Below are positions 1 through 64,000 of a stretch of DNA of 64,000 nt, piece by piece. The translations under genes and the position numbers were made by a program. The DNA is taken from NCBI GenBank assembly GCA_028717245.1, contig JAQUOD010000001.1:21514-85513 (forward strand), in the 5' to 3' direction. The notes beneath the pieces were generated by a model that ran no database searches, was not told where the DNA came from, and worked only from the letters and a program-made list of their open reading frames with translations. Within the stretch, counting starts at the first letter, position 1. The number at the start of each line of letters is the position of its first letter. The DNA is from Candidatus Omnitrophota bacterium (lineage in GTDB: Bacteria > Omnitrophota > Gorgyraeia > Gygaellales > Profunditerraquicolaceae).

Positions 1-806
1 ATGGTTTACCTGTGGTCATCCGGCTGCTTGACCCGCCTTTGCATGAGTTTGTCCCCCGCGAGCAGGCGAAATTAGAGCAGCTTGCCCGGGATTTAAATAT
101 CACTATGCAAGAACTCTCCCGGAGGGCCGACGCCCTGCATGAATCTAATCCCATGATGGGCCACAGGGGTGTGCGTTTAGGCGTTACTTATCCGGAAGTA
201 AGTGAAATGCAGATCCGGGCTATTTTCGAAGCCGCCGCAGAATTACTTAAGGAAGGCAAAAAACCCTATCCTGAAATAATGGTGCCGGTAGTCTGCGATG
301 TCAAAGAACTAAACGATCAGCTAGCCATTGCCAAGAAAATTTATCAGGAGGTTTTGAGCAAGTATAACCTTAAAAAAATCAGGCATATGTTCGGCACGAT
401 GATTGAGATTCCGCGCGCCTCCATTGTCGCGGATAAATTAGCTCAAGTAGCCGAGTTTTTCTCATTCGGCACCAATGATATGACCCAGATGGGTTTTGGT
501 TTTTCGCGCGATGATATCGGCGGTTTCCTGCCGGAATATATCAAGAAGGGTATACTTCCCGAGGATCCTTTCCAGAGCATTGACCAGGAGGGGATCGGGG
601 AATTAATTAAGATCGGCATTGAGCGCGGCCGCAAAACACGCAAGGATTTAGAAGTAGGCATCTGCGGAGAGCACGGCGGCGAACCGCGTTCAGTAGAATT
701 CTGCCATCGCGTAGGCATGGATTACGTAAGTTGTTCGCCTTTTCGGGTCCCTATTGCAACGTTAGCGGCAGCGCAGGCCGCGTTGAAAGAAAAAAATACG
801 AGATAG
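1..806 (+). CDS. ppdK: Pyruvate,phosphate dikinase, C-terminal PEP-utilising domain (5'-truncated by window edge)
   Basis: Reading frame open from base 1; LLDPPLHEFVP, GTNDMTQ and CGEHGGEP motifs typical of PPDK/PEP-utiliser TIM-barrel domain. Confidence 0.8.
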   Translation, partial: GLPVVIRLLDPPLHEFVPREQAKLEQLARDLNITMQELSRRADALHESNPMMGHRGVRLGVTYPEVSEMQIRAIFEAAAELLKEGKKPYPEIMVPVVCDVKELNDQLAIAKKIYQEVLSKYNLKKIRHMFGTMIEIPRASIVADKLAQVAEFFSFGTNDMTQMGFGFSRDDIGGFLPEYIKKGILPEDPFQSIDQEGIGELIKIGIERGRKTRKDLEVGICGEHGGEPRSVEFCHRVGMDYVSCSPFRVPIATLAAAQAALKEKNTR

Positions 807-813
807 TATCAAA

Positions 814-880
814 GTGTCATGTATCAAAGTATCAATGTCTTAAAGTTTTTCTTTGACACTCTGACACTTGACACTCTGAC
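814..880. repeat. Long imperfect palindrome built from GTATCAAAG/CTTTGATAC-type 9-10 bp units around a TTTTT(C) centre; copy A of 3
   Basis: Same architecture at 11748-11810 and 60471-60541, all intergenic. Confidence 0.7.
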
Positions 881-891
881 GCCAAAAAACA

Positions 892-1710
892 ATGGAAGCC
901 TTAAAAACTTACCTTAAGGAAATCAGGGTCATACCTTTATTGACTGCCGAGGAAGAAATAAAATTGAGCCGGCGGATAAAAAAAGGCGATGAGCAGGCGC
1001 GCAAGGCCATGATCCGCGCCAACCTGCGCCTGGTGATTAACATCGCCAAAAGATACATGTATCTGGGCACGCCGTTTTTAGATTTGATTGAAGAAGGCAA
1101 TCTCGGCCTGATGAAGGCAGTGGACAAATTTAATCCGCGTAAGGGTTTTCGTTTTTCTACTTATGCTGCCTGGTGGATTAAACAGGCGATTATGCGCTCG
1201 ATTATGGAACAGGGCAAGATCATCCGCATACCTGTTTATATGAATGAAATGATTGCCAAATGGAAAAAAACCAGCGAGCGGTTATCCCAGAAACTAAAAC
1301 GTATACCTACCGACGCGGAGATTGCCAAAAGGATTAAGCTCTCCAAGGATAAGGTAGAGCAGATAAATTTCTGGCTCTCCGCCACCACTTCTTCTCTGGA
1401 GGCGCCCGTAGGAGAAGAAGGAGAAGGCCAGTTTTCGGATCTGTTAGAGGACCAGAATGCCGTATCCCCGGATTCGGGGATTGAACATTTCCTGGATAAA
1501 GAAAGAATACGTAACCTTTTAGGCGTGGTGACCAATAAAAGGGAGAGAGAAGTCCTGGAACTGCGTTTTGGCTTAATAGACGGTAAGAGGCAGACACTGG
1601 CAGAAGTAGCCAGAAAATTAGGGGTCTCCCGCGAAAGGGTCAGGCAAATAGAGGAAGAGGCCCGAAAAAAATTAAAGCGGTTCATCCAGCAACAGGAGAA
1701 AGAATTATGA
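892..1710 (+). CDS. RNA polymerase sigma-70 family sigma factor (RpoD/RpoS-like, regions 2-4)
   Basis: Region 2 DLIEEGNLGLMKAVDKF..FSTYAAWWIKQAI, region 4 HTH TLAEVARKLGVSRERVRQIE. Confidence 0.85.
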   Translation: MEALKTYLKEIRVIPLLTAEEEIKLSRRIKKGDEQARKAMIRANLRLVINIAKRYMYLGTPFLDLIEEGNLGLMKAVDKFNPRKGFRFSTYAAWWIKQAIMRSIMEQGKIIRIPVYMNEMIAKWKKTSERLSQKLKRIPTDAEIAKRIKLSKDKVEQINFWLSATTSSLEAPVGEEGEGQFSDLLEDQNAVSPDSGIEHFLDKERIRNLLGVVTNKREREVLELRFGLIDGKRQTLAEVARKLGVSRERVRQIEEEARKKLKRFIQQQEKEL

Positions 1711-2231
1711 GCAAAAAAATAAACTTGAAAAAATGCATCCGTAACGTCCCGGATTTTCCCAGGGCCGGAATACTTTTCTATGATATCACTACGCTGCTTA
1801 ACGATAAAAAGGCCTTTTGTTTGGCAGTTGATTCTTTAGCCGCTAAATATAAAAGTAAGAAGATAGATAAAGTAGCGGCAGTAGAAGCAAGGGGATTTAT
1901 CTTCGGGGGCGTAGTGGCGCATAAATTAGGCGTGGGTTTTGTGCCGGTGCGTAAACCCGGTAAACTCCCCTGGAAGACCAATTCCGCAAGCTATTCCTTA
2001 GAATACGGCACCGATACCTTAGAGATGCATCGTGATGCTATCAAAAAGGGAGAGAGGGTTTTGATCGTAGATGACCTTTTAGCTACAGGCGGCACAGTAA
2101 AAGCGGTGACGGAGTTAGTTAAACAACTGCAGGGTAAAATCGCGGGCATTGCCTTTTTAATTGAGCTGGTAGATTTAAAAGGCAGGGATAAATTAAAGGG
2201 TTATCCGGTTTATTCGCTGCTTAAATATTGA
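1707..2231 (+). CDS. apt: Adenine phosphoribosyltransferase
   Basis: PRTase motif VLIVDDLLATGGT, overall Apt-like length and N-terminal FPRxGILFxDIT. Confidence 0.85.
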   Translation: MSKKINLKKCIRNVPDFPRAGILFYDITTLLNDKKAFCLAVDSLAAKYKSKKIDKVAAVEARGFIFGGVVAHKLGVGFVPVRKPGKLPWKTNSASYSLEYGTDTLEMHRDAIKKGERVLIVDDLLATGGTVKAVTELVKQLQGKIAGIAFLIELVDLKGRDKLKGYPVYSLLKY

Positions 2232-2296
2232 TTTAGTCGTCACTTATCAGATTAATTAACTAACGACTAAAGACTAACAACTAACGACTAAACTAT

Positions 2297-2373
2297 GCCC
2301 CTGTAGCTCATAAGGATAGAGCAGCAGTTTCCTAAACTGCGCGTGGCAGGTTCGATTCCTGCCAGGGGCACCA
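2297..2373 (+). tRNA. tRNA-Arg (anticodon CCT), CCA encoded
   Basis: Cloverleaf readable: acceptor GCCCCTG/CAGGGGC, anticodon stem GCAGT/ACTGC with loop TTCCTAA, T-arm GCAGGTTCGATTCCTGC, 3' ACCA. Confidence 0.8.
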
Positions 2374-2377
2374 AAAA

Positions 2378-2433
2378 AGGGACTGTCCCCGTAGATAGCT
2401 AATTCAAAGGATACCAAGGGGACTGTCCCTAAA
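2378..2433. repeat. Paired palindromic 11-mers GGGACWGTCCC separated by ~27 nt (site 1 of 4)
   Basis: GGGACTGTCCCC-N26-GGGGACTGTCCC ending 6 nt before the PHP gene ATG; same pair at 15698-15746, 19768-19824, 52451-52504. Confidence 0.7.
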
Positions 2434-2438
2434 GAAAT

Positions 2439-3092
2439 ATGTACAATCTGCATTGCCATTCATTATTAAGCGATGGGGCCCTGCTTCCTTCAGAGGTAGC
2501 GGTGCGCTATTTATCCGCAGGGTATAAGGTAATTGCCATTACTGACCACGCTGATTACAGCAATATAGATTTTGTGATTGATTCAATCTTGAGATTTATT
2601 CAGCGTTGGCCGCGGGATTCTCAATTAAAAATCCTGCCCGGCGTAGAACTGACTCACATCCCGCCAATACAATTTAAACCCTTGGCCAAATATGCCAGGA
2701 GTAAAGGTGTAAAAGTTATTGTCGGCCACGGCGAGACCCTGGTTGAGCCGGTGATTAAAGGGACCAACCGCGCTGCCTTAGAAGCGGATATTGATATTCT
2801 GGCTCATCCGGGTTTAATTGCCGACGCAGAAGTAAAACTCGCCAAGAAAAAAGGCATATTTCTGGAGATAACCAGCCGTAAGGGCCACCGCGATACTAAC
2901 CCGCATGTAGTAGAACAGGCCTTAAAAGCAGGGGCAAGATTAATTTTGGATACGGACAGCCACCTGCCGGAAGATATTATTTCCGCAGAGCAATTGATAA
3001 AAGTCGGCCGGTATGCCGGCTTAAGCCGGAAAGAGATAGAGCATATTTATCAGGATGTAAAAGGCTTTTTAAAAGGAAAGGGGGTAAAGTGA
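2439..3092 (+). CDS. PHP-domain metal-dependent phosphoesterase (histidinol-phosphatase-like)
   Basis: N-terminal LHCHSLLSDG and ITDHAD motifs characteristic of PHP family. Confidence 0.7.
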   Translation: MYNLHCHSLLSDGALLPSEVAVRYLSAGYKVIAITDHADYSNIDFVIDSILRFIQRWPRDSQLKILPGVELTHIPPIQFKPLAKYARSKGVKVIVGHGETLVEPVIKGTNRAALEADIDILAHPGLIADAEVKLAKKKGIFLEITSRKGHRDTNPHVVEQALKAGARLILDTDSHLPEDIISAEQLIKVGRYAGLSRKEIEHIYQDVKGFLKGKGVK

Positions 3093-3559
3093 AAAATAAA
3101 ATAACTAGCATGTTCGTTATTGCGTTATTGGGTTATAGCGTTATAGCGTTAGTGGGTTGTGCCGGGCTTTCCAAGAAAGATAATGTACCAAAAGACGAGG
3201 CTTTATTAGAACCCCAGGCAGCATTAAAATTCAGCGATCTCCCTGCTCCCGTAGGTTTTAGGTTATCGCCCCAGGACTCTTATTCTTTTGAGAGCGGCGG
3301 CATACGCGTGGCCATATTGAAATACCACGGCAAGGCAGACGTAGAGCAAGTGGTGAATTTCTACAAGGACCAGATGCCGCTTTATAACTGGAACCTGCTG
3401 AATACCATAGAGTACGGCGAGCGGCTCCTGAATTTTGAACGGGAGGCAGAAAGCTGCATTATCCGTATATTAGCCAAAGGCAATAATATTACGGTGACCA
3501 TCGCCTTAGGCCCGAAATCCGAAGCTAAACCCAAAAAATCCGAGAGGCCCGTAAAATAA
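3089..3559 (+). CDS. Lipoprotein of unknown function (lipobox LVGC)
   Basis: Signal peptide plus lipobox L-V-G-C; C-terminal tail KPKKSERPVK shared with next gene. Confidence 0.6.
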   Translation: MKNKITSMFVIALLGYSVIALVGCAGLSKKDNVPKDEALLEPQAALKFSDLPAPVGFRLSPQDSYSFESGGIRVAILKYHGKADVEQVVNFYKDQMPLYNWNLLNTIEYGERLLNFEREAESCIIRILAKGNNITVTIALGPKSEAKPKKSERPVK

Positions 3560-3599
3560 GCAAGGTACGTAAAAGAGGGAAGTTTTTTGCCTATCCATA

Positions 3600-5609
3600 A
3601 TGCCCGCCAAAAAGATTACCGCATTTCTCCATGTTATTTTAATAATGGCTCTTGGTCTTACTATCTATAGCAATTCCTTATCCAAGAAGTTCATTTGGGA
3701 TGATGAATTTCTAGTAAAAGATAACACTTATATAAGGAATTTGGTAAATATCAAAGAAATTTTTACAAAAGATATAGGAGCGGGTGCGGAAAATATATAT
3801 TATTCTTACCGTCCGGTCCAGACGCTGACATATATGCTGGATTATTCGTTATGGAAGTTAAACCTGAAAGGGTACCACTTTACTAATATCGTATTGCATA
3901 TTTTGGCAGCACTGGCTTTTTACTGGCTCTGCAATACCCTTTTTGCGGATAAGGTTATATCTTTTATTGCCAGCAGCTTATTTGTAGCTTTCCCCCTTCA
4001 TACCGAAGCAGTTTCTTATGTTTCAGGCAGGGCGGATTCTTTGGCCGCTTTATTTCTGCTTTTGAGTTTTATCTTCTATATAAAATCTAATCCTAAGAAT
4101 GCAACAGGCAGATACATTATTGTTTTATTAGCCTACATATTAGCTATTTTATCCAAGGAATACGCCTTGATATTGCCGCTAATGCTTGTTTCCTATCACT
4201 ATGTTTTTAGAACAGAGTATAAATTCAAGAGATTTTTGCCAATTTTGGCCGTTACTTTTCTCTATATCTTAATACGCTTAACGGTCCTTAGCGCTTTAAT
4301 GCCCCCTAAGGCGCTGATCTTAACCAGCCTATGGCAGAGGTTACCCGGCGTTTTTGTAGCCCTGGCCAATTATATTAGGTTCCTTTTTCTGCCTTTCAAC
4401 CTGCATATGGAATACGGCAATACGGTGTTTAGCCCTATGCATCCAAAGGCAATATTGGGGGCTGCGATTTTTATTTTTTTTATGGCGTTAGCTTTTTTAA
4501 AGAGAAGGAATAACGCCTTGATATCTTTTTCTATATTTTGGTTTTTTATCTTTTTATTTCCCCAGTCCAATATTTTCCCTGTCAATGCCTATATGTCCGA
4601 ACACTGGCTATACCTGGCCTCAGCAGGCTTTTTTCTCGTTTTGGCATACGGGCTAGCATGTTTATATAGAACAAAGGGGTTAAAAAGTTTCACAATATTC
4701 CTCTTGATATCCGTATTGCTCTTCTATTCGTTTCTTACTGTCCGGCAGAATAGTTACTGGAGGGACCCCGTTATTTTTTATGAACGGACCTTAAAGTATG
4801 CCCCGCATAGCGCCAGGGCTCTTTATAATCTCGGTAATGCCTTGCGCGATATCGGTAAATATAGAGAAGCTATGGCCTCGTATGATAGCGCTATAAAAAA
4901 TAATCCAAACCATATCGGCGCATATAATAATCTTGGCGCCCTCTATTCAGATATCGGCAACCCCGAAGAAGCCGTATCCTTATACAAAAAAGCGATAGAA
5001 ATTGACCCTGGCCATGCCAAGGCATACAATAATCTTGCTAACGTTTATAAGGAAACCGGCAGGACAGACGAAGCCATAATTCTTTATAAGAAGGCAATTG
5101 AAATTAAACCCGACTACGCCGATGCTTATTATAACTTAGGTAGCGCCTATGCGGCTATGGGTAGGCCCAGGGAGGCAATCCCCGCTTATCAGAAAACGAT
5201 AGAAATTAACCCGGGCTATCTCTTGGCGTATACTGGCTTGGGCGATGTTTATTACGAAGCAGGCAATCTCAAAGAAGCATTAACCTTATACACGCAAGCA
5301 ATAAAACTTAAACCCGATTATGCCGAGGCCTATAACCGTTTGGGCATTCTGTTATATACGGCAATGGAAAAGAAAGAGGAGGCGATTGCCGCCTTTAAAA
5401 AAGCCATAGAGACTAACCCCTGCCTTGCGGACGCGCATAATAACCTGGCCGTGGCATATTATTACTATAAAAAGCAATATGGCCTGGCAGCCAAGCATTG
5501 CGATCAGGCAGCCGAGCTTGGCTATAAGGTTAATCCTGATTTTTTAAAGCAGCTACAACCTTATAGAAAATCGCCTAAGCCTAAGAAATCCGAAAAGCCG
5601 GTTAAGTAA
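3600..5609 (+). CDS. Polytopic membrane protein with C-terminal TPR repeats (TMTC/PMT-like DUF1736-type putative glycosyltransferase)
   Basis: About 10 predicted TM helices in the N-terminal 400 aa, followed by at least 7 TPR units (AYNNLG..Y..A..Y..AI..P) repeated. Confidence 0.7.
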   Translation: MPAKKITAFLHVILIMALGLTIYSNSLSKKFIWDDEFLVKDNTYIRNLVNIKEIFTKDIGAGAENIYYSYRPVQTLTYMLDYSLWKLNLKGYHFTNIVLHILAALAFYWLCNTLFADKVISFIASSLFVAFPLHTEAVSYVSGRADSLAALFLLLSFIFYIKSNPKNATGRYIIVLLAYILAILSKEYALILPLMLVSYHYVFRTEYKFKRFLPILAVTFLYILIRLTVLSALMPPKALILTSLWQRLPGVFVALANYIRFLFLPFNLHMEYGNTVFSPMHPKAILGAAIFIFFMALAFLKRRNNALISFSIFWFFIFLFPQSNIFPVNAYMSEHWLYLASAGFFLVLAYGLACLYRTKGLKSFTIFLLISVLLFYSFLTVRQNSYWRDPVIFYERTLKYAPHSARALYNLGNALRDIGKYREAMASYDSAIKNNPNHIGAYNNLGALYSDIGNPEEAVSLYKKAIEIDPGHAKAYNNLANVYKETGRTDEAIILYKKAIEIKPDYADAYYNLGSAYAAMGRPREAIPAYQKTIEINPGYLLAYTGLGDVYYEAGNLKEALTLYTQAIKLKPDYAEAYNRLGILLYTAMEKKEEAIAAFKKAIETNPCLADAHNNLAVAYYYYKKQYGLAAKHCDQAAELGYKVNPDFLKQLQPYRKSPKPKKSEKPVK

Positions 5610-5732
5610 GTAAAAGCATCTTTAACGGGTGGCTTGGGTGTTTTAGAGCCGCGGCGTGCGGCGAAAAAATACCCAAGACAGGACCCGTTAAAGCCCCGCC
5701 TTAGCTTACCTAACCGCTACAAAAAACACTTG

Positions 5733-5768
5733 ACAAATAAGGGGTTATGTGGTAAAAAAAGGATAAAT
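5733..5768 (+). promoter_or_regulatory. Sigma-70-type promoter TTGACA-N17(aataaggggttatgtgg)-TAAAAA upstream of OMP gene
   Basis: Near-identical spacer in the 9592 promoter. Confidence 0.5.
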
Positions 5769-5942
5769 TAGGTTATACCATTGGATATGACTTTAATTCC
5801 AGGCGCAAAGGAGGTGAAGCCCAAAAAAGGCCTAAAGTCAGGGAAAATCCAGTGATATACATATATAGAAATTCTCTAGGAAACACATTAAAAACCTAGT
5901 TCAATAAATATATTTTAAATTCCTTAAAGGAGGATAAACAAA

Positions 5943-7517
5943 ATGAGTAAACGCTTAATCTTGATTCTGGCTCTCGCGTTTGTAGTCGGCATCACTTTTG
6001 CCGCATACGCCGAAGTCCAGAATGTGAAAGTAAGCGGTGACATTACCGTTTCAGCAGTTGGCCGTGATAACTATGATTTAGCCAAATCTCTATCTGGAAA
6101 TGCGATAATTAATTCTAATTTCGAGGATAAGGATAGAGACATTCTCTCTATTACCAGAGTGCGCGTGGATGCTGATTTAACGGATAATGTTTCTGCTACA
6201 GTAAGATTACTGAATGAAAGACCGTGGAATGGTGAAAGCAGATCTGAAGGCCAAGCCAACAGGAACATCGGCTTGACTGCTTCAAACACTGCTGCTGAAG
6301 CCAATGAAATAGACCTGGATTTAGCCTATGTTACCTTAAAAGAGTTCCTTTATTCGCCTCTTTCCTTGTCCATCGGCCGTCAGGAACTCCATTTTGGCAA
6401 TGACCTGATTGTGGGTGACCCGGATACCAATGGTTATTCTCTTCGCACTGCCCTATCCGAAGGCGATTTAAGCGCCCGCAAATCTTTTGATGCCCTGCGC
6501 GCTACCTTAGATTATAATCCGATAGTAGTGGATTTAGTCTATGCCAGGACAGAAGCAGGCGCGGCTAATCTGCACGCTAATACTGACCTTGCCGGTATCA
6601 ATGCCAGCTATGCCTTGAACAACAATACAACCATTGAGGGTTTTTTCTTCTCTAAAATGAAGGGAAGCAATACCCCGGCAGTCTATAACGTTGATGCAGC
6701 TGACAACACTGGTTGGACCGGAGCTGCCGTTGGCGCAGGCCTTGACAACCAAAATTATAAGGATAGGTCAGATATAGTCAATACCCTTGGCGTGCGCGCA
6801 GTGGATAAGACTGTAAAGAACCTTACCCTTGATGGTCAGATAGCCTGGCAGTTTGGTAGGTACAATCCCAAGTTTGACCCCAATGCCAGATACGATGCTG
6901 CTAGCTTTGTGAAGGCACAAACTGTTAGCCGTAATGCCTGGGCTGCCCAGTTAATGGGAAGCTATGATTTGAAAGATATAGCTATGCTTTCCAAATATAG
7001 CCCCAGCATCAGCGCTTCTTACACCTATCTTTCCGGTGCAGACAGAGATCAGACTACTAAGAGATCGTATAAAGGTTGGGATCCCATGTTTGAAAACCAG
7101 ACTATCGGTCAAGTCATGAATGGTATTTTTGCCGATACTAACATGCATAAGGCGGGCTTATCTGCTAAGGCCAAGCTCACTGATGATATCGGAGCAAAAC
7201 TTGATTATGTAGGCGCCTGGTTTGCCAAGAGTTATCCCGGTGGTGATAATCACAGGAAAGCTATCTTGTCCGGTTATGCTGCTGCTAGCGGAACTGCAGG
7301 TGACAGCGGTAGGCAGTTCTATTTGTTGGATGGCAACTATATCGGCTCAGAAGTAGACGCCACCTTAACCTATGATTATACCGAAGACGTGCAATTCTCT
7401 CTCTTAGGTGGTGTTTTCTTTGTCGGTAAGAATATCCGTGATGCTGACCATATCGCTACCAAAGATAATAAAGCTAATGCTGCCGAGTTAATCGGTTCAA
7501 TGAAGGTTACCTTCTAA
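5943..7517 (+). CDS. Outer-membrane beta-barrel protein (porin/alginate-export-like), probably highly expressed
   Basis: Signal peptide with A-Y-A cleavage, alternating amphipathic strands, C-terminal aromatic F; strong promoter upstream and intrinsic terminator at 7546-7580. Confidence 0.65.
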   Translation: MSKRLILILALAFVVGITFAAYAEVQNVKVSGDITVSAVGRDNYDLAKSLSGNAIINSNFEDKDRDILSITRVRVDADLTDNVSATVRLLNERPWNGESRSEGQANRNIGLTASNTAAEANEIDLDLAYVTLKEFLYSPLSLSIGRQELHFGNDLIVGDPDTNGYSLRTALSEGDLSARKSFDALRATLDYNPIVVDLVYARTEAGAANLHANTDLAGINASYALNNNTTIEGFFFSKMKGSNTPAVYNVDAADNTGWTGAAVGAGLDNQNYKDRSDIVNTLGVRAVDKTVKNLTLDGQIAWQFGRYNPKFDPNARYDAASFVKAQTVSRNAWAAQLMGSYDLKDIAMLSKYSPSISASYTYLSGADRDQTTKRSYKGWDPMFENQTIGQVMNGIFADTNMHKAGLSAKAKLTDDIGAKLDYVGAWFAKSYPGGDNHRKAILSGYAAASGTAGDSGRQFYLLDGNYIGSEVDATLTYDYTEDVQFSLLGGVFFVGKNIRDADHIATKDNKANAAELIGSMKVTF

Positions 7518-7545
7518 GACAACTTATGTAGAAATAAAAAAGCCC

Positions 7546-7580
7546 TTGGGGGCATAGTTCCTCCAGGGGCTTTTTTATTG
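7546..7580 (+). terminator. Rho-independent terminator after OMP gene
   Basis: GC-rich inverted repeat AGCCCTTGGGGG..CCTCCAGGGGCT followed by TTTTTTATT. Confidence 0.7.
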
Positions 7581-7615
7581 TACCTAAGACCTAACACCAA
7601 ACACCTAATACCAAC

Positions 7616-9166
7616 ATGCTCTATTTAGCCTTCATCTTCCACATGCACCAACCCTATTATAAAAACCTCCTTACCCAGGAGACAGACCTACCCTGGGTGC
7701 GCCTACACGGCACCAAGGATTATCTGGATATGGTCAAGATTCTGGAGCAATATCCGCTCATCCATCAGACCTTTAACCTGGTGCCGTCTTTGGGTGAGCA
7801 GATAGAAGATTATGCCAACAAGAACATAAAAGATAAGTTTTTAGAACTTTCTTATAGGCCCGCGGCAAAATTGACCTCCGAAGAAAAGAAATTTATTTTA
7901 GAGAAATTTTTTATGATTAATAAGGAACACGTGGTTTCTGTTCATCCGCGCTATTACCAGCTCTACCTGCAGAAAGAGGGGGGGAGGGAGTTTAGCCAGC
8001 AGGATTATCTGGATTTACAGGTCTGGTTTAATTTAGCCTGGATCGATCCTTATTTTAGGCAGAACTTTCCGGAATTAAAAAATATCGTCTCTAAAGGCAG
8101 GTTCTTTAGCGAAGAAGAAAAACAGGTGGTTTTAGAAAAACAAATAGAGATATTAGCGGATATCCTGCCAACCTATAAAGAATTTATGGCCAAAGGCCAG
8201 ATTGAGGTTACGCTAAACCCTTATTACCATCCCATATTGCCTTTACTTTATAATACTAAAATCGGCAAGGAGGCAAATTGCCGCACCAGCCTGCCGCATT
8301 TGAATTTTGCTTATCCTGATGACGCCCGCGCGCAAATAGATGAGGCAGTGAAGTTTTACCAAGAGAGATTCGGGATTCCGCCGCAGGGCATGTGGCCGTC
8401 TGAAGAAGCGGTAAGCGAACACATCTTGCCGCTTATCATTCAGGCAGGCATAAAATGGATAGTTACCGACGAGGGGCTATTATTCAAGTCCCTGAAGAAA
8501 AAAAAACGGGGCACCCGGCTTTTATACCAGCCGCATTTTATAAAAAGAAAAGACGGCAATCTAAATATTATTTTCCGTGACCGTAATCTTTCGGATTTAA
8601 TCGGGTTTGTTTATTACCGTTTAAAGACCGAAGATGCGGTTTCCGACCTCATGCAACACTTGCAAAATATTGCCGGCGCTTTTAAGGATGAAGATATTTT
8701 GGTAACTATAGCGATGGATGGTGAGAATGCCTGGGAGTATTATCCCAACGACGGGCATGATTTCTTAGGCCTTCTTTATCAAAGATTATCCGAATCTAAA
8801 ATTATCAAGACAGTTACTATCGCCGAATATTTAAAGACGCACACGGCGAATTTAGAAATCAAGCGTTTAGCCAGCGGTTCGTGGATATTTTCCGATTTTG
8901 GCAAGTGGATCGGTAATCCTTCCAAGAATAGGGCCTGGGAGTATCTGGCTAAGGCAAGAAAAGAACTGGAGGATTCTAAATCTCAGATCCCGGATTCCAA
9001 GCTAGAATTAGCGTATAAGCAGATGTATATTGCCGAGGGTAGCGACTGGTTTTGGTGGTATGGCGAGGACCAGGCTGATTTTGACCGGCTCTTTCGCATG
9101 CACCTGCGCAACTTTTATAATATCATCGACAAACCCATCCCCGAATACTTAAACTCGCCGATATAA
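7616..9166 (+). CDS. Glycoside hydrolase family 57 alpha-glucan enzyme (amylase/branching/4-alpha-glucanotransferase type)
   Basis: N-terminal FHMHQPYY signature of GH57, length ~516 aa. Confidence 0.8.
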   Translation: MLYLAFIFHMHQPYYKNLLTQETDLPWVRLHGTKDYLDMVKILEQYPLIHQTFNLVPSLGEQIEDYANKNIKDKFLELSYRPAAKLTSEEKKFILEKFFMINKEHVVSVHPRYYQLYLQKEGGREFSQQDYLDLQVWFNLAWIDPYFRQNFPELKNIVSKGRFFSEEEKQVVLEKQIEILADILPTYKEFMAKGQIEVTLNPYYHPILPLLYNTKIGKEANCRTSLPHLNFAYPDDARAQIDEAVKFYQERFGIPPQGMWPSEEAVSEHILPLIIQAGIKWIVTDEGLLFKSLKKKKRGTRLLYQPHFIKRKDGNLNIIFRDRNLSDLIGFVYYRLKTEDAVSDLMQHLQNIAGAFKDEDILVTIAMDGENAWEYYPNDGHDFLGLLYQRLSESKIIKTVTIAEYLKTHTANLEIKRLASGSWIFSDFGKWIGNPSKNRAWEYLAKARKELEDSKSQIPDSKLELAYKQMYIAEGSDWFWWYGEDQADFDRLFRMHLRNFYNIIDKPIPEYLNSPI

Positions 9167-9591
9167 TTTAACTCGATTTCCGTCTTTCGCTTCCGCGTGC
9201 TGAAAATCTTTGCCGTGCACTACGGTTTACTCGTTGCTTCCGCCAGTTGACTTACGCAAGGCAGGCAGCACTCCAGCAACTCGTAAATCCTTGTGCACTC
9301 CTGCCAAAGATTTTCTTATGCACGCTTCAGCAAAAGCCGGAAATCTTATGTACCGCGTAAATTGTAAATTAATCTTACGGTTTAGTGGGTGGCAAGGCTG
9401 TTTTCGAACAGCATGTAGTTTGTGCGAACGGCCAGGGTTCACCCGCTAACTAGAGATATCGGTGAGAGTGAGCACAAACTCCAAGCGAGAAATTCCTCGG
9501 TGGGGAATTTCGAGCGGTGCTGTGAGAAAATAGCCTTGACAGGACCCACTACTTCGGAAGTAAGAATAATTTACAGCGTTATAGCTTAAAA

Positions 9592-9626
9592 CTATTGACA
9601 GACAAGGGGTTTTGTGTTATAAAAAA
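9592..9626 (+). promoter_or_regulatory. Sigma-70-type promoter TTGACA-N17(gacaaggggttttgtgt)-TATAAA driving membrane-protein/ParA-CBM48/K-rich operon
   Basis: Consensus -35, extended TGn -10; shared AAGGGGTTnTGTG spacer with 5733 promoter. Confidence 0.5.
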
Positions 9627-9636
9627 AGACTTAGAG

Positions 9637-10194
9637 ATGAAGAAAAAAGACATTTACGAACACCTGGCGCATATCTACTTGGATGCCTCTTCAAAGAAAC
9701 GAAGAAGTATACACACCCATCCCCAATTTTTCCCAAGAATATTCCTGGCGAGTTTTATCATAATCGGCGTAGGTTTTCTCTTTGCCTATATAAACCGTAA
9801 CCGCAACCTTAAATCCGATACGGCGCTTGTGCTTTGTTTTGACCCTGTGAAGGTGAACTTTCATTTTGATCCCGCTAAAAAAGAAATATATTCCATCAAT
9901 TTAAATAAGCTGAACCTGGCGAAATTCAAGACACTGGCGTTCGCCGTCAAAAGGACCGATTACCGCGATAACCTTTCGTTACGGATAGAGCTTACTAATA
10001 TATTCCGGGAAAAATCCGAGCTGTATATAAAAAATATACCGCATAGATGGCAGGATTATAAGATTAACTTATCCGAATTTAAAAATATAAGCGCTTGGTC
10101 TGAAATGGTGAATCTTTCTTTTATTGTTGAAGAATGGAACGCAAAAGGAAAAAAGGGAATAGTTTATCTGGATAATATAAGGTTTCTACGCTAA
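9637..10194 (+). CDS. Membrane-anchored hypothetical protein (start moved to MKKKDIYEH; listed ORF 9595 overlaps the promoter)
   Basis: Single N-terminal TM helix; first gene after TTGACA-N17-TATAAA promoter at 9592-9625. Confidence 0.5.
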   Translation: MKKKDIYEHLAHIYLDASSKKRRSIHTHPQFFPRIFLASFIIIGVGFLFAYINRNRNLKSDTALVLCFDPVKVNFHFDPAKKEIYSINLNKLNLAKFKTLAFAVKRTDYRDNLSLRIELTNIFREKSELYIKNIPHRWQDYKINLSEFKNISAWSEMVNLSFIVEEWNAKGKKGIVYLDNIRFLR

Positions 10195-10213
10195 GAAAAA
10201 GGAGGCAAGGCCT

Positions 10214-11308
10214 ATGCGGATTATCTCTATCACTAACCAGAAGGGCGGCTGCGGAAAGACTACCACAGCCATAAATTTAGCGGCATCTTTGGCCAGTAAC
10301 AATAGAAGGGTTTTGTTGGTAGATTTAGACCCGCAGGCGCATGCGACTTCAGGTTTAAACATCAAAACAAGCTTGACTATTTACAATGTCCTCTCCAAAT
10401 TGACTAATAAAAAAGCAGGGCTGAAAGATATCATCCAGGCCGTAGGGGTTAATTTTGATATCGCCCCATCGGGCATTGTCTTAAGCACCTTAGAGCAGGA
10501 ATTAGCCGGTGAAATCGGCAGGGAATCCAGGCTCTGGGAGGTCTTGACTAATTTCAAGGGTAATTACGATTATATTTTAATTGACTGTCCTCCGAACCTG
10601 GGGATTCTGACTATAAATGCCATCCGGGCTACCCACGAAATCATCATCCCTGTTGAGGCGAGCAGGTTTTCCTTAGAGGGCCTAAGCCAGCTCAGTGATA
10701 TTATGAATCTGGTGAAAGAGCGCCTTAATCATAGCGTGGACTTTAAGATCCTGGTTACTAACTTTGATTCGCGCCTGAGGCATTCTTTTAAGATGCTGGA
10801 TAAAATAAAATCCACTTTCAAGGATAAGCTTTTTAGCAATATCATCCACGTCAATGTAAAACTTAAGGAAGCGCAGAATGAGGGTACTCATATCATCAAT
10901 TACGATAAGTATTGCCGCGGGACAAAAGATTATTTCAGCCTTTCGCGGGAGATCATTACCCAGGAAACAACACCTTTAAATCCGAAACCCCAGGTGAATC
11001 TAAAAGAAAGGATGAAGGAAGTTTTGAAGGAACAGATGCCCAAGTTTACCGAGATCGTTTTCTCCGTGTTCGCCCCTGAGGCCAAAGAGGTCTATGTGGC
11101 TGGAGATTTTAATAACTGGAAAATGGACGAGAATAGCCGTATGGTTAATCGCGAGGGCACCTGGAGCAGAAAAATATTCCTTAATTCCGGCCGTTATCAT
11201 TACCGTTTTGTTATAGACGGCAAGTGGGTTGAGGATTTCAATAACCCTACACGGGAAACGAATCCGTACGGGGAGTTAAATTCCCTTTTAGAGATAAAGT
11301 CCTGGTAA
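10214..11308 (+). CDS. ParA/MinD-family deviant Walker-A ATPase fused to C-terminal AMPK-beta/CBM48 glycogen-binding domain
   Basis: KGGCGKTT deviant Walker A and ParA-like body for ~260 aa; C-terminal 85 aa match the AMPK1_CBM pattern KEVYVAGDFNNW..GRYHYRFVIDGKW..NP. Confidence 0.8.
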   Translation: MRIISITNQKGGCGKTTTAINLAASLASNNRRVLLVDLDPQAHATSGLNIKTSLTIYNVLSKLTNKKAGLKDIIQAVGVNFDIAPSGIVLSTLEQELAGEIGRESRLWEVLTNFKGNYDYILIDCPPNLGILTINAIRATHEIIIPVEASRFSLEGLSQLSDIMNLVKERLNHSVDFKILVTNFDSRLRHSFKMLDKIKSTFKDKLFSNIIHVNVKLKEAQNEGTHIINYDKYCRGTKDYFSLSREIITQETTPLNPKPQVNLKERMKEVLKEQMPKFTEIVFSVFAPEAKEVYVAGDFNNWKMDENSRMVNREGTWSRKIFLNSGRYHYRFVIDGKWVEDFNNPTRETNPYGELNSLLEIKSW

Positions 11309-11341
11309 GGCAGGAAAAGCGTATAAAAAGGGGGTGTAAAA

Positions 11342-11737
11342 ATGGCGAAGAAGAAGAAAAAGAAAGCAACGGTGAAAGGAAAAGTTACGAAGAAAAAGGT
11401 ACTGAAAAGAAAGCCTGCAAAGAAAAGGATTCTTAAAAAGAAGGCCTCTAAGAAAAAATCCGTTTCAAAAGTAAAAGCGGTTAAGAAGCTGAAAGAGAAT
11501 GTTATCGGAGAAATAACGCATTATTTTCCTCATGTCAGGGCAGCGGTAATAAAACTAAAGGCGCCTTTAGCAACAGGCGATGCCATTAAAATTAAAGGCC
11601 ATACTACCGATTTACAGCAGGTAGTTACTTCTATGCAGATTGACCATGTAGTAGTAAGTGATGCCAAAAAGGGCCAGGAGATCGGCCTTTTAGTGGAATC
11701 CCGCGTCAGGCAGCACGATGTAGTCTATAAACTATAA
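11342..11737 (+). CDS. Lysine-rich (histone H1-like) N-terminal tail protein with C-terminal small beta-barrel domain (EF-Tu domain-2-like)
   Basis: First 55 residues ~60% K/R; C-terminal VIGEITHYFPHVRAAVIKLKAPLATGDAIKIKG resembles translation-factor domain-2 barrel. Confidence 0.55.
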   Translation: MAKKKKKKATVKGKVTKKKVLKRKPAKKRILKKKASKKKSVSKVKAVKKLKENVIGEITHYFPHVRAAVIKLKAPLATGDAIKIKGHTTDLQQVVTSMQIDHVVVSDAKKGQEIGLLVESRVRQHDVVYKL

Positions 11738-11747
11738 AGCGGAAATG

Positions 11748-11810
11748 GTATCAAAGTATCAATGTATCATAGTATCAAGGTTTTTTCTTTGACACCTGAC
11801 ACTTTGATAC
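11748..11810. repeat. GTATCAAAG-arm palindromic element, copy B
   Basis: GGTATCAAAGTATCAATGTATCATAGTATCAAGG-TTTTTT-CTTTGACACCTGACACTTTGATAC. Confidence 0.7.
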
Positions 11811-11844
11811 AGACGTAATAATACAAGGAGGAGGGAGGGGGGTC

Positions 11845-12027
11845 ATGCGGCTTATAGAAATTGAAAAGAAGGCCAGGGGCCTGGGGGTAAAGGATACCTG
11901 GAAATATTCCAAGAAAGATTTGATTAAGACAATTCAGCGTAAGGAAGGCAATTTTGACTGTTTCGCTACGGCTAAGCGTGGTTGCGATCAATTAGCCTGC
12001 TGTTGGAGAGCCGATTGCTTAAAGTAA
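11845..12027 (+). CDS. Small protein: Rho-N/SAP-like N-terminal helix-hairpin plus C-terminal 5-Cys cluster
   Basis: LIEIEKKARGLGVKDTWKYSKKDLIKTIQ resembles Rho_N domain; tail CFATAKRGCDQLACCWRADC. Confidence 0.45.
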   Translation: MRLIEIEKKARGLGVKDTWKYSKKDLIKTIQRKEGNFDCFATAKRGCDQLACCWRADCLK

Positions 12028-12049
12028 GAAAGGGTTAAAAAGAAAGCCC

Positions 12050-12238
12050 ATGGCTAAATATAAGTGTCAGATTTGCGACAGGGAGATTGATGATTTCGCC
12101 AGCCTCGCGCATATAAAGGCAGAAGAATATCTCTTGGCTTTGATCCAGCGTGACCATCCTGAATGGAAAGAACGCGGCAAGACCTGCCATAGATGCGTAG
12201 AGTATTATCGTAAACTGGTAAAAGAAACCGAAATTTAA
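12050..12238 (+). CDS. Small zinc-ribbon protein (CxxC ... CxxC)
   Basis: CQIC at N-terminus and CHRC near C-terminus. Confidence 0.45.
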   Translation: MAKYKCQICDREIDDFASLAHIKAEEYLLALIQRDHPEWKERGKTCHRCVEYYRKLVKETEI

Positions 12239-12392
12239 AACCCTCTTTTTTTATTTTCCAGAGGTTATCTATACGCCCTATTATAATGACTTTTTAGCGA
12301 TCATCGCTAGAGTTATTTTTTTATTAGCTATTTATGGTTATGTACTCATAATAAATAGGGCGTTAAAAGTAGGTAAAATCAGGTAAATAAGC

Positions 12393-12701
12393 ATGAAGAG
12401 GCGCGGAAGGCCTAAGAAATACAGGATAGTGCGGGTTGACCCCAGAATAAACCAGTTTAGCCCAAGGGGCAGGCCAGGCCGGCCGGATGAGGTAGATTTA
12501 ACTATGGATGAATTTGAGGCAGTGCGCCTGGCGGATTACCTGGGTTTAAGCCAGAAAGAGGCAGCTAAATCCATGCATATCTCCCAGCAGACCTTTAGCC
12601 GTATCCTGAAAAGGGCGCGCAAGTCCTTAGCCAGCGGCCTGATAGGCGGCAAAATTATCAAGATCCAGGGAGGAACCTACATTATTAGTTCAGCCAAATA
12701 A
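12393..12701 (+). CDS. DUF134/UPF0251 family putative DNA-binding protein
   Basis: MKRRGRPKK..RGRPGRP..LTMDEFEAVRLADYLGLSQKEAAKSMHISQQTFSRILKRARKSLA matches DUF134 pattern with sigma-70 region-4-like HTH. Confidence 0.7.
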   Translation: MKRRGRPKKYRIVRVDPRINQFSPRGRPGRPDEVDLTMDEFEAVRLADYLGLSQKEAAKSMHISQQTFSRILKRARKSLASGLIGGKIIKIQGGTYIISSAK

Positions 12702-12965
12702 TCCCTACCAAAACCGCACCAGGTGCAAATCTAATCGGGCACCTGGTGCGAATTCAAGATTGTACCTGTCCCAAGATTATTCTTACAAACAAGATAAAAA
12801 GAGCTATATTGCTAACTTCCTATAATATATCTTATGTTAACTTGAGCATATTGAGAGAATTGATTTAACATATTGGAGCGTAAAGAGTTACAAATTTTGG
12901 GATTTTCCTGTGGATAAGCCAGATTTGATTTACTTGGGCTTACTTATCTCTTTTATCTTTGACAT

Positions 12966-13814
12966 TTAAAAACAAAACGTGAGCTTATTTGACAGGCCAG
13001 ATTGGCGGGCGTATTCAACGGTTTTTTCCTTGAGCTGGCGGGAATATTCGGCATATTTGGCAAGATTAAAATAAAACCTCCCTCCTAATCCCCTCTTTAG
13101 GCTATTTAGGACACCCCAACGTGGATTGAGCTTATCTACGTAGACTTGGCTTAAATTTAAGCCCTCTAGGGCCCTAAAAAGGCCTTCCAGATTGGCTCTG
13201 GTATCGCTAAATTCCGGGATTAGCGGCCCTAAAAATACCCAGGTTTTTATACCTTTACTCTGGGCTTTTTTGAGGGTATTTAGGCGCTCCCGGGTTTCTG
13301 AAGCATAAGGTTCTAAGGCTTTTTGTAGGCCTAGATTCAGTGTGGTCATGGTCATGCCTAAACTAGGGGTTTTATAGTTGCTTAAAATATCAAAATCGCG
13401 CTCAATCAAGCTGCTCTTAGTCAGGATAGAAACCTCAAAACCGGCTTCCAAAAGTAGCTTAAGGCATGCCCGGGAGAGTTTATATTTTGCCTCCAGCGGC
13501 TGCCAGCCATCACAGATAGAGCTCATAAACACCTCGATTTTATCCGGTGCTTTCCGAGGCGTCCTGAGCGTAGCGAAGGAAACCTCTTTCGGAGGCCTGA
13601 TTTTTCGTAGTTGTTTAGCCAAAACTTCGGGCGCGTTTACCTTAACATCCACAAAATCGCCCCAGTCTTCAGGCCTATCCTTGAACTTTTTCATATATCG
13701 GGCATAGCAATACAGGCATCTGTGGCTACAGCCTACGTAGCAGTTCAGGGTAAAATCGCTTAGGTTGGACTTATTCAGGAGGGTTTTGCAGGTAATTTCG
13801 CGGATTTTGAGCAT
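12966..13814 (-). CDS. Radical SAM domain protein (SplB/COG1533-like)
   Basis: Cys cluster CYVGCSHRCLYC near N-terminus; size ~280 aa. Confidence 0.55.
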   Translation of the reverse strand: MLKIREITCKTLLNKSNLSDFTLNCYVGCSHRCLYCYARYMKKFKDRPEDWGDFVDVKVNAPEVLAKQLRKIRPPKEVSFATLRTPRKAPDKIEVFMSSICDGWQPLEAKYKLSRACLKLLLEAGFEVSILTKSSLIERDFDILSNYKTPSLGMTMTTLNLGLQKALEPYASETRERLNTLKKAQSKGIKTWVFLGPLIPEFSDTRANLEGLFRALEGLNLSQVYVDKLNPRWGVLNSLKRGLGGRFYFNLAKYAEYSRQLKEKTVEYARQSGLSNKLTFCF

Positions 13815-13857
13815 AAAAAGAGAAACTTATGGAGACCTTTTACCTTAATAGTAAATA

Positions 13858-13900
13858 ATAAAAAGCCCGCACTCTCCTTAAGTACGGGCTTTGATTTTTC
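13858..13900. terminator. Bidirectional hairpin terminator
   Basis: AAAAGCCCGCACTC..GTACGGGCTTT flanked by A/T runs on both strands. Confidence 0.55.
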
Positions 13901-14020
13901 TTTTGCTGGCGCAAGGCAGGGACCGTAAAACCTAATTTCGCCAGCTAAATTAGGTGCTAAGCCCTCCTGCGTCTCAACTCTAACTAAAGTTTATCACAAA
14001 TAAAGCTCTTGTCAAGAAAT

Positions 14021-14707
14021 TTAAGTAACCGCTTTACGGAAACACGGAATTCTCCACGACTCGAGTTTACTTAAAAATTGATTATATCTATCAACCGAAA
14101 ATGCTGTTAAGAATCCTAGCGAGCCGTCTTTCCTCTTAATAATAATTACGAGGAAAAAGGTTCGATAATACGCCTCTGTTATATGTACTGGATATTCAAA
14201 GTGAGACACGTATAAATATTTTACGCTATTACGTTCCTGTTTTTCATAAATTTCTCTACTATTTTCAAGAGTATAATGAATCCAGGGAAGACGTTTTGCT
14301 CGTGGTTCAAGAAAATTATCTGGTTTCATCTCGTGGCCATCATATAAAAAATCCATCCCCAGCTCATCAATAGTTATTTCTTCACCTAAAGAATCTTTGA
14401 CCTTACCCATCACTTTTTTATCATAGTAATCGAGCGCTTCCTTTTCTTCAATCTTTCTTCCAAAATTTTCTAACAAGTTGCCCTGCGCTATTATTAAATT
14501 ATCTTTCTGGTGATGATAGTATATCAAATTTAGACATTGGGCTATTTCTTTATGTTTAAGCTGTAGTTTATTTCTATGCTTCTGCTTATAATAAAACATC
14601 TTTATCGCATCATAAAATACATCTAAGGTTACATCTCTATTGTAGGTAGAAAGTAACCGGCTATTCTCCATAATTCTTAGTAACTTTTTTTCTTTAAGAT
14701 TACTCAT
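14021..14707 (-). CDS. Hypothetical protein in AT-rich island (start at MSNLKEKK; weak HEPN-like RxxxxH)
   Basis: ORF in ~30% GC region; own promoter copy upstream; motif RLPWIH only suggestive. Confidence 0.5.
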   Translation of the reverse strand: MSNLKEKKLLRIMENSRLLSTYNRDVTLDVFYDAIKMFYYKQKHRNKLQLKHKEIAQCLNLIYYHHQKDNLIIAQGNLLENFGRKIEEKEALDYYDKKVMGKVKDSLGEEITIDELGMDFLYDGHEMKPDNFLEPRAKRLPWIHYTLENSREIYEKQERNSVKYLYVSHFEYPVHITEAYYRTFFLVIIIKRKDGSLGFLTAFSVDRYNQFLSKLESWRIPCFRKAVT

Positions 14708-14842
14708 GGGTTTTTGCCTTTTTACTATAATAGACGTAATAAATGGCAAAATCTAACAGAGATTTTTTAGATTTCTTCAGGGATAGTCATCGGGAATGAA
14801 AAATAGAGTCGGATTTATTTTTCAAAAATAATTCTGAACTTA

Positions 14843-15589
14843 TTAACCCATTAATTGTTTTTTACTAATCTTCTTTATTAGAAGAGGCCTCTCTTTTTTT
14901 ATTCTGATAATCTGGAGCTCCCCATACGTCCCGCTAGAACTCGTTGCTATCTGTGAATCGCCACCCGTAGAGCCTAAAGCTAATAAATCTCTAACCGCTG
15001 GCTCCATAGAATTATTCCGTTGCACAATAGACTTTAGTTTTGTAATGGGCTCATCAAAAGAATTGCGGATTTCAGAACATATATCTTTCAACCCATTATT
15101 ATATCTTATTATTTTCTCCCCAGCATTATTAATAAGCAATTCGTGGATGAAATGTACTATAACTTTGCAGCTTTCTAAGCGTGAATATAAATTTATTATT
15201 TTTATTGCAAGCTCTTTATCATAACCACAAGCAATGGTAAAATAATTTTCATAAGCTATTAATTGCGGTGGATTCCAAACCCAACTATATATAAATGTAT
15301 TTTTATCTATTTTCCCTTTATGACCACCTACAGCATAATCATGAATGAATTGGTGAACCCAATTCTTATTTTGTTCCAATTCATAAATCAGAGACTCAAC
15401 TCCAATAAGCCTTTTGTCTTCTTCTATTTTTCTTATTTGTTTTATTTGTTTTTGCGCAAGTTGCCACATTACTATGATTGTAATTAATCCAACAGCGATT
15501 CCAATTATCATAATAAGCGAGCCCATCCAAGGTTTTGTAAGTAATAGAACAAATTGTTTAGAGATTTCTACGGCCTGTGCCACATTCAT
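14843..15589 (-). CDS. Hypothetical membrane-anchored protein in AT-rich island
   Basis: N-terminal TM helix SLIMIIGIAVGLITIIVMW; no recognisable catalytic motif. Confidence 0.5.
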   Translation of the reverse strand: MNVAQAVEISKQFVLLLTKPWMGSLIMIIGIAVGLITIIVMWQLAQKQIKQIRKIEEDKRLIGVESLIYELEQNKNWVHQFIHDYAVGGHKGKIDKNTFIYSWVWNPPQLIAYENYFTIACGYDKELAIKIINLYSRLESCKVIVHFIHELLINNAGEKIIRYNNGLKDICSEIRNSFDEPITKLKSIVQRNNSMEPAVRDLLALGSTGGDSQIATSSSGTYGELQIIRIKKERPLLIKKISKKQLMG

Positions 15590-15775
15590 TTTATTGCACT
15601 CCTCCCCTACTCAAGAAAAAAGGCAACCCCCCTTCTATCTTGGAGAGTTGCCTTTAATTATTAGTTGCTTTTGGGTCCATTTTAGCCAAGTCTACGTTTA
15701 GGGACAGACACCTTGGTTTCTAATATACACCTTAGGGTCAGTCCCTTCATTATTCTACGCCTAATAGGAGCTTTG

Positions 15776-16522
15776 TCAATAGGGGCGGTTCTGCATAATA
15801 TAGAAGCCGTAGCCGTAGTAGGCGCAGTATTTCTTGTACATTTCTATTTCTAGCTCTAAGGGGTCAAAGATGGCCTGGGTAGCCGGGTCGCCTCTATATT
15901 TAATCTTCTTCTCGGCAAGCACCTTCTCTAGCGGGGTATAGTAACCCGTCCACCAGGATTCATCCGGCAAGGGGAAATAATCGATGAGCTTATATCCTGC
16001 CGAATCAATGAGCGGATAGATATCTTTGTAATATTTAATATTCGGATCTACTTTGGCGAAGAAGTCCCTTACTTCCTGCGGCGCGTCTTGTTTAAACCAG
16101 ACTAAATCACTTACCACTAAGTAGCCATTAGGCCGCAGGAATTTTTTCCAGTAGGCAAGCCCCTTGGCAAACCCCATGATAAAGACAGACCCCTCGGACC
16201 AGATTAAGTCAAAACTCGCCTCTTTAAAATCCATCGCGGCCATGTCGCCTACGACACATTTGATCCTGTCCGGATAGCCGGCTTGGCCAAGGTTGCGCTT
16301 AAGGGCTTCGATAAAGGGCGGATGGTTATCCAGGGCGGTAATGTTGCCGGAGGTTAACTTGGCCAGAACAAGAGTCTGTTTGCCCGCGCCGCAGCCTACA
16401 TCCAGGATTTCGGGGTGCTTAGGCAATTCGCTAAGCTTTTGAAAGGCCTTTTGAGTGGAGAGCTCATCACCCGGCCCCTGCCTGGGCAAGGCCTCAAATA
16501 TTTCGTAGAAAAGTTTGTCCAT
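15776..16522 (-). CDS. Class I SAM-dependent methyltransferase
   Basis: Motif I ILDVGCGAGKQT, motif post-I, typical fold length. Confidence 0.8.
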   Translation of the reverse strand: MDKLFYEIFEALPRQGPGDELSTQKAFQKLSELPKHPEILDVGCGAGKQTLVLAKLTSGNITALDNHPPFIEALKRNLGQAGYPDRIKCVVGDMAAMDFKEASFDLIWSEGSVFIMGFAKGLAYWKKFLRPNGYLVVSDLVWFKQDAPQEVRDFFAKVDPNIKYYKDIYPLIDSAGYKLIDYFPLPDESWWTGYYTPLEKVLAEKKIKYRGDPATQAIFDPLELEIEMYKKYCAYYGYGFYIMQNRPY

Positions 16523-16530
16523 TGGGCGGT

Positions 16531-16776
16531 CTATGCGCTGGCCAGTTTATGCAGCATTTCGGAAATGAGGGTTTGGTATTTAACTCCTAATTCTCGCGCT
16601 TTTTGCTTGATATGCTTTAAATCATAGCTGTTCACGCGCATATTTAAGACGGTATCTTTCTTTTTGCGTTCAAGGGCTTCTACGATTGCGTCATATTCTT
16701 TCCCTGTTACGGGAACATATTCCTCTAGATGGTCTTCAATCCACTGCTCTTGTTTTGTTAGTTTCATTCTCCTCAT
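16531..16776 (-). CDS. brnA: BrnA-family antitoxin (RHH/CopG-like)
   Basis: LTKQEQWIEDHLEEYVPVTGKEYDAIVEALERKKKDTVLNMRVNSYDLKHIKQKARELGVKYQTLISEMLHKLA matches BrnA consensus. Confidence 0.8.
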   Translation of the reverse strand: MRRMKLTKQEQWIEDHLEEYVPVTGKEYDAIVEALERKKKDTVLNMRVNSYDLKHIKQKARELGVKYQTLISEMLHKLASA

Positions 16777-17077
16777 TATTTCTCCTTTTTTGATAAATTT
16801 TCTTTACTTTCCGGCTAGGATAGATTGTTTTTAAAAATATGCCTTTGGTTTCAAATACAAACGGCACTGCCCAGGCATAGCCTTTATATTTATAAGCTAA
16901 AACCCATTGATTATTCCGGGATGGATGCTCATGGATGCCCAGAAATTTAGCGTGTATAATTTCTTCGAACGAAACTCCCCTTGTGCGCTTCACTCGTTTA
17001 CTTTTTTCCGGATTCCATGATATTGTATATACAATTGTATTACTTTCCTGCGGTTTGTCAAGTTCTTTTTTATTCAT
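16736..17077 (-). CDS. brnT: BrnT-family toxin (DUF497 ribonuclease)
   Basis: ISWNPEKSKRVKRTRGVSFEEI..VLAYKYKG matches DUF497/BrnT; overlaps brnA by 41 nt as typical. Confidence 0.75.
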   Translation of the reverse strand: MNKKELDKPQESNTIVYTISWNPEKSKRVKRTRGVSFEEIIHAKFLGIHEHPSRNNQWVLAYKYKGYAWAVPFVFETKGIFLKTIYPSRKVKKIYQKRRNNEENETNKTRAVD

Positions 17078-17423
17078 GTCCTCCCCCCTTCTACTTATAA
17101 TAGACGTAGAAAGGAGCGGAATCTAACAGGGACTTTTTAGGGGAGTAGGAAGATCGGGGTTGATTCTATCGCCTGTAATAAGCTAAGAATTGAGAAGTTC
17201 TCTCCCTTAAGGGGACTCGCCCAGAATACGCCCGGGTATCACGTTACCGAAAAAGGAGAGCTTTATTCCGATAAGTATAGCCACGCCGCCTCGGAGATAC
17301 CCTGAAACGTACCTTTATCAAAAACGCCTGACCGGCCAAAAAACAATTTTAACCCCTTAGGGCATAAAAATAGCGCTGATCCTACTTCGGAATCAGCGCT
17401 ATTTTTATCGTACCTCTCTTCTT

Positions 17424-17591
17424 TTAGCGGCCTTCGTTCTTACGCTTTGAATAACAATCCTTGCAGTATATCGGACGATCTTCTCTGGGTTTAAACGGGA
17501 CTTCGCACTCTTTTTTGCACTCCGAACAAACAGCCTTGTGCATCTCCCGTGGCCCGCCAAATCCACCACCACCGCCTTCTCGATATGCCAT
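17424..17591 (-). CDS. Unannotated small zinc-ribbon protein, 55 aa (MAYREGGGGGFGGPREMHKAVCSECKKECEVPFKPREDRPIYCKDCYSKRKNEGR)
   Basis: Perfect SD AAGGAGGA 6 nt before ATG; CxxC-x13-CxxC; below the ORF-track length cut-off. Confidence 0.6.
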   Translation of the reverse strand: MAYREGGGGGFGGPREMHKAVCSECKKECEVPFKPREDRPIYCKDCYSKRKNEGR

Positions 17592-17600
17592 GTTTCCTCC

Positions 17601-17756
17601 TTATTCTAAGGTGACCTGGTCATTGGAGGCCTGCCCAGAATCAGGCGCGGACTCCCTCACTTTTTTCTCCAATTTTCTTTGTCTCTTTTCCTCTGCCTTC
17701 TTTTTCCTGGCCTGTTCTTTCTGATACTTTTTATATGAATAATTTTCTCTAGCCAC
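17601..17756 (-). CDS. Unannotated small highly charged protein, 51 aa, GTG start, translationally coupled to the zinc-ribbon gene
   Basis: SD GGGAGGA 6 nt before GTG; stop TAA immediately precedes SD of next small gene. Confidence 0.4.
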   Translation of the reverse strand: MARENYSYKKYQKEQARKKKAEEKRQRKLEKKVRESAPDSGQASNDQVTLE

Positions 17757-17812
17757 AGTATCCTCCCTGAATATAATTTTACGTCAAACCGCCGCTTTTT
17801 ACAAGCTATTTA

Positions 17813-19309
17813 TTATGAGGCAAAACACAACCCTTTAACTAATCCCGGCAAAAGCTCCTCATAAAGATAGGATTTAGAGTGTTTGCGGCAGAGGTACTTC
17901 AGAAACACAGGAGATTTTTTATTTAGGAATTCCGGGTAATCCGCAGGCCGCCTTTTAAAACGGCTCTCCCAGGCCACCCAGTCCTGTAGTATCGTAGAGA
18001 TTTTTACCCCTGCCTTTGTCTTAAAAGTATAGAGTGTTTTCTGGAAGACCTGGCTGTCATAAAGCCGATCCATGGCATAAGACAACTTTTCGACATTCTT
18101 TACTTGCGTATCAGTCATAGCATTACTTTTATAGGCAGAATACGGAGCACTTTGATCATATTTAATACCAAAGCTTGCAGCCCTATCCCGTAATGTTGTT
18201 CCGGGAAGCATAGCCAGGCGGAAGATCGCCACTTTTGCCGGGCGCATCGAGTAAAGCCAGTCCAAAGATTTCATCAGGCTCTCGTAGCTCTGATGAGGGA
18301 GCGCATCAATAAGCTGTATCTCATAGTAAAGCTTAAATTTATTTAAGTAGCGGATACCCTTAATAAACTTTTCTTTATTAAATCTGCGGTTGATCGCTTT
18401 TAGGGTTTTGGGATTTGTACTCTGGATACCGATTTCTATATTATAGGCATTGGCCTCTGATAAAAGCCGGGCCATCTCTTTATCAACCAGCTCTGCCTTT
18501 AACTCCACGTGCAAGTTAGCCCCTTCGTTATATCTGATAAAAATCTTAAGGATCTTTTTTGCCCTTTGGGGGTTGGAATTAAAGGTAGGGTCCATCAGGT
18601 ATACCTCGTGAGGCTTATGCGAGAGAATAAACTTTAACTCCTTCTCTACCCGGCTAAGAGAAAAATACCTCGCCACAGGAAAATTCTTATGATAATAGCA
18701 ATAGTGGCAGCGGGAAGCGCATCCGCGCATGGTTTCCAAGGGCACATCTACAATATTTTTGTCTTTGAGGTCTACCAAGCGAGAGAGATACGGCGAAGGG
18801 ATTCGGCCGACATTGCGTAAGAGCGGCCTATCCGGATTACGGATTATCTTTGTACCTTTACGAAATGAAATCCCTTTAATGCCGGATAGATTTGTGGTTA
18901 TAGAGCGCCTCGCCTGGACGGCTAATTGCGCGAAGCTCTCCTCGCCCTCGCCCCTTACTACTGCATCAATCGCCTTTTCTTTAGCCAATATTTCTTCTGC
19001 GCGCGGGCTCACTTCCGGGCCGCCTAAAACAATCTTTATCCCTGAGTTTATCTCTTTTAAGCGGCGGCAGATATTTAAAATTTTATTGATGTTCCAGAGA
19101 TAGCAGGAAAAACCGATCAGGCGGGGTTTGAGTTCAAGGATCTTTTTTATGATGGCGGGTATATGCTGGTTTTCGTTAAAAACCCGTATGGTTACGTCAG
19201 ATGATGGCCTGATCCTTAGAAGATAACCCTTTAAATAATAAAGGGCCAGCTGAATGTCAGTGCCGTTTTCCAGGCAGATCGAAGAAAGTAATATTTTCAT
19301 TAAGGCCAC
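17813..19309 (-). CDS. B12-binding-domain radical SAM protein (class B, DUF4080-type C-terminus)
   Basis: N-terminal cobalamin-binding-like domain, CASRCHYC radical SAM cluster motif. Confidence 0.75.
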   Translation of the reverse strand: MALMKILLSSICLENGTDIQLALYYLKGYLLRIRPSSDVTIRVFNENQHIPAIIKKILELKPRLIGFSCYLWNINKILNICRRLKEINSGIKIVLGGPEVSPRAEEILAKEKAIDAVVRGEGEESFAQLAVQARRSITTNLSGIKGISFRKGTKIIRNPDRPLLRNVGRIPSPYLSRLVDLKDKNIVDVPLETMRGCASRCHYCYYHKNFPVARYFSLSRVEKELKFILSHKPHEVYLMDPTFNSNPQRAKKILKIFIRYNEGANLHVELKAELVDKEMARLLSEANAYNIEIGIQSTNPKTLKAINRRFNKEKFIKGIRYLNKFKLYYEIQLIDALPHQSYESLMKSLDWLYSMRPAKVAIFRLAMLPGTTLRDRAASFGIKYDQSAPYSAYKSNAMTDTQVKNVEKLSYAMDRLYDSQVFQKTLYTFKTKAGVKISTILQDWVAWESRFKRRPADYPEFLNKKSPVFLKYLCRKHSKSYLYEELLPGLVKGLCFAS

Positions 19310-19333
19310 TTTGGCCTGTCTCTCCTTAGTTAA

Positions 19334-19753
19334 TTAAAATTCGTCTATCTTGGGGCGGAAGGAACGCATCTCTTTCTTCTCGGCCCGTTCCCTCTTAAGC
19401 CGTAATATCTTTTCCTTTGCCCGTTTAGAGCGCCGGCGCTTCTGCTTTCTTATCTTGGCGATGCGCTTTCTTTCTTCTGATAGCTCACCTAGCCTAAGCG
19501 TCTCGATTTTATTAACTAGTATCCTTCTGGCCAGAAACCTATTCAAACCCTGATACCGCTCCTGTTGGCATTTTACCTCTATGCCGGTGGGTATATGCTT
19601 CAAATAAACGCAGGTGGATACCTTGTTGACGTTTTGGCCCCCCTTACCTCCTGAACGGATGAATTTCTCTTCTATGTCCTGCTCGCGGATGCCCAGTTTT
19701 TGCATCCTTTCGCTTAATGCCTTTTGCTTAGTTTCACTGATACTGGATTCCAT
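19334..19753 (-). CDS. arfB: Alternative ribosome-rescue factor ArfB (peptidyl-tRNA hydrolase, RF-1 domain)
   Basis: GGQ motif in [11 protein letters not shown]; basic C-terminal tail; ~139 aa. Confidence 0.85.
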
Positions 19754-19820
19754 TTTAATTCCTAATGTTAGGGACAGTCCCCTTGGTTTCTATCTAGTTC
19801 GATATATGCGGGGACAGTCC

Positions 19821-20573
19821 CTAGGGACTATACTCTTTCATGACCATGGAATAGCCCAGGGCGCCGCTGGTCTGGATTTTTAGGGGGATGCGGCGGCTAT
19901 CTGCGCTAATCCAGATATCGATTTGCCTGGGGGTACTGCTAAAATGATATGCCTTAAAAGTGCCGGCAGGGACAGTTAGCTCTTCTTCGGAAACCAACTC
20001 TATTTCTAACCTCCGGGTAGGCAGGTTAGCAATAATTACTCTTCCCACATCCAAATTAGGGGTATGGCGTACATAATACGGCAGGAGCGCGGCATTATGG
20101 ATAAGGTCGTCTTTTTTGATAATGAGCCGCTCCTGTTTTTTCATCCCTTTCTTCTTAATGATAGTAACCGTAAAGTTAGTTTGGTCATAGTGCTCGTTAA
20201 TTTTTTCATGCGTAAATATGTTCATGATATCCCGCTCTACCTTTACCGGTAAGAGAGTTTGCGGGTCGCTATAAATTCTTTCCGTATCGCTAAAGTGGGT
20301 TAATTTAGTTTCCATGACCATGAGGTTTAAAATTCTGCCTTCTAAGGGGGCATTGCCGATATTGGAAAAACGCATCCGGCCTAAACGCACCTTGCCCAGC
20401 ATGACATCATAGGTAATTTTTTCCCCGCTATATTTAGATTGTCCGATACGACGATTACCTGCGGATTTATCTTTGGCTTTTAGGGAGAGGATAGAACTAA
20501 AGGCCCCCAGGAGAAAAGCAGTAAAAAGGCATAAAAGCAGGGTATTTAAAAATTTCTTACGGGTTCTTTTCAA
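19821..20573 (-). CDS. Exported hypothetical protein (DUF3108-like)
   Basis: N-terminal signal/TM segment; size and composition only. Confidence 0.4.
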   Translation of the reverse strand: MKRTRKKFLNTLLLCLFTAFLLGAFSSILSLKAKDKSAGNRRIGQSKYSGEKITYDVMLGKVRLGRMRFSNIGNAPLEGRILNLMVMETKLTHFSDTERIYSDPQTLLPVKVERDIMNIFTHEKINEHYDQTNFTVTIIKKKGMKKQERLIIKKDDLIHNAALLPYYVRHTPNLDVGRVIIANLPTRRLEIELVSEEELTVPAGTFKAYHFSSTPRQIDIWISADSRRIPLKIQTSGALGYSMVMKEYSP

Positions 20574-20787
20574 TACTTTCTATTTCTATGTTCCAGTCTT
20601 TTAAATATTTAAAGGCCCTATCCAGTTCCGCTTCCTGGCCTTCAACAATCAATATTGCCCAGCCCGTATCAGTGGAGAATGATGCCTCCAGGATCTTTAC
20701 AATAATATCGAATTGTTTGCAGAGATTACAAATGATGGGTTCGTCTTTTAACTCAAGAGGAAAAGTTAATTCGGCTTTTATTTTCAT
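20557..20787 (-). CDS. Small NIL-domain-like protein
   Basis: ~76 aa ferredoxin-like fold pattern resembling NIL domain; weak. Confidence 0.35.
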   Translation of the reverse strand: MKIKAELTFPLELKDEPIICNLCKQFDIIVKILEASFSTDTGWAILIVEGQEAELDRAFKYLKDWNIEIESIEKNP

Positions 20788-21253
20788 GTTTTACCTTTTT
20801 GATAATGGTTAGGGTTATTAAATAAGTCAGCGCCCCCAAACAAAATGCCACTATAAAATAACCTATTAGCAGCGACTGAATGATTTTCAGGGTAGATACC
20901 TGCAATAAATCTACGGCCCGGAAACTTTTTAGAAACTCTATTAAGTCCTTATGGGCCTTTTGCCAATCTAATCCCATTATACCCGAACCTATCTTGATTG
21001 ACAAGATAAATGTGACAAAACTTAACCAGGTATTAGTCAGGAGGCTGCCTAATAAACTAGCCGCGCGGTTGACTTTGAATAATAAGGCCGCGCAGATAGC
21101 GGCAATAGGCCCTGTGCCGGGCAGTATCCCTAAAAAAACACCCAGGCCCAACCCCAGGGCTATCCTCTGCGGCGTATCATGTATGCGGAAGAGTTTTATA
21201 TAAATAAATTTTAAGAAGCGCGAAATTCGGTTAACCCAACTCCTATCTTCCAT
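20753..21253 (-). CDS. DUF2062 family membrane protein
   Basis: RIALGLGLGVFLGILP motif and 3-4 TM helices. Confidence 0.6.
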   Translation of the reverse strand: MEDRSWVNRISRFLKFIYIKLFRIHDTPQRIALGLGLGVFLGILPGTGPIAAICAALLFKVNRAASLLGSLLTNTWLSFVTFILSIKIGSGIMGLDWQKAHKDLIEFLKSFRAVDLLQVSTLKIIQSLLIGYFIVAFCLGALTYLITLTIIKKVKHENKSRINFSS

Positions 21254-21255
21254 TC

Positions 21256-22209
21256 TTAAATAGGTTTTATGTTTACGCCGGCAAACCTTTCTAAGCCATG
21301 CGCATCCTGCGTCCAGCCGTTATATAAGCCATACTTTTCCATAGCGGCTTTGGCATCTAAGTATTCCTGGCGGGTAATGCGCCGGGCAATCCCCGGGAAC
21401 TCTTCTGCTTTATAATAGGGGGAATACTGGCTCATCAGGCTGATGTATGAATCCGCAGAAAGCTCTCTGGCGATAAAACGCATTATCTTATCTGTCCCGG
21501 AGATATCATCCGGCAGGGCCAGATGCCTGATAATCAATCCCCTCTCTATTATGGCCTGCTCATCCATTTGGGCAATGCCTACCTGCCTATGCATTTCTTT
21601 TAAGGATGCCTGATTAAATTTAGGATAATCCGGCGCGCGGGAATATTTAATCGCCTGGGCATTATCGGCATAACGCATATCCGCAAGATATATATCTACT
21701 ATGCCATCCAATAATTTTATGATTTCAGGCAGTTCGTATCCGCTGGTATTATATACCAGCGGGATTTTTAAGCCCTTGGGGATAGCCAGGGATAAGGCTT
21801 TCAGGATCTGCGGCAGGCAATGCGTAGGCGTGACTAAATTTATATTGTGGCAGCCTGCCTCTTGTAACTGCAGCATAAAATCTGCCAGGGCCTCTATCTC
21901 TATTTCCCTGCCTCCCCCCAGTTGGCTAAACTCGTAATTCTGGCAATAAGCGCAGGCCATATTACATCCTGAGAAAAATATTGTCCCGGAACCGCGCCTG
22001 CCGGATACGGGCGGTTCTTCGCCGTGATGGGCCATAAAACTATAGACTTTGGGTTTTAGCCCTGTCCGGCAGAACCCTTTTTTATCCTTCAGGCGGTTTA
22101 CTTTGCATTTACGCGGGCAGATAGTGCAGGATGAAAGCATGGCAAAGATTTCTTCGCTGATGCTGTCTAATTTTCCGTTATGGTATGATTCTAGATAGAT
22201 GGGATACAT
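21256..22209 (-). CDS. Radical SAM enzyme, PFL-activase-like (AmrS / AmmeMemoRadiSam-type)
   Basis: N-terminal CTICPRKC plus radical SAM CNMACAYC cluster. Confidence 0.6.
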   Translation of the reverse strand: MYPIYLESYHNGKLDSISEEIFAMLSSCTICPRKCKVNRLKDKKGFCRTGLKPKVYSFMAHHGEEPPVSGRRGSGTIFFSGCNMACAYCQNYEFSQLGGGREIEIEALADFMLQLQEAGCHNINLVTPTHCLPQILKALSLAIPKGLKIPLVYNTSGYELPEIIKLLDGIVDIYLADMRYADNAQAIKYSRAPDYPKFNQASLKEMHRQVGIAQMDEQAIIERGLIIRHLALPDDISGTDKIMRFIARELSADSYISLMSQYSPYYKAEEFPGIARRITRQEYLDAKAAMEKYGLYNGWTQDAHGLERFAGVNIKPI

Positions 22210-22733
22210 TTATTTTTAATCTGCGCCGCATAGATTTCTCTGATACGGTTAAAGACGGCGATATAGTCAGCTGTCTTGTAATCCGGGTAGGTCCATTCCC
22301 AGGCCTTAAAATCCTTATGTTCATAAAAAAGGGTTATCTCCGCATAGATGCCTTTATCAAGATAAATACGGTGCTTATAGTCTTTGGTTGTCGCCAGGAC
22401 AAGTTTTGCCATATCCAGATAACCCGGGTCAATGTTGATTAAACGTAGTCCCGCCCGGGATAATTTTTGCTCAATTCTGTTAGTTGCGATTTTTATTTTA
22501 GGCAGGCCTTCGGGAGGGATGAGCTTTTTAAAGCTAACGAATTTTCTTTTTAAGCCCTTGCCGAATTCTTCTTCGTAGTAATGCGTATGGGTAAAAGGAA
22601 GAAGCGGGCTTTCAAAGTCTATCCTGCCGAATTTTTTCTCTAAGAAAGATTCGGCCTTAGCCAGGGTATTCTCTTCCTTGAAGATGAAACCGCTAAATAG
22701 TTTTACCGCTAAATGTTTTTTTATTTTACCCAC
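22191..22733 (-). CDS. DUF4416 family protein
   Basis: Conserved hypothetical pattern, no catalytic motif recognised. Confidence 0.4.
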   Translation of the reverse strand: MGKIKKHLAVKLFSGFIFKEENTLAKAESFLEKKFGRIDFESPLLPFTHTHYYEEEFGKGLKRKFVSFKKLIPPEGLPKIKIATNRIEQKLSRAGLRLINIDPGYLDMAKLVLATTKDYKHRIYLDKGIYAEITLFYEHKDFKAWEWTYPDYKTADYIAVFNRIREIYAAQIKNKCIPSI

Positions 22734-22779
22734 GTAATTTTTTTAGGCGGGGAGAGAATTTAGTTCAATTTAAGGCTGC

Positions 22780-23208
22780 TTATAACCTTTTATGGCCGCA
22801 GGATTCTTTGGGCAAGAATTGGTTTACATACTGGGATATCTTTTTACGTTGGCCGGGCGTGATCTTATTGAAAAATATGGCGATATTAAAACCACCGTTT
22901 TCTTTATCTTCTGTCCTGACGATTACGCCGGTGCATTCAACCTCGACATTTTCTATTCTTTTTGCGTTCGTAATGGGCAGGATAACCTTGGCTGCGATTT
23001 TGGTAAAGGGAGGTATGTATTTATCTAAACAGCAATAGGCGCCTACGCAGCTGATGTTCTGGGTGCTGGTGGTGAAATCATAGCCGTTAGCCACTATCTT
23101 AATGGGTAGGGCCTGTTTTATCCGGGGGTAACGTCTTCTCTCTGTTGTTTTTTTGCGCTTTATCATTTTTTTTCTTCTTTGGGTTTCTGCGTTGCCTTGC
23201 GCCAGCAT
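22780..23208 (-). CDS. PilZ-domain c-di-GMP receptor protein
   Basis: RRRYPRIK (RxxxR) and DxSxxG-like TQNISCVGAY motif. Confidence 0.65.
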   Translation of the reverse strand: MLAQGNAETQRRKKMIKRKKTTERRRYPRIKQALPIKIVANGYDFTTSTQNISCVGAYCCLDKYIPPFTKIAAKVILPITNAKRIENVEVECTGVIVRTEDKENGGFNIAIFFNKITPGQRKKISQYVNQFLPKESCGHKRL

Positions 23209-23363
23209 CTTTTGTTACAGTAGAATTTTCCGTTACGGTAATACCGTTTTAACTTCCTAATAGGCTTATTACAGGCTAAGCAATTAGTCTGTTTTTCTTC
23301 TATTGGCTTTGCGGGCTTGGGCTGCTCTTTGGCTGCTTCTGGCTTAGCTGCTTCAGCGGTCAT
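23163..23363 (-). CDS. Small Cys-rich basic protein (putative zinc-binding)
   Basis: CLACNKP..CNKRC pattern; overlaps PilZ ORF 5' region. Confidence 0.4.
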   Translation of the reverse strand: MTAEAAKPEAAKEQPKPAKPIEEKQTNCLACNKPIRKLKRYYRNGKFYCNKRCWRKATQKPKEEKK

Positions 23364-23556
23364 TATTTCTTCCTTTCTTCTTGAATATATCCTCGATTAT
23401 TTTGATTTACAGGTAAAAATATAGCACACATTCTTAGAAATGTCAAACAGCAAAGTCTCTTGTAAATTCTATCAGGCAGCGGGTCCTCACCGCGTGGTGA
23501 GCCTCTCGTCAAATTTTCCTCGAGGCATCTCCCGCGTCACCCGCTGGAGATTACAA

Positions 23557-24642
23557 TTAAAGTATTTCTTTCACCGCTTCTTGAATGACCTTAAGCGGAA
23601 TGTTTTCTTTTACACAGGCCTTGCCGATGCCTTTGATGAGGACGAATTTATTCTTACTTCCGCTGAACTTCTTATCGCGATAGTGCGCCTTTATTATATC
23701 AGAAAGAGGAATATTCTTTATCCTGGCAGGTAAGTTCACCTTTTCTATCAGCCCTTTAATCCTTTCGGCTACGGAGTCATCAATCAGGTTTAATCTTTTG
23801 CTTACGCCGCAGGCTGCCAGCATGCCTAAGGCAATGGCCTCGCCATGGCTGTATTTTTTATATCTTCCGGCTGCCTCAATGGCATGGCCTATGGTATGGC
23901 CGAAGTTCAGGATAGTGCGCATGCCCTTCTCTTCCCTTTCATCCTGCTGGATAATTTTTGCCTTGATATCGCTGCAGCGGGTTATTATAAATTCCAAAGC
24001 GGATGTTTTTAACTTAATGATATCGCGATAGTTTTTTTCAAGGTATGCGAATAAGCGGGCGTCTTTTATGATCCCGTATTTGATTATCTCGGCGAGGCCG
24101 TTTCTTATTTGCCTGGCGTTTAATGTTTTCAGGAACTTTATGTCGCTCAATACTAACTTGGGTTGATAAAAGGCGCCCAGGAGGTTTTTGCCCTGGGTCA
24201 GATCTACCGCGGTTTTTCCGCCGATAGCAGAATCAACCTGCGCCAATAGCGTCGTGGGCAGCTGTATGTAGGCAATGCCGCGCCTATAAATAGAGGCGAT
24301 GAATCCGGCCAGGTCGCCGATGACCCCGCCTCCGAAAGCGACGATGAAGATGCGCCTCTTTTTATCATAGGCAGTTAAATCCCGGATTATCGTAGAAACC
24401 ATCTCTATAGACTTGCTTTTTTCCGTATCGGGAATAAGTTTAAATCTTACCTCAAGCCCGGATCCTTTAAGTATTTTATCCAGTGATTTCCCGTGCCTTT
24501 TGTTTATGGGCGTATTTGTAATTACGTATGCGCTGCTTCCGATATTTAGTCCGGATATGTATCTGCCCAGGTGTTTTATGGCGTTATCCGCGATAACTAT
24601 ATTGTAGGAACGTTTCTTGAGGTTCAGTTTCAGTACGCGCAT
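23557..24642 (-). CDS. aroB: 3-dehydroquinate synthase
   Basis: GGGVIGDLAGF, nucleotide and metal-binding motifs of AroB. Confidence 0.85.
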   Translation of the reverse strand: MRVLKLNLKKRSYNIVIADNAIKHLGRYISGLNIGSSAYVITNTPINKRHGKSLDKILKGSGLEVRFKLIPDTEKSKSIEMVSTIIRDLTAYDKKRRIFIVAFGGGVIGDLAGFIASIYRRGIAYIQLPTTLLAQVDSAIGGKTAVDLTQGKNLLGAFYQPKLVLSDIKFLKTLNARQIRNGLAEIIKYGIIKDARLFAYLEKNYRDIIKLKTSALEFIITRCSDIKAKIIQQDEREEKGMRTILNFGHTIGHAIEAAGRYKKYSHGEAIALGMLAACGVSKRLNLIDDSVAERIKGLIEKVNLPARIKNIPLSDIIKAHYRDKKFSGSKNKFVLIKGIGKACVKENIPLKVIQEAVKEIL

Positions 24643-24647
24643 TTTTT

Positions 24648-25268
24648 TTAAGAAAATACCCCCAGTAATTTCAGTATCAGGCTTACCCCGGACCAGATGA
24701 TGCGGCCGAAGACCCCTAGCCAGAGCATCATAATTATAATAATAAATCCGTAAGGTTCAATAAGCGCATATTTCTGGGCTAATTTTTCAGGCAATATCCC
24801 CAATAAGATACGCGAACCGTCTAAAGGCGGTATGGGGATGAGATTAAATACAGCCAGGACTACGTTGATGATAATGAGGTTTTCTATGGCGAACTTCAGC
24901 ACTACGGGCAGGGGTAATAATCTTAATATTATACTTAGGAGAAAGGCAAAAAGGAAATTTACGAGGGGCCCGCTTGCGCCTATCCAGATAATATCGCTCC
25001 TGGGGTTTTTTAAGGAGGAATAATTTATCGGGACGGGTTTTGCCGCCCCGAAAACAAACTGCCCGTTGGTACTCATAAACAGGAATAAGGGCAGTAAGAA
25101 TGTCCAGAGCGGGTCTATATGCGCTAAAGGGTTCAGGGTGAGCCTGCCGGAATTTTTAGCGGTAGAGTCCCCTAATTTATAGGCTACCCAACCGTGGGCG
25201 AATTCATGCACGGTCATCGCTATGATTAATAACCCAAACAATAATAAGAAAGATACTAAAAGGGCCAT
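24648..25268 (-). CDS. Peptidase M50 / site-2 protease family membrane metalloprotease
   Basis: HEFAHG zinc motif within TM helix, multi-TM. Confidence 0.8.
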   Translation of the reverse strand: MALLVSFLLLFGLLIIAMTVHEFAHGWVAYKLGDSTAKNSGRLTLNPLAHIDPLWTFLLPLFLFMSTNGQFVFGAAKPVPINYSSLKNPRSDIIWIGASGPLVNFLFAFLLSIILRLLPLPVVLKFAIENLIIINVVLAVFNLIPIPPLDGSRILLGILPEKLAQKYALIEPYGFIIIIMMLWLGVFGRIIWSGVSLILKLLGVFS

Positions 25269-25273
25269 AATAT

Positions 25274-26044
25274 TTAATCTAGCGCTTCTATTTTTGTTAT
25301 TTCAACGACGGGGTTAGGGCCTTTAATATTGATTAATTTTCCGGTTACCTTTACCCTGCAGTAATTTAAGTTATCCAGGTTTTCTTTATTCCCTTTTAAA
25401 AAAAATACTTTTTTATCCGGGGTGATAAGTTTATGCGTTGCGTTACGCCTGAAGACCTTGCCGTAGGGTTTTACAATGCCTTCAAGGATTATGGTTTCAT
25501 CTAAAACAGGTTCCTTATTAATTACCGCAGCTTCTTTTTCTTGGGGCGGGGTTAATTTGGCCTCTTGCGTTATTTCATCGGCAACGCTCGCTTTATCCAC
25601 GAAGCTCTTATGTATCCAGCCGAAACTATCATTCACCGGTTCTATTTTGTACCACCCCCCCTTATCTTCTAAGATGTTTACCACCTCGTTTTTATCGGCT
25701 CTCCCCAATATCCACGACGATTCGCTAGGTTGCATGCGGATATTTACGTTATCTTTTAATACCTTGGCGGTATTATTCTCTATGACGGTAACTAAGGTTT
25801 TTTTGATAAAAGACGGCGCGGTTTTGGGCATCCGGATCTTATACCATTCGTATAATTCCCGCACCACCTCTACCTTATCCCCTTTATTTATTTTGCAGAT
25901 AATCCGGGAACTTACCGTGGAGTCAGAGCGTACGTTGATATCGTTGGCGTTAATTATCCCCTGGTAAGAAGCCGCGTAAAGCGGATGGGACGCAATTATT
26001 ATGATCAGCGATAATACGGCGGATATTTTTAAGGCTGGGCGCAT
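25274..26044 (-). CDS. Secreted SH3b-domain protein
   Basis: Signal peptide, bacterial SH3-like repeats (NVRS..S..G..V). Confidence 0.55.
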   Translation of the reverse strand: MRPALKISAVLSLIIIIASHPLYAASYQGIINANDINVRSDSTVSSRIICKINKGDKVEVVRELYEWYKIRMPKTAPSFIKKTLVTVIENNTAKVLKDNVNIRMQPSESSWILGRADKNEVVNILEDKGGWYKIEPVNDSFGWIHKSFVDKASVADEITQEAKLTPPQEKEAAVINKEPVLDETIILEGIVKPYGKVFRRNATHKLITPDKKVFFLKGNKENLDNLNYCRVKVTGKLINIKGPNPVVEITKIEALD

Positions 26045-26052
26045 CTATTTTA

Positions 26053-26364
26053 TTACTTACCCTGTGTCTTGGCAGCAGCGGCCCCTTTGGCAGGAGTTTG
26101 TGTTTTGGTTTCGCTAGCGGCAGGAGCGGCCCCTTCGGCAGCAGCAGTTTCTGTTTTTTCCGCTTTTTCTTTCTTGATTTTTATCCTTATGGTCTTAATC
26201 TTAGGCAGGCCGCAGACTTCATCGCCTTCCTTCCATTGCTCTTTATCCAGCATGATTCTTAAGCGTTCCGTGCGTTTTAATACCGACCTTTGTTTTTTAT
26301 TTTTGTCCGATAATTTTAATGAAGGGTGTATTGACATTGTTTTTAAAGCCTCCTTACTCTGCAA
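26053..26364 (-). CDS. Small basic protein with Ala/Lys-rich low-complexity tail
   Basis: Composition only. Confidence 0.4.
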   Translation of the reverse strand: MQSKEALKTMSIHPSLKLSDKNKKQRSVLKRTERLRIMLDKEQWKEGDEVCGLPKIKTIRIKIKKEKAEKTETAAAEGAAPAASETKTQTPAKGAAAAKTQGK

Positions 26365-26879
26365 TCCTGGTATTGTTTTTTTAGCTTTGGTAATAAAAAC
26401 TCTGCTTCTTGTTTGTTAGGGAAGTTTCCCACGCAAACTATGGTAAATTTGCCTTTAGACAGGACCATGGTGGATAGCCCCTTCTTTTTTAAAATATCCG
26501 CTTCCCTCTGCGCGTTTTTCCTGTTGATGAAAGAAGCCACCTGTATGGTATAGTTCGGGGGTAGAAGAGATTGTTGTGCCGCTTGTGCCTGCGTATCTGC
26601 CTGCCTGGGAGCTAATGCAGCGGCTTTAGGCTGTGCCTTCTGGGCCTTCAGGGCGATGTCCAGGCGGGAATCTGTTTTTAGCCGCACTATCCTTTTGCCC
26701 CTCTCTACGCCTAAAGAAAAACAGACGATACCGGTAATCGCCAGGCCGATGATTATAAGGATTGTTTTTTCCCACCCCCGGATAAAATTCAGAAGTAAAC
26801 CGGAAAGGCGCGTTTCCTTTTGGCCTGGCTCTCTGGTTTGCGAAAATAACTCTAATTGCTGGGCTTCTTCTCTTTTCAT
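26343..26879 (-). CDS. SPOR-domain septal peptidoglycan-binding protein
   Basis: N-terminal TM, C-terminal YTIQVASF..A..L sporulation-related repeat. Confidence 0.7.
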   Translation of the reverse strand: MKREEAQQLELFSQTREPGQKETRLSGLLLNFIRGWEKTILIIIGLAITGIVCFSLGVERGKRIVRLKTDSRLDIALKAQKAQPKAAALAPRQADTQAQAAQQSLLPPNYTIQVASFINRKNAQREADILKKKGLSTMVLSKGKFTIVCVGNFPNKQEAEFLLPKLKKQYQDCRVRRL

Positions 26880-26910
26880 AGCGGTTATTATATAACTTTT
26901 AACGCCTTAA

Positions 26911-27972
26911 TTACAGATATTTTTTTGTCTTTATTTTTTTTACTACCTTCAGGAATGACTCTACGACCTTAGGGTCGAACTGCGTGCCGCTTTTTTTCTT
27001 TATTTCTTTTATGGCCGAGGCCATATCCATCCTTTCCCGGTAAGGCCTGCCGTAGACCATTGCCTCAAAGGCATCCGCCACAGCCATAATGCGCGCGCCT
27101 TGCGGGATCTGGCCTTTTTTAAGTTTTGAGGGGTATCCCGTGCCGTTGAATTTTTCGTGATGATGCATAATGATGGGTATAACCGGCCTTAAGATCTGTA
27201 AGTGCCTTAATATCTGCGCGCCTACAGCAGGGTGGCGTTTAATAATACTATATTCTTTCGCGGTGAGCTTTGTTGTCTTGGCCAGTATTTCCGGGGGGAT
27301 ATCCACCTTGCCTGCGTCATGCAACATGCTGGCGTATTTTAAACTTTCCACCTGCTTGGCATCAAGGTGCATTTGGTTGGCAATTAGCAAGACCAGGTGG
27401 CTGAAATACGGCGAGTGGGTGTATTCCTGAGGGACGCGCGCGTCCAATAACGTTACCAGCGATTTTATGCTGCCTAAAACTATTTTTTGCTGTTCTTTAT
27501 AAAGTTGCAGATTTTTTATCCCGATTATGGCCTGCTCGGCGATGGTCATGAGCATTTCCTGGTCGAACCTGTCGAACGGATTATCGCTGCCAGCCCTCTT
27601 TATAACGATTATGCCCGTTATATCTTCATAGACAAGCGGTATGCCTAAGGTGTTGCCCTTTCTTATTGACGTAAGTTTCTCGATGATTCTTTTTTCTATC
27701 CTGTTTGAAATTTTCATCCGTTTATCGATGACATGTTTTTGTTTACCGATAATCAGGCAGCGTAGTAACGAGTATTCTTTGGTATGGTCTAAGAGCAGGA
27801 TAAGGCAATAGCGGCAATGAAATATCTGGCAGATGAGCCGAGCCAGCCGGGGCAGCAGGTCCTCCAGTTCAAAGGTGGCGTTAACCAGCCGATAAATAGA
27901 ATGGATGGCGGAGATTAATGTCTTATACTTTTTCGTAGGGGTCAAATAGTTTTTTGTATTCATCGAGGGCAT
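26911..27972 (-). CDS. HD-GYP domain c-di-GMP phosphodiesterase with N-terminal GAF-like sensor
   Basis: HD..HHHEKFNGTGYP motif. Confidence 0.85.
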   Translation of the reverse strand: MPSMNTKNYLTPTKKYKTLISAIHSIYRLVNATFELEDLLPRLARLICQIFHCRYCLILLLDHTKEYSLLRCLIIGKQKHVIDKRMKISNRIEKRIIEKLTSIRKGNTLGIPLVYEDITGIIVIKRAGSDNPFDRFDQEMLMTIAEQAIIGIKNLQLYKEQQKIVLGSIKSLVTLLDARVPQEYTHSPYFSHLVLLIANQMHLDAKQVESLKYASMLHDAGKVDIPPEILAKTTKLTAKEYSIIKRHPAVGAQILRHLQILRPVIPIIMHHHEKFNGTGYPSKLKKGQIPQGARIMAVADAFEAMVYGRPYRERMDMASAIKEIKKKSGTQFDPKVVESFLKVVKKIKTKKYL

Positions 27973-29077
27973 ACCTGTCTGTCATGCCGGCAATATAATC
28001 GCAGACTGCGCGCCTTACGCCGTCAGCGGGTATATTCTTTTGTATCTTAGGCGGCAGTTGCCGGGGGTTATCTATGTAAGTTTTAAAGAGCTCCTGTATA
28101 AAACGTTTGGCTTTATTGCTCATTCTTATGACGCGATAATGGCGGTATAAGTTCTCCATAAGGAATTCGCGCAGGGGTTTTCTTATTTTACGCAATTCAC
28201 TGCTAAAGGCGATAATCTTTTTATCGGACTTCCTTACCTGGGCGCAGGATTTAAGTTTTAGTTTGCTTATTGTTTTTTCCGTTTCCCGGATGATGTCTGT
28301 AACCTGTATATCAATCAGCGACCTGATAATCAGGTATTTTCTCTGCTCACTATCTATTTTAGCATATTTTTTGGATATTTCTTTACTTATCTTATCCCAG
28401 AGGCCCACTTGTTTCAGGTCGGGTTCCTTCAATAACCCTGAGGTCAGGCCGTCGTCTATATCATGATTATCATAGGCTATCTCATCGGCGATATCCACTA
28501 CCTGGGTTTCTAACGTGGGCATTTCATTAGGCGCTAAACCCTTTATTTTATCAGACCTGTCAAATGCCGAGGAGTGTTTTACTATGCCCTCCCTTACCTC
28601 CCAGGTTAAATTCAGGCCGGGGAAATCCGGGTATTTTGCTTCTAATATATCTACAACCCTTAAACCGTGCAGATTGTGGTTGAAGCCGCCGTATTTTGCC
28701 ATAAGCTCATCTAAGGCGTCTTCTCCGGAATGGCCGAAAGGCGTATGGCCTAAATCATGCGCCAGGGCTATGGCCTCTGTCAGGTCGGCATTTAATCTTA
28801 AGGCACTGGCTATGGTCCTGGCAATCTGGGCGACTTCCAGGGTGTGCGTTAATCTTGTGCGGTAATAATCCCCCTCGTGATTTACGAATACCTGGGTTTT
28901 ATATTCCAGCCTTCTGAAGGCAGCGGAATGGATAATCCTGTCGCGGTCCCTCTGGTATACGGACCTGTAAGGATGTTCCTTTTCTTGATAGACCCTGCCT
29001 TTAGTCTGATGGCTTTTCATGGCATAAGGGGCAAGAAGGTTGTTTTCGGATTCTTTTATTTGCGCCTGATTAAACAT
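27923..29077 (-). CDS. dgt: dGTPase-like HD-domain triphosphohydrolase
   Basis: RLTHTLEVAQIAR..HDLGHTPFGH HD motifs. Confidence 0.85.
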   Translation of the reverse strand: MFNQAQIKESENNLLAPYAMKSHQTKGRVYQEKEHPYRSVYQRDRDRIIHSAAFRRLEYKTQVFVNHEGDYYRTRLTHTLEVAQIARTIASALRLNADLTEAIALAHDLGHTPFGHSGEDALDELMAKYGGFNHNLHGLRVVDILEAKYPDFPGLNLTWEVREGIVKHSSAFDRSDKIKGLAPNEMPTLETQVVDIADEIAYDNHDIDDGLTSGLLKEPDLKQVGLWDKISKEISKKYAKIDSEQRKYLIIRSLIDIQVTDIIRETEKTISKLKLKSCAQVRKSDKKIIAFSSELRKIRKPLREFLMENLYRHYRVIRMSNKAKRFIQELFKTYIDNPRQLPPKIQKNIPADGVRRAVCDYIAGMTDRYALDEYKKLFDPYEKV

Positions 29078-29537
29078 GTTTTTTTAATAATTTATATAAT
29101 TCATCCAGCGATTGCGAGATTACCTTGGTGTTATTTAGTATGGGCATAAAATTTATATCGCCCCTCCAGCGCGGGACAATGTGTATATGCAGGTGGTTGG
29201 CCTCTCCTGCTCCGGCGCTGGCCGATATATTGATGCCGATATTATATCCGTGCGGCCTTAAGGTTTTATCTAATACCTTCTTTGTTTTATTTAAGGTTTT
29301 AAACAAATCCAGCATTTCGGCGTCTTTAAGCTGGGATAAATCCCCGACGTGCCTTATGGGAGATACCATCACATGCCCGTTATTATACGGGAAGATATTG
29401 AGCATGGAGAATGAGTATCTGGTTTTAGTTATAATATAACTCCTATGTTTAGCCTTTAATTCCCGGCAAAATATGCATTTTTTCTGCTTTTTTGCTTTCA
29501 GGTATTTCATTCTCCAGGGCGCCCAGAGCCTGTCCAT
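29070..29537 (-). CDS. HIT-family nucleotide hydrolase
   Basis: Histidine triad HLHIHIV. Confidence 0.8.
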   Translation of the reverse strand: MDRLWAPWRMKYLKAKKQKKCIFCRELKAKHRSYIITKTRYSFSMLNIFPYNNGHVMVSPIRHVGDLSQLKDAEMLDLFKTLNKTKKVLDKTLRPHGYNIGINISASAGAGEANHLHIHIVPRWRGDINFMPILNNTKVISQSLDELYKLLKKHV

Positions 29538-29600
29538 GAGTTAAATATTTATCGTTAGCTTTAAACTGTTTTTTTAGGCTTATAGCTTACGGCTTACAAC

Positions 29601-30089
29601 TTATAACCTAATAATACTGGCTTTTATTTTACCATTAATTTCTATGATTCCATAGGAATTATAGTCGGCAAAGACCTTATCCGTGGCGCTGCCTGGATTA
29701 AAATAGATTACGCCGCCTTTATTTTCGTTCGTGGCAGAATGCGAGTGGCCGAAGATAACTAAATCTACGCCTTCATTTTTAAATATACCTTCCATAAGTT
29801 CTATCAGTTGATTGGGCGGCCCATACCCGTGCATGACGCCAATTTTATAATTACCTGCCTGCACGATCTCTTTCTCCGGCAGCACCTTCCTTACTTCGTA
29901 AGGATCCATATTGCCCCAGACCGCCTTTACGTTTTTACAGACAGTCCTCAATTGGTCTAAGACGCTTAAGTCCACGAGGTCTCCGGCATGGATAACCATA
30001 TCAACGCCTCTAAAGGCATGTAATATCGCCTCCGGTATATCCTTTGCCCGGTCAGGTATGTGTGTATCTGCGATGACTCCGATTTTCAC
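29601..30089 (-). CDS. YfcE/MJ0936-type metallophosphoesterase
   Basis: GDxHxP..GDLVD..GHSH motifs. Confidence 0.8.
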   Translation of the reverse strand: MKIGVIADTHIPDRAKDIPEAILHAFRGVDMVIHAGDLVDLSVLDQLRTVCKNVKAVWGNMDPYEVRKVLPEKEIVQAGNYKIGVMHGYGPPNQLIELMEGIFKNEGVDLVIFGHSHSATNENKGGVIYFNPGSATDKVFADYNSYGIIEINGKIKASIIRL

Positions 30090-30140
30090 CCCGCTCTTCC
30101 TTTCTATTTATTCCCCGGCCCTATTTAGGAAGGGCGGGGC

Positions 30141-31733
30141 TCACGCGATAATCCTGGGCTTATAAAACAAATCTAATATCTGATTTAAGTTATTTAAGTC
30201 CCACGTCCAGATTTTTTCTTCCAGGGCCCGAAGCCTGGTAGTGGGGTCTATCTCCTGTAAGGCGATAATAATTTTTCTCTGTGTTTTATGGCGGTATTTC
30301 TTGCATTCCCTAGCGAAGTCCGTAATGTCCCTTTCGGTCAATAAATCGTTCTTAAGGGCGATTATCCAAAGGTTATCATGCGAACGCCCAATCACGCCTT
30401 CCCTCAAGCCCTGGCCGTTAAATTCCAGGTTTTTGATTTCCCTGAAATGGCTCAGCCTAACCCGTTTCTTGTCTATCTGTATGATTTCATCTTCGAAGAG
30501 GCGCAGTAATTCTTTCATCCGTTCTATTATGGGCCTCTGTGTATTTGCGAGGAATTCACGGATCATCCCTTCTATTTTATCCCTGAAAAGCACCTTCTGG
30601 TTCTTTGCGTCAAAGGTCAGAGACTGCATCTTTTCCTGGTAGACGAATTTCAGCCAGAAACTGAATACGCGGTCGTTGACTTTCAGGAAGTCGCCGCTAC
30701 GGCTTATTGTATCCAGTTCCAGCAGATGGTTTATTCGTAACGCCAGTTCTTTCTTCTGCTTACGCAGGATGTGGGCGATATCTTTTATTTTATTATGGCC
30801 GTTAGAGATTAGGTAGAGGATGGTTATATAGTCCTGGCTAAAAGGCGTATCCAGGAAGCGCTTGAGGTAATTAGAAAATTTCTGATGCAGCAGCCCCGTA
30901 GGCAGGTAAAGCAGGTCTTCGAGTATATCCGTTAAGCCAGAGATATTATTTTTCGATAACTCTTTAGTTATCAACTCTAAATAAAATGGGCTTCCTCCGG
31001 TAAAATGGACCAGGAAATTTTTTAACCCCTTATCTATACTTAGGCCCTTAAGCATATATTCCAGATAACCCTCGCTTATTTTTACGTCAAAGGGTTCTAC
31101 GGTAAGTATTTCAAAATTCCCGAACAGCAAAGATAGATTCTTGGAGAGTATGGCCCTGGCCTTGAATTTCATGGAGCTGATGATGATATACATTGTTTTT
31201 TTCTGCAGGATTAATAATTTAGACCATTCGGGATAAAGGTTCTTGGCGCCTATATTTTCCAGGTTCTGGAATTCGTCGAATATGACTACGCAGAATTTAT
31301 CCGTTTCCTGATGGATGGCCTCGCACAAGGAAAAAAGTTCAATAAAATTATTGTTTTTCCTTGTTTTATCCAGGGGGGTTAAGATGGATTTTATCTTTTC
31401 TACGGCCTTGGGTATATACTTTTCGGATTTTTTAATCAGGAAATCCAGGTCTTCTTTTAAGGGGATGCCGCTATTTGCCAGAAAGTTGTAGAGCAGCACG
31501 CCGATAAACCTCCTGGCGAAAGAGGCGAAGGATTCCGGCCTGATTTCCATATATAAGGTGATTATGCGGGTATCATAAAATTTATTCAGGAATTTAAATA
31601 TTATCGCTGTTTTTCCGACGAGCTCATCCCCGATAATGGCGATATTCTGGCGGTAGCCGTCCTTTAGGTCGGTGATGCGTTTTTCTAAGGCATCCAGATA
31701 AAATTCGCGGCCGAAAAATGTATCTTTTTTCAT
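30141..31733 (-). CDS. AAA+/archaeal-ATPase-like ATP-binding protein (DUF234-type)
   Basis: Walker A GDELVGKT, Walker B VVIFDEFQ. Confidence 0.6.
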   Translation of the reverse strand: MKKDTFFGREFYLDALEKRITDLKDGYRQNIAIIGDELVGKTAIIFKFLNKFYDTRIITLYMEIRPESFASFARRFIGVLLYNFLANSGIPLKEDLDFLIKKSEKYIPKAVEKIKSILTPLDKTRKNNNFIELFSLCEAIHQETDKFCVVIFDEFQNLENIGAKNLYPEWSKLLILQKKTMYIIISSMKFKARAILSKNLSLLFGNFEILTVEPFDVKISEGYLEYMLKGLSIDKGLKNFLVHFTGGSPFYLELITKELSKNNISGLTDILEDLLYLPTGLLHQKFSNYLKRFLDTPFSQDYITILYLISNGHNKIKDIAHILRKQKKELALRINHLLELDTISRSGDFLKVNDRVFSFWLKFVYQEKMQSLTFDAKNQKVLFRDKIEGMIREFLANTQRPIIERMKELLRLFEDEIIQIDKKRVRLSHFREIKNLEFNGQGLREGVIGRSHDNLWIIALKNDLLTERDITDFARECKKYRHKTQRKIIIALQEIDPTTRLRALEEKIWTWDLNNLNQILDLFYKPRIIA

Positions 31734-32398
31734 GGGAGGTAAAAATAAGGGTTCTGGGGGATATGCCCTTTCCTTATCTCAAAGTGCAGATATGTGTTTT
31801 TATCGTTATCCGTGTAGCCTGCCTTGGCAATAACGGCGCCCCTTTGCACATAGCTGCCATTTTTAACAAGAATTTGGGAGTTCCTGGCGTAGACAGTTAA
31901 GAAGCCATCGCCGTGGTCGATAATTATGGTCCTGCCGAAGCCCCCGAAATTATCATCGGAGAAAACAATTTTTCCGCTACGCGAAGCCAGCACATCCGGG
32001 TTGTGATAACATTGTATATTCAAACCCTTATTGAGCATATTATTGAATGTCTGGCCGAAAGTAGAGATAACCTTGCCTCTTGCCGGCCAGATGAAATTTT
32101 CCGCCTGGCCCTTAGAGGTTAAATATTGCGTTTTTTGGCGGTGGGGTATAAATATGAGTTGCCCTGCGTCTATGGCTGCGGCATCGGGGATATGGTTTAT
32201 TCCCACAATCTCATCTAAGTCCACGTTATAAATTTTTGAGATCTGCCATAGGGTCTGGCCCCTTTCTACGCGATGGTAGATTCCGGGTATGCCTTTGGGC
32301 GGAGTTGGTTTTATGTAAGGGGTGGGAGCGCAACCAGCCAAGAAGAGCAGGTAACAGATGATATGTATAAGATATAATGATGACTTTAACTTAAGCAT
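31730..32398 (-). CDS. LysM + M23 peptidase lipoprotein (NlpD-like)
   Basis: Lipobox LAGC, LysM YHRVERGQTLWQISKIY, M23 motifs HxxxD and HFEI. Confidence 0.8.
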   Translation of the reverse strand: MLKLKSSLYLIHIICYLLFLAGCAPTPYIKPTPPKGIPGIYHRVERGQTLWQISKIYNVDLDEIVGINHIPDAAAIDAGQLIFIPHRQKTQYLTSKGQAENFIWPARGKVISTFGQTFNNMLNKGLNIQCYHNPDVLASRSGKIVFSDDNFGGFGRTIIIDHGDGFLTVYARNSQILVKNGSYVQRGAVIAKAGYTDNDKNTYLHFEIRKGHIPQNPYFYLP

Positions 32399-32431
32399 AA
32401 ATTATATACTTCCGCCAAAAAGCTAAAAACA

Positions 32432-32502
32432 AGCGGGCGAAGGGAATTGAACCCTCCTATCCAGCTTGGGAAGCTGGTGTTCTACCGATGAACTACGCCC
32501 GC
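32432..32502 (-). tRNA. tRNA-Gly (anticodon CCC), no encoded CCA, discriminator U
   Basis: Reverse complement gives GCGGGCG acceptor, D-arm GTTCATCGGTAGAAC, anticodon loop TTCCCAA, T-arm GAGGGTTCAATTCCCTT. Confidence 0.8.
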
Positions 32503-33777
32503 ATTGCATTTTTCTATTAACTTAATAGAACAATATCTTCCGCACATGGTGCATACGTCAGATAATTTTGGCTTTGAAGAGTTTCTATAGCATCTGGCTT
32601 TATCGGGGTCTATGGATAAGGTAATTTGTTTTTTCCAGTCGCGTTTTTTTCTGGCCAGCGACATTTGTTTATCGCGTTCTATCGCCGATTTTACCCCTTT
32701 TGCTATATCGGCGGCGTGCGCGGCGATTTTAGAAGCTATCACGCCCTCCCTTACGTCTTCTACGGAAGGGTGCCGTAAATGTTCGGAGGCAGTGACATAA
32801 CATAAAAAATCCGCACCTAAACTTGCCGCTAAAGCAGCACCGATGGAGGCGCTGATATGGTCATAACCGGCGGCGATATCAGTGACCAAAGGCCCTAAGA
32901 CATAAAACGGCGCCTGGTGGCAGAGTCTTTTCTCTAAAGCAATATTTTTTTTAATCTCATTTAACGGCACATGCCCGGGCCCTTCAATCATGACCTGGAC
33001 ATTTTTTCTTTTTGCCTGCTGGGCGAGTTTTCCCAGTATTTCTAGCTCAGAAATTTGCGCCTCATCGGTTGCATCCAGTATTGAACCCGGCCTTAGGCCG
33101 TCTCCTAAACTTAAGGTTACGTCGTAGCTGTAGGCAATATCCAGAATTTTATCGAAATACTCAAAAAAGGGGTTTTCTTTTTTATATCTGGTCATCCAGC
33201 TGGCGATTATTGCCCCGCCCCTGGATACGATATCCAGTATCCTCTTATGTTTCTTCAGGGCAGCCAAACTCTTCTTGGTTACGCCGGCATGGATGGTAAA
33301 AAAATCCACTCCCTCTTTTGCCTGCGATTCTAAAGTTGCGATTACGTCATCGGCGTTAAATTTTAAAAAGTCGCCTTGCGTTTTTTGGGCGTTGACCGCT
33401 ATTTCGTAAACAGGCACTGTTCCTATTGGCACGGGAGAACGGCGCAGTATTTCTCTTCTTATTTTTTTGATGTTGCCCCCCACGCTTAGGTCCATAATTG
33501 TATCTGCGCCGTATCTTACCGCTACAGCCAGCTTTTTTAATTCCTCCTTAAGGGATGATTTATCGGTAGAGGTGCCGATATTGGCGTTTATCTTTGTGCG
33601 CAGCCCGTAACCTATGGCGCATGGCTTTTTTATTTTATGGTTTTTGTTTTGAGGGATGACGGCCCTGCCTTCTTTGATGTATTTTAAAAGCAGCCCCTGG
33701 GGTATGCCCTCGTTTTGCGCAAGGCCTTTCATCAGGGTAGTGAGGGTATTGTTTTTTGCGTATTCTAATTGCGTCAT
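32482..33777 (-). CDS. thiC: Phosphomethylpyrimidine synthase
   Basis: Full-length ThiC similarity incl. C-terminal CTMCGRYCS Fe-S motif; predicted stop overlaps tRNA-Gly 5' end by ~20 nt. Confidence 0.85.
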   Translation of the reverse strand: MTQLEYAKNNTLTTLMKGLAQNEGIPQGLLLKYIKEGRAVIPQNKNHKIKKPCAIGYGLRTKINANIGTSTDKSSLKEELKKLAVAVRYGADTIMDLSVGGNIKKIRREILRRSPVPIGTVPVYEIAVNAQKTQGDFLKFNADDVIATLESQAKEGVDFFTIHAGVTKKSLAALKKHKRILDIVSRGGAIIASWMTRYKKENPFFEYFDKILDIAYSYDVTLSLGDGLRPGSILDATDEAQISELEILGKLAQQAKRKNVQVMIEGPGHVPLNEIKKNIALEKRLCHQAPFYVLGPLVTDIAAGYDHISASIGAALAASLGADFLCYVTASEHLRHPSVEDVREGVIASKIAAHAADIAKGVKSAIERDKQMSLARKKRDWKKQITLSIDPDKARCYRNSSKPKLSDVCTMCGRYCSIKLIEKCNAGVVHR

Positions 33778-33787
33778 TACCGGATTA

Positions 33788-34234
33788 TTACAGGCGGGTT
33801 TCTATGCCCGGGAATATTTTTTTAGCAGTTTTTCTTTCCAGCTCATAAATACCGTACCTTAATCTTTTGAACCCAACGGCAGTTTTTTTATTCATGAGCT
33901 TGGAGAATTCTTCCAGTACCCTGATCGATTCCTTCACGCGCTGAATATTCGCAAAGAAAATTTCCTGGTAATTACTGCGTTTTAATTCATTTATATAGAT
34001 ACCTTTGCCTACGTCATTTCGGCTTTGCCTATAACGGAGCAATTCTGTTTTTTTAGGCAGGCATTTCAATATAGTATTAATCCCGTGCCTTATTTTCTTG
34101 AAACTTGTTGTCAGGCCTTTATCGTTTAAGATAAACCTGGTGACTTCTTCGCATACGCGTAGGCCCTCTGTCGCGCGGTTTATATTAGCGTCGATAATCC
34201 TATGGACAATCTTTTTTCTATCGGGCTTGGGCAA
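33788..34234 (-). CDS. Hypothetical protein co-transcribed with thiC
   Basis: No confident family assignment. Confidence 0.35.
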   Translation of the reverse strand: MPKPDRKKIVHRIIDANINRATEGLRVCEEVTRFILNDKGLTTSFKKIRHGINTILKCLPKKTELLRYRQSRNDVGKGIYINELKRSNYQEIFFANIQRVKESIRVLEEFSKLMNKKTAVGFKRLRYGIYELERKTAKKIFPGIETRL

Positions 34235-34706
34235 CTTTTTTGATTATAGCGGTAGTAGACCTGTTTTTTACTAATTTTATGGTATGGACCCTGCCCCCGT
34301 ATTTTAAGACAATATCTTTGCCTACGATGTCGTTCTTGTCCCAGTCTGAACCTTTGATAAGCACATCCGGTTTAAGGATTTTTATTATCTCTAGCGGCGT
34401 AGTCTGGTTAAAAGAGGCCACATAATCTACGCTTTCTAAGGCCGCTACTATACGCAGCCTGTCCTTTTGCCGCACAATCGGCCTTTTGCTGCCTTTTATT
34501 TTTCTCACCGAGGCGTCGCTATTTACAGCCACTATCAGGCAATCGCCTTTTCTCTTAGCTTCTTGCAGGTATTTTACATGGCCGTAGTGCAGTATATCAA
34601 AACAGCCGTTAGTGAAGACGATTCTTTCGCCATGTTTTTTCAGGTAAGAGACTATCCTCTTCAATTTATCCGGGCTCTTTATTTTATCCTCTAAGAGACG
34701 TATCAT
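34218..34706 (-). CDS. D-beta-D-heptose 1-phosphate adenylyltransferase (RfaE domain II-like cytidylyltransferase)
   Basis: TNGCFDILHYGH nucleotidyltransferase motif. Confidence 0.8.
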   Translation of the reverse strand: MIRLLEDKIKSPDKLKRIVSYLKKHGERIVFTNGCFDILHYGHVKYLQEAKRKGDCLIVAVNSDASVRKIKGSKRPIVRQKDRLRIVAALESVDYVASFNQTTPLEIIKILKPDVLIKGSDWDKNDIVGKDIVLKYGGRVHTIKLVKNRSTTAIIKKVAQAR

Positions 34707-34719
34707 TAGTGGTTTTAGT

Positions 34720-35289
34720 TTATTGGCAGAAGGCCTGTTCTACCAGTTCGCAAATGATATGCCCGACGATGATGTGCGCCTCCTGTGTCCTGGCAGTGAC
34801 CGAAGAAGGCACTACCAGCGATACATCAGCTAGTTTAGCCAATTCCCCTCCATCCGCTCCGGTGAGGGCGATTGTTTTTATCCCCATTTTTTTTGCCTGC
34901 TTGATCCCGCAGGCAACGTTTTTTGCCTTTCCGCTTGTGGATATCCCGATAACCACGTCGTTCTTTTGTCCCAAGGCCTCTACCTGTTTTGCAAAGACGA
35001 ACTCGTAGCCGTAATCATTAGCCAGCGCCGTTATTATAGAGGTATTTGTGGTCAGGGCAATAGCCGGCAGGGCATCCCTGTCTTTTTTAAACCTGCCTAC
35101 TAATTCTGCGGCAATATGCTGGCTGTCACTGGCTGAACCGCCGTTACCGAACAGGATTACTTTACCGTTTTTCTTTAAGGCGTCAATAACGATAGTGGTG
35201 ATTTCTATGATTTGGCTTAAGCCTGTGCGCATTAATTCTTCTTTGACCTGGATGCTTTCCAACAGTATATCTTTAATTCTGTCTCTCAT
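34720..35289 (-). CDS. gmhA: Phosphoheptose isomerase (SIS domain)
   Basis: LFGNGGSASDSQH and SIS fold pattern. Confidence 0.85.
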   Translation of the reverse strand: MRDRIKDILLESIQVKEELMRTGLSQIIEITTIVIDALKKNGKVILFGNGGSASDSQHIAAELVGRFKKDRDALPAIALTTNTSIITALANDYGYEFVFAKQVEALGQKNDVVIGISTSGKAKNVACGIKQAKKMGIKTIALTGADGGELAKLADVSLVVPSSVTARTQEAHIIVGHIICELVEQAFCQ

Positions 35290-35303
35290 CTGCCCGCTCC
35301 GTT

Positions 35304-36335
35304 TTAACCAAAGAATTCCTTTGCGATAGAGTAAAGTTCCATATCCACTGTTTTTAAAGCGGATACCGCTTCTTCAATGGCCACGTCAACGATTTTATTC
35401 CCTACCAGCGCGGCCATCCTGCCGAATTTCTTGTTTTTTATTAATTCCACTGCCTTTACCCCGAATCTTGTACCTAAAACTCTATCAAAAGCGCTGGGAG
35501 TGCCTCCTCTTTGAATATGGCCGAGGACGCTTACCCTTGTTTCGTAGCCCGTCCTTTTTTCTATCTCCTGGCCTAAAGATTCGCCTATTCCCCCTAACCT
35601 GACATGCCCGAATTCATCCAGTTTTTCTTCCTGCGTAATCATAGTGCCTTCTTTGAATTTCGCGCCTTCAGCTACCACCACTATGCTGAAGAGTTTGCCT
35701 CGCGTATGCCTCTTTTTTATAATAGCGCAGGTTTCCTCGATATCAATAGGCAGTTCGGGTATTAAAATTACGTCCGCCCCGCCTGCTATCCCCGCTTCTA
35801 TGGCGATCCATCCGGCGTGCCTGCCCATGACTTCTACGACGATGATGCGGTGATGGCTTTCGGCAGTAGTATGCAGTTTGTCAATGCACTCCGTGGCAGT
35901 ATTTAACGCCGTGTCAAAACCAAAGGTATAGTCTGTGGCAGAGAGGTCGTTATCTATGGTCTTGGGCACCCCCACAATATTAGTGATGCCGTCTTTGATT
36001 AATTTTGAGGCTACCCCTAAGGTATCTTCTCCGCCTACAGCAATAAGGGCGTCTAAACCGATTTTCTTATAATTGTCCCTTAGTTTTTGCAGGTCGCCTT
36101 CTTTTTTATATGGGTTTGTCCGGCTCGTGCCCAATATTGTCCCGCCCTTAGGCAATATGCCGGAGACGCTGGCAAGATTTAAGCTGACAATATCGTTTTC
36201 AATCAGGCCTTTCCAGCCGTTTTTGATACCGATTATTTCGTGCCCTTCATTTACTGCCTTTCTGACTGCCGCTCTGATTACCGGATTTAAGCCCGGGCAA
36301 TCGCCTCCTCCGGTAAGAATACCAATTTTTGCCAT
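35304..36335 (-). CDS. pfk: 6-phosphofructokinase
   Basis: GILTGGGDCPGLN, GGDG-type and substrate-binding motifs. Confidence 0.85.
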   Translation of the reverse strand: MAKIGILTGGGDCPGLNPVIRAAVRKAVNEGHEIIGIKNGWKGLIENDIVSLNLASVSGILPKGGTILGTSRTNPYKKEGDLQKLRDNYKKIGLDALIAVGGEDTLGVASKLIKDGITNIVGVPKTIDNDLSATDYTFGFDTALNTATECIDKLHTTAESHHRIIVVEVMGRHAGWIAIEAGIAGGADVILIPELPIDIEETCAIIKKRHTRGKLFSIVVVAEGAKFKEGTMITQEEKLDEFGHVRLGGIGESLGQEIEKRTGYETRVSVLGHIQRGGTPSAFDRVLGTRFGVKAVELIKNKKFGRMAALVGNKIVDVAIEEAVSALKTVDMELYSIAKEFFG

Positions 36336-36360
36336 ATCCTCGCTCCTTTTATTTTATATT

Positions 36361-36963
36361 TTACACCCTGTAACCGCCAAACGGTATGGGGGGTTCTTCT
36401 TTTAATTGTTCTTTTCTTCTTTTATCTGTTTCCTGCGCAGAGATAATTTTTGCTACGTGAATCCTGATAATAATCTGCTCTTCAATCCCTAAAATTTCCT
36501 GTATTTTAGAGCGGGTTATCTCCTGCAGCCGTCCGGTCAGCTCCGGGATATTCGCCTCCGATTTCAGGACGACCCTGATATCGACGATGATACCTTTTTT
36601 AGTGGCGATTACATCAGGCCTCAATTCTTTTATTTCCGGGATAATAAAGCCTACCCGTTTTATCAGGTCTTCCACCGCTGAAAGCGCGATAGTTACCTCT
36701 CCCGAAGAAGTAGTGAAGGCAATAGTCTTCTCACGCTGGAACCTGCCCAAGATTAATTGCGCAAACGAGAAACTTATGAGTATTAACAAGAGGCCCGAAA
36801 GCCCGACGATTATCCTGGAATTAATCCCGTATTGCGCGTATGCCAAGAGGTTATTTATGTCTTGGGGCTGTAATAGGTTGAGAGAGAAAATTATCATTAC
36901 TAATCCGATTAAAATAAGCACTACCGCATAAAATAATATCCCTAAGACCGTGAATATGCGCAT
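36361..36963 (-). CDS. Asp23/Gls24-family alkaline-shock protein with N-terminal membrane anchor
   Basis: Two TM helices then Asp23-like domain. Confidence 0.55.
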   Translation of the reverse strand: MRIFTVLGILFYAVVLILIGLVMIIFSLNLLQPQDINNLLAYAQYGINSRIIVGLSGLLLILISFSFAQLILGRFQREKTIAFTTSSGEVTIALSAVEDLIKRVGFIIPEIKELRPDVIATKKGIIVDIRVVLKSEANIPELTGRLQEITRSKIQEILGIEEQIIIRIHVAKIISAQETDKRRKEQLKEEPPIPFGGYRV

Positions 36964-36966
36964 AAG

Positions 36967-37320
36967 TTACCCCCTCTCTATACCCTGCACGTTTATATTG
37001 ATATATTTGATGGATAGGCTGGTCATTTTCTCCAAGGCGTTACGTACATTTTCCTGGGCCTTATTGGCTACTTCGGGTATGTTGGAGCCGTATTTTATCA
37101 CGAGCGGAATTTCTACGCGTATCTCCTCGTTTTTGTCAATCTGGACATCAATAGCCGTTGCGGATTTTTGCCCGATTAATTCCAGTATTCCGCTTTTTAA
37201 GTCTTTGCCGATACGTTTTACGCCCTCAATTTCCACTGCCGCTAAAGACGCTATTGAGGCAATGACGTTTTTATGTATCCTGATTTTTCCTAAATCCGTT
37301 TGTGATTCTTCTTTATGCAT
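36967..37320 (-). CDS. Asp23/Gls24-family protein
   Basis: HKNVIASIASLAAVEIEGV pattern typical of Asp23. Confidence 0.7.
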   Translation of the reverse strand: MHKEESQTDLGKIRIHKNVIASIASLAAVEIEGVKRIGKDLKSGILELIGQKSATAIDVQIDKNEEIRVEIPLVIKYGSNIPEVANKAQENVRNALEKMTSLSIKYININVQGIERG

Positions 37321-37353
37321 TGCCCCCTCCTGCTTACGCCAGGCACGGCGAAA

Positions 37354-38724
37354 TTATTCATTTTGCGGGATGTCTTTGTATTCTTCCTTTAGCATCTCTT
37401 GGACAAAATGGGTGGATATCTTTCCTTCCAAAAAGGCAGAATCTGCCAGCAGGCGCTGGTGGAAGGGTATGGTAGTTTTTATGGGGGAGATAGTAAATTC
37501 GTTTAACGCCCTTTGCATTATTCTTATTGCTTCCTGGCGCGTGCCGGCGTAAGTTATTAGTTTGGCGACCAGCGAGTCGTAGTAGGGTGAGATTTCGTAT
37601 CCGGCGTAGATATGGGTATCCAGGCGTACGCCCGGCCCGCCGGGCAGATTAAGCGTTTCTATCCTGCCCGGGGAAGGCGAAAAGTTATTGGTATAGTCTT
37701 CGGCGTTTATCCGGCATTCTATCGCAGCACCCTTTATCTGGATATCGTCCTGTTGAAAAGAGAGCCTCTCGCCCGCGGCAACGCGGATTTGTTCTTTTAT
37801 CAAATCCATCCCGGTTACCATTTCGGTTACGGGGTGTTCTACCTGTATCCGGGTATTCATTTCCATAAAATAGAAGTTGTTATTACTGTCTAAAAGAAAT
37901 TCAATGGTCCCGGCGCCGACATAGTTTATTGCCTTAGCGCCCTTTACGGCTAATTCTCCCAGGCGTTTGCGTAATTTATTGTCCACTACCGGCGAGGGGG
38001 ATTCTTCCAATAGCTTCTGGTGCCTTCTCTGTATGCTGCAGTCCCTCTCTCCGAGGTGCACAATATGCCCGTGTTTATCAGAGAGGATCTGTATCTCTAT
38101 ATGCCGGGGCCTCTCGACATATTTTTCTATGTAGACATTAGAGTTGCCGAAATTCGCTTCTGCCTCTGCCTGGGCGGTCATCAGGCTAGCCACTAACCTG
38201 ATATCATTGTGGGCGATCCTCATCCCTTTTCCGCCGCCGCCGGCAGCCGCTTTTATAATTACGGGATAGCCTATTTTTTTAGCGGTCCTGATAGCCTCTT
38301 CTTTATTTTTTATTGCGGCAATGCTCCCGGGCACTATAGGCAGGCCCGTCTTTTGCATATTGGCGCGCGCTGCCATTTTGTCGCCCATGAGCCGGATATT
38401 CTCCGGGGTAGGCCCGATAAAAGTTATCTGGCAGGACTCGCAGATTTCCGCGAAATGCGGGTTTTCGGCAAGAAAACCGTATCCCGGATGTATCGCGTCT
38501 ACATCGGTGATTTCCGCGGCGCTGATAATCGCGGGGATATTTAAGTAACTGCTGCTGCTTTGCGGCTTGCCTATGCAGATGGCCTCATCAGCAAAGCGCA
38601 CATGCAGAGAATTCCTGTCCGCCTCGGAATATACAGCGACGGTACGGATGTCTAATTCCCGGCAGGCACGGATGACCCGCAGGGCTATTTCGCCGCGGTT
38701 GGCTATTAAGATTTTTGAAAACAT
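37354..38724 (-). CDS. accC: Acetyl-CoA carboxylase biotin carboxylase subunit
   Basis: ATP-grasp motifs, [17 protein letters not shown]-terminus, full AccC length. Confidence 0.9.
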
Positions 38725-38742
38725 CGGTTTAGATTATTAATT

Positions 38743-39201
38743 TTAGAGGGGTTCGATGAGAAACATCGGTTGCCCGAATTCTACGGGTTCGGCATTATCC
38801 GCGAAAATTTCCAGGACCTTACCCTTCACTTCCGATTTTATTTCGTTCATTAATTTCATCGCCTCGATGATGCAGATAACCTGCCCCGGCTCTATTACCT
38901 GGCCCACCTCAGCATAGGGCGGCGCTTCCGGAGAGGGCGCGCGGTAAAATGTCCCTACCATCGGCGCCTTTATTTCTATCGTTTTTCCCGTTGTTTTTTC
39001 TGTGGTTTCGTAGGATTCTTCTCTGGGGTGTTCACCCGATACGCGTGTCCTTTCCACTATTATCGGCTGGTTAGCTGCATCTATGCCTGCGGCGCCGGTC
39101 TTTTTTAACCTGATGCGCATGCCGTCTTTTTCAATTTCCAGTTCTACCAGGCCGTTTTCGTTCATCAGGTTGATCATTTCCTTTATTTCTTTGATATTCA
39201 T
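38743..39201 (-). CDS. accB: Biotin carboxyl carrier protein
   Basis: Biotinylation motif EAMKLMN near C-terminus. Confidence 0.85.
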   Translation of the reverse strand: MNIKEIKEMINLMNENGLVELEIEKDGMRIRLKKTGAAGIDAANQPIIVERTRVSGEHPREESYETTEKTTGKTIEIKAPMVGTFYRAPSPEAPPYAEVGQVIEPGQVICIIEAMKLMNEIKSEVKGKVLEIFADNAEPVEFGQPMFLIEPL

Positions 39202-39217
39202 AGGAAACCTCGTATTT

Positions 39218-39784
39218 TTATGAGTATACCCTTTCGATATACTCTCCTGTGCGGGTATCTACTTTTATTTTATCCCCCGTATCTATAAAAAGCGGTACCT
39301 GTATGTTTGCCCCGGTCTCGATTTGCGCCGGCTTTGTGCCGCTTTTTGCGGTGTCCCCTTTTATCCCGGGTTCGGTATGGATAATTTTAAACTCAATAAA
39401 ATTCGGCAGGTTGATGTTTAAGGTTTCGTTTTTATAGAAATACCCCATAACTTCCAGGTTATCTTTTAAAAATTTTTTCTTATCACCGATACTGTCTTCG
39501 GAGATGGATATTTCTTCATAATTATCCTGGTCCATAAAATGGTATATAGTGCCGGAGAAATACTGATATTGCAGCTTTCTTTCTTCTATAAAAGCAGCAT
39601 CTATTTTTTCATCTCCCCGGAAAGTTTTCTCCTGGATGCCGCCGTTCCTTAAGTTTCTTAATTTTGCCCGGACGAAAGCGGCGCCTTTACCCGGTTTTAC
39701 ATGCTGGGTTTCTATGACCAGGTATACTTCTGCGTCTACCAGTATAGTTAACCCTGACTTGACGTCATTTATCGAGAGGGCCAC
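39218..39784 (-). CDS. efp: Elongation factor P
   Basis: KPGKGAAFVRAKLRN loop and 3-domain length. Confidence 0.9.
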   Translation of the reverse strand: MALSINDVKSGLTILVDAEVYLVIETQHVKPGKGAAFVRAKLRNLRNGGIQEKTFRGDEKIDAAFIEERKLQYQYFSGTIYHFMDQDNYEEISISEDSIGDKKKFLKDNLEVMGYFYKNETLNINLPNFIEFKIIHTEPGIKGDTAKSGTKPAQIETGANIQVPLFIDTGDKIKVDTRTGEYIERVYS

Positions 39785-40826
39785 TTAAGACCTCACATCC
39801 TTTTTTGGTTACTAAAACTATATCTTCTAACCTTATGCCGAACCTGTGGGGTAAATAAATCGCCGGCTCAACAGTAAAAACCATCCCCGGATTTAATATG
39901 CCTTTTTCTTTGCTGGATATGCTTGGTTTTTCGTGGACCTCCAGGCCTATCCCGTGTCCTAAGGCATGACCAAAAAACCCGCCGTATCCTTTTCGGGTTA
40001 TGTATTGGCGGGCAGCTGTATCGATTCCGCTTATAGGGACAGCCGGTTTTATTTTTTCTATTGCCTTATCTTGGGCCCGGCGGACTATATCGTAAACCTT
40101 TCTTACAGTAGGGGTTATTTTACCTAAAAAGAAAATCCTTGTCAAGTCAGATTTATACCCCGCATACTCAACGCCTATATCCACCAAGACATGCTCGTTA
40201 TTTTTAATTTTTCTCTGAGAGGTGCGGTGGTGGGGAAGGCTGGAGTTGGCCCCGGCAGCGACAATAATCTCAAAGGCGCAACCCTGGGCGCCGCGATACC
40301 TGACGAAACGCTCTATTTCTGCGGCAATTTCAATCTCTCTCTTTCCGGCTGAAATAAAATTACGGATAAACTCAAACGCCTTTACAGTAATCTGGATCGC
40401 GGTTTTTATCTTTTTAATTTCTTCCTTATCTTTTACCTGCCGCAGCCCCTCTATTAAACCATGAGTGGGAATAAATTCATATTTTTTATTTAATTTTATT
40501 TTATCCTCTCTATCTTCAGCTAAAGGAGAGCGCCTTTCTTCAAATCCTATGCGCTTAAGGCCTAAGTCCTGACAGAGCCTAGGTATGATTCTCATGATCG
40601 GGCCATCGGCCTGTTTTACCGTTGCAATGTTCTTTAAACATGCCCTGGCTTCTTGGATATATCTAGAGTCTGTGATATAAATATTCTTTTGCCTGGATAT
40701 TAAAAGGTGGGAATCACGGCTGGTGAAATCAGTAAGATAAGAGATGTTGGCGGGAGAAAAGACCAGCAGGGCATCTAGATTTTTTTCTTTTAATTTTGTA
40801 TATATGTATTTTATACGTAAATTCAT
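39765..40826 (-). CDS. M24-family Xaa-Pro aminopeptidase/prolidase
   Basis: Creatinase N-domain plus M24 metal ligands (HGxGHxxGLxVHE). Confidence 0.8.
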   Translation of the reverse strand: MNLRIKYIYTKLKEKNLDALLVFSPANISYLTDFTSRDSHLLISRQKNIYITDSRYIQEARACLKNIATVKQADGPIMRIIPRLCQDLGLKRIGFEERRSPLAEDREDKIKLNKKYEFIPTHGLIEGLRQVKDKEEIKKIKTAIQITVKAFEFIRNFISAGKREIEIAAEIERFVRYRGAQGCAFEIIVAAGANSSLPHHRTSQRKIKNNEHVLVDIGVEYAGYKSDLTRIFFLGKITPTVRKVYDIVRRAQDKAIEKIKPAVPISGIDTAARQYITRKGYGGFFGHALGHGIGLEVHEKPSISSKEKGILNPGMVFTVEPAIYLPHRFGIRLEDIVLVTKKGCEVLSGPLDK

Positions 40827-40835
40827 AAGATAGCA

Positions 40836-41266
40836 TCAAAGTAAATCTATCAGTGCCTCCAGGCCCAGCAGGTAACTTTTAGCGCCAAAACCCAGTATTG
40901 TGCCTTTTACTACCGGGCTGATCAGGGATTTTTGCCTGAATTCTTCGCGGGAGTAAATGTTGGAGAGATGAACTTCTACCGCTAATATGTTTGCGGCTGC
41001 TATAGCGTCCCTGATGGCAACGCTGGTATGCGTATAGGCAGCGGGGTTTATTAGTAAGCCGGCGTATTTATTTTTCATCCTGCCGATTAAATCGACGATT
41101 TCTCCTTCGTGGTTAGACTGTTTTATGGCCAGGACTACCCCTCTTTTTTTAGCAATTTTTTGCAAGGCGCCATTTATCTGTTGGAGAGTTACTTTACCGT
41201 AGATACCGGGTTCCCTCTTACCCAATAAATCCAGGTTCGGGCCGTGGATTACGAGAATTTTTTTCA
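40836..41266 (-). CDS. aroQ: Type II 3-dehydroquinate dehydratase (start moved to [11 protein letters not shown])
   Basis: [21 protein letters not shown] signature. Confidence 0.85.
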
Positions 41267-41271
41267 TTTTA

Positions 41272-41427
41272 TTAATCTTCTGCTTCGTCAATCAACATTA
41301 TGGGGATATCGTCTTTAATAGGGTATTTCTTACCGCACTTTTTACAGACGATTTTGTTGTCTTTTAGTTCCACGTCTGCCTTGCAGGCAGGGCATGCCAG
41401 GATGTCTAATAATTCTTTGTCTATCAT
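41272..41427 (-). CDS. Trm112/YcaR-like small zinc-ribbon protein (unannotated, 51 aa)
   Basis: [49 protein letters not shown] matches UPF0434/Trm112p pattern. Confidence 0.65.
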
Positions 41428-41798
41428 TTTGTCCCTCCTTGCGCTTGAGATATATACTGCATCCTTAATTCGTAAAGTATGTTTTCCAGGAAGTTTGCTT
41501 CTTCTGGCTTCAGGTTTCCTTTTGTTTTTTCTTTGAGCATCCCCAGGGTGTCAATAATGAATTTTGCCTGTATGAGGTTTTCTTCTTTTTTATTTGTCGC
41601 GGGGTTAGGGACCTGGCCTAAGTCAATGGATGCCTGAAGCGAAAGCGTAGTGACGAAGAAAATAAAATCCGGTTCGGGCGGAGCGGTTTTCCCTTCTTTC
41701 TTTAGGTTTTCTTTCTCTTTTTCCGCCGCTTCTTTCCAGCTCTCGTCGATATTTTTATTTAATTCGTCCATTGTTTTAGTATAAGATGATGCCGGCAT
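41424..41798 (-). CDS. DUF1844-like hypothetical protein
   Basis: Composition and conserved FFV..L..A pattern; weak. Confidence 0.4.
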   Translation of the reverse strand: MPASSYTKTMDELNKNIDESWKEAAEKEKENLKKEGKTAPPEPDFIFFVTTLSLQASIDLGQVPNPATNKKEENLIQAKFIIDTLGMLKEKTKGNLKPEEANFLENILYELRMQYISQAQGGTK

Positions 41799-42597
41799 AA
41801 CCCACTACGCTAGTTTTATCCTGGGTTATATCGCCGCTGGTTTGATATTGTATGAGTTTGGCTTTTCTTGCGCCCAGCCTTTTGGCAGCAGAGATCATCG
41901 TGATCACCGGGGCATATCCGCACATTGATATATTTAAACGCCGCAGCGTATGCATAAGTTTATCCTCGTCTAATTCCAAAATCGCCTCTATAGCCTGGCT
42001 GTCTTTTTTTTGGGCCTCTTCCTGCGGTTCGTAGTGGGTCATATCAGAACTGGCTGCCAGAAGAGGTAAATCTTTAAGTTTAAGCCCCGTTATAGTATCG
42101 GCGATCTCGCTACCTATTTTTTTAAGAGTTTCTACTTCATCGGAGAGCAGGATAATAGGTACGATTTCCAGGTCGTTTCTGAAATATTGCAAGAAAGGCA
42201 GCTCTACTTCCAGGGAATGTTCATATGCATGGGCTAAGGGGTCTTCTTCTAAATATTGAGAATGCCGTAAAATTTCTTTTGCCAGGCCGCTATCTATTTT
42301 GACCTCACCTAACGGAGTCTGCCAGCTGCCTTCGGATACGATACTGAATTTCGCTCCGTAACCGGTATGGTTAGGCCCCAGGAGGATTACCTTTTTCCTT
42401 ATATGAATATGCGAAATTGTCCGGGCTGCTACGGCTCCCGAATACATATAACCGGCATGCGGCAGGATACAACCAATGGCATCTGATTTAGCCGCTTTTT
42501 TATCAATAAGTGAGGCTATTTGTTCTTTGAGTTCTTTCGGGGAAGACGGATAAAATTGCCCTGCTACCGCAGGCGGCCTTAACTTAGATTTTTCCAT
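41776..42597 (-). CDS. MEMO1-family protein (AmmeMemoRadiSam system protein B)
   Basis: PAVAGQFYP N-terminus, HAGY and extradiol-dioxygenase-like core. Confidence 0.8.
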   Translation of the reverse strand: MEKSKLRPPAVAGQFYPSSPKELKEQIASLIDKKAAKSDAIGCILPHAGYMYSGAVAARTISHIHIRKKVILLGPNHTGYGAKFSIVSEGSWQTPLGEVKIDSGLAKEILRHSQYLEEDPLAHAYEHSLEVELPFLQYFRNDLEIVPIILLSDEVETLKKIGSEIADTITGLKLKDLPLLAASSDMTHYEPQEEAQKKDSQAIEAILELDEDKLMHTLRRLNISMCGYAPVITMISAAKRLGARKAKLIQYQTSGDITQDKTSVVGYAGIILY

Positions 42598-42604
42598 GCC
42601 AGGC

Positions 42605-42766
42605 TTATCTTCTTCCTCTTGACTTCTTTCTTTTGCGTTCGCTGGGTTTTTCGTAATGTTTGCGGTCTCTGAGCTCTCTTAGGATGCCTTCCTGCTCAAT
42701 CTTTCTCTTGAAACGGCGCAACGCCGACTCAAAGGATTCGTCTTTTTTGATTTCAATCTCCGGCAT
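42605..42766 (-). CDS. rpsU: 30S ribosomal protein S21 (unannotated in ORF track)
   Basis: Translation [53 protein letters not shown]; sigma-70 promoter TTGACA-N17-TATATT upstream. Confidence 0.85.
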
Positions 42767-42959
42767 ATATAATCATCTCCCTTCCGTTTTTATTTGAATT
42801 ATCAATATAGCACTAAATTTAAGGGGTGTCAATAATTTAGGTAATACCGCGGGGTTTATACATTCGCGGCCAGAAAAACCCTGCTCTTCAGGGCAAGGAT
42901 GAAGAATGGCCGCTTTAGTATTTCGTTCCAAGAGGCCATGGGCTTTAGCCCATGGAGCT

Positions 42960-43643
42960 TCATTCGACCTCAAAAGAGATGATTACGTTAAAGGAGAGCT
43001 GGGGGTAATCCAGTTCTTTGGGAAAGTTCGCAAACGGTGAGGATTCTTTTACGCTTCTAAGGGCGATCTCCCTTAGGTAAGGGATAGGTGATGATTTTTC
43101 TTGCAGTAACCGCGTTTCTTTCAGGGAGCCATCAGAGAGGATAACGAAAGAAAGATACACCTCGCCCACTTCTACCCGGCTATAGTTTTGGTAAGCCGAG
43201 CGCCTGATCTTCTCGCGCACCATCTGGTAATAAGTTATGTAGGAAGGGCTATTGATTTTATTGATATCTATGGGGGGTAAGGTTATCTTTTTTTTAACGG
43301 CGATAATATCAGGTTTTATAAAAGCGGGTTTGGTAAAGGTATATTTTTGAGAAAGGGCCTGCCTGTCTTTTTTAAAGATAACCTCTCTGTCTATGAAGGG
43401 CGGCGGGGCTGCTTTCATAGCTGTTGCCTTAGGGGACGATTTTAAAAAGTCCTGTTTTGGCTGGGGTATTTCCTGGTGCGCCTGCTTTTTTAGCGCCGGC
43501 TCTATATAACTTACTTCTAGATTTTGCTTTTTTTTATCCGCTGAAGAAAGATGCGGGTTAAGATTAGGATTCTGGAATAGGATAACGCCGTGGGCGGCTA
43601 AAGATAATAAAAACGCGATTTTAAAGGCTTTATCTGAAAGCAT
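42960..43643 (-). CDS. TonB-like energy transducer (N-terminal anchor, Pro/Lys-rich spacer, TonB C-terminal domain)
   Basis: Domain architecture and C-terminal beta-alpha-beta pattern; adjacent to TonB-dependent receptor. Confidence 0.55.
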   Translation of the reverse strand: MLSDKAFKIAFLLSLAAHGVILFQNPNLNPHLSSADKKKQNLEVSYIEPALKKQAHQEIPQPKQDFLKSSPKATAMKAAPPPFIDREVIFKKDRQALSQKYTFTKPAFIKPDIIAVKKKITLPPIDINKINSPSYITYYQMVREKIRRSAYQNYSRVEVGEVYLSFVILSDGSLKETRLLQEKSSPIPYLREIALRSVKESSPFANFPKELDYPQLSFNVIISFEVE

Positions 43644-43980
43644 GAGATTTATATTAACATAATTGGTTTTGGTTTACAAGTTTTGATTTAAAGGGGGTAG
43701 TATACTCAATCTTGTGTAAATTATATCAGGCAGCGGGTCCTGCCTGCCGAGCCACTTCGCCGTCCTCGCTTTTGGCTGCGGGCGGCAAGGTCTTCGTTTC
43801 GTCAGTCACCCACTGGACAGAAAACCAAACAAAACCGCCAAACAAGCGCCAAACACAAACAAGACGCTCTTAATAATTATATCTCTTGCAATAAGTTGCG
43901 TAACAATTCTTATGTCTAGCCTGCCTCTGCCTTAAGGCTTAAAAAGAATTGTTTTATAACTCTAGTGATTATATAGAGTT

Positions 43981-44096
43981 AACAACAGCGTCTTGGTCAT
44001 TACAACAGCGTCTTGGTCATTGGTCATTGGTCACTTTGGTTATTTGCGTTGGTTATTTGGTTACTTTTACTGTTTTGGTCACTGTTGGTCACTGAA
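43981..44096. repeat. Tandem short repeats (ACAACAGCGTCTTGGTCATT x2, GGTCATT x3, TTGGTCACT/TGACCAA units)
   Basis: Directly visible periodicity immediately 3' of the TonB-dependent receptor gene. Confidence 0.7.
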
Positions 44097-44109
44097 GGCT
44101 ATGCCGTGT

Positions 44110-46233
44110 TTAAAACTTTATAGAGCCACCCACAGTAAAATTTCTTTCTGCTGCTGGATAATAATTTTTATACGTCCTATCGAAACTAGCCGCACCATAT
44201 TCGTAATATTCTTCATTGAATAAGTTATTAATTCCTAAAAATGCCGAGACAATACCTTTATCAAAAATTAATTTGGTATCTACGGTAAGATAAGAAGCCA
44301 TACGCGGCAGCACATTAGCTTGGTCGCTGATAAAATACCTTTCCCCGATGTAATTACCCACCAAGGAAAATATAAAATATTTATGGAATTTTATATCCCC
44401 GCCCAAACTCCATTTATGAACAGGAACCGCCGGAATCATTTTTTTATCATATGTGCCGCCCTTAAAATATGCATCTGTAAACGTATAATTGGCAAAGAGT
44501 TTAATCCTTTCATCCCATTTCATGTCTGTGCTGAATTCTAATCCTCTGTGGATTGTCTTATCATAATTAGTATTATTGCCCGTTGTCGGCTCATAATATA
44601 TCTCATTCCTAACTTTCATCATATAGCCGGTTAGCCCGATGAGGAAGTTTTTATTTAAACTATGGCGAATGCCGGCTTCGTAATTCTTTGCCGTCTGAGG
44701 GCCAAGGGCGGAATTTAGACCTCCTCCCGGCCCAAGCCCGTAGTCAAATTTATTCACATAAACTTCATCAACCAGCGGAAGGCGGAAGCTGTTGGCAAAA
44801 CTTAAATAAACATTTGAGTCAGCACGGTAGTTATAATTTAGCGCGGCATTAAACACACTTTCCTTAAATCTGCTCTTTTCTGAACCAATTAAAACCGCTT
44901 CCTGTTCAAAGTTATAACGCGCAGTTTCGTACCGGGTCCCTCCGGTAAAGGAAAATTTATCGGTAAAATAAAACTGGTCCATTAAATAAAACCCGTAATC
45001 TTTCTTAGACAAAGTAAGCTTGTCAGGGTTACCGGCATAACTACCATCATTTATGTCTTGCTCTGCATCAAAATAGTCTATACCGGCGATAAACTTATTT
45101 CTATTCCTAAATATTTTATTTTCCAATAAATATTTTGAATTCATGGTATAGGTAACGGTATTTCTTTCGCTCATCCAAGAATACTTAACATTATTAAAGA
45201 ATGTATCTCTTTTTCTTTTGGCCAAATCAACCTCAACTTTACCGAATTCATCCAAATCTCCTTCGATACCAAAGTCAATAAAATAGTCTCTAGACCTTGC
45301 AAAATCGTCGGGAGTAACCGATGCGCGCCTGTCCCTGGTATTTAATTCTCCGTCTAATAGCCCGCCGGGAAGTCCGTATTTATCTGTGTGATTCCCAAAA
45401 GTAAATCTGGTTTTTAAGCTCTCATTTAAGGAATATTTTAATTTTCCGTTAAAATCATTGCGTATCAGGTCACTATTTATTCTATATCCGTCTGTTCGAT
45501 ATTGTTCAAAAAGGCCTAAGCCGGAAAAATTTTCTTTATCAAGAGAAAGCTCAATGTTTTCTCCATAAGTCCCATAGCTACCCCCAAGTAAGCCTAATTT
45601 CAATTCATTTTTTCTATACGCGGGTTCTTTGGTAATTATATTAATTACACCTCCAGATGCGTTATCGCCATACAATACGCTCCCTGCGCCCCTGAGGATT
45701 TCAATTTTCTCAACCATGGAAACAGGTATCTGCGTCCAGTCGGTGCCGCTTAAGTCGATATTATTCACCCGTCTGCCATCTACGAGCACTAGCACATTGC
45801 TCAAGCCGGTTTCTCCGAAACCGCGGATATCGGCATTTGTAGTTTTACCATTACCGATGTAATCCCGCATTATCACTGAACCCTGGCCACTAAGGAGTTC
45901 GGGTATGGTTTTTGCTTTTGAGCGTTCAATCTGGCCTTTTGTAATAACAGAGATATTGTTGGGTGTTTTGCCCATTTCTTCTTCGTTCCTGTTTGGGGTT
46001 ACGACAATCCTTTCTAAATCAATATCTTCTGCTTGACACAAACTGCTTGAAAGTAAAACCAATCCTGCGAAGACAATCAGTGTTTGCCTGACCTTTTTTA
46101 GCCTAAACCTTTTCATGACTTGATTCTCCTTTCCCTTCTTCGCGAAGGTACTTTCCTTCCAGTAGGCGATCGACCGGACTTGAAACCCTAAATAGGGTTT
46201 TACCGTTGCGCGGGCAGTGCCTGGAATCTCCAC
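44110..46233 (-). CDS. TonB-dependent outer-membrane receptor (likely cobalamin/corrinoid, BtuB-like by context)
   Basis: Signal peptide, plug domain (ETIVVTP.R, IEILRGAGSVLYG), 22-strand barrel length, C-terminal F. Confidence 0.8.
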   Translation of the reverse strand: MEIPGTARATVKPYLGFQVRSIAYWKESTFAKKGKENQVMKRFRLKKVRQTLIVFAGLVLLSSSLCQAEDIDLERIVVTPNRNEEEMGKTPNNISVITKGQIERSKAKTIPELLSGQGSVIMRDYIGNGKTTNADIRGFGETGLSNVLVLVDGRRVNNIDLSGTDWTQIPVSMVEKIEILRGAGSVLYGDNASGGVINIITKEPAYRKNELKLGLLGGSYGTYGENIELSLDKENFSGLGLFEQYRTDGYRINSDLIRNDFNGKLKYSLNESLKTRFTFGNHTDKYGLPGGLLDGELNTRDRRASVTPDDFARSRDYFIDFGIEGDLDEFGKVEVDLAKRKRDTFFNNVKYSWMSERNTVTYTMNSKYLLENKIFRNRNKFIAGIDYFDAEQDINDGSYAGNPDKLTLSKKDYGFYLMDQFYFTDKFSFTGGTRYETARYNFEQEAVLIGSEKSRFKESVFNAALNYNYRADSNVYLSFANSFRLPLVDEVYVNKFDYGLGPGGGLNSALGPQTAKNYEAGIRHSLNKNFLIGLTGYMMKVRNEIYYEPTTGNNTNYDKTIHRGLEFSTDMKWDERIKLFANYTFTDAYFKGGTYDKKMIPAVPVHKWSLGGDIKFHKYFIFSLVGNYIGERYFISDQANVLPRMASYLTVDTKLIFDKGIVSAFLGINNLFNEEYYEYGAASFDRTYKNYYPAAERNFTVGGSIKF

Positions 46234-46257
46234 CAGGACTTCCTTCGCCTACCCGGA

Positions 46258-46962
46258 TTAGATAGTTTTATATTTTTTAATATCGAGAAACCAGTGTTTC
46301 CAGAAGCCTTCCTTGATAATGGGTTCGGCTTTTAGTATCTGAATCCGTTTCTTAAAAATCGGGCCGTCTATCACCAGGGTATGGAATTCTCCGTTTTCGC
46401 CGCAGGGGCAGATATTCCTTGTTTTCAACTCGCTGATTAAATCCGTGTCTATCGGACGGCCGAGGAATTCTTTGCCCATTATGTCTGCTTTACAGCTGAC
46501 AATAATCGCCTTAAAGCCGAGTTTTATAAAATCTTTGATAATTTCTTCCGGCGGTAAATTCCATAACGGCTCTACGGCAGAAATATCTAAATCTTTGCAG
46601 ACACGTTTAACCCAATTCTCATGTTCTTCTAAATAAATATCCCCGAAAACCATTGCCTTGACGCCTTTGAATTTAAACTCTCTAACCGCAGCCTTAAATT
46701 CCTCTTCATATTTTTTCATATCCGGGCTTACTTCTTTTTGAATCAGGGGTATGCCTATTGCTTCTGTTTGGGCCTGCATGAGCTTATTTTCTATTCCGTG
46801 AAAACATCCGCGTTTGGATTCCCGCGAGATAAAATTCAAAAGGTATTTTACCTGATAGCCCTCTTGGATTGCCTTATAGCAAGCCAGGCAGCTGTCTTTA
46901 CCGCCGCTCCATGAAGATATCGCCGTTAAATTATCCATAGGTTGCCCCTTTCTAAAATGCAT
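46258..46962 (-). CDS. PP-loop ATP pyrophosphatase (MJ0570/Dph6-like)
   Basis: SWSGGKDS PP-loop motif. Confidence 0.65.
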   Translation of the reverse strand: MHFRKGQPMDNLTAISSWSGGKDSCLACYKAIQEGYQVKYLLNFISRESKRGCFHGIENKLMQAQTEAIGIPLIQKEVSPDMKKYEEEFKAAVREFKFKGVKAMVFGDIYLEEHENWVKRVCKDLDISAVEPLWNLPPEEIIKDFIKLGFKAIIVSCKADIMGKEFLGRPIDTDLISELKTRNICPCGENGEFHTLVIDGPIFKKRIQILKAEPIIKEGFWKHWFLDIKKYKTI

Positions 46963-47681
46963 ATACTAAATAATATGATGACCTCAGTTATTTCTTCTGC
47001 TGCGCCAAGGGTGTCTCCGGTTATTCCGCCGATTTTTTTATCCATAGCTTTACCGAAAATATAATTAACCCCGGCTATTATCATAAGAACTAATAGCCCT
47101 TTTATCCTCCAGATTGCGATTACGGGAATCAGGGTGATTATAGTCGCTAAGATAAATATTTTTAAAGTTATTCCCTGCGTAAAAGTCTTTGCTTTACCCT
47201 CTTCTCTGGCATAAGGGAATAAAAATATCGTAAAGACCATAGACCATCTGCTCAGTATGCACATTAAGAGCAATGCAGTCATTTTGGAAGATATGCCTAG
47301 CGTAGAAAGAAAAGAGGACTTTAATAGTAGCATGCTTATTATTGCCAAGACCCCCATTACGCCGATGTGGGGATCGCGCATAATCGTAAGCATCTCTTCT
47401 TTGCTCTTTCTGCTCAATAAGGCATCGGCAGTATCGGCTAGGCCGTCTAAATGCATCCCGCCTGTAAGTATGACGAGGGAGATAACCAGGATAATATTTA
47501 TGGAGAATTCCGGGAAATTCAGGTTAAGGAATAAATTGTCTATTCCTACTAAAGCCAACCCCAGCAATAGCCCGATCAATGGGAAGCATATCATTGATTT
47601 TGCTAATTCATCTTCTCGTGCGAGGCTGACCTTAACGGGAATAATGGTTAAGAATTGTAGCGCCAAGAGTAGGCTCTTCAT
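46926..47681 (-). CDS. cobS: Adenosylcobinamide-GDP ribazoletransferase
   Basis: LQFLTIIPV N-terminus, multi-TM CobS pattern. Confidence 0.8.
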   Translation of the reverse strand: MKSLLLALQFLTIIPVKVSLAREDELAKSMICFPLIGLLLGLALVGIDNLFLNLNFPEFSINIILVISLVILTGGMHLDGLADTADALLSRKSKEEMLTIMRDPHIGVMGVLAIISMLLLKSSFLSTLGISSKMTALLLMCILSRWSMVFTIFLFPYAREEGKAKTFTQGITLKIFILATIITLIPVIAIWRIKGLLVLMIIAGVNYIFGKAMDKKIGGITGDTLGAAEEITEVIILFSICILERGNLWII

Positions 47682-48769
47682 TTATCGGTTTTTTGGGATA
47701 CGCCCGCGCTTTTAAAGGTAGCCATCTGGGTTAAAATCTTTATTGCCGCATCTATTATGTTTATTCCTAAGGCAGCACCCGTGCCTTCTCCCAGCCTTAG
47801 GTTTAAATCCAGAAGGGGCTTAAGGCCCAAATATTCTAATATAACCTTGTGGCCTTTTTCTACTGAACAGTGGCTGGCGATCATGTAATCTTTGGTTTTC
47901 GGTTCTATTTGATAAGCGATTAATGCCGCAGCAGCAGATATAAATCCGTCTATTATTACCGGGACCCTTTTACTTGCGGCTGCTAAAATTATACCGGCCA
48001 GCCCCCCTATCTCAAAGCCGCCTACCTTAGCCAGGATATCGATAGCATCGTCAGGATCGGGTTTATTCAATGCCAAGGCCTTTTTGATAACCCTGATTTT
48101 ATTCTTCATGCCTTTATCGTCAATTCCCGTTCCTTTACCAGTAACATCCGCAACAGGTTTTTTTGTAATTACCGCGGTAATCGCGCTGGCTGCAGTGGTA
48201 TTGCCGATACCCATCTCTCCGGTTCCGATAATATCAATACCTTTTTTCCCGCCGGAGGCGGATCCGCCTTTGACGGAAAATTCATCTGTAAATATTTCTA
48301 TCCCTGCCTCAATAGCTTTTATTGCTTCAGGCCTGGTCATTGCCGGGCCAACTGCCATATTCTTAGTGCCGTAATTTATTTTTTTAATCACAAGGGCCGG
48401 GTGAGGTTTTAAATCCTGGACAACACCCAAGTCCGCCACTATAACCCTTGCTCCGGCATGCCTGGCTAAAACATTTATCCCTGCGCCGCCGCTTAAGAAG
48501 TTATAGACCATTTGCGCGGTGACTTCTTGGGGATACGCGCTTACGCCTTCCCGGGCTACCCCATGGTCAGCCGCAAAAGTAAAGATGGCCTTATTCTTAA
48601 GCTTCGGGTTTTCTTTTGCGGTTATACCTGCAATAAGCCTGGCTAATTCTTCTAATCTCCCCAGGCTCCCAATAGGCTTAGTCAGGTTATTGAGCCTTTC
48701 TTGCGTCAAATCCATAAGCCTTTTGTTAATTTCGGCGATATTACTTAAGGTTTCTTTTAGTTTATCCAT
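47678..48769 (-). CDS. cobT: Nicotinate-nucleotide--dimethylbenzimidazole phosphoribosyltransferase
   Basis: GEMGIGNTT motif and CobT length. Confidence 0.85.
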   Translation of the reverse strand: MDKLKETLSNIAEINKRLMDLTQERLNNLTKPIGSLGRLEELARLIAGITAKENPKLKNKAIFTFAADHGVAREGVSAYPQEVTAQMVYNFLSGGAGINVLARHAGARVIVADLGVVQDLKPHPALVIKKINYGTKNMAVGPAMTRPEAIKAIEAGIEIFTDEFSVKGGSASGGKKGIDIIGTGEMGIGNTTAASAITAVITKKPVADVTGKGTGIDDKGMKNKIRVIKKALALNKPDPDDAIDILAKVGGFEIGGLAGIILAAASKRVPVIIDGFISAAAALIAYQIEPKTKDYMIASHCSVEKGHKVILEYLGLKPLLDLNLRLGEGTGAALGINIIDAAIKILTQMATFKSAGVSQKTDK

Positions 48770-48777
48770 GCCTTGCT

Positions 48778-49296
48778 CTATTTTATTTTTAGGGGGATAC
48801 CCGCAACCATAAAAAATACCTCGTCGGATTCTCTGGCAACGAATTGGTTTATCTTGCCGGCAATATCCCGGAAATCCCTGCCTAGCTTGTTCTTTGGCAC
48901 TATGCCCAAACCCACTTCGTTAGATACGATAATGGCGCTGGCCCTGCTTTTTTTTAATTCGGATAAGACTTTATTTATTTCTTCATAGATAGCCGGTTCC
49001 CGGAGCCCCTTTAGTATTAAATTTGATACCAGAAGCGTCAGGCAGTCCAATAAAATAAGCGGGAATTTTTTAATGATTTTATACAGGAGTTTTGAGATAT
49101 TAACCGGCTCTTCAAAGGTCTGCCAGTTTCTTGGCCTGTTCTTTTTATGCAGATTTATGCGCTTAGCCATTTCCTTATCCAGGGCCTGGCAGGTGGCAAT
49201 AAAGGCAACCTTTCTTTTACCTTTCTTGGCTAACTCAAGGGCATAAGCGCTCTTACCGCTACGCGCGCCGCCGGTAATAAAAATAATTTTAGCCAT
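48778..49296 (-). CDS. cobU: Adenosylcobinamide kinase / adenosylcobinamide-phosphate guanylyltransferase
   Basis: P-loop ITGGARSGKS at N-terminus, ~170 aa. Confidence 0.85.
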   Translation of the reverse strand: MAKIIFITGGARSGKSAYALELAKKGKRKVAFIATCQALDKEMAKRINLHKKNRPRNWQTFEEPVNISKLLYKIIKKFPLILLDCLTLLVSNLILKGLREPAIYEEINKVLSELKKSRASAIIVSNEVGLGIVPKNKLGRDFRDIAGKINQFVARESDEVFFMVAGIPLKIK

Positions 49297-49303
49297 ATTG
49301 ACT

Positions 49304-49936
49304 TTACCCTTTCTTAAATTTTACCGCGTCTATCTTCAGGCCGGATAGATGCGAGATGTCATTGAGGAGCCTGATTTTAATTTTTTTATTCTTTGCGTCC
49401 ATGATAGTGAGGCTGGCTGAATCCGGTATATGTTTCCAGAATTCCTTAGATTTTAATACATGGTTGATGAATGCGCTGATTGCTCCGCCATGGCAGACCA
49501 CCGCGATAGTCTGGTTAGGGTGGCAGAGAATAATCCTTTTGAATGCCTTTACTACGCGTTTTTTAAGTATAGTCAGGCTTTCGCCTGAGGGGATGGCGTT
49601 TGCAAAGGGGTTACCCGCCCATTTTTTATAAATACGGGGGAATTTTTCCATGATTTGTTTATAAGTCAGGCCTTCAAAGATGCCGAAGTGCATCTCCCGT
49701 AAATCCGCGACCTTCTCTACGTCGCGCCCCTTAAAGACTATTTCGGCAGTTTGTATGGCGCGTTTCCTGTCGCTCGCGTATACTTTATGCACGGTTTCAT
49801 TCTTGAGCCTCCTCTGCAGCCTTTTTGCCTGTATCTTCCCTCTTGCGTTTAAGGCTATGTTGATAAAGCCGCAGTATCTCTGTAGAACATTCCAATCTGT
49901 CGAGCCGTGCCGGATAAGAAAGAGCCTGGTAGCCAT
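49304..49936 (-). CDS. cobC: Alpha-ribazole phosphatase (histidine phosphatase family)
   Basis: RHG catalytic motif LIRHGSTDWN. Confidence 0.75.
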   Translation of the reverse strand: MATRLFLIRHGSTDWNVLQRYCGFINIALNARGKIQAKRLQRRLKNETVHKVYASDRKRAIQTAEIVFKGRDVEKVADLREMHFGIFEGLTYKQIMEKFPRIYKKWAGNPFANAIPSGESLTILKKRVVKAFKRIILCHPNQTIAVVCHGGAISAFINHVLKSKEFWKHIPDSASLTIMDAKNKKIKIRLLNDISHLSGLKIDAVKFKKG

Positions 49937-50725
49937 TTATCTCTCTCTTGGGACCAAGACCACATATGGCTTGGAATTAATGGGGTTATTGTTGACTACT
50001 ACAGTTGTCTTATATACTGCTTCTATATTTTGATAAGTCAATACATCGCGGGGAGAACCTTCTTTAAAAATTTTCCCTTCATTCATCAGGACTATCCGGT
50101 TACAATATTCACTGGCTAAGTTTAAGTCATGCAGGACCATAATAATGGTAAGATTATCCTGGCGGTTTAATTTCCGTAATAAATCCAATATCTGTATCTG
50201 ATGGCCTATATCCAGGTGTGAAGTAGGCTCATCTAAGAATAGTAAAAGCGGCTGCTGGGCGAGGGCCTTGGCGATAATCACGCGCTGGCGTTCCCCGGAA
50301 CTTAACTCGTCTATCATTTTTTCTTTTAAATGCAGGGTGTCGGTCATTGCCATTGCCTTCTCGGCAAAAAAATAGTCTTTCTTGGTTTCGGCCTCAAGCC
50401 TCTTAAGGTGCGGGGTCCTTCCCATTAACACGATCTCAAATACGCTAAAGGGAAAATTGACCACGGTATCCTGAGCCACAAAGGCAACAGACTTCGCGAA
50501 CTCTTTCATCGCCATTGAGGCGATATCCCTGCCATGAAAAATAATATTTCCTTTATTGGGTGAAAGTATCTTGCTGGCCAGGCGTAGGAGGGTAGTCTTA
50601 CCGGAGCCATTTGGCCCGATAATCCCCATAAAATCCCCGTGTTTTATATCCAAAGAGATATCCCTTACGATCGTCTCTTTACCGTATCCTCCGCTTAGGT
50701 TATATGTCTTTAGCAAATTACTCAT
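49937..50725 (-). CDS. ABC transporter ATP-binding protein, FecE/BtuD-like (start moved to MSNLLKTYNL, 4-nt overlap with permease)
   Basis: Walker A GPNGSGKTT, signature LSGGERQRV, Walker B LLFLDEPT. Confidence 0.85.
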   Translation of the reverse strand: MSNLLKTYNLSGGYGKETIVRDISLDIKHGDFMGIIGPNGSGKTTLLRLASKILSPNKGNIIFHGRDIASMAMKEFAKSVAFVAQDTVVNFPFSVFEIVLMGRTPHLKRLEAETKKDYFFAEKAMAMTDTLHLKEKMIDELSSGERQRVIIAKALAQQPLLLFLDEPTSHLDIGHQIQILDLLRKLNRQDNLTIIMVLHDLNLASEYCNRIVLMNEGKIFKEGSPRDVLTYQNIEAVYKTTVVVNNNPINSKPYVVLVPRER

Positions 50726-51684
50726 TTTATCCCCTGTTTTACTTTTAACAGGATTATAAATACCGGCGCTCCCAAAAATGCTGTTATGACTCCTATAGGT
50801 ATTTCTAAAGGAGGGAATATTGTGCGCGAGAGTATGTCGCAGGTTATCATGAATATCGCAGCTGCAAGACATGAGACAGGAATAAGGGTTTTATGGTTTG
50901 GGCCTATCAAGAGCCGCATCATATGCGGGACTATCAGCCCCACAAACCCGATTATCCCGCAGACAGAAACAAGCCCGGCGGTGATTAGAGAGACTATCAA
51001 TATAAGGATTTTCTTTACGGCTTCTATGTCTATACCTAAGTGCATCGCTTCTTCTTCGCCAAGGCTTATGGCGTTTAAATCCTGGGAGAATATATAAACC
51101 GCGGCTACCCCAAGCATAACCACGGTACAGATTATTATAAGGAGCGTCCAGTCGTAGACCTGCAGACTTCCCCAGAGCCACCAGGTTATGCCGTGTAACG
51201 CCTCATTCGAACTGGCAGAGATAAGGAATACGATTATAGCTGAAACCGCCACGGAGACAATAACCCCGGAGAGTATTAACGACTGCGGTAATATTTTATT
51301 ATTCTGTTTAGCTAAATTATAAACCAAAACAATGCTTAAGACTGCGCCTATGAATGCTGCCAGAGGCAGGTATATCCCCGATACGCCTAATATGACCGCT
51401 ATTACCGCGCCTAACCCCGCGCCGCTTGAAGTCCCCAATAAGTATGGTTCAGCTAAGGAATTCTTTAAAATTGCCTGCAGGGCTATGCCTGAAACACTCA
51501 AGCCCGCCCCCGCGACTGCCGCAAGGAATATGCGCAAAAGCCTCAAGTTCAATATGGGCCTGTTTCCTTCAAGTAGCAATTCAGAAAAAGGAATATTCAC
51601 CGAGCCGATAAGGGCCCCCGCCAAAATAGCGAATATTAATAATAAAAATAAAAACAGTATTTTATTCCTGAGCTTTCCCGTCAT
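50722..51684 (-). CDS. ABC transporter permease, FecCD/BtuC family
   Basis: ~10 TM helices, FecCD pattern. Confidence 0.85.
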   Translation of the reverse strand: MTGKLRNKILFLFLLLIFAILAGALIGSVNIPFSELLLEGNRPILNLRLLRIFLAAVAGAGLSVSGIALQAILKNSLAEPYLLGTSSGAGLGAVIAVILGVSGIYLPLAAFIGAVLSIVLVYNLAKQNNKILPQSLILSGVIVSVAVSAIIVFLISASSNEALHGITWWLWGSLQVYDWTLLIIICTVVMLGVAAVYIFSQDLNAISLGEEEAMHLGIDIEAVKKILILIVSLITAGLVSVCGIIGFVGLIVPHMMRLLIGPNHKTLIPVSCLAAAIFMITCDILSRTIFPPLEIPIGVITAFLGAPVFIILLKVKQGIK

Positions 51685-52559
51685 GGATAAAACCTCTCGT
51701 GAAGTTCCCTAAGCCCCTCTGTTATGCGCGGGCCCGGGCGCAACAATAAATCAGAATTAATGTCGTTATATATCCTATTATTTCTAACTGCCATTATATT
51801 CCCCCAGCTAAAACGCTTACTCAATGATATTCGCGAGCCTTCTTCGCCCATATAAGCCAAAATGATACATTCAGGGTTACGTTTAATCACCTCTTCCGGG
51901 CTAAATATACTGTATGCCCTTTTTGTATCCTTTGCTATGTTTATCCCTCCTGCCTTGGTAATCAACTCATCAACAAAAGAACCATCTCCCGCGGTAGTCA
52001 GCGGGTCATGCCATATCTCAATAAATACCCTTGGCTTTTTATTTGCGGGTATTGCTGTGACCTTTAAATTTATCTCTTTAATCTCATCCTGCATAGCTTT
52101 GATTAATGCCTTTGCTTCTTTTGGCTTGCCGGTAATCCTGCCTATCTCCATAATAGAGCTAAAGAGCCCGTCCGTGTTCTGCGGGTCAGACACATAGACA
52201 TTTAAATTTAGGCGCCTCAACTCAATGACTACAGATGCCTGCTCAAGCCCCGTACAAAAAATATAGTCAGGCTTTAAAGAAATGATTTTCTCTATATTGG
52301 GATAACTGAATGTGCCGACTTTTTCCTTGCCTTTTGTTTTTGGGGGATAATTACAGTATAAGCTTACCCCTACGATTTCTTCATCTAACCCTAAGGAGAA
52401 TAAGATTTCAGTAGTTGAAGGGGCCAGCGAAATATACCGGGCGGTCTTTTTAGGGACTGTCCCCGCCATGGCTATTTCTGTAAATCCCAAGGGGACTGTC
52501 CCTGATAATAAGCTAATTATTAATAATAGTTTCTTCATATAACAAAAAACCCGCCACAA
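51681..52559 (-). CDS. Periplasmic substrate-binding protein, BtuF-like (cobalamin); start uncertain because paired palindromic repeat overlaps the 5' end
   Basis: RYISLAPSTTEILFSLGL..and class III PBP pattern. Confidence 0.75.
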   Translation of the reverse strand: MWRVFCYMKKLLLIISLLSGTVPLGFTEIAMAGTVPKKTARYISLAPSTTEILFSLGLDEEIVGVSLYCNYPPKTKGKEKVGTFSYPNIEKIISLKPDYIFCTGLEQASVVIELRRLNLNVYVSDPQNTDGLFSSIMEIGRITGKPKEAKALIKAMQDEIKEINLKVTAIPANKKPRVFIEIWHDPLTTAGDGSFVDELITKAGGINIAKDTKRAYSIFSPEEVIKRNPECIILAYMGEEGSRISLSKRFSWGNIMAVRNNRIYNDINSDLLLRPGPRITEGLRELHERFYP

Positions 52560-52562
52560 AAT

Positions 52563-52798
52563 TCGGCGGGTTGCACCCTGCTTTCCTACTTGACCCTTAT
52601 CCGCGAGGTTCTTCTACGCCCTTTAAAAGGCCGGGTTTCGAAGCAACTATTATATAGGTAAGGTCTTCTGACTTAAGGATTGGCCTACTTGCTCTACCTT
52701 CCCGGCTTTTAAGCCAGTGGTATTTTAGAGTTTTCGTACCCTTATACAGCAGCGGGACTGTGGCCGCTTTTACGGCCTTCCCTCACCCATACAACTAT
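52563..52798 (-). ncRNA. Cobalamin riboswitch with intrinsic-terminator expression platform
   Basis: Minus-strand read: GGGTGAGGGAAGGCCGTAAAAGCGGCCACAGTCCCGCTGCTGTA, ACCACTGGC (B12-box-like), CCGGGAAGG, then AACCCGCCGAATTTTGTGGCGGGTTTTTTGTT terminator just before btuF-like start. Confidence 0.7.
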
Positions 52799-52940
52799 CT
52801 AATTTGTAAAAAGAACTCTTACTAATTTTCTATCTAGGGCTATATTAATGCAAATTTATTTTTATGTCAAGAGAAAGTTTCATTAATGAAACTTTCTCTT
52901 GATTCTTAAGGCAATGTGCCGAAGAATCTAATATAATTCT

Positions 52941-53444
52941 TTAAAATTCAATTCCCTTCCTGGCCTTCACGCCCTTTTTATAATAATGTTTGACCTCTTT
53001 TATTTCGCTTACTAAGTCTGCGGCCTTAACGATTTCAGGATGCGCCTGGCGGCCGGTAAGAATCAGTTCTGTTTTTCCGGGAGCGCTTTTAATGAGCGAG
53101 ATAACATCCCTCAATTCCAGAAGCCCGAGTTTTAAGGCCGGGTTGATTTCATCCAATATTACCACATCATAATATCCTGCGCAGATAATTTCTTTCGCTT
53201 TATTTAAGCCGCGTTTGGCTAACTCCCTGTCTTTTTGGGCAGGGTTTTTACGGATAAAAAAGGCCCTTCCGAATTGTTCGACTTTTATATTTTTAAACTT
53301 CTTTATGGCCGTTAATTCACAATAGCAGCCGTTTTTTAAAAACTGGCAGATATAAATTTTTAAACCGCCCCCTGCTGCCCTTAGCGCCTGGCCCAAGGCA
53401 GCCGTAGTTTTTCCTTTGCCGTTACCGGTATATACCTGTATCAA
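52941..53444 (-). CDS. cobO: Cob(I)yrinic acid a,c-diamide adenosyltransferase
   Basis: VYTGNGKGKTTAALG P-loop. Confidence 0.85.
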   Translation of the reverse strand: MIQVYTGNGKGKTTAALGQALRAAGGGLKIYICQFLKNGCYCELTAIKKFKNIKVEQFGRAFFIRKNPAQKDRELAKRGLNKAKEIICAGYYDVVILDEINPALKLGLLELRDVISLIKSAPGKTELILTGRQAHPEIVKAADLVSEIKEVKHYYKKGVKARKGIEF

Positions 53445-53956
53445 TGCACCACCGCTTTCCAGCTGATTATGCCTAATCCAGAGAGGCCAGCGACGATTAA
53501 TCCTGCGCCGATAACCCCACAGATTATAGCGATAAATGCGTATCTAAACCTGATTTTAAATAAAGACGCAGCTACTACCCCGCTCCAGGCCCCTGTTATC
53601 GGTAAAGGTATCGCCACGAATATGGCTAAGCCCAACGCTTCGTATTTTTGCACTGTATCTGCTTTTTTCTTCGTTCGCGTAAAGAGCCAATCGAAGAAAC
53701 GCGACCAGATTTTAAAATTCCGTAGCCTTTTGGAAACGGGCTCTAGAAGAAAAAGCGCCGGCGCAACCGGGATGATGTTGCCTATTACCGCCAGCCAAAA
53801 TGCTTTACCCATAGGCATACCCAGAGATAATGCTAAAGGGATCGCCCCTCTTAGTTCCGATATGGGTAGCGCCCCTACAATCATTACCAGGTATTCTTTA
53901 GGTATATTTTTTAAGCAGTTTATTATTATCTCAAGCATGTTTTTGCCCCCAGCCAT
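53441..53956 (-). CDS. Small membrane protein (COG2426 putative small multidrug export type)
   Basis: 4 TM helices; weak family resemblance. Confidence 0.4.
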   Translation of the reverse strand: MAGGKNMLEIIINCLKNIPKEYLVMIVGALPISELRGAIPLALSLGMPMGKAFWLAVIGNIIPVAPALFLLEPVSKRLRNFKIWSRFFDWLFTRTKKKADTVQKYEALGLAIFVAIPLPITGAWSGVVAASLFKIRFRYAFIAIICGVIGAGLIVAGLSGLGIISWKAVVH

Positions 53957-54581
53957 ATTTGCCTATTAGCGGGACGAATACGCAGCCGCAGATATTTAAG
54001 GGCTGAAGTTTACCTTCCTTCTTTTCCACTAAAGTTAAGGTCTGGCTGAAATTTTCACCCAGCGGCAGGATGAGCTTGCCGTTTTCTCCCAGCTCCTCGG
54101 TTAAAGGCGGCGGGATTTTCGGGCTTGAAGCAGTAACAATAATCTTATCAAAGGGCGCTTCCTCTTTCCAGCCCAAGGTTCCGTCGCCTGCCTTTATTTT
54201 AATATTTTTATACCCTAAGCTGTTAAGTAAAGTTCGCGCCTTTTCTGCCAAAGCCTCAAACCTCTCCACACTATAGACTTCACCTGCCAGTTCTGCAAGA
54301 ATAGCTGTTTGGTAACCTGAACCGGTACCTATTTCCAGTATTTTATCTTTCGGGCTTAAATTTAAACACTCTGTCATTAAGGCAACAATGTAAGGCTGGG
54401 ATATGGTTTGCCCTTCGTCCAGAGGGATGGGAAAATCAGCGTAGGCATTCATTCTTAAATCTTCGGGAACGAATTTATGCCGCTCTACCTTACCAAAGGC
54501 CTCTAATACCTTTTTATCCCTTATCCCGCGGCCGATCAGCTGCTCTTCTACCATGCGTTTTCTTAGGATTTCGTAATCCAT
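53931..54581 (-). CDS. pcm: Protein-L-isoaspartate O-methyltransferase
   Basis: EIGTGSGYQTA SAM motif, PIMT length and N-terminus. Confidence 0.85.
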   Translation of the reverse strand: MDYEILRKRMVEEQLIGRGIRDKKVLEAFGKVERHKFVPEDLRMNAYADFPIPLDEGQTISQPYIVALMTECLNLSPKDKILEIGTGSGYQTAILAELAGEVYSVERFEALAEKARTLLNSLGYKNIKIKAGDGTLGWKEEAPFDKIIVTASSPKIPPPLTEELGENGKLILPLGENFSQTLTLVEKKEGKLQPLNICGCVFVPLIGKYGWGQKHA

Positions 54582-55267
54582 AGCTCTGTGGATATAAATT
54601 TGATAAACCTTAAGGTATCGATGATAGGGTTAATTTGGCTCTTTTCCCCCCTATATATAGTCTTAATAGGCACGGATTCTACTTTAAAACCCAAACGCGC
54701 CGCCTTAATAATTATTTCCGATTCGGTCTCATATTTACGGGTGCGAAGATTTATTTTATCCAACACCTCTTTTTTTATCAGCCGGAATCCGCATTGCGTA
54801 TCAGGAATCTTTTGCCCGGCCAGAGAAGATATGAACCAGGACATAAATTTATTGGTAAAAATCCGCGCTAGCGGCATATCTTTTTTCTTTAGCATCCTGT
54901 TGCCTATCAGGATGCTGCTATCGGAATATTTGGCCAGCCTGACAAAATACGGTATCTCTTCGGGCAGGTGCTGGCCGTCGCCGTCCATAGTTATTACGGC
55001 GTCAAAACCTTTATCAAAAACATAATTAAAGCCACGTATTAAAGATGCGCCTTTACCTTCGTTATCCGGATTACGTAAAACTATGGCGCCGTTCTCTTGC
55101 GCAATCCCACAGGTATTATCAGATGAACCGTCGTCAACCACTACGACCTCCAGGGCCTGTTCTTTGATTTTTTTTATCAGCCCGGCAATGTGATCTACTT
55201 CATTATATGTAGGTATGACTACGCAGATTTTCATATTAGGCGTCTCTCCAGAATTTCCTGAACACAT
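54563..55267 (-). CDS. Family 2 glycosyltransferase (dolichol-phosphate-sugar transferase-like)
   Basis: VVIPTYNE, DDGSSD, DGDGQH motifs. Confidence 0.85.
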   Translation of the reverse strand: MCSGNSGETPNMKICVVIPTYNEVDHIAGLIKKIKEQALEVVVVDDGSSDNTCGIAQENGAIVLRNPDNEGKGASLIRGFNYVFDKGFDAVITMDGDGQHLPEEIPYFVRLAKYSDSSILIGNRMLKKKDMPLARIFTNKFMSWFISSLAGQKIPDTQCGFRLIKKEVLDKINLRTRKYETESEIIIKAARLGFKVESVPIKTIYRGEKSQINPIIDTLRFIKFISTELWITKS

Positions 55268-56096
55268 ACCATTGGTCGGGGTAAGCGCGGATGTAATCTT
55301 GAAAAATATTCCTGTACTGCCCGGTTAAATCTACCAGGTCCTTATCTTTATTGCCCGTGGGGACAAAATTAAGGGGTTTCTCGAATTTCAGGGTGAAACT
55401 GTCATCCGCATTCCTTAACATAAATCCCAGCAATATCCCCGCGCCTGTTTTTATGGAAAGGGCTGCCGGCCCTTGCGGGAAAATTGCCGGCCTGCCGAAG
55501 AAATCCACCGTTATCCCCTTTTCGCTAAAATCCCTGTCGCCAACCAGGGCGAGGACCTTGTTTTCTTTTAAAATATCCAAAGACTGCCTTACGGCTTTGC
55601 CCAGGGGTATAACCTTTACGCCTTTGCTCCCCCTTTGAGAGTTAAAAAAATCATCTACTTTCTTATATTTGTGGGGCAAGGCTACTACCCAGAAAGGATA
55701 CCCCAAAAGGGCGATAACCACCCCTCCTAATTCCCAATTCCCCAAATGGGCAGTGACTACAATAGCCCCTTTGCCTTTAGAGAGGACCTCGTCGATATAA
55801 TGTATGTTTTCTACCTTGACATTTTTTCTTACGTAATCTATATCCAATTTTGAGAAACGGAAGAAATCTACCAGGTATTTGGCGAAATTCCTGAACATCC
55901 TTATCCTTATACCGCGGATTTCCCTGTTTGATTTTTGCGGGAATATCGCCTTTAAATTTTTTGCGGTAATCCCGCGGTCTCTGTAAACGAAGACATAGTG
56001 CAGGTCAGAAAAGAAAACCGCTATGCGATAGGCTGCTTTTAGGGGTAAGGATAAGCTGATAAATTGGCCGATTCTGTATAATATGTAATTAAACAT
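55236..56096 (-). CDS. Lipid A biosynthesis (Kdo2-lipid IVA) acyltransferase, LpxL/HtrB family
   Basis: Lauroyl acyltransferase family length and HxxxxD-like region (AHLGNWE). Confidence 0.7.
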   Translation of the reverse strand: MFNYILYRIGQFISLSLPLKAAYRIAVFFSDLHYVFVYRDRGITAKNLKAIFPQKSNREIRGIRIRMFRNFAKYLVDFFRFSKLDIDYVRKNVKVENIHYIDEVLSKGKGAIVVTAHLGNWELGGVVIALLGYPFWVVALPHKYKKVDDFFNSQRGSKGVKVIPLGKAVRQSLDILKENKVLALVGDRDFSEKGITVDFFGRPAIFPQGPAALSIKTGAGILLGFMLRNADDSFTLKFEKPLNFVPTGNKDKDLVDLTGQYRNIFQDYIRAYPDQWYVFRKFWRDA

Positions 56097-57231
56097 GCCT
56101 AGCGGTTAAATCCAGAATAAATTTAGCTATATCTAAACTTGCGTTGGGCTTGGCGATACCTCCGGCGGCCTCAGCGAGGCGGGCTAATTTTTGGCGGTTT
56201 TCCAGAAGGTCATCAATAATTAAGTGTATATCCTTTGGTTTGTCTATTTTAATCGCCGCCTTCTTGTCCGTCAAATAAGCCGTATTATTTACTTCCTGTC
56301 CGGGTATGGGCTTAACGATAATCATGGGTAGTTTTCTTGCCAATACCTCTGATATGGTTACCCCTCCCGGTTTGGTAATGATAATATCTGAAATACCCAT
56401 AAGTTCATGGATATTATTGACGTAACCGAAGAGTAAAACTTTTTTCTTATATTTCTTTAACCGCATTTTTAGGGATCCGTAAAGTTTTTTATTCGTGCCG
56501 GAAACAACTAATGCCTGAAAGCCTTTTTTTACTTTTTCTAAAGACTTGATGATGGTCTTTATAGGCCCTAACCCCTGTCCCCCGCCCATAATCAATACGG
56601 TAAAGAGCCCGGGGTCAAGATGGAGCCTATGCATAACTTCGTTTTTTAGGATGCCTTCGTTAAATTTGGGGTCAAAAGGAATACCCAGAGGCTTTATTTT
56701 GTCAGGAGGCACGCCCTTTTTGATTAAACGCAGGCTCACCTCTTGTGAGGGAGTGATGTAATAATCTACCTTATCGTAGACCCAGTAAGAATGCGGTATG
56801 TAGTCGGTCAGCACAGCTACCAGGGGGATATCGGAAGCATAGGTTTTTTTAAAATCCGCGGCCATCCCGCAGGGGAAGGCCTGTGTGCAGATGATTGCAT
56901 CCGGCTTAAACTTATCAAAAAGATTCTTTAACTTAGGGGAGTTAAATTTATGGACGACATTTTTAATCTTTTCTATTTTCTTTACTACTGCCGGATTATC
57001 GTAAAGATAATCCCAGATTTTCGGAGTCCGTTTGATTACGGCCATATAGAGGCGGTTGACAATTTTTTCAGAGATGGGATTGGTATAATTGAATCCATCG
57101 ATATTTAGAATTTGCGTATCGGGTTGTAGTATCTTTAAGGCCTTTTCGATTGCCAGGGTAGCGCTGTGGTGGCCGGAGACCTCGGAAATATACATCAATA
57201 TTATACGTTTGGCTTCTTTAACGTCTGGCAT
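56089..57231 (-). CDS. GT28-family diacylglycerol glycosyltransferase (MGDG synthase/UgtP-like)
   Basis: N-terminal GHHS motif region, C-terminal GT-B nucleotide-sugar binding pattern. Confidence 0.7.
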   Translation of the reverse strand: MPDVKEAKRIILMYISEVSGHHSATLAIEKALKILQPDTQILNIDGFNYTNPISEKIVNRLYMAVIKRTPKIWDYLYDNPAVVKKIEKIKNVVHKFNSPKLKNLFDKFKPDAIICTQAFPCGMAADFKKTYASDIPLVAVLTDYIPHSYWVYDKVDYYITPSQEVSLRLIKKGVPPDKIKPLGIPFDPKFNEGILKNEVMHRLHLDPGLFTVLIMGGGQGLGPIKTIIKSLEKVKKGFQALVVSGTNKKLYGSLKMRLKKYKKKVLLFGYVNNIHELMGISDIIITKPGGVTISEVLARKLPMIIVKPIPGQEVNNTAYLTDKKAAIKIDKPKDIHLIIDDLLENRQKLARLAEAAGGIAKPNASLDIAKFILDLTARHV

Positions 57232-57351
57232 ATTAAAGTTTTTTAATTCGGGTATATTATCGATAATTTTTACCTTATCTATCTATTTATATTTACGATA
57301 ATACAGTATAGCCCTATGTTGTCAAGCGATTTCTGGACGCAGGTTTATCTA

Positions 57352-57582
57352 CTACTCTTCAATGGTACCCAGAACTTCGCCTACATTTACGCTGTCGCCT
57401 TCATGGAAGAAAACTTCCGAAAGCACTCCGGATGAGGGGCTGGGGAGATTAAATGTAGCTTTATCGGTGGTAAGCTCCACCAGATCGTCTTTTTCGTTGA
57501 CTCTCTCCCCTTCTTTAAAAAACCAGTAAGATAGCGTTGCCTTTTCAATACCTTCTCCCAATTCCGGCAGAATTACTTTAAC
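57352..57582 (-). CDS. Stand-alone lipoyl-attachment domain protein (probable start MVKVILPELGEG)
   Basis: Lipoyl-lysine motif TDKATF, PELGEG N-terminus typical of E2 lipoyl domains. Confidence 0.65.
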   Translation of the reverse strand, partial: VKVILPELGEGIEKATLSYWFFKEGERVNEKDDLVELTTDKATFNLPSPSSGVLSEVFFHEGDSVNVGEVLGTIEE

Positions 57583-58231
57583 CATATAATCCCTCCTTTT
57601 GGTCTGGAAATATCTTCTGGAATCTATCAACCAGCCCTTTTTTTATTCTTTCTATTTCAATATTACGGTCCAGCGCTTTTTCTAACGCAGTCATCTCTAT
57701 ATCCATGCCGCAGGGTTTGATCAAACAGAAATTATCCAAGTCATCCTTTTTGATATTTATGCTTATGCCGTGTAAAGTAATCCAGTTCTTTACGCTGATA
57801 CCGATGGAGGATATTTTTTCCCTGGATATCCATACCCCGGTCAGGCCCGGATAAGTCAAGGCATTAAGCCCAAAATCTGAAATAAAACCGACAGCTGCTT
57901 CTTCGAGTTTTCTAAGAAAGAAATGGATGTCTTTTTTTAGGTAGTTCAGGTTGAATATCGGATATGCAATGAGTTGCCCGGGGCCATGATAGGTAACGTC
58001 GCCTCCGCGCTCTATTTCGTATATTTGAATGCCCCTGTTTTTTAATTCCTGCGCAGAAACCCTGATATTTTCTTTCTTCGCTGACCGCCCTAAGGTTATT
58101 ACGGGATAGTGCCGGCAGAGGATCAGCCCGGCTTTATAATAATTATTTTTTATTTCCTGGAATATTTCCTTTTGGAATTGCCAGGCCGCCTTAAAATCTA
58201 CTAATCCTAAATCAAAAAGCTTAAATTCCAT
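57578..58231 (-). CDS. lipB: Octanoyltransferase (lipoate-protein ligase B)
   Basis: LipB core GGxxTYHGPGQ and catalytic Cys region. Confidence 0.85.
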   Translation of the reverse strand: MEFKLFDLGLVDFKAAWQFQKEIFQEIKNNYYKAGLILCRHYPVITLGRSAKKENIRVSAQELKNRGIQIYEIERGGDVTYHGPGQLIAYPIFNLNYLKKDIHFFLRKLEEAAVGFISDFGLNALTYPGLTGVWISREKISSIGISVKNWITLHGISINIKKDDLDNFCLIKPCGMDIEMTALEKALDRNIEIERIKKGLVDRFQKIFPDQKEGLYG

Positions 58232-59528
58232 AACCTTCTTTTAATGCGCTAGCGATCCCTTCTGATAATGTCGGGTGGGGGAATATGATTTCCTTCAGCT
58301 CGGAGATTTTAAGGCGGGATTTGACAGCGAGGGTAAGGATGCCGATTAATTCGGTTGCGCGCGGGCCGATTATCGAAGCGCCCAGGACCTGCCCTGTTTT
58401 TTTATCGGAGAGTATTTTAATAAAACCTTCTGTTTCGTTTAATATCCGGGCCATCCCGGAACCTAAAAAATCAAACCTGTTTATTTTTACGTCCGTGCCT
58501 GCTGATTTTACCTCTTTTTCCGTCAGTCCGACGCTGCCTATTTCCGGTTCAGTAAAGATACAACTGGGGATATTTTGGCTATACACCTTCTTAGGATGCG
58601 AATGGCCCATAATATTCTCTGCGGCAATTTCTCCCTGGTACGCGGCAAAGTGCGCCAGCATAGTTTCATTCGCGCAATCGCCGGCTGCATAAATATTGGG
58701 CAGGTTGGTTTTAAGATATTCATCAACTAGAATCCTTTTGCCCTCTAATTTTACGCCCTGTTCTTCAAGGCCCAAACCTTCTGTATTGGGGGCGCGGCCT
58801 ACGCAGACCAGCACTAAATTATAATTACTTAGATCAACTGTAGTTGCGTCGGTTTTAGTATATATTTTAATGCCTTTCTTCTTAAAAATTATTTCTATTT
58901 TTTTTGCTATTTCTTCATCCATCCCGGGCAAAAGCTGAGGTTCCAACTCTACAACAGAAACCCCGCAATCAAAGCTTGAAAATAAGCTCGCGAATTCACA
59001 GCCGATGACCCCTCCTCCGATGATTAAAAGTGACCCTGGCAATTCTTCTAAATCCAGGATTTCATCGCTGGAAATAACTTTTTTCCCGTCGAATTTTATG
59101 TCTTTTAAAGCGTAAGGCCTTGAGCCGGTAGCAATAAGGATAGACTTGGCATTTATCTGTCTTTGGCCTATTTCTATAGTATTTTCCGATACAAGCCGGG
59201 CGCCTTCATTTATAAAATCAACGCCGCCGAGTGCGGATTCCATACCTTTGCGTAATTGCTGGATGATTTTATTTTTTCTGGCCTGGGCTTCATTAAGATT
59301 GAGGTGAGGGTTTAATGTTTCTATGCCGAATATCTTGGCAATTTTTGCGAGGTTATAAATTTTAGCAGAAGCTAGCAGTGTTTTGGTGGGTATGCAGCCG
59401 CGGTTTAAGCAGGTACCGCCTAAGTTATTTTTTTCAATAAGGGCGGTCTTTAAGCCCTTGGATTTAGCTTTTAGCGCAGCATTAAACCCTGCCCAGCCCG
59501 CGCCGATTATGGCCAAATCATAATCCAT
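58221..59528 (-). CDS. lpd: Dihydrolipoyl dehydrogenase-family FAD disulfide oxidoreductase
   Basis: GGTCLNRGCIPTK redox-active disulfide motif, FAD and NAD Rossmann motifs. Confidence 0.85.
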   Translation of the reverse strand: MDYDLAIIGAGWAGFNAALKAKSKGLKTALIEKNNLGGTCLNRGCIPTKTLLASAKIYNLAKIAKIFGIETLNPHLNLNEAQARKNKIIQQLRKGMESALGGVDFINEGARLVSENTIEIGQRQINAKSILIATGSRPYALKDIKFDGKKVISSDEILDLEELPGSLLIIGGGVIGCEFASLFSSFDCGVSVVELEPQLLPGMDEEIAKKIEIIFKKKGIKIYTKTDATTVDLSNYNLVLVCVGRAPNTEGLGLEEQGVKLEGKRILVDEYLKTNLPNIYAAGDCANETMLAHFAAYQGEIAAENIMGHSHPKKVYSQNIPSCIFTEPEIGSVGLTEKEVKSAGTDVKINRFDFLGSGMARILNETEGFIKILSDKKTGQVLGASIIGPRATELIGILTLAVKSRLKISELKEIIFPHPTLSEGIASALKEGYGI

Positions 59529-60453
59529 GGCAGAAAGATTTTATTAATTCTAAGTTTTTACGTATGGATTCGGCTGAACGCAAAAAAGCTAACTCTTCTT
59601 CTTTATTTAAATCAAGCTCAATGATTTCCTCTATGCCTTCTTTGCCCAAGCGGCAGGGTACGCCGATACAGATATCCCTAATACCGTATTCGCCGCTTAA
59701 ATAGGCCGATACGCCTATAGTGTGTTTTTCATTTTTTACGATTGTTTTGATAATCTCTGTGATTGCCTGGGAAGGGGCAAAATGCGCGCTACCGCTACCT
59801 AATAAAGAAACAATCTCCTGTCCGCGTTGCAGGGTTTTTTCTATTAAGCGCCCTGTTTTTTGAGCATCCAGGAGGTTATTTAATGCCGTGCCCTTTACGG
59901 TCGTAAATCTGGGCAGGATGAGCATATTTTCCCCATGGTTTCCGATTACACAGGCCTCGATATCAGCATAGGGGGCATTTAATTCTCTGCTTATAAAATT
60001 GGCAAATCTGGCTGCGTCCAGGGTAACCCCCATGCCGAATACCTTCTGGGGCTTAAAACCGGTAATTTTAAGCGCCAGGTAAGTCATTAAATCCAGGGGG
60101 TTAGTCACGATTATAACTATAGAATTAGGGCTGAGTTCTTTTACATTCAGGCAGATCTTTTTTAAGATCAGGGCATTTTTACTTAATAAATCCTCCCTGG
60201 TCATCCCGGGTTTACGGGTTAACCCCGCGGTAATTATTATAATATCTGACCCGGATATCTCTTTTATATCATCCGTGCCGTGGATACGATAATCATATTT
60301 CAGGATAGCCCCCGCATCTTCTAAGTCCAGGGCCTTGCCTTGCGCCAGGCCTTTGGCTATATCCACCAGGATTATATCCTCAAAGCCTGTTTCAGCTAAG
60401 CGCATTGCCGTTAATCCGCCTATATTGCCCGCGCCTATTATGGAGATTTTCAT
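59518..60453 (-). CDS. mdh: Malate/L-lactate dehydrogenase (LDH/MDH family)
   Basis: MKISIIGAGNIGG Rossmann start, substrate-loop and catalytic H pattern. Confidence 0.8.
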   Translation of the reverse strand: MKISIIGAGNIGGLTAMRLAETGFEDIILVDIAKGLAQGKALDLEDAGAILKYDYRIHGTDDIKEISGSDIIIITAGLTRKPGMTREDLLSKNALILKKICLNVKELSPNSIVIIVTNPLDLMTYLALKITGFKPQKVFGMGVTLDAARFANFISRELNAPYADIEACVIGNHGENMLILPRFTTVKGTALNNLLDAQKTGRLIEKTLQRGQEIVSLLGSGSAHFAPSQAITEIIKTIVKNEKHTIGVSAYLSGEYGIRDICIGVPCRLGKEGIEEIIELDLNKEEELAFLRSAESIRKNLELIKSFCHGL

Positions 60454-60470
60454 ATAATATGCCTACCGTT

Positions 60471-60541
60471 GTGTCAAGGTATCATGTATCAAGGTATCAA
60501 AGTTTTTTCTTTGATACTCTGACACTTTGATACTTTGATAC
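60471..60541. repeat. GTATCAAAG-arm palindromic element, copy C (between mdh and IDH-like genes)
   Basis: GTGTCAAGGTATCATGTATCAAGGTATCAAAG-TTTTTT-CTTTGATACTCTGACACTTTGATACTTTGATAC. Confidence 0.7.
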
Positions 60542-60543
60542 GC

Positions 60544-61626
60544 TTACCTTAATTTTCCAATAATAGCATCCGCCATCTCTTTGGTCCCGACGCAGGTAGG
60601 GTCGTTACGGTCAGGTTTTAAATCATAAGTTACGGATTTGCCTTCGGCTAACACCTTTTTTAACGCCTCCTCCAGTTTATCCGCAGCCCTATCTTCTTTG
60701 ATGTGCCTAAGCATCAAAACACCCGATAAAATCATGGCCATGGGATTGACTTTATTCAACCCCTTGTATTTAGGCGCCGAACCGTGCACGGCTTCAAATA
60801 CCGCTAAATCTTCTCCGATATTGGCTCCCGGGGCAACCCCTAAGCCGCCGACTAAACCCGCGCACAAATCGGAGATTATATCGCCATAAAGGTTAGGTAA
60901 CACCAGGCAATCGTAATTATGGGGTTTCTGCACCAGCTGCATGGCCATATTATCTACGATCGCCTCTTCGAAAACTATTCTATCTAAATATTCTTTGGCT
61001 ACTTCCCGCGCTGCCTTCAGGAATAATCCGTCGGTAAATTTCATGATGTTTGCCTTATGTACGACTGTAACTTTTTTACGGCGGTGTTTAACGGCGTATT
61101 CAAAGGCGAAGCGTATAATTCTTTGGGAAGCGGTTATGGATATGGGTTTTATGGAAATACCAGAATCCCGGCGTATCTTTTTTTTACTATATTCTTCGAT
61201 TTGGGCAATGAGTTTTTTTGTTTCAGGCTTACCTTCTTCAAATTCTATGCCGGCATATAAATCTTCGCTATTTTCCCGTATAATTACCAGGTCTATATCT
61301 TTGTAGGGGCTCGCGACGCCTGAATAGGTCTTTGCCGGCCGCACACAGGCGTAAAGGTCCAATGCCTGCCTGATGGCTACATTTACCGAGCGAAAACCTT
61401 CGCCAATGGGAGTAACAATAGGCCCTTTCAGGGCGACCTTGTTCTTTTTTATGGATTCCAATACGTTTTCAGGCAGGATGTCGCCGTATTTATCAATGGC
61501 TGTCTCTCCGGCAATGACTTCATCCCAGGTAATTTCTACGCCGGTTGCTTCAATGCATCTTTTCGCCGCCTGGGTTACTTCCGGTCCGATTCCGTCACCT
61601 GGTATTAAGGTTATTCTGTGCATCAT
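60544..61626 (-). CDS. Isocitrate/3-isopropylmalate dehydrogenase family decarboxylating dehydrogenase
   Basis: [14 protein letters not shown]-terminus and NLYGDIISD substrate motif; context beside LeuC/LeuD-like genes leaves IDH vs IMDH/HICDH open. Confidence 0.75.
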
Positions 61627-61627
61627 T

Positions 61628-62185
61628 CTACACCTTCAATTCTTTATATTTCTTAAAGTAGTTGACTATCCCGCCTTCTCTCAGTATTTCCTGCATAAAT
61701 TTAGGCAAAGGCTTAACCTGCATAGTTAAATTTTTAGTTAAATTCATAACTATGCCTTTGTCCATATCTACGGCTAAAATATCGTTCTCTTCTATTTTAT
61801 CCGTATCGGTTTCAATAAGGGTCAAGCCTATATTAAAGCTATTACGATAAAATATACGCGCAAAGGACTTGGCTAAAATAGCACTGATACCGGATTCTTT
61901 TATTACTAAAGGCGCCTGTTCGCGCGAGGAGCCCATGCCGAAATTTTCCCCTGCTACAAGCATGGATTTACCGGGTATTATCTTTGCGTGGAACTCAGGG
62001 TCAATATCCTCCATTATATGCTTGGCTAATTCTTTGATATCTGTGATTGAGAATTTATATCTGCCGGATATGATAAAATCCGTATTTATATTATCCCCTA
62101 ATTTTATAACCTTGCCTTCTATTTTCATCCCGTTACAAACACCACCTTTGCCCGTTACTGGCCAATAGTTTATAACGGGACTCAT
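61628..62185 (-). CDS. Aconitase-family small (swivel) subunit, LeuD-like
   Basis: [11 protein letters not shown] and swivel-domain length. Confidence 0.75.
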
Positions 62186-63255
62186 AGTTGCTTAAATTCA
62201 TCAGGGCTCTTGACCTTGGACATGGCCACGTCCAGGCTGATCAGCCCCTGCTGGTAGAGTTCCTTCAGGGATTTATCCATTGTTTTCATGCCGTATTGGC
62301 TGCCGGTCTGCATAAGCGTAGCGATCTGTTCAATCTCCTGTGTACGGATAAGGTTTCTTATGCCGGCGACACCCAGCATTATCTCCGTAGCGATTACGCG
62401 GCCCTGGCCGGAGGCCTTAGGGAGCAATAGCTGCGATATGACCCCCTGCAGGCAGTCGGCTAACTGCAGCCTTATCTGCGGCTGTTGATGGGAAGGAAAA
62501 ACGTCTATGATCCTTTGGACGGTCTGCGGGGCATCCGGTGTATGTAAGGTTGCCAAAACCAAATGCCCGGTTTCTGCGGCAGTAAGAGTAGTAGAGATAG
62601 TTTCTAAGTCGCGCATTTCGCCTACAACGATGATATTGGGGTCCTGCCTTAAGACGTGCCTTAAGGCTTCCGCGAAAGAGTGGGTATCGGCGTAAACCTC
62701 CCTTTGCTTAATAATGCTTTTTTTATTCGGCTGTATAAATTCAATGGGGTCTTCAATACATACGACCAAGCTTTCCCTTTCATTATTGATCAAGTCAATC
62801 ATTGCTGCTAAGGTAGTGGTTTTACCTGAGCCCGTTGGGCCGGTAACCAGCACTAAACCGTTAGGTTTACGCGCCAGGTCCTTAACTATAGGCGGCAGGC
62901 CTAATTCTTCAATCGCGGGTATTCTTAAGGGGACGCGCCTGAATGCCGCTTCCACTGACCCTCTTTGTATGTGTACATTGACCCTGAACCTGTCCATAGC
63001 TGCGAGGGCAAGGGAGAAATCCAATTCTAAGTCATGCTCCAGCTTTTCCTTCTGGGAATTATTCAGTATGCCGTAAATCATAAGTTTTAAATCCTCCCTC
63101 TTTAAGGGGGGCTGGTTTACCCGCATTAGCTTTCCGTCGATACGCAAGATGGGCGGTTCCTTTTCGGTAAGATGCAGGTCCGAAGCTTTTTTTTCTATGC
63201 ACAACAAAAGCAATTCACGGATTTCTATCATACTAACCTCCCTTAATGAGCACAT
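62182..63255 (-). CDS. pilT: Type IV pilus retraction ATPase PilT
   Basis: Walker A GPTGSGKTT, Asp box, Walker B, His box; PilT-length (357 aa). Confidence 0.85.
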   Translation of the reverse strand: MCSLREVSMIEIRELLLLCIEKKASDLHLTEKEPPILRIDGKLMRVNQPPLKREDLKLMIYGILNNSQKEKLEHDLELDFSLALAAMDRFRVNVHIQRGSVEAAFRRVPLRIPAIEELGLPPIVKDLARKPNGLVLVTGPTGSGKTTTLAAMIDLINNERESLVVCIEDPIEFIQPNKKSIIKQREVYADTHSFAEALRHVLRQDPNIIVVGEMRDLETISTTLTAAETGHLVLATLHTPDAPQTVQRIIDVFPSHQQPQIRLQLADCLQGVISQLLLPKASGQGRVIATEIMLGVAGIRNLIRTQEIEQIATLMQTGSQYGMKTMDKSLKELYQQGLISLDVAMSKVKSPDEFKQL

Positions 63256-63352
63256 AACTTACTCGCGCTCTCGTGCTCGTAAGTTATGTGCGCGAATTAA
63301 TCCGCCTTCGGCGGATAAGTTCGGACAATCCGCCTACGGCGGATGTCCTCAC

Positions 63353-64000
63353 TTATAAGTATTCACGAGGGTCGGTAATCTTCCCCTTAACCGCAGATGC
63401 GCTGACCGTAGCCGGCGAAGCCAAATAAATAAATGCGTTGGGGTTGCCCATCCTGCCTTTGAAATTTCTGTTGGCGCTGGATATAACTGTTTCGCCGTCT
63501 GCGGGGACGCCATTATGCGTGCCGACGCAGGGTCCGCATCCGGGAGCGACTATTACTGCGCCCGCCTTAATAAATATATCAATAATACCCGACCGTAAGG
63601 CATCCTGAAATATTGCGCGTGAAGAAGGGGCAACGATGAATTTCACTCCCCTGGCCACTTTTCTTGATTTGAGTATTTTAGCCGCTATGGTTAAATCTTG
63701 AAGCCTGCCGTTTGTGCAAGTGCCTAAAAAAGCCTCATCTATTTTTTTACCCTTCAATTTATTTACGTCTACGGCGCTATCTACGCTGTGTGGGCAGGAT
63801 ACTTGCGGCTTAAGCTGTGAGATATCATACTCTAAGGTTTTGATATATTCAGCGCCTTTATCTGCCGTTACCGCCTTTATTTTTTTGTTTTTAACCCTTG
63901 TTTTTAACCAGGCTGAAGTCTTTTTATCCTGGGGCATAAATCCTGCCTTAGCCCCCATCTCTACGACCATATTACAGACGGTAAAACGGCCGTCCATGCC
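63353..64000 (-). CDS. Aconitase-family large subunit, LeuC-like (C-terminal part; N-terminus beyond window)
   Basis: Fe-S ligand motif GCGPCVG and SANRNFKGRMG. Confidence 0.75.
   Translation of the reverse strand, partial: GMDGRFTVCNMVVEMGAKAGFMPQDKKTSAWLKTRVKNKKIKAVTADKGAEYIKTLEYDISQLKPQVSCPHSVDSAVDVNKLKGKKIDEAFLGTCTNGRLQDLTIAAKILKSRKVARGVKFIVAPSSRAIFQDALRSGIIDIFIKAGAVIVAPGCGPCVGTHNGVPADGETVISSANRNFKGRMGNPNAFIYLASPATVSASAVKGKITDPREYL

Follow-up and report, generated by a model that had tools for sequence, protein, structure and literature searches.

What are the paired GC-rich palindromes that recur at four places in a single stretch of Omnitrophota DNA, and do they act on the genes beside them? 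We addressed this question in a window of 64,000 nt (Candidatus Omnitrophota bacterium, JAQUOD010000001.1, positions 21,514-85,513), which is the whole stretch analyzed here. An initial annotation of this window had described two copies of GGGACWGTCCC at each of four sites by the starts of unrelated genes, and had offered a miniature mobile repeat, the binding site of a global regulator, or a translational-control hairpin as possible roles. The candidate phylum Omnitrophota consists of very small bacteria that have not been cultivated. Our analysis indicates that the four sites are copies of a dispersed hairpin repeat family of ~52 nt, abundant in Omnitrophota, that is probably a non-autonomous selfish or mobile hairpin. 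Among the roles first offered, the element is best read as this kind of miniature hairpin rather than as a regulator of gene starts.

The paired palindromes themselves proved to be real. The window holds six exact copies of GGGACWGTCCC (at 2379, 2419, 19771, 19811, 52453, and 52492) where shuffles lead one to expect 0.02, and no shuffled window gave six of these 11-mers. They form three pairs (2379/2419, 19771/19811, and 52453/52492) with start-to-start spacings of 40, 40, and 39 nt, and there is a degenerate fourth pair, in which the palindrome at 15701 has 2 mismatches and that at 15735 has 1. With the extra C/G counted in, the exact pairs consist of 12-nt arms flanking an interior of 27 nt (26 nt at btuF), in agreement with the spacing of ~26-27 nt reported at first. 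Throughout, the strand reading GGGACAGTCCC is termed the A-form, and the opposite strand is the T-form. When a profile HMM derived from 110 metagenome copies, with zero from the window, was run on the window, it recovered exactly these four sites and no others, with orientation-specific scores. The copies and their neighbors are:

2297 to 2373, plus strand: tRNA-Arg(CCT) gene, directly 5' of copy 1
2377 to 2432, minus strand: element copy 1, A-form on the minus strand; HMM E=3.8e-14
2439 to 3092, plus strand: PHP-domain phosphoesterase gene, downstream of copy 1
15698 to 15748, plus strand: element copy 2, degenerate; HMM E=0.038 (about 0.04)
19334 to 19753, minus strand: arfB-like (RF-1 domain) gene, start 14 nt from copy 3
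19768 to 19824, plus strand: element copy 3, A-form on the plus strand; HMM E=2.5e-13
19821 to 20573, minus strand: DUF3108 gene, C-terminus …KEYSP* remodelled by copy 3
51681 to 52538, minus strand: gene for a btuF-like periplasmic cobalamin-binding protein, ATG at 52538; contains copy 4
52450 to 52505, minus strand: element copy 4, A-form on the minus strand, which is sense to the btuF-like gene; HMM E=1e-14
52548 to 52805, minus strand: cobalamin riboswitch (52640-52805) and intrinsic terminator (52548-52572), upstream of btuF

Copy 1, whose plus strand reads GGGACTGTCCCC…GGGGACTGTCCC, lies 5 nt past the tRNA-Arg(CCT) gene and 9 nt ahead of the ATG of the PHP gene. Copy 2 (AGGGACAGACACC…AGGGTCAGTCCCT) is found between the stop of a methyltransferase gene (15776; Pfam methyltransferase) and an ORF at 14843-15589, being 30 nt past that stop and ~110 nt ahead of the next start. 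The spacer between DUF3108 and arfB is filled by copy 3, and the DUF3108 gene takes its final two codons and its TAG stop from the right end of this copy. An additional half-palindrome, AGTCCCTAGGGACT, was observed beside copy 3 at 19816-19829. Copy 4 encodes residues 13-29 of the btuF-like protein (GTVPLGFTEIAMAGTVP, signal peptide), and GTVP does occur twice in this frame, as originally read. Because the riboswitch and its terminator stand upstream of btuF, copy 4, which lies past the start codon, is coding rather than leader sequence.

The placement of all four sites at the 5' ends of genes was only partly borne out, as copy 2 is much nearer to a stop than to the next start, and copy 3 overlaps the upstream DUF3108 stop besides preceding arfB. 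Three of the four copies do share one orientation relative to their flanking genes, the exception being site 4. The flank TTAGGGACAGTCCCCTTGGT, also reported as frequent at the sites, is present at site 1 (reverse strand) and site 3, but site 2 has two substitutions and site 4 instead carries TCAGGGACAGTCCCCTTGGG on the reverse strand. Homologs of the BtuF and DUF3108 proteins are named Candidatus Omnitrophica or Omnitrophota, with one DUF3108 protein 100% identical, and an exact-protein look-up with the PHP gene product returned no match.

The window copies belong to a much larger set. A metagenome scan with the pattern AGGGACAGTCCCCTT-N15-30-GGGGACAGTCCC found the element at more than 120 loci, where most copies measured 51-52 nt (range 50-53 nt) and followed the consensus TtA-GGGACAGTCCCC-TT…AGCTyTGrC-GGGGACAGTCCC-TtT. 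The arms are 13 nt long (A-GGGAC-A-GTCCC-C and G-GGGAC-A-GTCCC-T) and are inverted repeats of each other save for the central base. The interior of ~26 nt is loosely conserved, with …AGCTyTGrC adjoining the second arm, and sub-families of it are present among the copies. Spacing was 39-40 bp in 94 pairs, and variants included a short form with arms 16 nt apart as well as three-arm arrays. We counted 369 exact palindromes in 824 kb of Omnitrophota-type loci, a biased sample in that the loci were picked for having the element; the density in the window is 4 elements per 64 kb. Rfam 15 gave no match at the elements of the window, and likewise none at those of 18 loci (gathering threshold) and of 6 loci (E<=0.1). 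In the literature, the palindrome itself turned up only by chance, in primer-like strings of unrelated papers, and searches on Omnitrophota palindromes returned only CRISPR mentions, with no description of repeat content found.

The hairpin that had been suggested for RNA was supported as a structure, in RNA or in single strands. Every window copy was predicted to fold into one hairpin on either strand, at −19 to −28 kcal/mol and z-scores of −2.7 to −4.8. Copy 1 folded at −23.5/−24.1 kcal/mol (z about −4), copy 3 at −26.6/−27.6 kcal/mol, and copy 2 still folded despite its degeneracy, at −18.7/−20.3 kcal/mol. The arms do pair as had been proposed, but they do not form an unbroken 12-bp stem. 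The central position was W in 373 of 376 palindromes, and the same W stood in both arms of 181 pairs vs 6. Because the same central base occurs in both arms on one strand, the paired stem consists of 6 bp, a W·W mismatch, and another 6 bp. This A·A or T·T mismatch is itself conserved and tells the two strands apart.

Copies of the family were found both in spacers and within genes. Between 59 and 60 of 133-135 distinct copies (about 44%) lie inside long ORFs in which the frame stays open. For GC-rich phyla we set such ORF-context statistics aside as unreliable, because our crude ORF caller makes spurious long ORFs there. By Pfam, the five host ORFs tested were real genes, encoding a Rhs/TcdB/SpvB toxin, NAD epimerases, and C39 peptidase proteins; the toxin, at 2185 aa, contains at least 9 palindromes. 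Read in its own frame the palindrome gives G-T-V-P on either strand, and in the other frames it gives GLSP or GQSP, and DCP or DSP. The element thereby contributes recurrent peptide inserts such as QGLSPSELSQSLLKGTVPE, and another element-derived peptide is …GLSPSELSQSLLKGTVPE… by predicted translation.

Intergenic copies sat a median of ~2 nt from the upstream stop vs ~20 nt from the downstream start, and in 11 copies the TAG stop shared its G with the first G of the element. The proposed role in translational control at gene starts is not supported by these positions, given that intergenic copies lie nearer to the upstream stop and many others lie in mid-gene. Orientation was biased, with the T-form on the sense strand in 127 copies vs 49 (~72%). 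Agreement was 72% when scored by the nearest gene, 71% by the majority gene strand, and 66% by GC skew, and only 3 loci were able to separate replication-linked from transcription-linked orientation.

The copy in btuF illustrates how an insert of this kind may be put to use. Among orthologs of 60-77% identity most have the copy, and those that do not have signal peptides ~11 residues shorter. When the DNA of seven orthologs was compared, the element was at the same place in 6-7 of them, and in two (L122 and L298) it was inverted at that position. The interior of the btuF copy agrees with the family consensus, so the peptide IALAGTVP is element-encoded. This copy therein appears to have been co-opted; within the signal peptide, it would supply the ALA|G cleavage region and the last part of the hydrophobic core. 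Since the palindrome yields one and the same peptide from either strand, the element could survive an inversion. Third positions of the palindrome codons were far more conserved than those of neighboring invariant residues. In one ortholog (L300), the second palindrome had decayed through synonymous changes and the GTVP peptide was retained.

Comparison of relatives revealed turnover of copies. Orthologous epimerase genes at two loci (L145 and L166), aligned by hand, differ by one copy; because the junction is not clean, this difference could reflect deletion or recombinational replacement as well as insertion. A search for empty sites by gapped blastn among the loci gave fuzzy cases only. Copy 3 is identical in two contigs of the same species (L246 and L247) and is missing in the nearest relatives (L245 and L248), which share 84% and 66% protein identity and in which the DUF3108 protein has a different terminus, …KEYNF* or …REYSFTPNI*. 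Taken together, the family is large and hairpin-forming, its copies occupy spacers as well as in-frame positions within genes, and copies are gained or lost between related genomes. The role of miniature mobile repeat is the one among those first suggested that gained support, from more than 120 metagenome loci, from a family profile that recovers just the four window sites, from unrelated contexts that include coding sequence, and from presence or absence between orthologous loci.

Still, copies can last at one site far longer than neutral sequence would. The order tRNA-Arg(CCT), element, PHP gene recurs in two further loci (L149 and L173), where the arms are intact and the interior has diverged, and additional copies follow tRNA genes elsewhere (L105, L181, and L185). 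Conservation of arm DNA over such deep divergence, at both btuF and tRNA-Arg, fits host function or gene conversion at least as well as it fits pure selfishness.

This persistence bears on the strongest alternative, in which the element is a cis-acting RNA hairpin with a host function, either in mRNA processing or stability (as an RNase III site or a barrier to 3'-exonucleases) or in downstream translation, and is maintained by selection rather than transposed. Several observations are consistent with it. The hairpin is stable on the sense strand, compensatory changes maintain pairing between its arms (described below), 72% of copies face the same way with respect to genes, and the arms stayed perfect as the interior diverged in the tRNA-Arg(CCT)–PHP spacer of three lineages and in btuF. 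Moreover, intergenic copies come directly past stops, where stabilizer hairpins such as REPs act, and RNase III is known to cut Correia elements (PMC10969869). However, a single stem sequence is kept throughout, even though any stable stem would do, 28% of copies are oppositely oriented, and the btuF copy works both ways round. Many copies are in the middle of toxin and enzyme genes, relatives dispense with site 3, and the adjoining genes are functionally unrelated. Wobble-pair asymmetry, our test for RNA-level constraint, pointed clearly neither way (18 vs 11). We consider a selected, non-transposed RNA hairpin unlikely as the explanation of the family. A host role as a transcribed hairpin is nonetheless compatible with a mobile origin and does not exclude it, and deep arm conservation at two sites keeps it live as a secondary possibility.

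The proposal of operator sites for a dimer of dimers fared worse. Here a global transcription factor or nucleoid protein would sit as a dimer on each 11-bp palindrome, and some four helical turns would separate the two dimers. Taken singly, each arm is perfectly dyad-symmetric (GGGAC-W-GTCCC), the spacing of 39-40 bp is tight across the 94 pairs, and some copies lie near starts or promoter-like hexamers, as such a model would have it. Degenerate copies distinguish operators from a hairpin, and they provided 36 distinct arm variants in which to look for covariation. Between arms, we found compensatory changes in 4 pairs and 13 cells, a level reached by 0 of 500 shuffles; copy 2 itself has one T-A to A-T change that is compensated in the opposite arm. 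By contrast, the dyad within an arm showed zero compensatory changes among these variants, no better than shuffled. In the recurrent sub-family GGGTCAGTCCCC/GGGGACAGACCC the arms are non-palindromic, yet they pair with each other.

Because variants restore complementarity between arms and never the dyad within an arm, the conserved object is the inter-arm hairpin, not two symmetric duplex sites, and this is evidence against a dimer-of-dimers operator. The same central base in both arms of one strand is likewise unexpected for a dimer that binds duplex DNA symmetrically. Short forms and three-arm arrays occur, copies are located within the coding regions of unrelated genes, and no regulator gene was associated with the element in the clustering of loci or among the window ORFs. 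We thus regard paired operators, and with them the idea of a global regulator, as very unlikely.

No better placed is the idea that the copies are lineage-specific transcription terminators or attenuators of defined sequence. The stem is GC-rich, some copies come right behind tRNA genes (in the window, L105, L149, L173, and L185) and stop codons, and on the minus strand a T6 run comes after copy 1. However, copy 1 is the only one with a T-run, which is on the antisense strand, and the sense-strand hairpin comes without a U-run, the flank consensus being T-d-t for the A-form or T-R-A for the T-form. The organism also has ordinary U-tract terminators, such as that of the riboswitch, and copies in long ORFs would end their own genes. 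Least credible of all is a protein-level motif in which GTVP…GTVP is selected as a peptide and DNA identity is secondary, since, although most BtuF orthologs retain GTVP, as does L300 in spite of its synonymous decay, window copies 1-3 are non-coding and their GTVP frame is interrupted by stops, other genes read this DNA as GLSP, GQSP, DSP, or DCP, and the third codon positions at btuF are conserved as described above; the non-coding copies refute this motif as a general explanation, and it holds at btuF alone, as a secondary constraint. All three of these readings (operator, terminator, and pure protein motif) are disfavored.

We then asked how the mobile hairpin, our preferred reading, compares with known repeats. 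The element resembles REPINs and REPs, MITEs, and Rickettsia palindromic elements (RPEs) but belongs to none of them. Fungal mitochondria contain GC clusters and double-hairpin elements, tiny GC-rich palindromes in AT-richer genomes that invade spacers and, in frame, coding sequence; these are organellar, and their sequence is unrelated to that of the Omnitrophota element. With the REP doublets or REPINs that RAYT (Y1, IS200-like) transposases mobilize (Bertels & Rainey, PMC3116915, PMC3337134), it shares short palindrome doublets that form a hairpin in single strands, hundreds of copies, a long and largely vertical persistence, a spacer less conserved than the arms, and the lack of a transposase within the element. 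However, the central bases of REPINs are complementary, TT…AA (PMC3337134), whereas the Omnitrophota element has the same base in both arms and hence a conserved mismatch. REPINs are also longer (70-110 nt vs about 52 nt), REPs are overwhelmingly extragenic whereas about 44% of our copies are inside ORFs, and, unlike REPINs, the Omnitrophota element has no GTAG motif and no RAYT was found for it.

RPEs are likewise palindromic inserts found in frame in many unrelated protein genes, where a short peptide is tolerated, and in non-coding DNA. By contrast with the 50-53 nt of the Omnitrophota element, they are about 100-150 bp long, and they are known from Rickettsia only (PMC10969869) and unrelated in sequence. 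The Omnitrophota element also differs from RPEs in that its core palindrome gives GTVP on either strand and one copy is now part of a signal peptide. Correia elements (NEMIS) and other MITEs have in common with it terminal inverted repeats and intergenic copies near genes, and for Correia elements hairpin transcripts that may be RNase III substrates and in-situ inversion have been reported (PMC10969869). Correia elements measure 100-200 bp and have a TA target duplication, promoters, and IHF sites (PMC10969869). MITEs in general have target-site duplications, but for the Omnitrophota element we detected none, as the identity of flanks at k=2 to 5 was no better than that of shuffled flanks (k=2, 30 vs 21; k=3, 1 vs 1.2), and we found no matching autonomous insertion sequence in the loci around the copies.

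How might such a hairpin move? As a non-autonomous selfish or mobile hairpin, comparable to REPINs, MITEs, and RPEs, it could spread as a folded single strand on which an enzyme acts whose gene lies elsewhere in the genome; the most plausible candidate would be a single-copy HUH/Y1 transposase of the RAYT or IS200-like kind. The mismatch would then label the active strand. At the ends of IS200/IS605 elements and at integron attC sites, it is the folded single strand that is recognized, a mismatch or extrahelical base marks the active strand, and the outcome is an orientation bias with no target duplication. Those hairpins sit in larger elements or cassettes with known enzymes, and the parallel to the Omnitrophota element is one of inferred mechanism only. 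A single-strand HUH model would explain why the central base is strand-specific, why orientation is biased (~72%), and why target duplications are missing. We infer both the single-strand spread and the use of the mismatch as a strand mark from these features. Most inserted copies may then be passengers, present as hairpin transcripts in operon spacers or as short loop peptides (GTVP, GLSP).

Our searches for the partner enzyme near the copies came back negative. No Y1-transposase-like ORF turned up among 6,635 ORFs in about 1.7 Mb of loci, with an IS200 TnpA sequence as the query, and no transposase was seen among the 30 window ORFs scanned. All-against-all clustering of ORFs from 120 metagenome and 120 genome loci yielded only housekeeping families (epimerases, AbiEi-like) as recurrent neighbors of the copies, and no recurrent transposase was found near copies in the collected loci.

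Paired palindromes of this type also occur beyond Omnitrophota. Among the matches listed in a genome scan were Planctomycetota (many), Kiritimatiellia, Nitrospirota-like MAGs, Bacillaceae, Coriobacteriia, Prevotella, and others. The viral scan, which was complete, turned up 48 stretches with palindromes, and three annotated multi-copy viral contigs encode a Mu-like portal, Mu F, a MuA-type transposase, and a terminase. Outside Omnitrophota, the arms make up the lower part of a longer hairpin that has an A·A mismatch and a variable top with compensatory changes. Paired identical 11-nt palindromes of other sequences were found at roughly 5 per Mb (4 in 0.86 Mb of sampled loci), so many palindromes may have such families and sharing across phyla weighs less. 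The cross-phylum and phage copies may have a common cause. We would accordingly offer only as a speculative and rather doubtful proposal that the paired stem GGGGAC-W-GTCCC(C) with its W·W mismatch is the base of a cross-phylum hairpin class with a conserved, strand-specific protein partner, spread by phages and serving in Omnitrophota as a source of peptides.

If that broader proposal were true, it would point to a new hairpin-specific transposase or recombinase system or to a host factor that binds RNA or DNA, and transposable phages could carry horizontal spread. A partner protein common to the phage copies and those of other phyla would hint at an undescribed system of single-strand hairpin mobilization. 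For Omnitrophota themselves, the findings bear on how genomes are annotated, because the element creates start and stop codons, places GTVP and GLSP peptides in toxins and enzymes, and makes up many short spacers, and MAG assembly is also affected by it. The family offers a natural system for studying in-frame selfish DNA outside Rickettsia. In btuF, to judge from sequence comparison, one element seems to have become a functioning piece of a signal peptide and to have survived inversion there. On the broader proposal, the Omnitrophota element would act as a steady supply of new peptide segments, this signal-peptide module included.

At the btuF-like gene, the element, a ~52-nt hairpin repeat with two GGGACWGTCCC arms sharing the same central W, encodes part of the signal peptide, 3' of a riboswitch. 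This locus comprises:

Window 46258-53956: btuF-FecCD / CobO/BtuR gene neighbourhood
Window 52548-52805, minus strand: cobalamin riboswitch (82 bits) with canonical terminator, upstream of btuF-FecCD

CobO/BtuR lies directly upstream of the riboswitch–btuF-FecCD unit in the window, and in orthologous loci an ABC ATPase and corrinoid-salvage genes extend the btuF-FecCD operon. In two btuF orthologues (L122 1886-1943 and L298 ~1537-1594), the element is reversed relative to window 52450-52505 with its codon position unchanged, so that an LGFTEIAMA-type signal-peptide segment becomes DSAISDSPK or VNAINISHE. Despite the inversion, GTVP, the peptide read from the palindrome in its own frame on either strand, is retained at both ends of the segment. 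This could reflect in-situ inversion or re-insertion.

Element orientation also differs along the window, with copy 1 (2377-2432) reversed relative to copies 2 (15698-15748) and 3 (19768-19824) across ~12700-14000. Genes left of this interval are all on the plus strand and those right of it all on the minus strand, and cumulative GC skew reaches its maximum there. The strand switch and skew peak fit either a terminus, where replication forks converge, or a locally inverted segment.

Copy 2 falls within a low-GC island (window 14000-17100; GC 0.35 in 14-16 kb), immediately 3' of a strong sigma-70-like match. The island contains ORFs with no Pfam match, along with:

Window 15779-15752, minus strand: sigma-70-like match TTGACA-16-TAGAAT
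Window 16531-16776: CopG-type antitoxin

Copy 3 is fused to an extra half-palindrome, from which the DUF3108 gene takes its final codons and its stop; junctions like …GTCCCTAGGGAC… also occur in arrays elsewhere. Among the collected loci, some arrays have three arms, i.e., two elements with a common middle arm. The coordinates are:

Window 19816-19829: half-palindrome AGTCCC-TA-GGGACT
L173 1122-1211, L136 3042-3121 and L166 10190-10272: three-arm arrays

Short 27-nt forms (GGGACTGTCCCCGCAGGGGACTGTCCC) are common within ORFs, and modular growth or recombination between copies is suggested.

Palindromes of this kind were found at loci L250, L258 and L278 (IMG/VR contigs), L008 and L022. The Mu-like phage contigs among them encode portal_Mu, Mu F, a MuA-type transposase, and a TniB/MuB-like ATPase. 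These carry three to four long hairpins per contig, with a GGGGAC-W-GTCCC base that keeps the element's mismatch and a top that covaries; none matched Rfam. Identical hairpin types are shared with Nitrospirota-like and Thermodesulfovibrionales MAGs. A Bacillaceae variant (L040, L050, L051, L064, L085) consists of two separate extended palindromes around a conserved TTAACGCGTTAA-like spacer, each with GGGACWGTCCC at its apex and variable outer arms, and W often differs between the two units. One element-bearing ORF, with its palindromic-element insertion close to the C-terminal third, also appears to have a ~330-aa insertion that by eye is intein- or homing endonuclease-like:

L142 5708-7714, minus strand: GDP-sugar epimerase/reductase-like ORF

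In another Omnitrophota lineage, the element sits in a larger conserved leader, 5' of unrelated housekeeping genes (argH, rpsL, pyrB, carA, plsX, fabG, and others):

L132, L150, L157, L158, L168, L185, L206, L226, L229, L244, L007 and L060: loci with the element-bearing leader

Its layout is GCGAGATAAGCRCTGCAGTA-[element]-TACCAAGCGAGATAAG-N9-GCGAGATATGCCAAAAGGAG-N-ATG, and the leader motif GCGAGATAAG, not enriched in the window (4 matches vs. 7.5 expected), recurs at 19-20 nt intervals. Perhaps the element-bearing leader acts as a promoter or leader module specific to that lineage.

Follow-up and report, generated by a model that had tools for sequence, protein, structure and literature searches.

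Carboxysomes are positioned by McdA/McdB, a system built on a ParA-type ATPase. Storage granules can be attached to the chromosome by other means: PhaM of Ralstonia eutropha tethers the PHB granule to the nucleoid through a Lys-rich, histone-H1-like tail, and the granules are distributed at division. In Vibrio, the bitopic polar landmark HubP combines a periplasmic, glycan-binding LysM domain with recruitment of ParA-family ATPases through its cytoplasmic part. The usual view of bacterial glycogen is that of a store distributed passively.

Here, we analyzed a locus of an Omnitrophota bacterium (GCA_028717245.1) in which a ParA ATPase is fused to a glycogen-binding type of domain (CBM48), within a window of 64,000 nucleotides, i.e., the whole stretch of DNA studied. 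Searches of the full-text literature (ParA, glycogen, CBM48, AMPK1_CBM, positioning, and DUF4912) returned no description of such a fusion, in agreement with the original prediction that this is not an established system type, and a main Omnitrophota genomics paper makes no mention of glycogen. We tentatively read the locus as a ParA-type cargo system whose cargo would be intracellular alpha-glucan (glycogen), a reading to which we give somewhat less than an even chance. Tethering or segregation of glycogen on the nucleoid would be a plausible outcome.

The ParA-CBM48 fusion protein

The fusion gene (positions 10214 to 11308, + strand; 364 aa; Pfam and NCBIfam) encodes a Soj-type ATPase part (residues 1 to 252, nt 10214 to 10969), a linker (residues 253 to 279, nt 10970 to 11050) with the conserved helix-like segment KERMKEVLKEQMPKF inside it, and a CBM48/AMPK-beta module (residues 280 to 364, nt 11051 to 11305). 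The fusion is genuine: both halves, first named from the letters alone, scored above the Pfam cut-offs in HMM searches. AAA_31 matched residues 1 to 176 (E = 6e-54, 183 bits versus a cut-off of 27), and CbiA also matched. At the other end, AMPK1_CBM matched residues 288 to 362 (E = 3.8e-14, 53.1 bits versus 26.8) and CBM_48 residues 277 to 336 (36.4 bits versus 22.4). The strings on which the assignment had relied, KGGCGKTT in the ATPase and KEVYVAGDFNNW...GRYHYRFVIDGKW in the C-terminal module, are present in the translation. The best solved relative of the fusion is the chromosomal ParA of Myxococcus xanthus (8RAY; E = 6e-55, 44% identity), and its C terminus matched the CBM structures of AMPK beta1 and beta2 with E values of 2e-9 to 1e-7.

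The alignment of 70 members of the fusion family revealed that the signature lysine K10 of the deviant Walker A motif (NQKGGCGKTT), its K15 and T16, and D39 are invariant (70/70), while D124 of Walker B is conserved in at least 95% of members. For DNA binding we took positions R189 and R218 of Bacillus subtilis Soj for comparison. R187 of the fusion, an arginine in 69 of the 70 members, presumably corresponds to Soj R189; the Soj numbering used fits the known positions G12, K16, and D40. K216 aligns with R238 of M. xanthus ParA and is lysine or arginine in 38/39 Omnitrophota and in 19/31 distant members. The substitution R238E abolishes DNA binding of M. xanthus ParA (PMC12462528). Judging from the alignment, the fusion thus retains both basic positions that Soj/ParA uses for non-specific DNA binding. 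This activity may not be universal in the family, since the equivalent of K216 is alanine or serine in about one-third of the distant members.

The CBM48 module is conserved as well. We take the carbohydrate contacts of AMPK beta1 to be W100, K126, W133, and N150, in a numbering that agrees with the alignment to 1Z0N; they correspond to W302, R331, W338, and N356 of the fusion, respectively. The pair of sugar-stacking tryptophans, W302 and W338, is present in 70/70 members, R331 is arginine or lysine in 59/70, N356 is asparagine or aspartate, and G353 is invariant. The module therefore keeps its carbohydrate-binding residues, and it is predicted to bind glycogen.

The closeness to a chromosomal ParA, together with the JGI name "chromosome partitioning protein," could suggest that the protein is simply a chromosome- or plasmid-partition ParA with an acquired accessory domain. 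We consider this extremely unlikely. A six-frame search for ParB box II (GERRxRA), covering the window and the flanks of 80 loci (1.19 Mb), gave no genuine match, the 14 loose pattern matches being spurious (off-frame, in high-GC open reading frames), so that by the presence of an adjacent ParB or parS the fusion does not appear to belong to a ParABS partition system. Moreover, all NCBIfam partition models scored far below their cut-offs, and the clade has signature residues of its own (C13 and Q95) and partners other than ParB.

Other identities were rejected. The fusion is not MinD: its C terminus is a CBM48, and the minD models of NCBIfam gave 58 to 68 bits with cut-offs above 200; neither minE nor minC was recognizable by eye among the open reading frames of the window. 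Anti-phage defense found no backing in PADLOC, which returned for the ATPase only weak P-loop matches (E = 3e-6 and 3e-4) to models of candidate systems and nothing for the membrane protein or the Lys-rich protein encoded beside it. A second "ParA" in one locus (L014) is a BY-kinase-type protein of an exopolysaccharide cluster and not a canonical ParA.

The operon and the candidate partners of the ATPase

Positions 9595 to 11737 of the + strand hold a promoter followed by the genes of a membrane protein, the fusion, and a Lys-rich protein. The dedicated promoter proposed at 9592 is real and conserved, with its exact site at 9595 to 9623. It is of the sigma-70 type (+ strand; TTGACA at 9595 to 9600, a spacing of 17 nt, and TATAAA at 9618 to 9623), with a TG one base ahead of the -10 hexamer, and a consensus promoter scan missed it because the scan demands a T at the last -10 position. 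Most Omnitrophota loci that we examined have the block TTGACA...TTTTGTGTTATAAA 5' of their ortholog of the first gene, and this block is the sole part of the 470-bp intergenic gap that aligns with the closest locus (L001). A noncoding RNA or small gene in the rest of the gap (9167 to 9594) was sought and rejected: Rfam gave no match there, and nothing beyond the promoter could be aligned to that locus.

The three genes proposed as an operon do exist on the + strand, but the first starts at ATG 9637 and not at TTG 9595, where "TTG ACA" serves as the -35 box. A stretch of 13 nt separates the end of the -10 box from this ATG, and the mRNA would therefore be nearly leaderless. The fusion gene follows after a gap of 19 nt, with a strong Shine-Dalgarno sequence (AAGGAGG) 8 nt 5' of its start, and the Lys-rich gene is probably cotranscribed with it.

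The first gene (9637 to 10194, + strand) encodes a bitopic membrane protein of 185 aa. It matches NCBI PHC54_01775 with 100% identity, and lengths of 185 to 188 aa prevail among its listed homologs. It consists of a conserved cytoplasmic peptide, MKKKDIYEHLAHIYLDASSKK (residues 1 to 21, nt 9637 to 9699), a transmembrane helix (residues 35 to 53, nt 9739 to 9795), and a CBM-like beta-sandwich (residues 62 to 184, nt 9820 to 10188) that probably lies outside the cytoplasm, facing the periplasm. The N-terminal 18 residues are nearly invariant, the Omnitrophota form of the peptide being KKDIYEHLAxIYLDAS, and residues 4 to 18 of the protein of the window are predicted to be helical (AF2). If glycogen is the cargo, two features of this protein sit uneasily with it: a membrane-anchored stimulator would suit simple release more obviously than positioning, and a purely cytoplasmic glycogen model offers no role for the predicted outward-facing domain.

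In every lineage examined, the fusion adjoins a candidate partner with a short conserved N-terminal amphipathic peptide. Outside Omnitrophota, where the partners include a MinD-like pseudo-ATPase, this peptide is the ParB-like LGRGLEDVSHLFLS, and its core is preceded by a ParB-type LGRGL. The core E-(D/E/H)-(V/L)-(S/A)-x-(L/I/V)-(F/Y)-(L/F)-(S/D) was confined to the N termini of genes adjacent to the fusion, with more than 50 matches versus about 1 expected by chance from our own residue-frequency estimate. In one case, the peptide is borne by the DUF4912 protein of a glycogen cluster (L050). Since the near-invariant N terminus of the membrane protein resembles the ParB-like peptide, a likeness that spans nine residues only, this protein is likely a better candidate for the ParA partner than the Lys-rich protein. 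On the side of the ATPase, most of the hydrophobics that form the ParB-peptide pocket are kept (L129, I131, I134, L166, and L171 take the places of L150, L152, L155, L187, and L192 in M. xanthus ParA). One pocket position deviates, V116 of M. xanthus ParA being replaced by a glutamine that is invariant in the fusion family, and this weighs against the reading with glycogen as cargo.

The third gene (11342 to 11737, + strand) encodes a Lys-rich protein of 131 aa. Its N-terminal third had been described as almost pure lysine; with 26 K and 2 R in 52 residues, it is 54% basic. These residues 1 to 52 form a disordered tail in the AF2 model (pLDDT below 50 for residues 1 to 50), and residues 53 to 130 form a beta-barrel (pLDDT of about 94) of the type found in EF-Tu domain II and in the C-terminal part of U32 peptidases, and not a histone or HU fold. 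Foldseek matched it to 4HE5 (TM score of 0.89) and to EF-Tu domain II. Neither Pfam nor NCBIfam gave a match for this protein, while its 2,104 homologs are named "translation elongation factor-like protein" or "putative protease" in their sources. The gene lies 3' of the fusion in 37 of the 43 Omnitrophota loci, often with one or two genes in between, and is not adjacent to it in more distant members of the family. Because of its barrel type, of the genes inserted in most loci, and of this lack of adjacency, the protein, first likened to ParA partners by its basic tail, is demoted as a candidate partner, though not rejected. It may add nucleic-acid binding, which our model does not need.

The palindrome noted at 11748 belongs to a hairpin element (11746 to 11812) composed of four GTRTCA units and their inverses. 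The window has three copies of it (803 to 880, 11746 to 11812, and 60471 to 60541), and it is absent from the orthologous loci, where the next gene closely trails the Lys-rich gene. It is thus a dispersed repeat outside the system, and we rejected it as a centromere or operator.

The nature of the membrane partner bears on an alternative that we consider unlikely, in which the fusion would be a glycogen sensor or switch: alpha-glucan binding would alter the ATPase/DNA-binding cycle, which would regulate the division site, the nucleoid, or a membrane partner, and glycogen would not be moved. An outward-facing glycan-binding-like domain, as predicted, fits transmembrane signaling, and the CBM is of the AMPK-beta subtype. 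MipZ and MinD, both relatives of ParA/MinD ATPases, act as spatial regulators. However, no regulated target was found at any locus, the recurring neighbors being glycogen enzymes and DUF4912, and the linker length ranges across the family from 14 to over 300 residues, which is easier to reconcile with a tether than with an allosteric sensor.

Extent of the family and its glycogen-related neighbors

The fusion family is large and apparently undescribed. Among the top 150 representatives of clusters at 50% identity, 135 carry ParA together with CBM48, and 118 of these 135 have the cysteine of KGGCGKT. According to record titles and cluster names, the hosts belong to about ten phylum-level groups, all uncultivated, and no cultured host was found among ten distant cluster representatives.

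The recurrence of the fusion and of its surroundings, on which the original prediction depended, was borne out: in the 43 Omnitrophota loci, the Lys-rich gene is conserved as given above, and a GH57 gene lies upstream in 27 (also in L048). In the window, this GH57 alpha-glucan hydrolase (7616 to 9166, + strand; Pfam Glyco_hydro_57, E = 4.7e-64) lacks a signal peptide and is closest to the amylopullulanase of Aquifex aeolicus, in the family of PDB 8ZYI/9IHT (E = 2.5e-82), an enzyme that hydrolyzes glycogen, pullulan, and starch (PMC12106739). It had been placed next to the fusion; the link with alpha-glucan does recur, but the 470-bp gap and the membrane-protein gene lie in between, and GH57 forms a separate transcription unit. 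It is also the only adjacent glucan gene, and a degradative one, and no glgA, glgC, or glgP was recognizable by eye in the 64-kb window, which weighs against glycogen as the cargo in this genome.

Farther upstream, an AlgE/porin-like outer-membrane beta-barrel is encoded (5943 to 7517, + strand; Pfam Alginate_exp, E = 3.5e-16, with weak matches to NCBIfam porin models), and its gene remains 5' of the membrane-protein/ParA pair even in loci without GH57. Such an arrangement could be imagined to serve envelope polysaccharide assembly or export in a BcsQ-like manner, the bitopic CBM-like protein and the barrel exporting alpha-glucan while CBM48 holds the nascent chain. We regard this as very unlikely. 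The operon encodes no glycosyltransferase, synthase, or inner-membrane transporter, and its promoter is separate from the porin and GH57 genes. Members outside Omnitrophota keep the fusion with neither the porin nor the membrane protein. The ATPase also resembles chromosomal ParA (E = 6e-55) much more than it does BcsQ, whose model (TIGR03371) gave 66.5 bits versus a cut-off of 157.85.

Alpha-glucan genes recur beside the fusion in separate lineages, and linkage to genes of the presumed cargo is found in the 27 Omnitrophota loci and in three others. In L084, the fusion, its partner, a 205-aa protein, GH57, DUF4912, and a GH57 with BE_C follow one another on one strand. In L050, the fusion, its partner, a NucS-like protein, and further genes precede DUF4912 and a GH57 with BE_C. 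In L074, the fusion and its partners lie beside a standalone CBM48, a GH57 with BE_C, DUF4912, and a GT4/GT5 synthase-like gene. This clustering with branching enzyme and DUF4912 (and, in L074, with a synthase-like glycosyltransferase) would also suit a granule-biogenesis scaffold working without the nucleoid, in which an ATP-dependent dimer, with its two CBM48 modules, would cross-link or nucleate alpha-glucan and recruit enzymes, setting granule number and size. The DUF4912 protein with the partner peptide points in the same direction, and plant PTST proteins (CBM48 plus a coiled coil) direct starch-granule initiation. Nevertheless, the strongly conserved Soj DNA-binding arginine and lysine are hard to explain without a role for DNA, and the membrane partner of Omnitrophota would be left unexplained, which makes this scaffold quite unlikely in our view.

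Under the reading that we prefer, with glycogen as the cargo of a ParA-type system, the ATP-bound fusion would dimerize and bind the nucleoid, and the dimer would offer two CBM48 modules on flexible linkers, attaching glycogen particles to the chromosome. The N-terminal peptide of the partner would dock in the ParB-peptide pocket at the dimer interface and stimulate ATP hydrolysis, upon which the dimer would fall apart and release the DNA. Through repetition of this cycle, granules would be spread, spaced, or retained along the nucleoid, such that both daughter cells inherit granules and these do not coalesce, as with McdA/McdB and carboxysomes. In Omnitrophota, where the stimulating peptide would sit on a bitopic inner-membrane protein, release or anchoring may be controlled from the envelope. 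The proposal in its fullest form is a dedicated ATP-driven machine that partitions or positions glycogen granules, the first for a polysaccharide store and the first with its cargo module in the ParA itself, spread over some ten mostly uncultivated phyla and governed from the envelope in Omnitrophota by a bitopic protein whose glycan-binding-like domain would lie in the periplasm; as a whole, we hold it to be doubtful.

If it were true, many bacteria would actively place or partition their glycogen, a polysaccharide granule would join the cargos of ParA/MinD ATPases, and in Omnitrophota what the cell meets outside would be coupled to where glycogen is kept inside. The fusion would be a natural case of an ATPase and its cargo adaptor in one polypeptide, with which the dependence of the diffusion ratchet on a separate adaptor can be tested. 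The short candidate activating peptide (LGRGLEDVSHLFLS or KKDIYEHLAxIYLDAS) and a few point mutants make the hypothesis testable in vitro without culturing. Three unannotated families, namely DUF4912, the membrane protein of Omnitrophota, and the MinD-like pseudo-ATPase found as a partner elsewhere, would likewise gain a first functional context.

Comparison with known systems

The fusion shares its fold and sequence family with chromosomal ParA/Soj proteins (M. xanthus ParA, 8RAY; Thermus thermophilus Soj, 1WCV), including the deviant Walker A, the catalytic aspartate, Walker B, the basic positions for DNA binding, and most hydrophobic residues of the ParB pocket. It differs from them by the lack of an adjacent ParB, the C-terminal CBM48 on a flexible linker, the cysteine in KGGCGKT, the glutamine at the V116 position, and its candidate partners, a membrane protein or a MinD-like pseudo-ATPase.

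As in McdA/McdB, PpfA/TlpT, ParC/ParP, and PomXYZ, an orphan ParA, whose cargo is cytoplasmic and not DNA, is encoded beside the genes of that cargo, with a partner bearing an N-terminal peptide; for the fusion, both the cargo and the activating role of the peptide are presumed. In those systems, a separate protein on the cargo serves as the adaptor, whereas the fusion has the cargo module in the ATPase; its presumed activator is membrane-anchored in this lineage, and its cargo would be a polysaccharide granule, a cargo of none of those systems. By carrying its own cargo domain, the ParA breaks with the usual layout, where the stimulator is on the cargo, and this weighs against the cargo reading.

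The CBM48 is of the subtype found in AMPK beta, SEX4, LSF1, and PTST/FLO6, and shares with them the Trp-Trp platform and the contacts through Lys/Arg and Asn. PTST proteins likewise rely on a CBM48 for bringing a non-enzymatic partner to alpha-glucan. Unlike these proteins, the fusion is bacterial, and its CBM48 sits on a P-loop ATPase, not on a kinase scaffold, a phosphatase, or a coiled coil. With PhaM it would share the concept of attaching a storage granule to the nucleoid, and the neighboring Lys-rich protein recalls the PhaM tail; PhaM, however, is no ATPase and is unrelated in sequence. Finally, the Omnitrophota partner resembles HubP in being bitopic with a predicted periplasmic glycan-binding-like domain, but it is unrelated to HubP in sequence and domain type, and its cytoplasmic part is just a peptide of 18 to 21 residues.

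Architecture and distribution of the fusion

The fusion gene (window 10214-11308, + strand; 364 codons) encodes a ParA ATPase followed by a carbohydrate-binding module. In its N-terminal half, the Pfam model AAA_31 matches residues 1-176 (E 6e-54), and CbiA also matches. The fusion is claimed by no curated family, since the NCBIfam models for partition proteins, MinD, BcsQ, and tyrosine kinases scored far under their cut-offs in every case. Among solved structures, Myxococcus xanthus chromosomal ParA comes closest to this half (8RAY; E 6e-55, 44% identity), followed by the Soj proteins of Thermus and Helicobacter. Residue conservation was assessed by aligning 70 family members drawn from 80 genome loci. 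No variation is seen at the signature lysine K10, at K15 and T16 of Walker A, or at D39, and the Walker B residue D124 is conserved in at least 95% of the members. R187 is an arginine in 69 of 70 and corresponds to R189 of Bacillus subtilis Soj, in a numbering that reproduces the known G12, K16, and D40. K216 aligns with R238 of M. xanthus ParA, where the change R238E abolishes DNA binding (PMC12462528); a basic residue (Lys or Arg) occupies this position in 38 of the 39 members from Omnitrophota and in 19 of the 31 distant ones. A granule scaffold independent of the nucleoid, a reading that we regard as quite unlikely, would leave the strong conservation of these basic residues hard to account for.

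The pocket that receives the ParB peptide keeps its hydrophobic residues (M. xanthus L150/L152/L155/L187/L192, here L129/I131/I134/L166/L171), and V116 of the M. xanthus pocket is replaced by a glutamine invariant in the family. Within 1.19 Mb of flanking sequence, we found no plausible open reading frame (ORF) with a ParB box II motif. The intact catalytic and DNA-binding residues, with no ParB nearby, lead us to describe the fusion as an orphan, catalytically competent, and probably DNA-binding ParA. An ordinary partition ParA would share the kinship with chromosomal ParA and Soj and would be expected to have a ParB; this reading seems extremely unlikely to us.

The C-terminal module matches AMPK1_CBM over residues 288-362 (53.1 bits; cut-off, 26.8) and CBM_48 (36.4 bits; cut-off, 22.4), so that profile models confirm both halves of the fusion of ParA with an AMPK-beta/CBM48 module proposed in the original prediction. 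The module aligns with the carbohydrate-binding modules of AMPK beta1 and beta2 (E 2e-9 to 1e-7), and its sugar-binding residues are intact: the stacking tryptophans W100 and W133 of beta1 correspond to W302 and W338, present in all 70 members, K126 to R331 (Arg or Lys in 59 of 70), and N150 to N356 (Asn or Asp across the family), preceded by the invariant glycine G353. Between the two halves, linker length ranges from 14 to 105 residues among the loci and reaches more than 300 in database representatives, a range compatible with a putative flexible tether. The kinship with AMPK beta would also agree with a glycogen-sensing switch, a role that we consider unlikely.

We searched 1.84 billion representatives at 50% identity, which also returned ordinary ParAs in bulk. 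With an HMM built from the family, CBM48 was present in 135 of the 150 best-scoring representatives, and 118 of these 135 had the unusual cysteine of KGGCGKT, a valine in canonical ParAs. The fusion family is a large, monophyletic-looking clade. The host groups named in the records are Omnitrophota, Planctomycetota/Phycisphaerae, Myxococcota, "delta proteobacterium," Rokubacteria, Auribacter, Eisenbacteria, Thermodesulfobacteriota, Glassbacteria, and Krumholzibacteriia. All named hosts are metagenome-assembled genomes, with no cultured host among the record titles and cluster names of the members found. One match of this search, P0361, is a protein of 1812 aa with 18 stretches matching the CBM48 part of the fusion.

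Operon and neighboring genes in Omnitrophota

A porin-like gene (5943-7517) and a GH57 gene (7616-9166) precede the fusion on the + strand. The fusion had been placed next to GH57; the latter is indeed upstream on the same strand, but a 470-bp gap and the membrane-protein gene intervene. This gene (185 aa; 100% identity to NCBI PHC54_01775) starts at ATG 9637, and the TTG at 9595 that opens a longer ORF lies within a -35 box. The dedicated promoter predicted at 9592 is present on the + strand as a near-consensus TTGACA (9595-9600), a 17-nt spacer, and TATAAA (9618-9623), with a TG one base ahead of the -10 hexamer. A matching block lies 5' of the orthologous gene in most Omnitrophota loci examined, and nothing else in the gap can be aligned with L001, the closest locus. 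Only 13 nt separate the end of the -10 box from the ATG, and 11-16 nt do so in most orthologous loci, so that the mRNA for the membrane protein probably has little or no leader. The fusion gene starts 19 nt after the membrane-protein gene, with the Shine-Dalgarno sequence AAGGAGG, and the Lys-rich gene (11342-11737, + strand; 131 codons; 100% identity to NCBI PHC54_01765) starts 33 nt after the fusion gene, with a G-rich one. The transcription unit excludes the GH57 and porin genes. Between GH57 and the promoter, the 430 bp at 9167-9594 contain no conserved ORF, have no Rfam match, and do not resemble the orthologous locus that is closest; in most related genomes, this interval is just a short gap.

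The gene order in Omnitrophota is porin, GH57 (not always), membrane protein, fusion, a DUF4870 membrane protein (not always), and Lys-rich protein. Each of the 42 loci that reach 51% identity and include upstream DNA has the membrane-protein gene immediately upstream of the fusion. GH57 is found in 27 of 43 loci, and the Lys-rich gene in 37 of 43. More distant Omnitrophota-like loci encode a 240-300-aa protein with the layout of the membrane protein (N-terminal motif, basic stretch, transmembrane helix, and beta domain).

The N-terminal third of the Lys-rich protein, described as almost pure lysine, is basic and Lys-rich, but Lys/Arg make up just 54% of residues 1-52, which are predicted to be disordered. 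In this protein, described as histone-H1-like, residues 53-130 form a barrel of another kind than the histone or HU fold, resembling domain II of EF-Tu and the C-terminal domain of a U32 peptidase (4HE5, TM 0.89); its homologues are named "translation elongation factor-like protein" by their sources. It may bind nucleic acid and is tied to the ATPase solely through synteny, within Omnitrophota. In many Omnitrophota loci it is followed by two Cys-rich proteins with no Pfam match (60 aa, 11845-12027; 62 aa, 12050-12238) and a DUF134 HTH protein (12393-12701), kept at 62-83% identity.

The large palindromic element noted at 11748 exists, but it is dispersed, with three copies in the window (803-880, 11746-11812, and 60471-60541), and is missing at orthologous positions in related genomes. 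It consists of four tandem GTRTCA (7-8-nt period), a T-rich loop, and three or four inverted TGAYAC. The predicted RNA hairpins are as strong as -18 to -38 kcal/mol, and for two of the three copies the - strand gives the better fold, with G-U pairs there in place of the A-C mismatches. Elsewhere in the window, a cobalamin riboswitch (52640-52805, - strand; Rfam RF00174, 81.7 bits) lies upstream of two - strand ORFs (51681-52559 and 50722-51684), whose N termini resemble, by eye, a cobalamin-transporter binding protein and permease, respectively.

Candidate partner peptide and linkage to alpha-glucan genes

The first 18 residues of the membrane protein, M(D/K)KKDIYEHLAxIYLDAS, are its most conserved part: 10 positions are invariant in 40 sequences whose overall identity is just 55-77%. 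Residues 4-18 are helical in the AF2 model. In members outside Omnitrophota, the genes after the fusion encode a MinD-like protein of ~300 aa and/or a NucS_C-like protein of ~230 aa. The former (L050:11128-12045, L074:4476-5462, L081:5053-5946, and L084:10772-11794) gives only a weak CbiA match; some members (L055 and L079) keep an intact Walker A, and others have a degenerate one. The MinD-like or NucS-like partners start with K(K/P)LGRGLEDVSHLFLS, in which a ParB-type LGRGL precedes a similar core; the peptide is LGRGLEEVSHLFLS in L084 and L050 and QEELAxIYFS in an intermediate Omnitrophota group. The common core, E-(D/E/H)-(V/L)-(S/A)-x-(L/I/V)-(F/Y)-(L/F)-(S/D), occurs more than 50 times among neighboring proteins, against ~1 expected by chance from our residue-frequency estimate. 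This is the pattern expected for a ParA-activating peptide, making it a candidate activator. We know of no nameable arrangement that matches a ParA with a pseudo-ATPase bearing a ParB-like peptide.

The linkage of the fusion to alpha-glucan genes is recurrent, since it adjoins glycogen genes in three separate lineages. L084 carries, on one strand, the fusion, the partner, a 205-aa protein, GH57, DUF4912, and GH57 with BE_C; in L050, DUF4912 and GH57 with BE_C come after the fusion and the same partners. In L074, the fusion is near a standalone CBM48, GH57 with BE_C, DUF4912, and a GT4/GT5 synthase-like gene. The standalone protein there (6337-6642, - strand; 101 aa) has a Lys-rich N terminus and a CBM48 close to that of the fusion, and a GH57 branching enzyme is adjacent. 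The core peptide is located at the N terminus of fusion-adjacent genes with one exception, a second L050 copy on a protein of the glycogen cluster: DUF4912, which starts with KKLGKGLEDISTLFLS, the same peptide as the ParA partner. This peptide and the position of the DUF4912 genes between GH57 genes in glycogen-type clusters (L050:13725-15608, L074:8249-9343 on the - strand, and L084:13832-14518) suggest that DUF4912 could be a glycogen-associated client of the ATPase. The GH57 of the window is closest to the amylopullulanase of Aquifex aeolicus, which hydrolyzes glycogen among other substrates (PMC12106739), and lacks a signal peptide.

The transmembrane helix of the membrane protein (residues 35-53; Kyte-Doolittle score, 2.25) is flanked by net charges of +5 on the N side and +2 on the C side, which favors a predicted topology with the N terminus inside. 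A BcsQ-like role in envelope polysaccharides would make use of this membrane-anchored protein and its predicted outward-facing CBM-like domain; the BcsQ model scored far under its cut-off, and we find this role highly improbable.

A possible role in glycogen positioning

The reading we prefer, tentatively and at somewhat short of an even chance for the model as a whole, is that ATP-bound fusion dimers would sit on the nucleoid and grip glycogen via their two CBM48 modules. The partner peptide would then trigger ATP hydrolysis and release, and repeated cycling would distribute or retain glycogen granules. Its weak points are that glycogen production by this organism is a presumption, that an activator anchored in the membrane is an odd arrangement, and that the outward-facing CBM-like domain has no role in it. 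Neither a ParA-CBM48 protein nor ParA-dependent glycogen positioning was described in the full-text literature searched, a source that leaves most subscription journals outside its coverage. Compared with the known cargo-positioning systems of the ParA/MinD type, the presumed cargo is new, the ATPase and the presumed cargo-binding module form one polypeptide, and the partner families are new.

Follow-up and report, generated by a model that had tools for sequence, protein, structure and literature searches.

A gene for a small structured RNA was found directly downstream of gene B, one of two protein-coding genes in an AT-rich segment of the 64,000-nucleotide stretch of Candidatus Omnitrophota DNA analyzed here (the window). 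It is a real structured RNA with a covariation-supported pseudoknot, is absent from Rfam and represents a well-supported new structured RNA class. Gene B encodes a predicted ribonuclease, and comparison of loci points to the conserved small RNA as its real partner. An earlier note on this DNA had overlooked the RNA and described gene B and its neighbor, gene A, as a two-gene module. Gene B and the RNA are tentatively read as a type III-like toxin/RNA-antitoxin or abortive-infection module, a reading given slightly below an even chance.

The segment at 14021-15589 has a GC content of 0.326, compared to 0.432 for the whole window. Sliding windows of the same length had a mean GC content of 0.431 (sd 0.022), which gives z = -4.7 for the segment, and the GC minimum across the whole window lay at 14001. 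The segment is therefore compositionally distinct, as had been claimed, and the two minus-strand ORFs of 248 aa (gene A) and 228 aa (gene B) were borne out with their coordinates. It consists of two independent accessory cassettes, one formed by B and the RNA and the other by gene A. The low GC content travels with the genes: GC was lower than in the flanks for the B cassette in 11 of 13 loci and for gene A in three of three. The proposal of a horizontally acquired defense or toxin module held in part: the DNA is accessory and low in GC, and B, a predicted RNase, is credible as a toxin or defense-type protein, but the module is not one of two genes. In the surrounding region the SAM methyltransferase and the CopG-type BrnA were recovered, while the match to BrnT was weak (15.6 bits vs a cutoff of 34.5). 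The features are listed in Table 1.

Table 1. Features of the AT-rich segment and its edges, numbered by position in the window.
Feature	Position	Strand	Description
B + RNA cassette	13857-14788	minus	B promoter, B, RNA promoter, RNA, terminator
Degenerate half of GGGACNNTCCC palindrome	14780-14791	minus	Upstream edge of B cassette
B promoter	14726-14759	minus	TTAGAT 14756-14751, 18-nt spacer, TATTAT 14732-14727
Gene B	14021-14707	minus	228 aa from ATG; mechanical ORF from TTG extends to 14749
Gene B domains			Helical N-terminal domain, residues ~1-100; PBECR2-type BECR-fold predicted endoribonuclease domain, residues ~100-225
RNA promoter	13988-14015	minus	TTGACA 14015-14010, 16-nt spacer with TG, TAAACT 13993-13988
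Small structured RNA gene	about 13983-13852	minus	~125 nt
RNA P1	13970-13963 with 13922-13916	minus	
RNA P2 hairpin	13955-13947 with 13938-13930	minus	
RNA pseudoknot	P2 loop 13945-13939 to 13911-13905	minus	H-type
RNA 3' end	13892-13862	minus	A-rich linker, then intrinsic terminator stem (position given) and T-run
Gene A	14843-15589	minus	248 aa; one N-terminal transmembrane helix, then conserved helical domain
Terminator-like hairpin	15612-15658	minus	GGCAACUCUCC ... GGGGGGUUGCC, then U-run; inverted repeat I11, directly upstream of A ribosome-binding site
Degenerate paired GGGGACWGTCCCC palindromes	15698-15746	.	REP-like doublet upstream of A

The RNA promoter begins 5 nt past the stop codon of B. 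A promoter scan gave 10 of 12 consensus matches with an extended -10. The CTTGAC(A) and -10 elements lie at the same position in all RNA loci, distant ones included, with a spacer that varies. The position of the terminator, like that of the promoter, is conserved in every RNA locus. The hairpin at 13858-13900 had been described as a terminator bounding the island. The hairpin itself is real, a stem followed by a T-run, but it ends the small RNA gene and so belongs to the apparent partner of B.

All 23 proposed base pairs were kept in all 16 sequences compared (368 of 368 cells paired, 100%). Changes on both sides were seen in seven of the nine P2 pairs and in one pseudoknot pair, giving eight compensatory pairs. 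The observed pairing and covariation values were reached by none of 500 shuffles, and the minimum free energy of the RNA had a z of -4.6. In the pseudoknot, the P2 loop pairs with the 3' segment in 16/16 sequences, with changes from CG to UA and from CG to GU. Distant variants differ in sequence but retain the elements P1, P2, and pseudoknot. Locus L018 has CCAGUG/CACUGG compared to GCUGGCG/CGCCAGC in the window, and its pseudoknot is kept with an entirely different sequence. The RNA core is invariant across loci where the identity of B is just 53-93%, making the RNA more conserved than B. Within the core, conservation is lowest in the J1/3 linker. The pseudoknot and the near-invariant single-stranded bases suggest specific recognition by a protein.

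With Rfam 15, covering drum, skipping-rope, DUF3800-I to XI, abiF, SRP, and 6S, nothing reached the gathering score in the window. At E ≤ 1, only sub-threshold, terminator-driven matches were obtained in 13700-14900, and at E ≤ 10 no relevant match was obtained in seven loci with RNA variants. No tandem arrays were found in 13500-16000 other than a 9-nt AT-rich repeat inside gene A, and the RNA is single-copy. A small peptide encoded in the RNA region was considered and rejected. One frame is open in 16/16 sequences but lacks an in-frame start codon beyond the preceding stop, and the sequence changes compensate pairing and are not synonymous.

The cassette aligned by blastn to loci L001, L002, L010, and L011 at 82-91% nucleotide identity, with sharp ends at 13857-14788 and unrelated flanks. 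The palindrome half at its upstream edge aligned with L010 (GGGACTGTCCCTGAAGAAATCT) and L011 (GGGACTATCCCTG). An exact scan for the RNA core in 241 million metagenome records gave 12 hits only. Each of these either directly follows B or a remnant of B or lies at the end of a contig. A covariance model placed the RNA beside B homologues of 28-48% identity in L016, L018, L019, L020, L033/34, L037, and L039/40. In L038 the RNA lies upstream of B. The linkage of RNA and B spans several phyla and the sequences co-diverge. The genes downstream of the RNA differ from locus to locus and are sometimes on the opposite strand. The cassette is patchily distributed and low in GC, and occurs in unrelated contexts beside toxin-antitoxin (TA), restriction-modification, and Abi genes.

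The RNA is intact in L013, L025, and L027 where B is truncated or deleted, leaving RNA without B in L025 and L027, and B is pseudogenized in several genomes. That the RNA is kept where B is lost would also suit an RNA with a function of its own. In L035/L036 (P0026) a terminator directly follows the B stop codon, and the RNA was not detected within 3 kb. The B lineage of these loci keeps every conserved residue. An RNA antitoxin is therefore not obligatory, or in this lineage is located elsewhere or has been replaced.

The B protein shows 100% identity to a 'hypothetical protein' at NCBI (P0001) from a Candidatus Omnitrophica MAG and is predicted to be cytoplasmic. B alone had no notable match in Pfam, NCBIfam, or PHROG, and the window protein did not match Pfam PBECR2 (PF18810) at E ≤ 1. 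It weakly matched the PADLOC model PDC-M04B (E 1.6e-4, 19.6 bits). PBECR2 is the phage-Barnase-EndoU-ColicinE5/D-RelE-like nuclease 2 of phage polyvalent proteins (Iyer et al. 2017, PMC5512222). The B family comprises about 105 cluster representatives. The consensus of 62 members matched PF18810 with 29.2 bits against a gathering score of 27.1 bits (E 1.2e-6, profile positions 17-117 of 120), placing B in an RNase family. Eight of the 62 members matched PBECR2 individually at E < 0.01 (best 26.1 bits), and 32 matched PDC-M04B (best E 8e-10). The earlier view that neither protein belongs to a recognizable family holds for direct matches. No B relatives were found in the viral and mobile sets IMG/VR, INPHARED phages, and PLSDB plasmids, and the B loci are chromosomal MAG contigs. 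A PilZ (c-di-GMP receptor) domain is fused to or located beside some B relatives, and this is as compatible with a regulated physiological RNase as with a toxin.

A first AF2 model of B from 15 close homologues had a pLDDT of 57 and was superseded by a run with 62 sequences (pLDDT 95, pTM 0.90). The modeled protein has a helix at 140-149 followed by strands at 152-158, 161-173, 180-191, and 197-205, which is the helix and four strands of the BECR fold. The highest-probability Foldseek match in the PDB was the BECR tRNase CdiA-CT Kp342 (6cp9, probability 0.94, E 0.03). The PDB fold matches were weak (E 0.03, TM 0.25-0.46, 15-19% identity) and none was obtained at E ≤ 0.001. A profile search with B against PDB sequences gave no match. 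In a viral structure library the model matched segments of phage polyvalent proteins over its whole length (best E 3e-5), one of them annotated LPD3.

Five residues are conserved among the 62 family members: H125 (61), R136 (62), R139 (58), Y166 (61), and T201 (60 Thr and 2 Ser). T201 is located in the last strand, and H125 about 15 residues before the N-terminal helix and not inside it. PBECR domains have a pattern of His plus Ser/Thr in strand 4 (PMC5512222), and the active site of CdiA-CT Kp342 is K, Y, H, R, T (PMC9086364). The conserved H125 and T201 of B therefore fit the PBECR pattern. B is predicted to be a metal-independent endoribonuclease of the PBECR2-type BECR fold, with an intact predicted active site formed by these five residues. 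The earlier note had reported a HEPN-like RLPWIH motif in B. R139 of this motif is conserved, but position 144 is His in only 3/62 members and mostly Arg or Lys. With no HEPN family match, a HEPN Rx4-6H motif was rejected. RLPWIH opens the N-terminal helix of the PBECR2/BECR domain.

Gene A has a hydrophobic segment at about residues 21-44. It has about 8-10 relatives (8-9 among 5.8 billion clusters), one protein having been added by a profile search. No match was found in Pfam, NCBIfam, PADLOC, or PDB sequences, where the profile gave transmembrane-driven noise, and PHROG gave no notable match. The neighbors of gene A elsewhere were none, a trypsin-like protease, or DUF3800. No fetched B locus other than the window holds A, and 0/4 A loci (L006-L009) hold B. 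DNA conservation breaks off between the two genes. The B promoter has a conserved TACGTC block within its spacer and is kept ahead of B in four loci without gene A (L001, L002, L010, and L011). With no co-occurrence elsewhere, a break in conservation, and a conserved promoter of its own for B, the two genes are therefore not one module. Gene A is an orphan family that probably adjoins B by chance insertion into the same variable region and not as a partner. The copy of the brnT promoter upstream of B was confirmed: CTGTTAGATT-N11-TACGTCTATTATA is found without mismatch at 14726-14759 and again at 17096-17129, upstream of brnT, with a chance expectation of 0.

B resembles PBECR2 in its family consensus, which exceeds the Pfam threshold, in its helix and four strands with a conserved His and with Thr in the last strand, and in its whole-length structural matches to segments of phage polyvalent proteins. 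It differs in being a solo 228-aa chromosomal gene of uncultured bacteria, whereas PBECR2 is part of a large protein packaged in virions. B also adds an N-terminal helical domain of its own and is linked to a dedicated small RNA, which is not described for PBECR domains. CdiA-CT Kp342 (6CP9), its top-probability fold, and the BECR toxins BrnT, colicin D/E5, and RelE share the catalytic residue types Tyr, His, Arg, and Thr with B. However, the structural match is weak by the E, TM, and identity values given above, and these toxins are neutralized by protein immunity or antitoxin partners, none of which was found beside B. Half of the B family matches component B of PADLOC PDC-M04. No PDC-M04A partner was found in gene A, the methyltransferase, the radical-SAM neighbor, or eight neighbors of B homologues. 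The only weak PDC-M04A match (E 0.008) was a DUF3800 protein beside an A-family gene on another contig.

The type III TA systems ToxIN, CptIN, and TenpIN, as well as AbiF/RCd22, likewise have an endoribonuclease gene (predicted in the case of B) tightly linked to a pseudoknotted non-coding RNA. They also share patchy, accessory contexts and excess transcription of the RNA, which is proposed for the B system. RCd22, a gene-associated RNA motif, is the protein-binding antitoxin of AbiF (bioRxiv 10.1101/2025.04.15.648962), a precedent for a bioinformatically found motif of this kind acting as an antitoxin. Unlike the type III toxins, B has the BECR fold and not that of ToxN/AbiQ or Abi_2, and no match to ToxN, AbiQ, or related proteins was found in B with Pfam, NCBIfam, or PADLOC. 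The RNA of the B system is single-copy, whereas theirs consist of tandem repeats. It is usually downstream of the toxin gene with its own promoter, whereas theirs are upstream with a terminator between. The layout is thus unlike that of any known type III system. The DUF3800-I, drum, and skipping-rope motifs are also highly conserved, structured RNAs ended by an intrinsic terminator and located outside a 5' UTR, with one protein family on either side, possibly in either orientation. They differ in that the B-linked RNA does not match their Rfam families even at E ≤ 10 and its partner is a PBECR2-like RNase, not DUF3800.

In the tentative toxin-antitoxin reading the RNA would be transcribed in excess from a strong promoter of its own and would bind and neutralize the B RNase. 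A drop in RNA supply or degradation of the RNA, for example by phage-induced transcription shut-off or loss of the locus, would release B. Free B would then cut cellular RNA and growth would stop. Of this scheme, the analysis shows that B belongs to an RNase family, that the RNA is structured and conserved, and that the two are linked genetically across phyla; binding, toxicity, neutralization, and trigger are what we infer for B. The pattern seen is toxin-antitoxin-like: the RNA has a near-consensus promoter of its own, it outlasts decayed B, the contexts include TA and Abi genes, and the GC content is low.

The same linkage and structural evidence would fit a dedicated non-toxic ribonucleoprotein or enzyme-substrate pair, which is unlikely but deserves serious weight. 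B would process or turn over a small RNA that acts elsewhere, or the RNA would be a cofactor or specificity subunit of B, with c-di-GMP tuning in some lineages. The fused or adjacent PilZ domains agree with this, as do the loci with RNA and no B (L025, L027) or with B and no RNA (L035/36), and the greater conservation of the RNA core than of the protein. A parallel is offered by DUF3800-I, drum, and skipping-rope, similar terminator-ended, protein-associated motifs for which Weinberg et al. (2017, PMC5737381) propose an unknown 'sophisticated' function. However, a non-toxic pair is at odds with the patchy distribution of a low-GC, cassette-like unit in variable regions that also hold TA, restriction-modification, and Abi genes, with the pseudogenization of B, with the matches of homologues to PADLOC defense-candidate models, and with toxins as the nearest structural relatives. 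A housekeeping RNA that B merely tends to adjoin would account for the extreme conservation of the core and its retention when B is lost. It is very improbable, as no Rfam family matched, including SRP, 6S, tmRNA, and RNase P, and the RNA travels with B between unrelated flanks, accompanies B homologues across phyla with co-diverging sequence, and was so rarely hit in the exact-core metagenome scan.

B does not have its own terminator, so its transcripts must read through the RNA element to the shared terminator. This fact, and a compact pseudoknot with conserved single-stranded bases that is riboswitch-like, would suit a cis-regulatory element, either a 3'-UTR stabilizer or autoregulatory site of the B mRNA or a riboswitch-like attenuator of the downstream gene. 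Such a role is improbable given the conserved promoter of the RNA in every locus, the differing and sometimes oppositely oriented downstream genes, the upstream position of the RNA in L038, and an A-rich linker that separates the terminator stem from the core with no evident antiterminator. Pairing of the RNA with the B mRNA as an antisense, type I-like regulator is barely credible. UGCCUU in the J1/3 linker is complementary to AAGGCA of the B ribosome-binding region in the window, but RNAduplex against the B initiation region and the whole mRNA was no better than with shuffled RNA in seven loci (z -0.3 to +2.0), and this linker is the part of the core that varies most. A horizontally acquired two-gene operon in line with the earlier note, in which A would be a membrane sensor or effector and B its HEPN-like partner, is a very slim prospect, and the comparative data already speak against it. 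In its favor, the two genes lie side by side on one strand in the window, both are AT-rich, no terminator was called between them, and A relatives adjoin effector-like genes (the trypsin-like protease and DUF3800). Outside the window the two never occur together in the fetched loci, nucleotide conservation ends between them, the B promoter is conserved where A is absent, and the presumed HEPN motif lacks a conserved His.

The B-RNA pair may be the first member of a new class of protein-RNA conflict modules that combine a BECR-fold RNase with one pseudoknotted small RNA, which either controls the RNase or acts together with it, although the chance of this is put somewhat below even. It would then be a fourth kind of RNA-antitoxin system, with an architecture unrelated to ToxIN, CptIN, TenpIN, and AbiF. 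Type III-like RNA-antitoxin systems would extend to a new toxin fold and RNA architecture in little-known phyla, namely Omnitrophota with its relatives, Acidobacteriota, and candidate phyla. In relatives fused to PilZ, such an RNase would in addition be under c-di-GMP control. The DUF3800-I, drum, and skipping-rope motifs may gain a first functional handle, and the roles of other orphan gene-associated RNAs could be clarified by analogy. The 228-aa protein and the ~125-nt RNA are an experimentally tractable pair that could clarify how solo PBECR RNases are restrained. For annotation, a 'terminator hairpin' beside a hypothetical gene can conceal a functional partner.

Two further elements lie upstream of gene A. 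The hairpin at 15612-15658 may function as a terminator, judged by its form; it was not called by the terminator pattern scan because its loop exceeds 8 nt. The pair of GGGACWGTCCC palindromes described at 15698-15746 is present but degenerate, only 15735-15745 matching within one mismatch. Three perfect GGGACWGTCCC doublets occur elsewhere in the window, at 2379/2419, 19771/19811, and 52453/52492.

The segment at 14021-15589 had a GC content of 0.326 compared to 0.432 for the whole window, and no equally long sliding window had a lower GC than the one beginning at 14001 (z = -4.7). The earlier note had described this segment as an AT-rich island of two genes, A and B, of no recognisable family. 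The low GC was borne out and searches of Pfam, NCBIfam and PHROGs gave no match for either protein. Weak matches of B to the PADLOC candidate model PDC-M04B were found. B was a 100% match of an NCBI 'hypothetical protein' from a Candidatus Omnitrophica MAG.

Comparison of loci fetched from other genomes (numbered L001 onwards) indicates that A and B are no pair, and the proposed two-gene defence or toxin module was not upheld. The two genes occurred together in no fetched locus except the window. No A homologue was found in the other fetched B loci and no B was found in four A loci (L006-L009). Among 5.8 billion protein clusters there were 15 close relatives of B and just 8-9 of A. Nucleotide similarity around B covered 13857-14768/14788 at 82-91% in L001, L002, L010 and L011, where the flanks were unrelated. 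The similarity ended before A, which had a separate similarity block at 15027-15589. The B promoter was kept 5' of B in loci without A. The neighbours of A varied and included none (L006), a trypsin-like protease (L008) and a DUF3800 protein (L009). Low GC accompanied each gene separately, with the B cassette below its flanks in 11/13 loci and A in 3/3.

Coordinates of features in and around the A and B genes (window positions unless alignment columns are stated)
Feature	Position	Strand	Description
Gene A	14843-15589	-	ORF, 248 aa, single N-terminal hydrophobic helix
Gene B	14021-14707	-	ORF, 228 aa counted from ATG
B promoter	14756-14727	-	TTAGAT, 18-nt spacer, TATTAT
RNA promoter	14015-14010 (TTGACA)	-	Five bases past B stop; TTGACA, 16-nt spacer with TG, TAAACT
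RNA core		-	~80 nt, 5' start UAGAGUUGAGACGCAGGAGGGCUUAGC, 3' of RNA promoter
RNA 3' part	13892-13862	-	Intrinsic terminator at these positions, preceded by an A-rich linker; the two complete the element
RNA helix P1	A6 columns 14-21 with 62-68
RNA helix P2	A6 columns 29-37 with 46-54
RNA pseudoknot	A6 columns 39-45 with 73-79		P2 loop with downstream columns
Hairpin 5' of A	about 15612-15658	-	Terminator-like with U-run, directly upstream of A ribosome-binding site
Palindrome doublets	2379-2429, 19771-19821, 52453-52502
Palindrome, degenerate copy	15698-15746
Palindrome, half-site	14780-14791
Rfam families	52640-52805 (-), 2297-2370 (+), 32432-32502 (-)		Cobalamin riboswitch and two tRNA genes

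Profile searching among 1.8 billion representatives gave 105 members of the B family, of which 62 full-length members were aligned (A3). The family consensus matched Pfam PBECR2 (PF18810) over nearly the entire model at 29.2 bits, above the gathering score of 27.1. Individual matches to PBECR2 were found for eight of the 62 members, the best at 26.1 bits. PDC-M04B was matched by 32 of the 62 (best E 8e-10) and five carried an N-terminal PilZ domain. The AlphaFold2 model of B from a deep alignment (pLDDT 95, pTM 0.90) has a helical N-terminal half followed by a helix (140-149) and four antiparallel strands, forming the BECR core. Foldseek comparison of this model to the PDB gave no strong match. 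The highest-probability match was the BECR tRNase CdiA-CT Kp342 (6cp9; probability 0.94, E 0.03), which has an active site of K, Y, H, R and T (PMC9086364). In a viral structure library the entire B protein aligned with parts of polyvalent proteins from phages (best E 3e-5), one of them annotated LPD3. D105, Y122, H125, R136, R139, Y166 and T201 were near-invariant among the 62 members. The configuration described for PBECR RNases is a His with a Ser/Thr in strand 4 (PMC5512222). The RLPWIH motif, previously read as HEPN-like, is where the BECR helix begins; the HEPN reading fails because H144 is His in only 3/62 members. Alignment and model place B in a predicted metal-independent endoRNase family, with the conserved polar residues kept. 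The B family was absent from IMG/VR, INPHARED phages and PLSDB plasmids. B is probably a new representative of the PBECR2/BECR kind, solo and chromosomally encoded, and is related to PDC-M04B.

The most conserved part of the entire B cassette is a non-coding element 3' of B, found by cross-locus alignment of the DNA there. Its core was invariant or nearly so across loci where B identity was only 53-93%. The hairpin terminator that had been taken to bound the AT-rich segment is real; it is the terminator in which this partner-RNA gene ends. Three helices were tested in a 16-sequence alignment (A6) against 500 shuffles and slid controls. All 368 of 368 cells at the proposed pairs were paired, with both-sided changes in seven of nine P2 pairs and in one pseudoknot pair; 0/500 shuffles and no slid control came near this. 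P1 was invariant within A6, yet covaries in the subtype of L016, L019 and L020. These features show a discrete, independently promoted and pseudoknotted putative transcript unit. At permissive thresholds no Rfam family matched the RNA in the window and seven relatives, including the drum, skipping-rope, DUF3800 motifs, abiF, SRP and 6S families. The predicted RNA constitutes a new class of structured RNA. A peptide gene in this region was rejected, as the sole open frame lacks an in-frame start and substitutions keep pairing, not amino acids. At gathering score the only Rfam matches in the window were the riboswitch and tRNA genes listed in the table.

Searching 241 million metagenome records for the RNA core gave 12 matches, all either at the end of a contig or directly 3' of B or of what is left of B. 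Two covariance models (R1 and R2) and inspection detected the RNA next to distant B homologues, each copy with a separate CTTGAC(A) promoter and a terminator. These loci were L037 (48% B identity to the window; R2, E 5e-17), the PilZ-fused L033/34 (38%; R1, E 4e-4), L018 (32%; R1, E 0.002), where the pseudoknot is retained as CCAGUG/CACUGG, and L016 (28%; R2, E 0.04). In L019, L020 and L039/40 (about 30%) the GCUGGUG ... CACCAGC pairing and flanking helices are conserved. The RNA lies 5' of B in L038. The source taxa of the distant loci were Omnitrophota, Terriglobia, a deltaproteobacterial MAG and UBP2. No RNA was found within 3 kb of B in L035/L036, where a terminator lies directly past the B stop and the B homologue (P0026, 37% identical) retains every conserved residue. 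L015 lacked the RNA and had a broken B. Both the RNA and the RNA promoter were intact despite damaged or missing B in L013, where B is truncated, in L025 (1-250), where only the last 20 codons are left, and in L027 (150-890), where B is gone entirely. The place of B in L025 and L027 is taken by two proteins, one HigB/Gp49-like (123 aa) and one of HTH-XRE type (90 aa). Across these genomes the sequences show B and the predicted RNA inherited together over large evolutionary distances and moving as one ~0.93-kb cassette.

The PilZ (c-di-GMP receptor) domain is N-terminal in some B-family proteins, and in others a separate PilZ gene overlaps the B start (L033/L034 3001-3984; L018 5663-6001; P0027, P0063, P0066). 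The partner RNA is still present with both arrangements. In L014 (6024-6069) a GCUGGUG ... CACCAGC element directly follows the stop codon of a B homologue from Eisenbacteria and fits better on the opposite strand; it may be a partner RNA in antisense orientation. In L035/L036 (1884-3760) a 332-aa protein without family match is encoded 118 nt upstream of the P0026 gene.

The RNA would bind B and restrain it in the style of a type III toxin-antitoxin or abortive-infection system. With its strong separate promoter the RNA should be in excess. A toxin/RNA-antitoxin is given slightly less than an even chance. It is favored by the expected RNA excess, by the asymmetric decay, in which the toxin is lost and the RNA kept, by the matches of B-family members to PADLOC candidate models and by the lack of antisense complementarity of the RNA to the B mRNA. 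The low-GC cassette also lies in variable neighbourhoods. Its surroundings include BrnTA and a methyltransferase in the window and, in other loci, Mrr, ORF6N, AbiEi/AbiEii, transposases and type I restriction-modification genes. A precedent is the abiF motif and RCd22, where AbiF is neutralised through direct binding (bioRxiv 10.1101/2025.04.15.648962).

Counted against a toxin/RNA-antitoxin are the one B lineage without RNA and the PilZ-linked relatives, which hint at a regulated physiological RNase. A non-toxic partnership of RNase B and an sRNA is unlikely by comparison, and other readings are much lower still. Also against a toxin/RNA-antitoxin, the pseudoknot is the sole defining feature shared with the type III families ToxIN, CptIN and TenpIN, and B-RNA is a member of none. 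The system is best called a toxin-antitoxin-like module of protein and RNA in which both the toxin fold and the layout of the RNA are different. The closest published analogues are the antitoxin RNAs known from type III and AbiF systems and the orphan motifs of Weinberg et al. 2017 (PMC5737381), which end in terminators and are associated with proteins.

The reported copy of the brnT promoter region 5' of B was confirmed. The B promoter and 5' leader (14700-14770) are duplicated 5' of brnT (17070-17140, minus strand) as a 71-nt block, 70% identical, within which CTGTTAGATT and TACGTCTATTATA are repeated exactly. The duplication points to an operator common to the RNase cassette and the BrnTA operon, or to promoter capture between them. 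GGGGACWGTCCCC palindromes occur as REP/REPIN-like doublets ~40 nt apart. The pair thought to bound the segment is present but is a degenerate copy, the intact doublets being at three other window sites, one immediately past a tRNA. The motif flanks the B-RNA cassette as GGGACNNTCCCTGAAGA in L010, L011, L025 and L027, and L002 carries a Y1_Tnp (RAYT-like) gene (12778-13461). The doublets may be recombination sites where cassettes of this type land. In L004 a 5S rRNA gene (6-122) lies directly upstream of the cassette, another case of the cassette beside stable-RNA genes.

A is rare, AT-rich and membrane-anchored, and its conserved helical domain has the motifs ELEQNKNWV, WNPPQ and LYSRLESC. The hairpin 5' of A follows both a promoter close to consensus (15779-15752) and the palindrome doublet and may be a regulatory leader. 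Effector-like genes beside the A family are the PBECR2 RNase in the window, the trypsin-like protease and the DUF3800 protein. This repeated adjacency, in four contexts only, weakly hints at a role in conflict systems. The protease adjoining the A relative in L008 (2191-2910) had PADLOC LmuA and RT-protease matches, and the DUF3800 protein in L009 (1154-1981) had a faint PDC-M04A match (E 0.008). The SAM methyltransferase adjoining A (15776-16522) matched PADLOC mad2 (mads_2) over the methyltransferase domain (E 2e-20).
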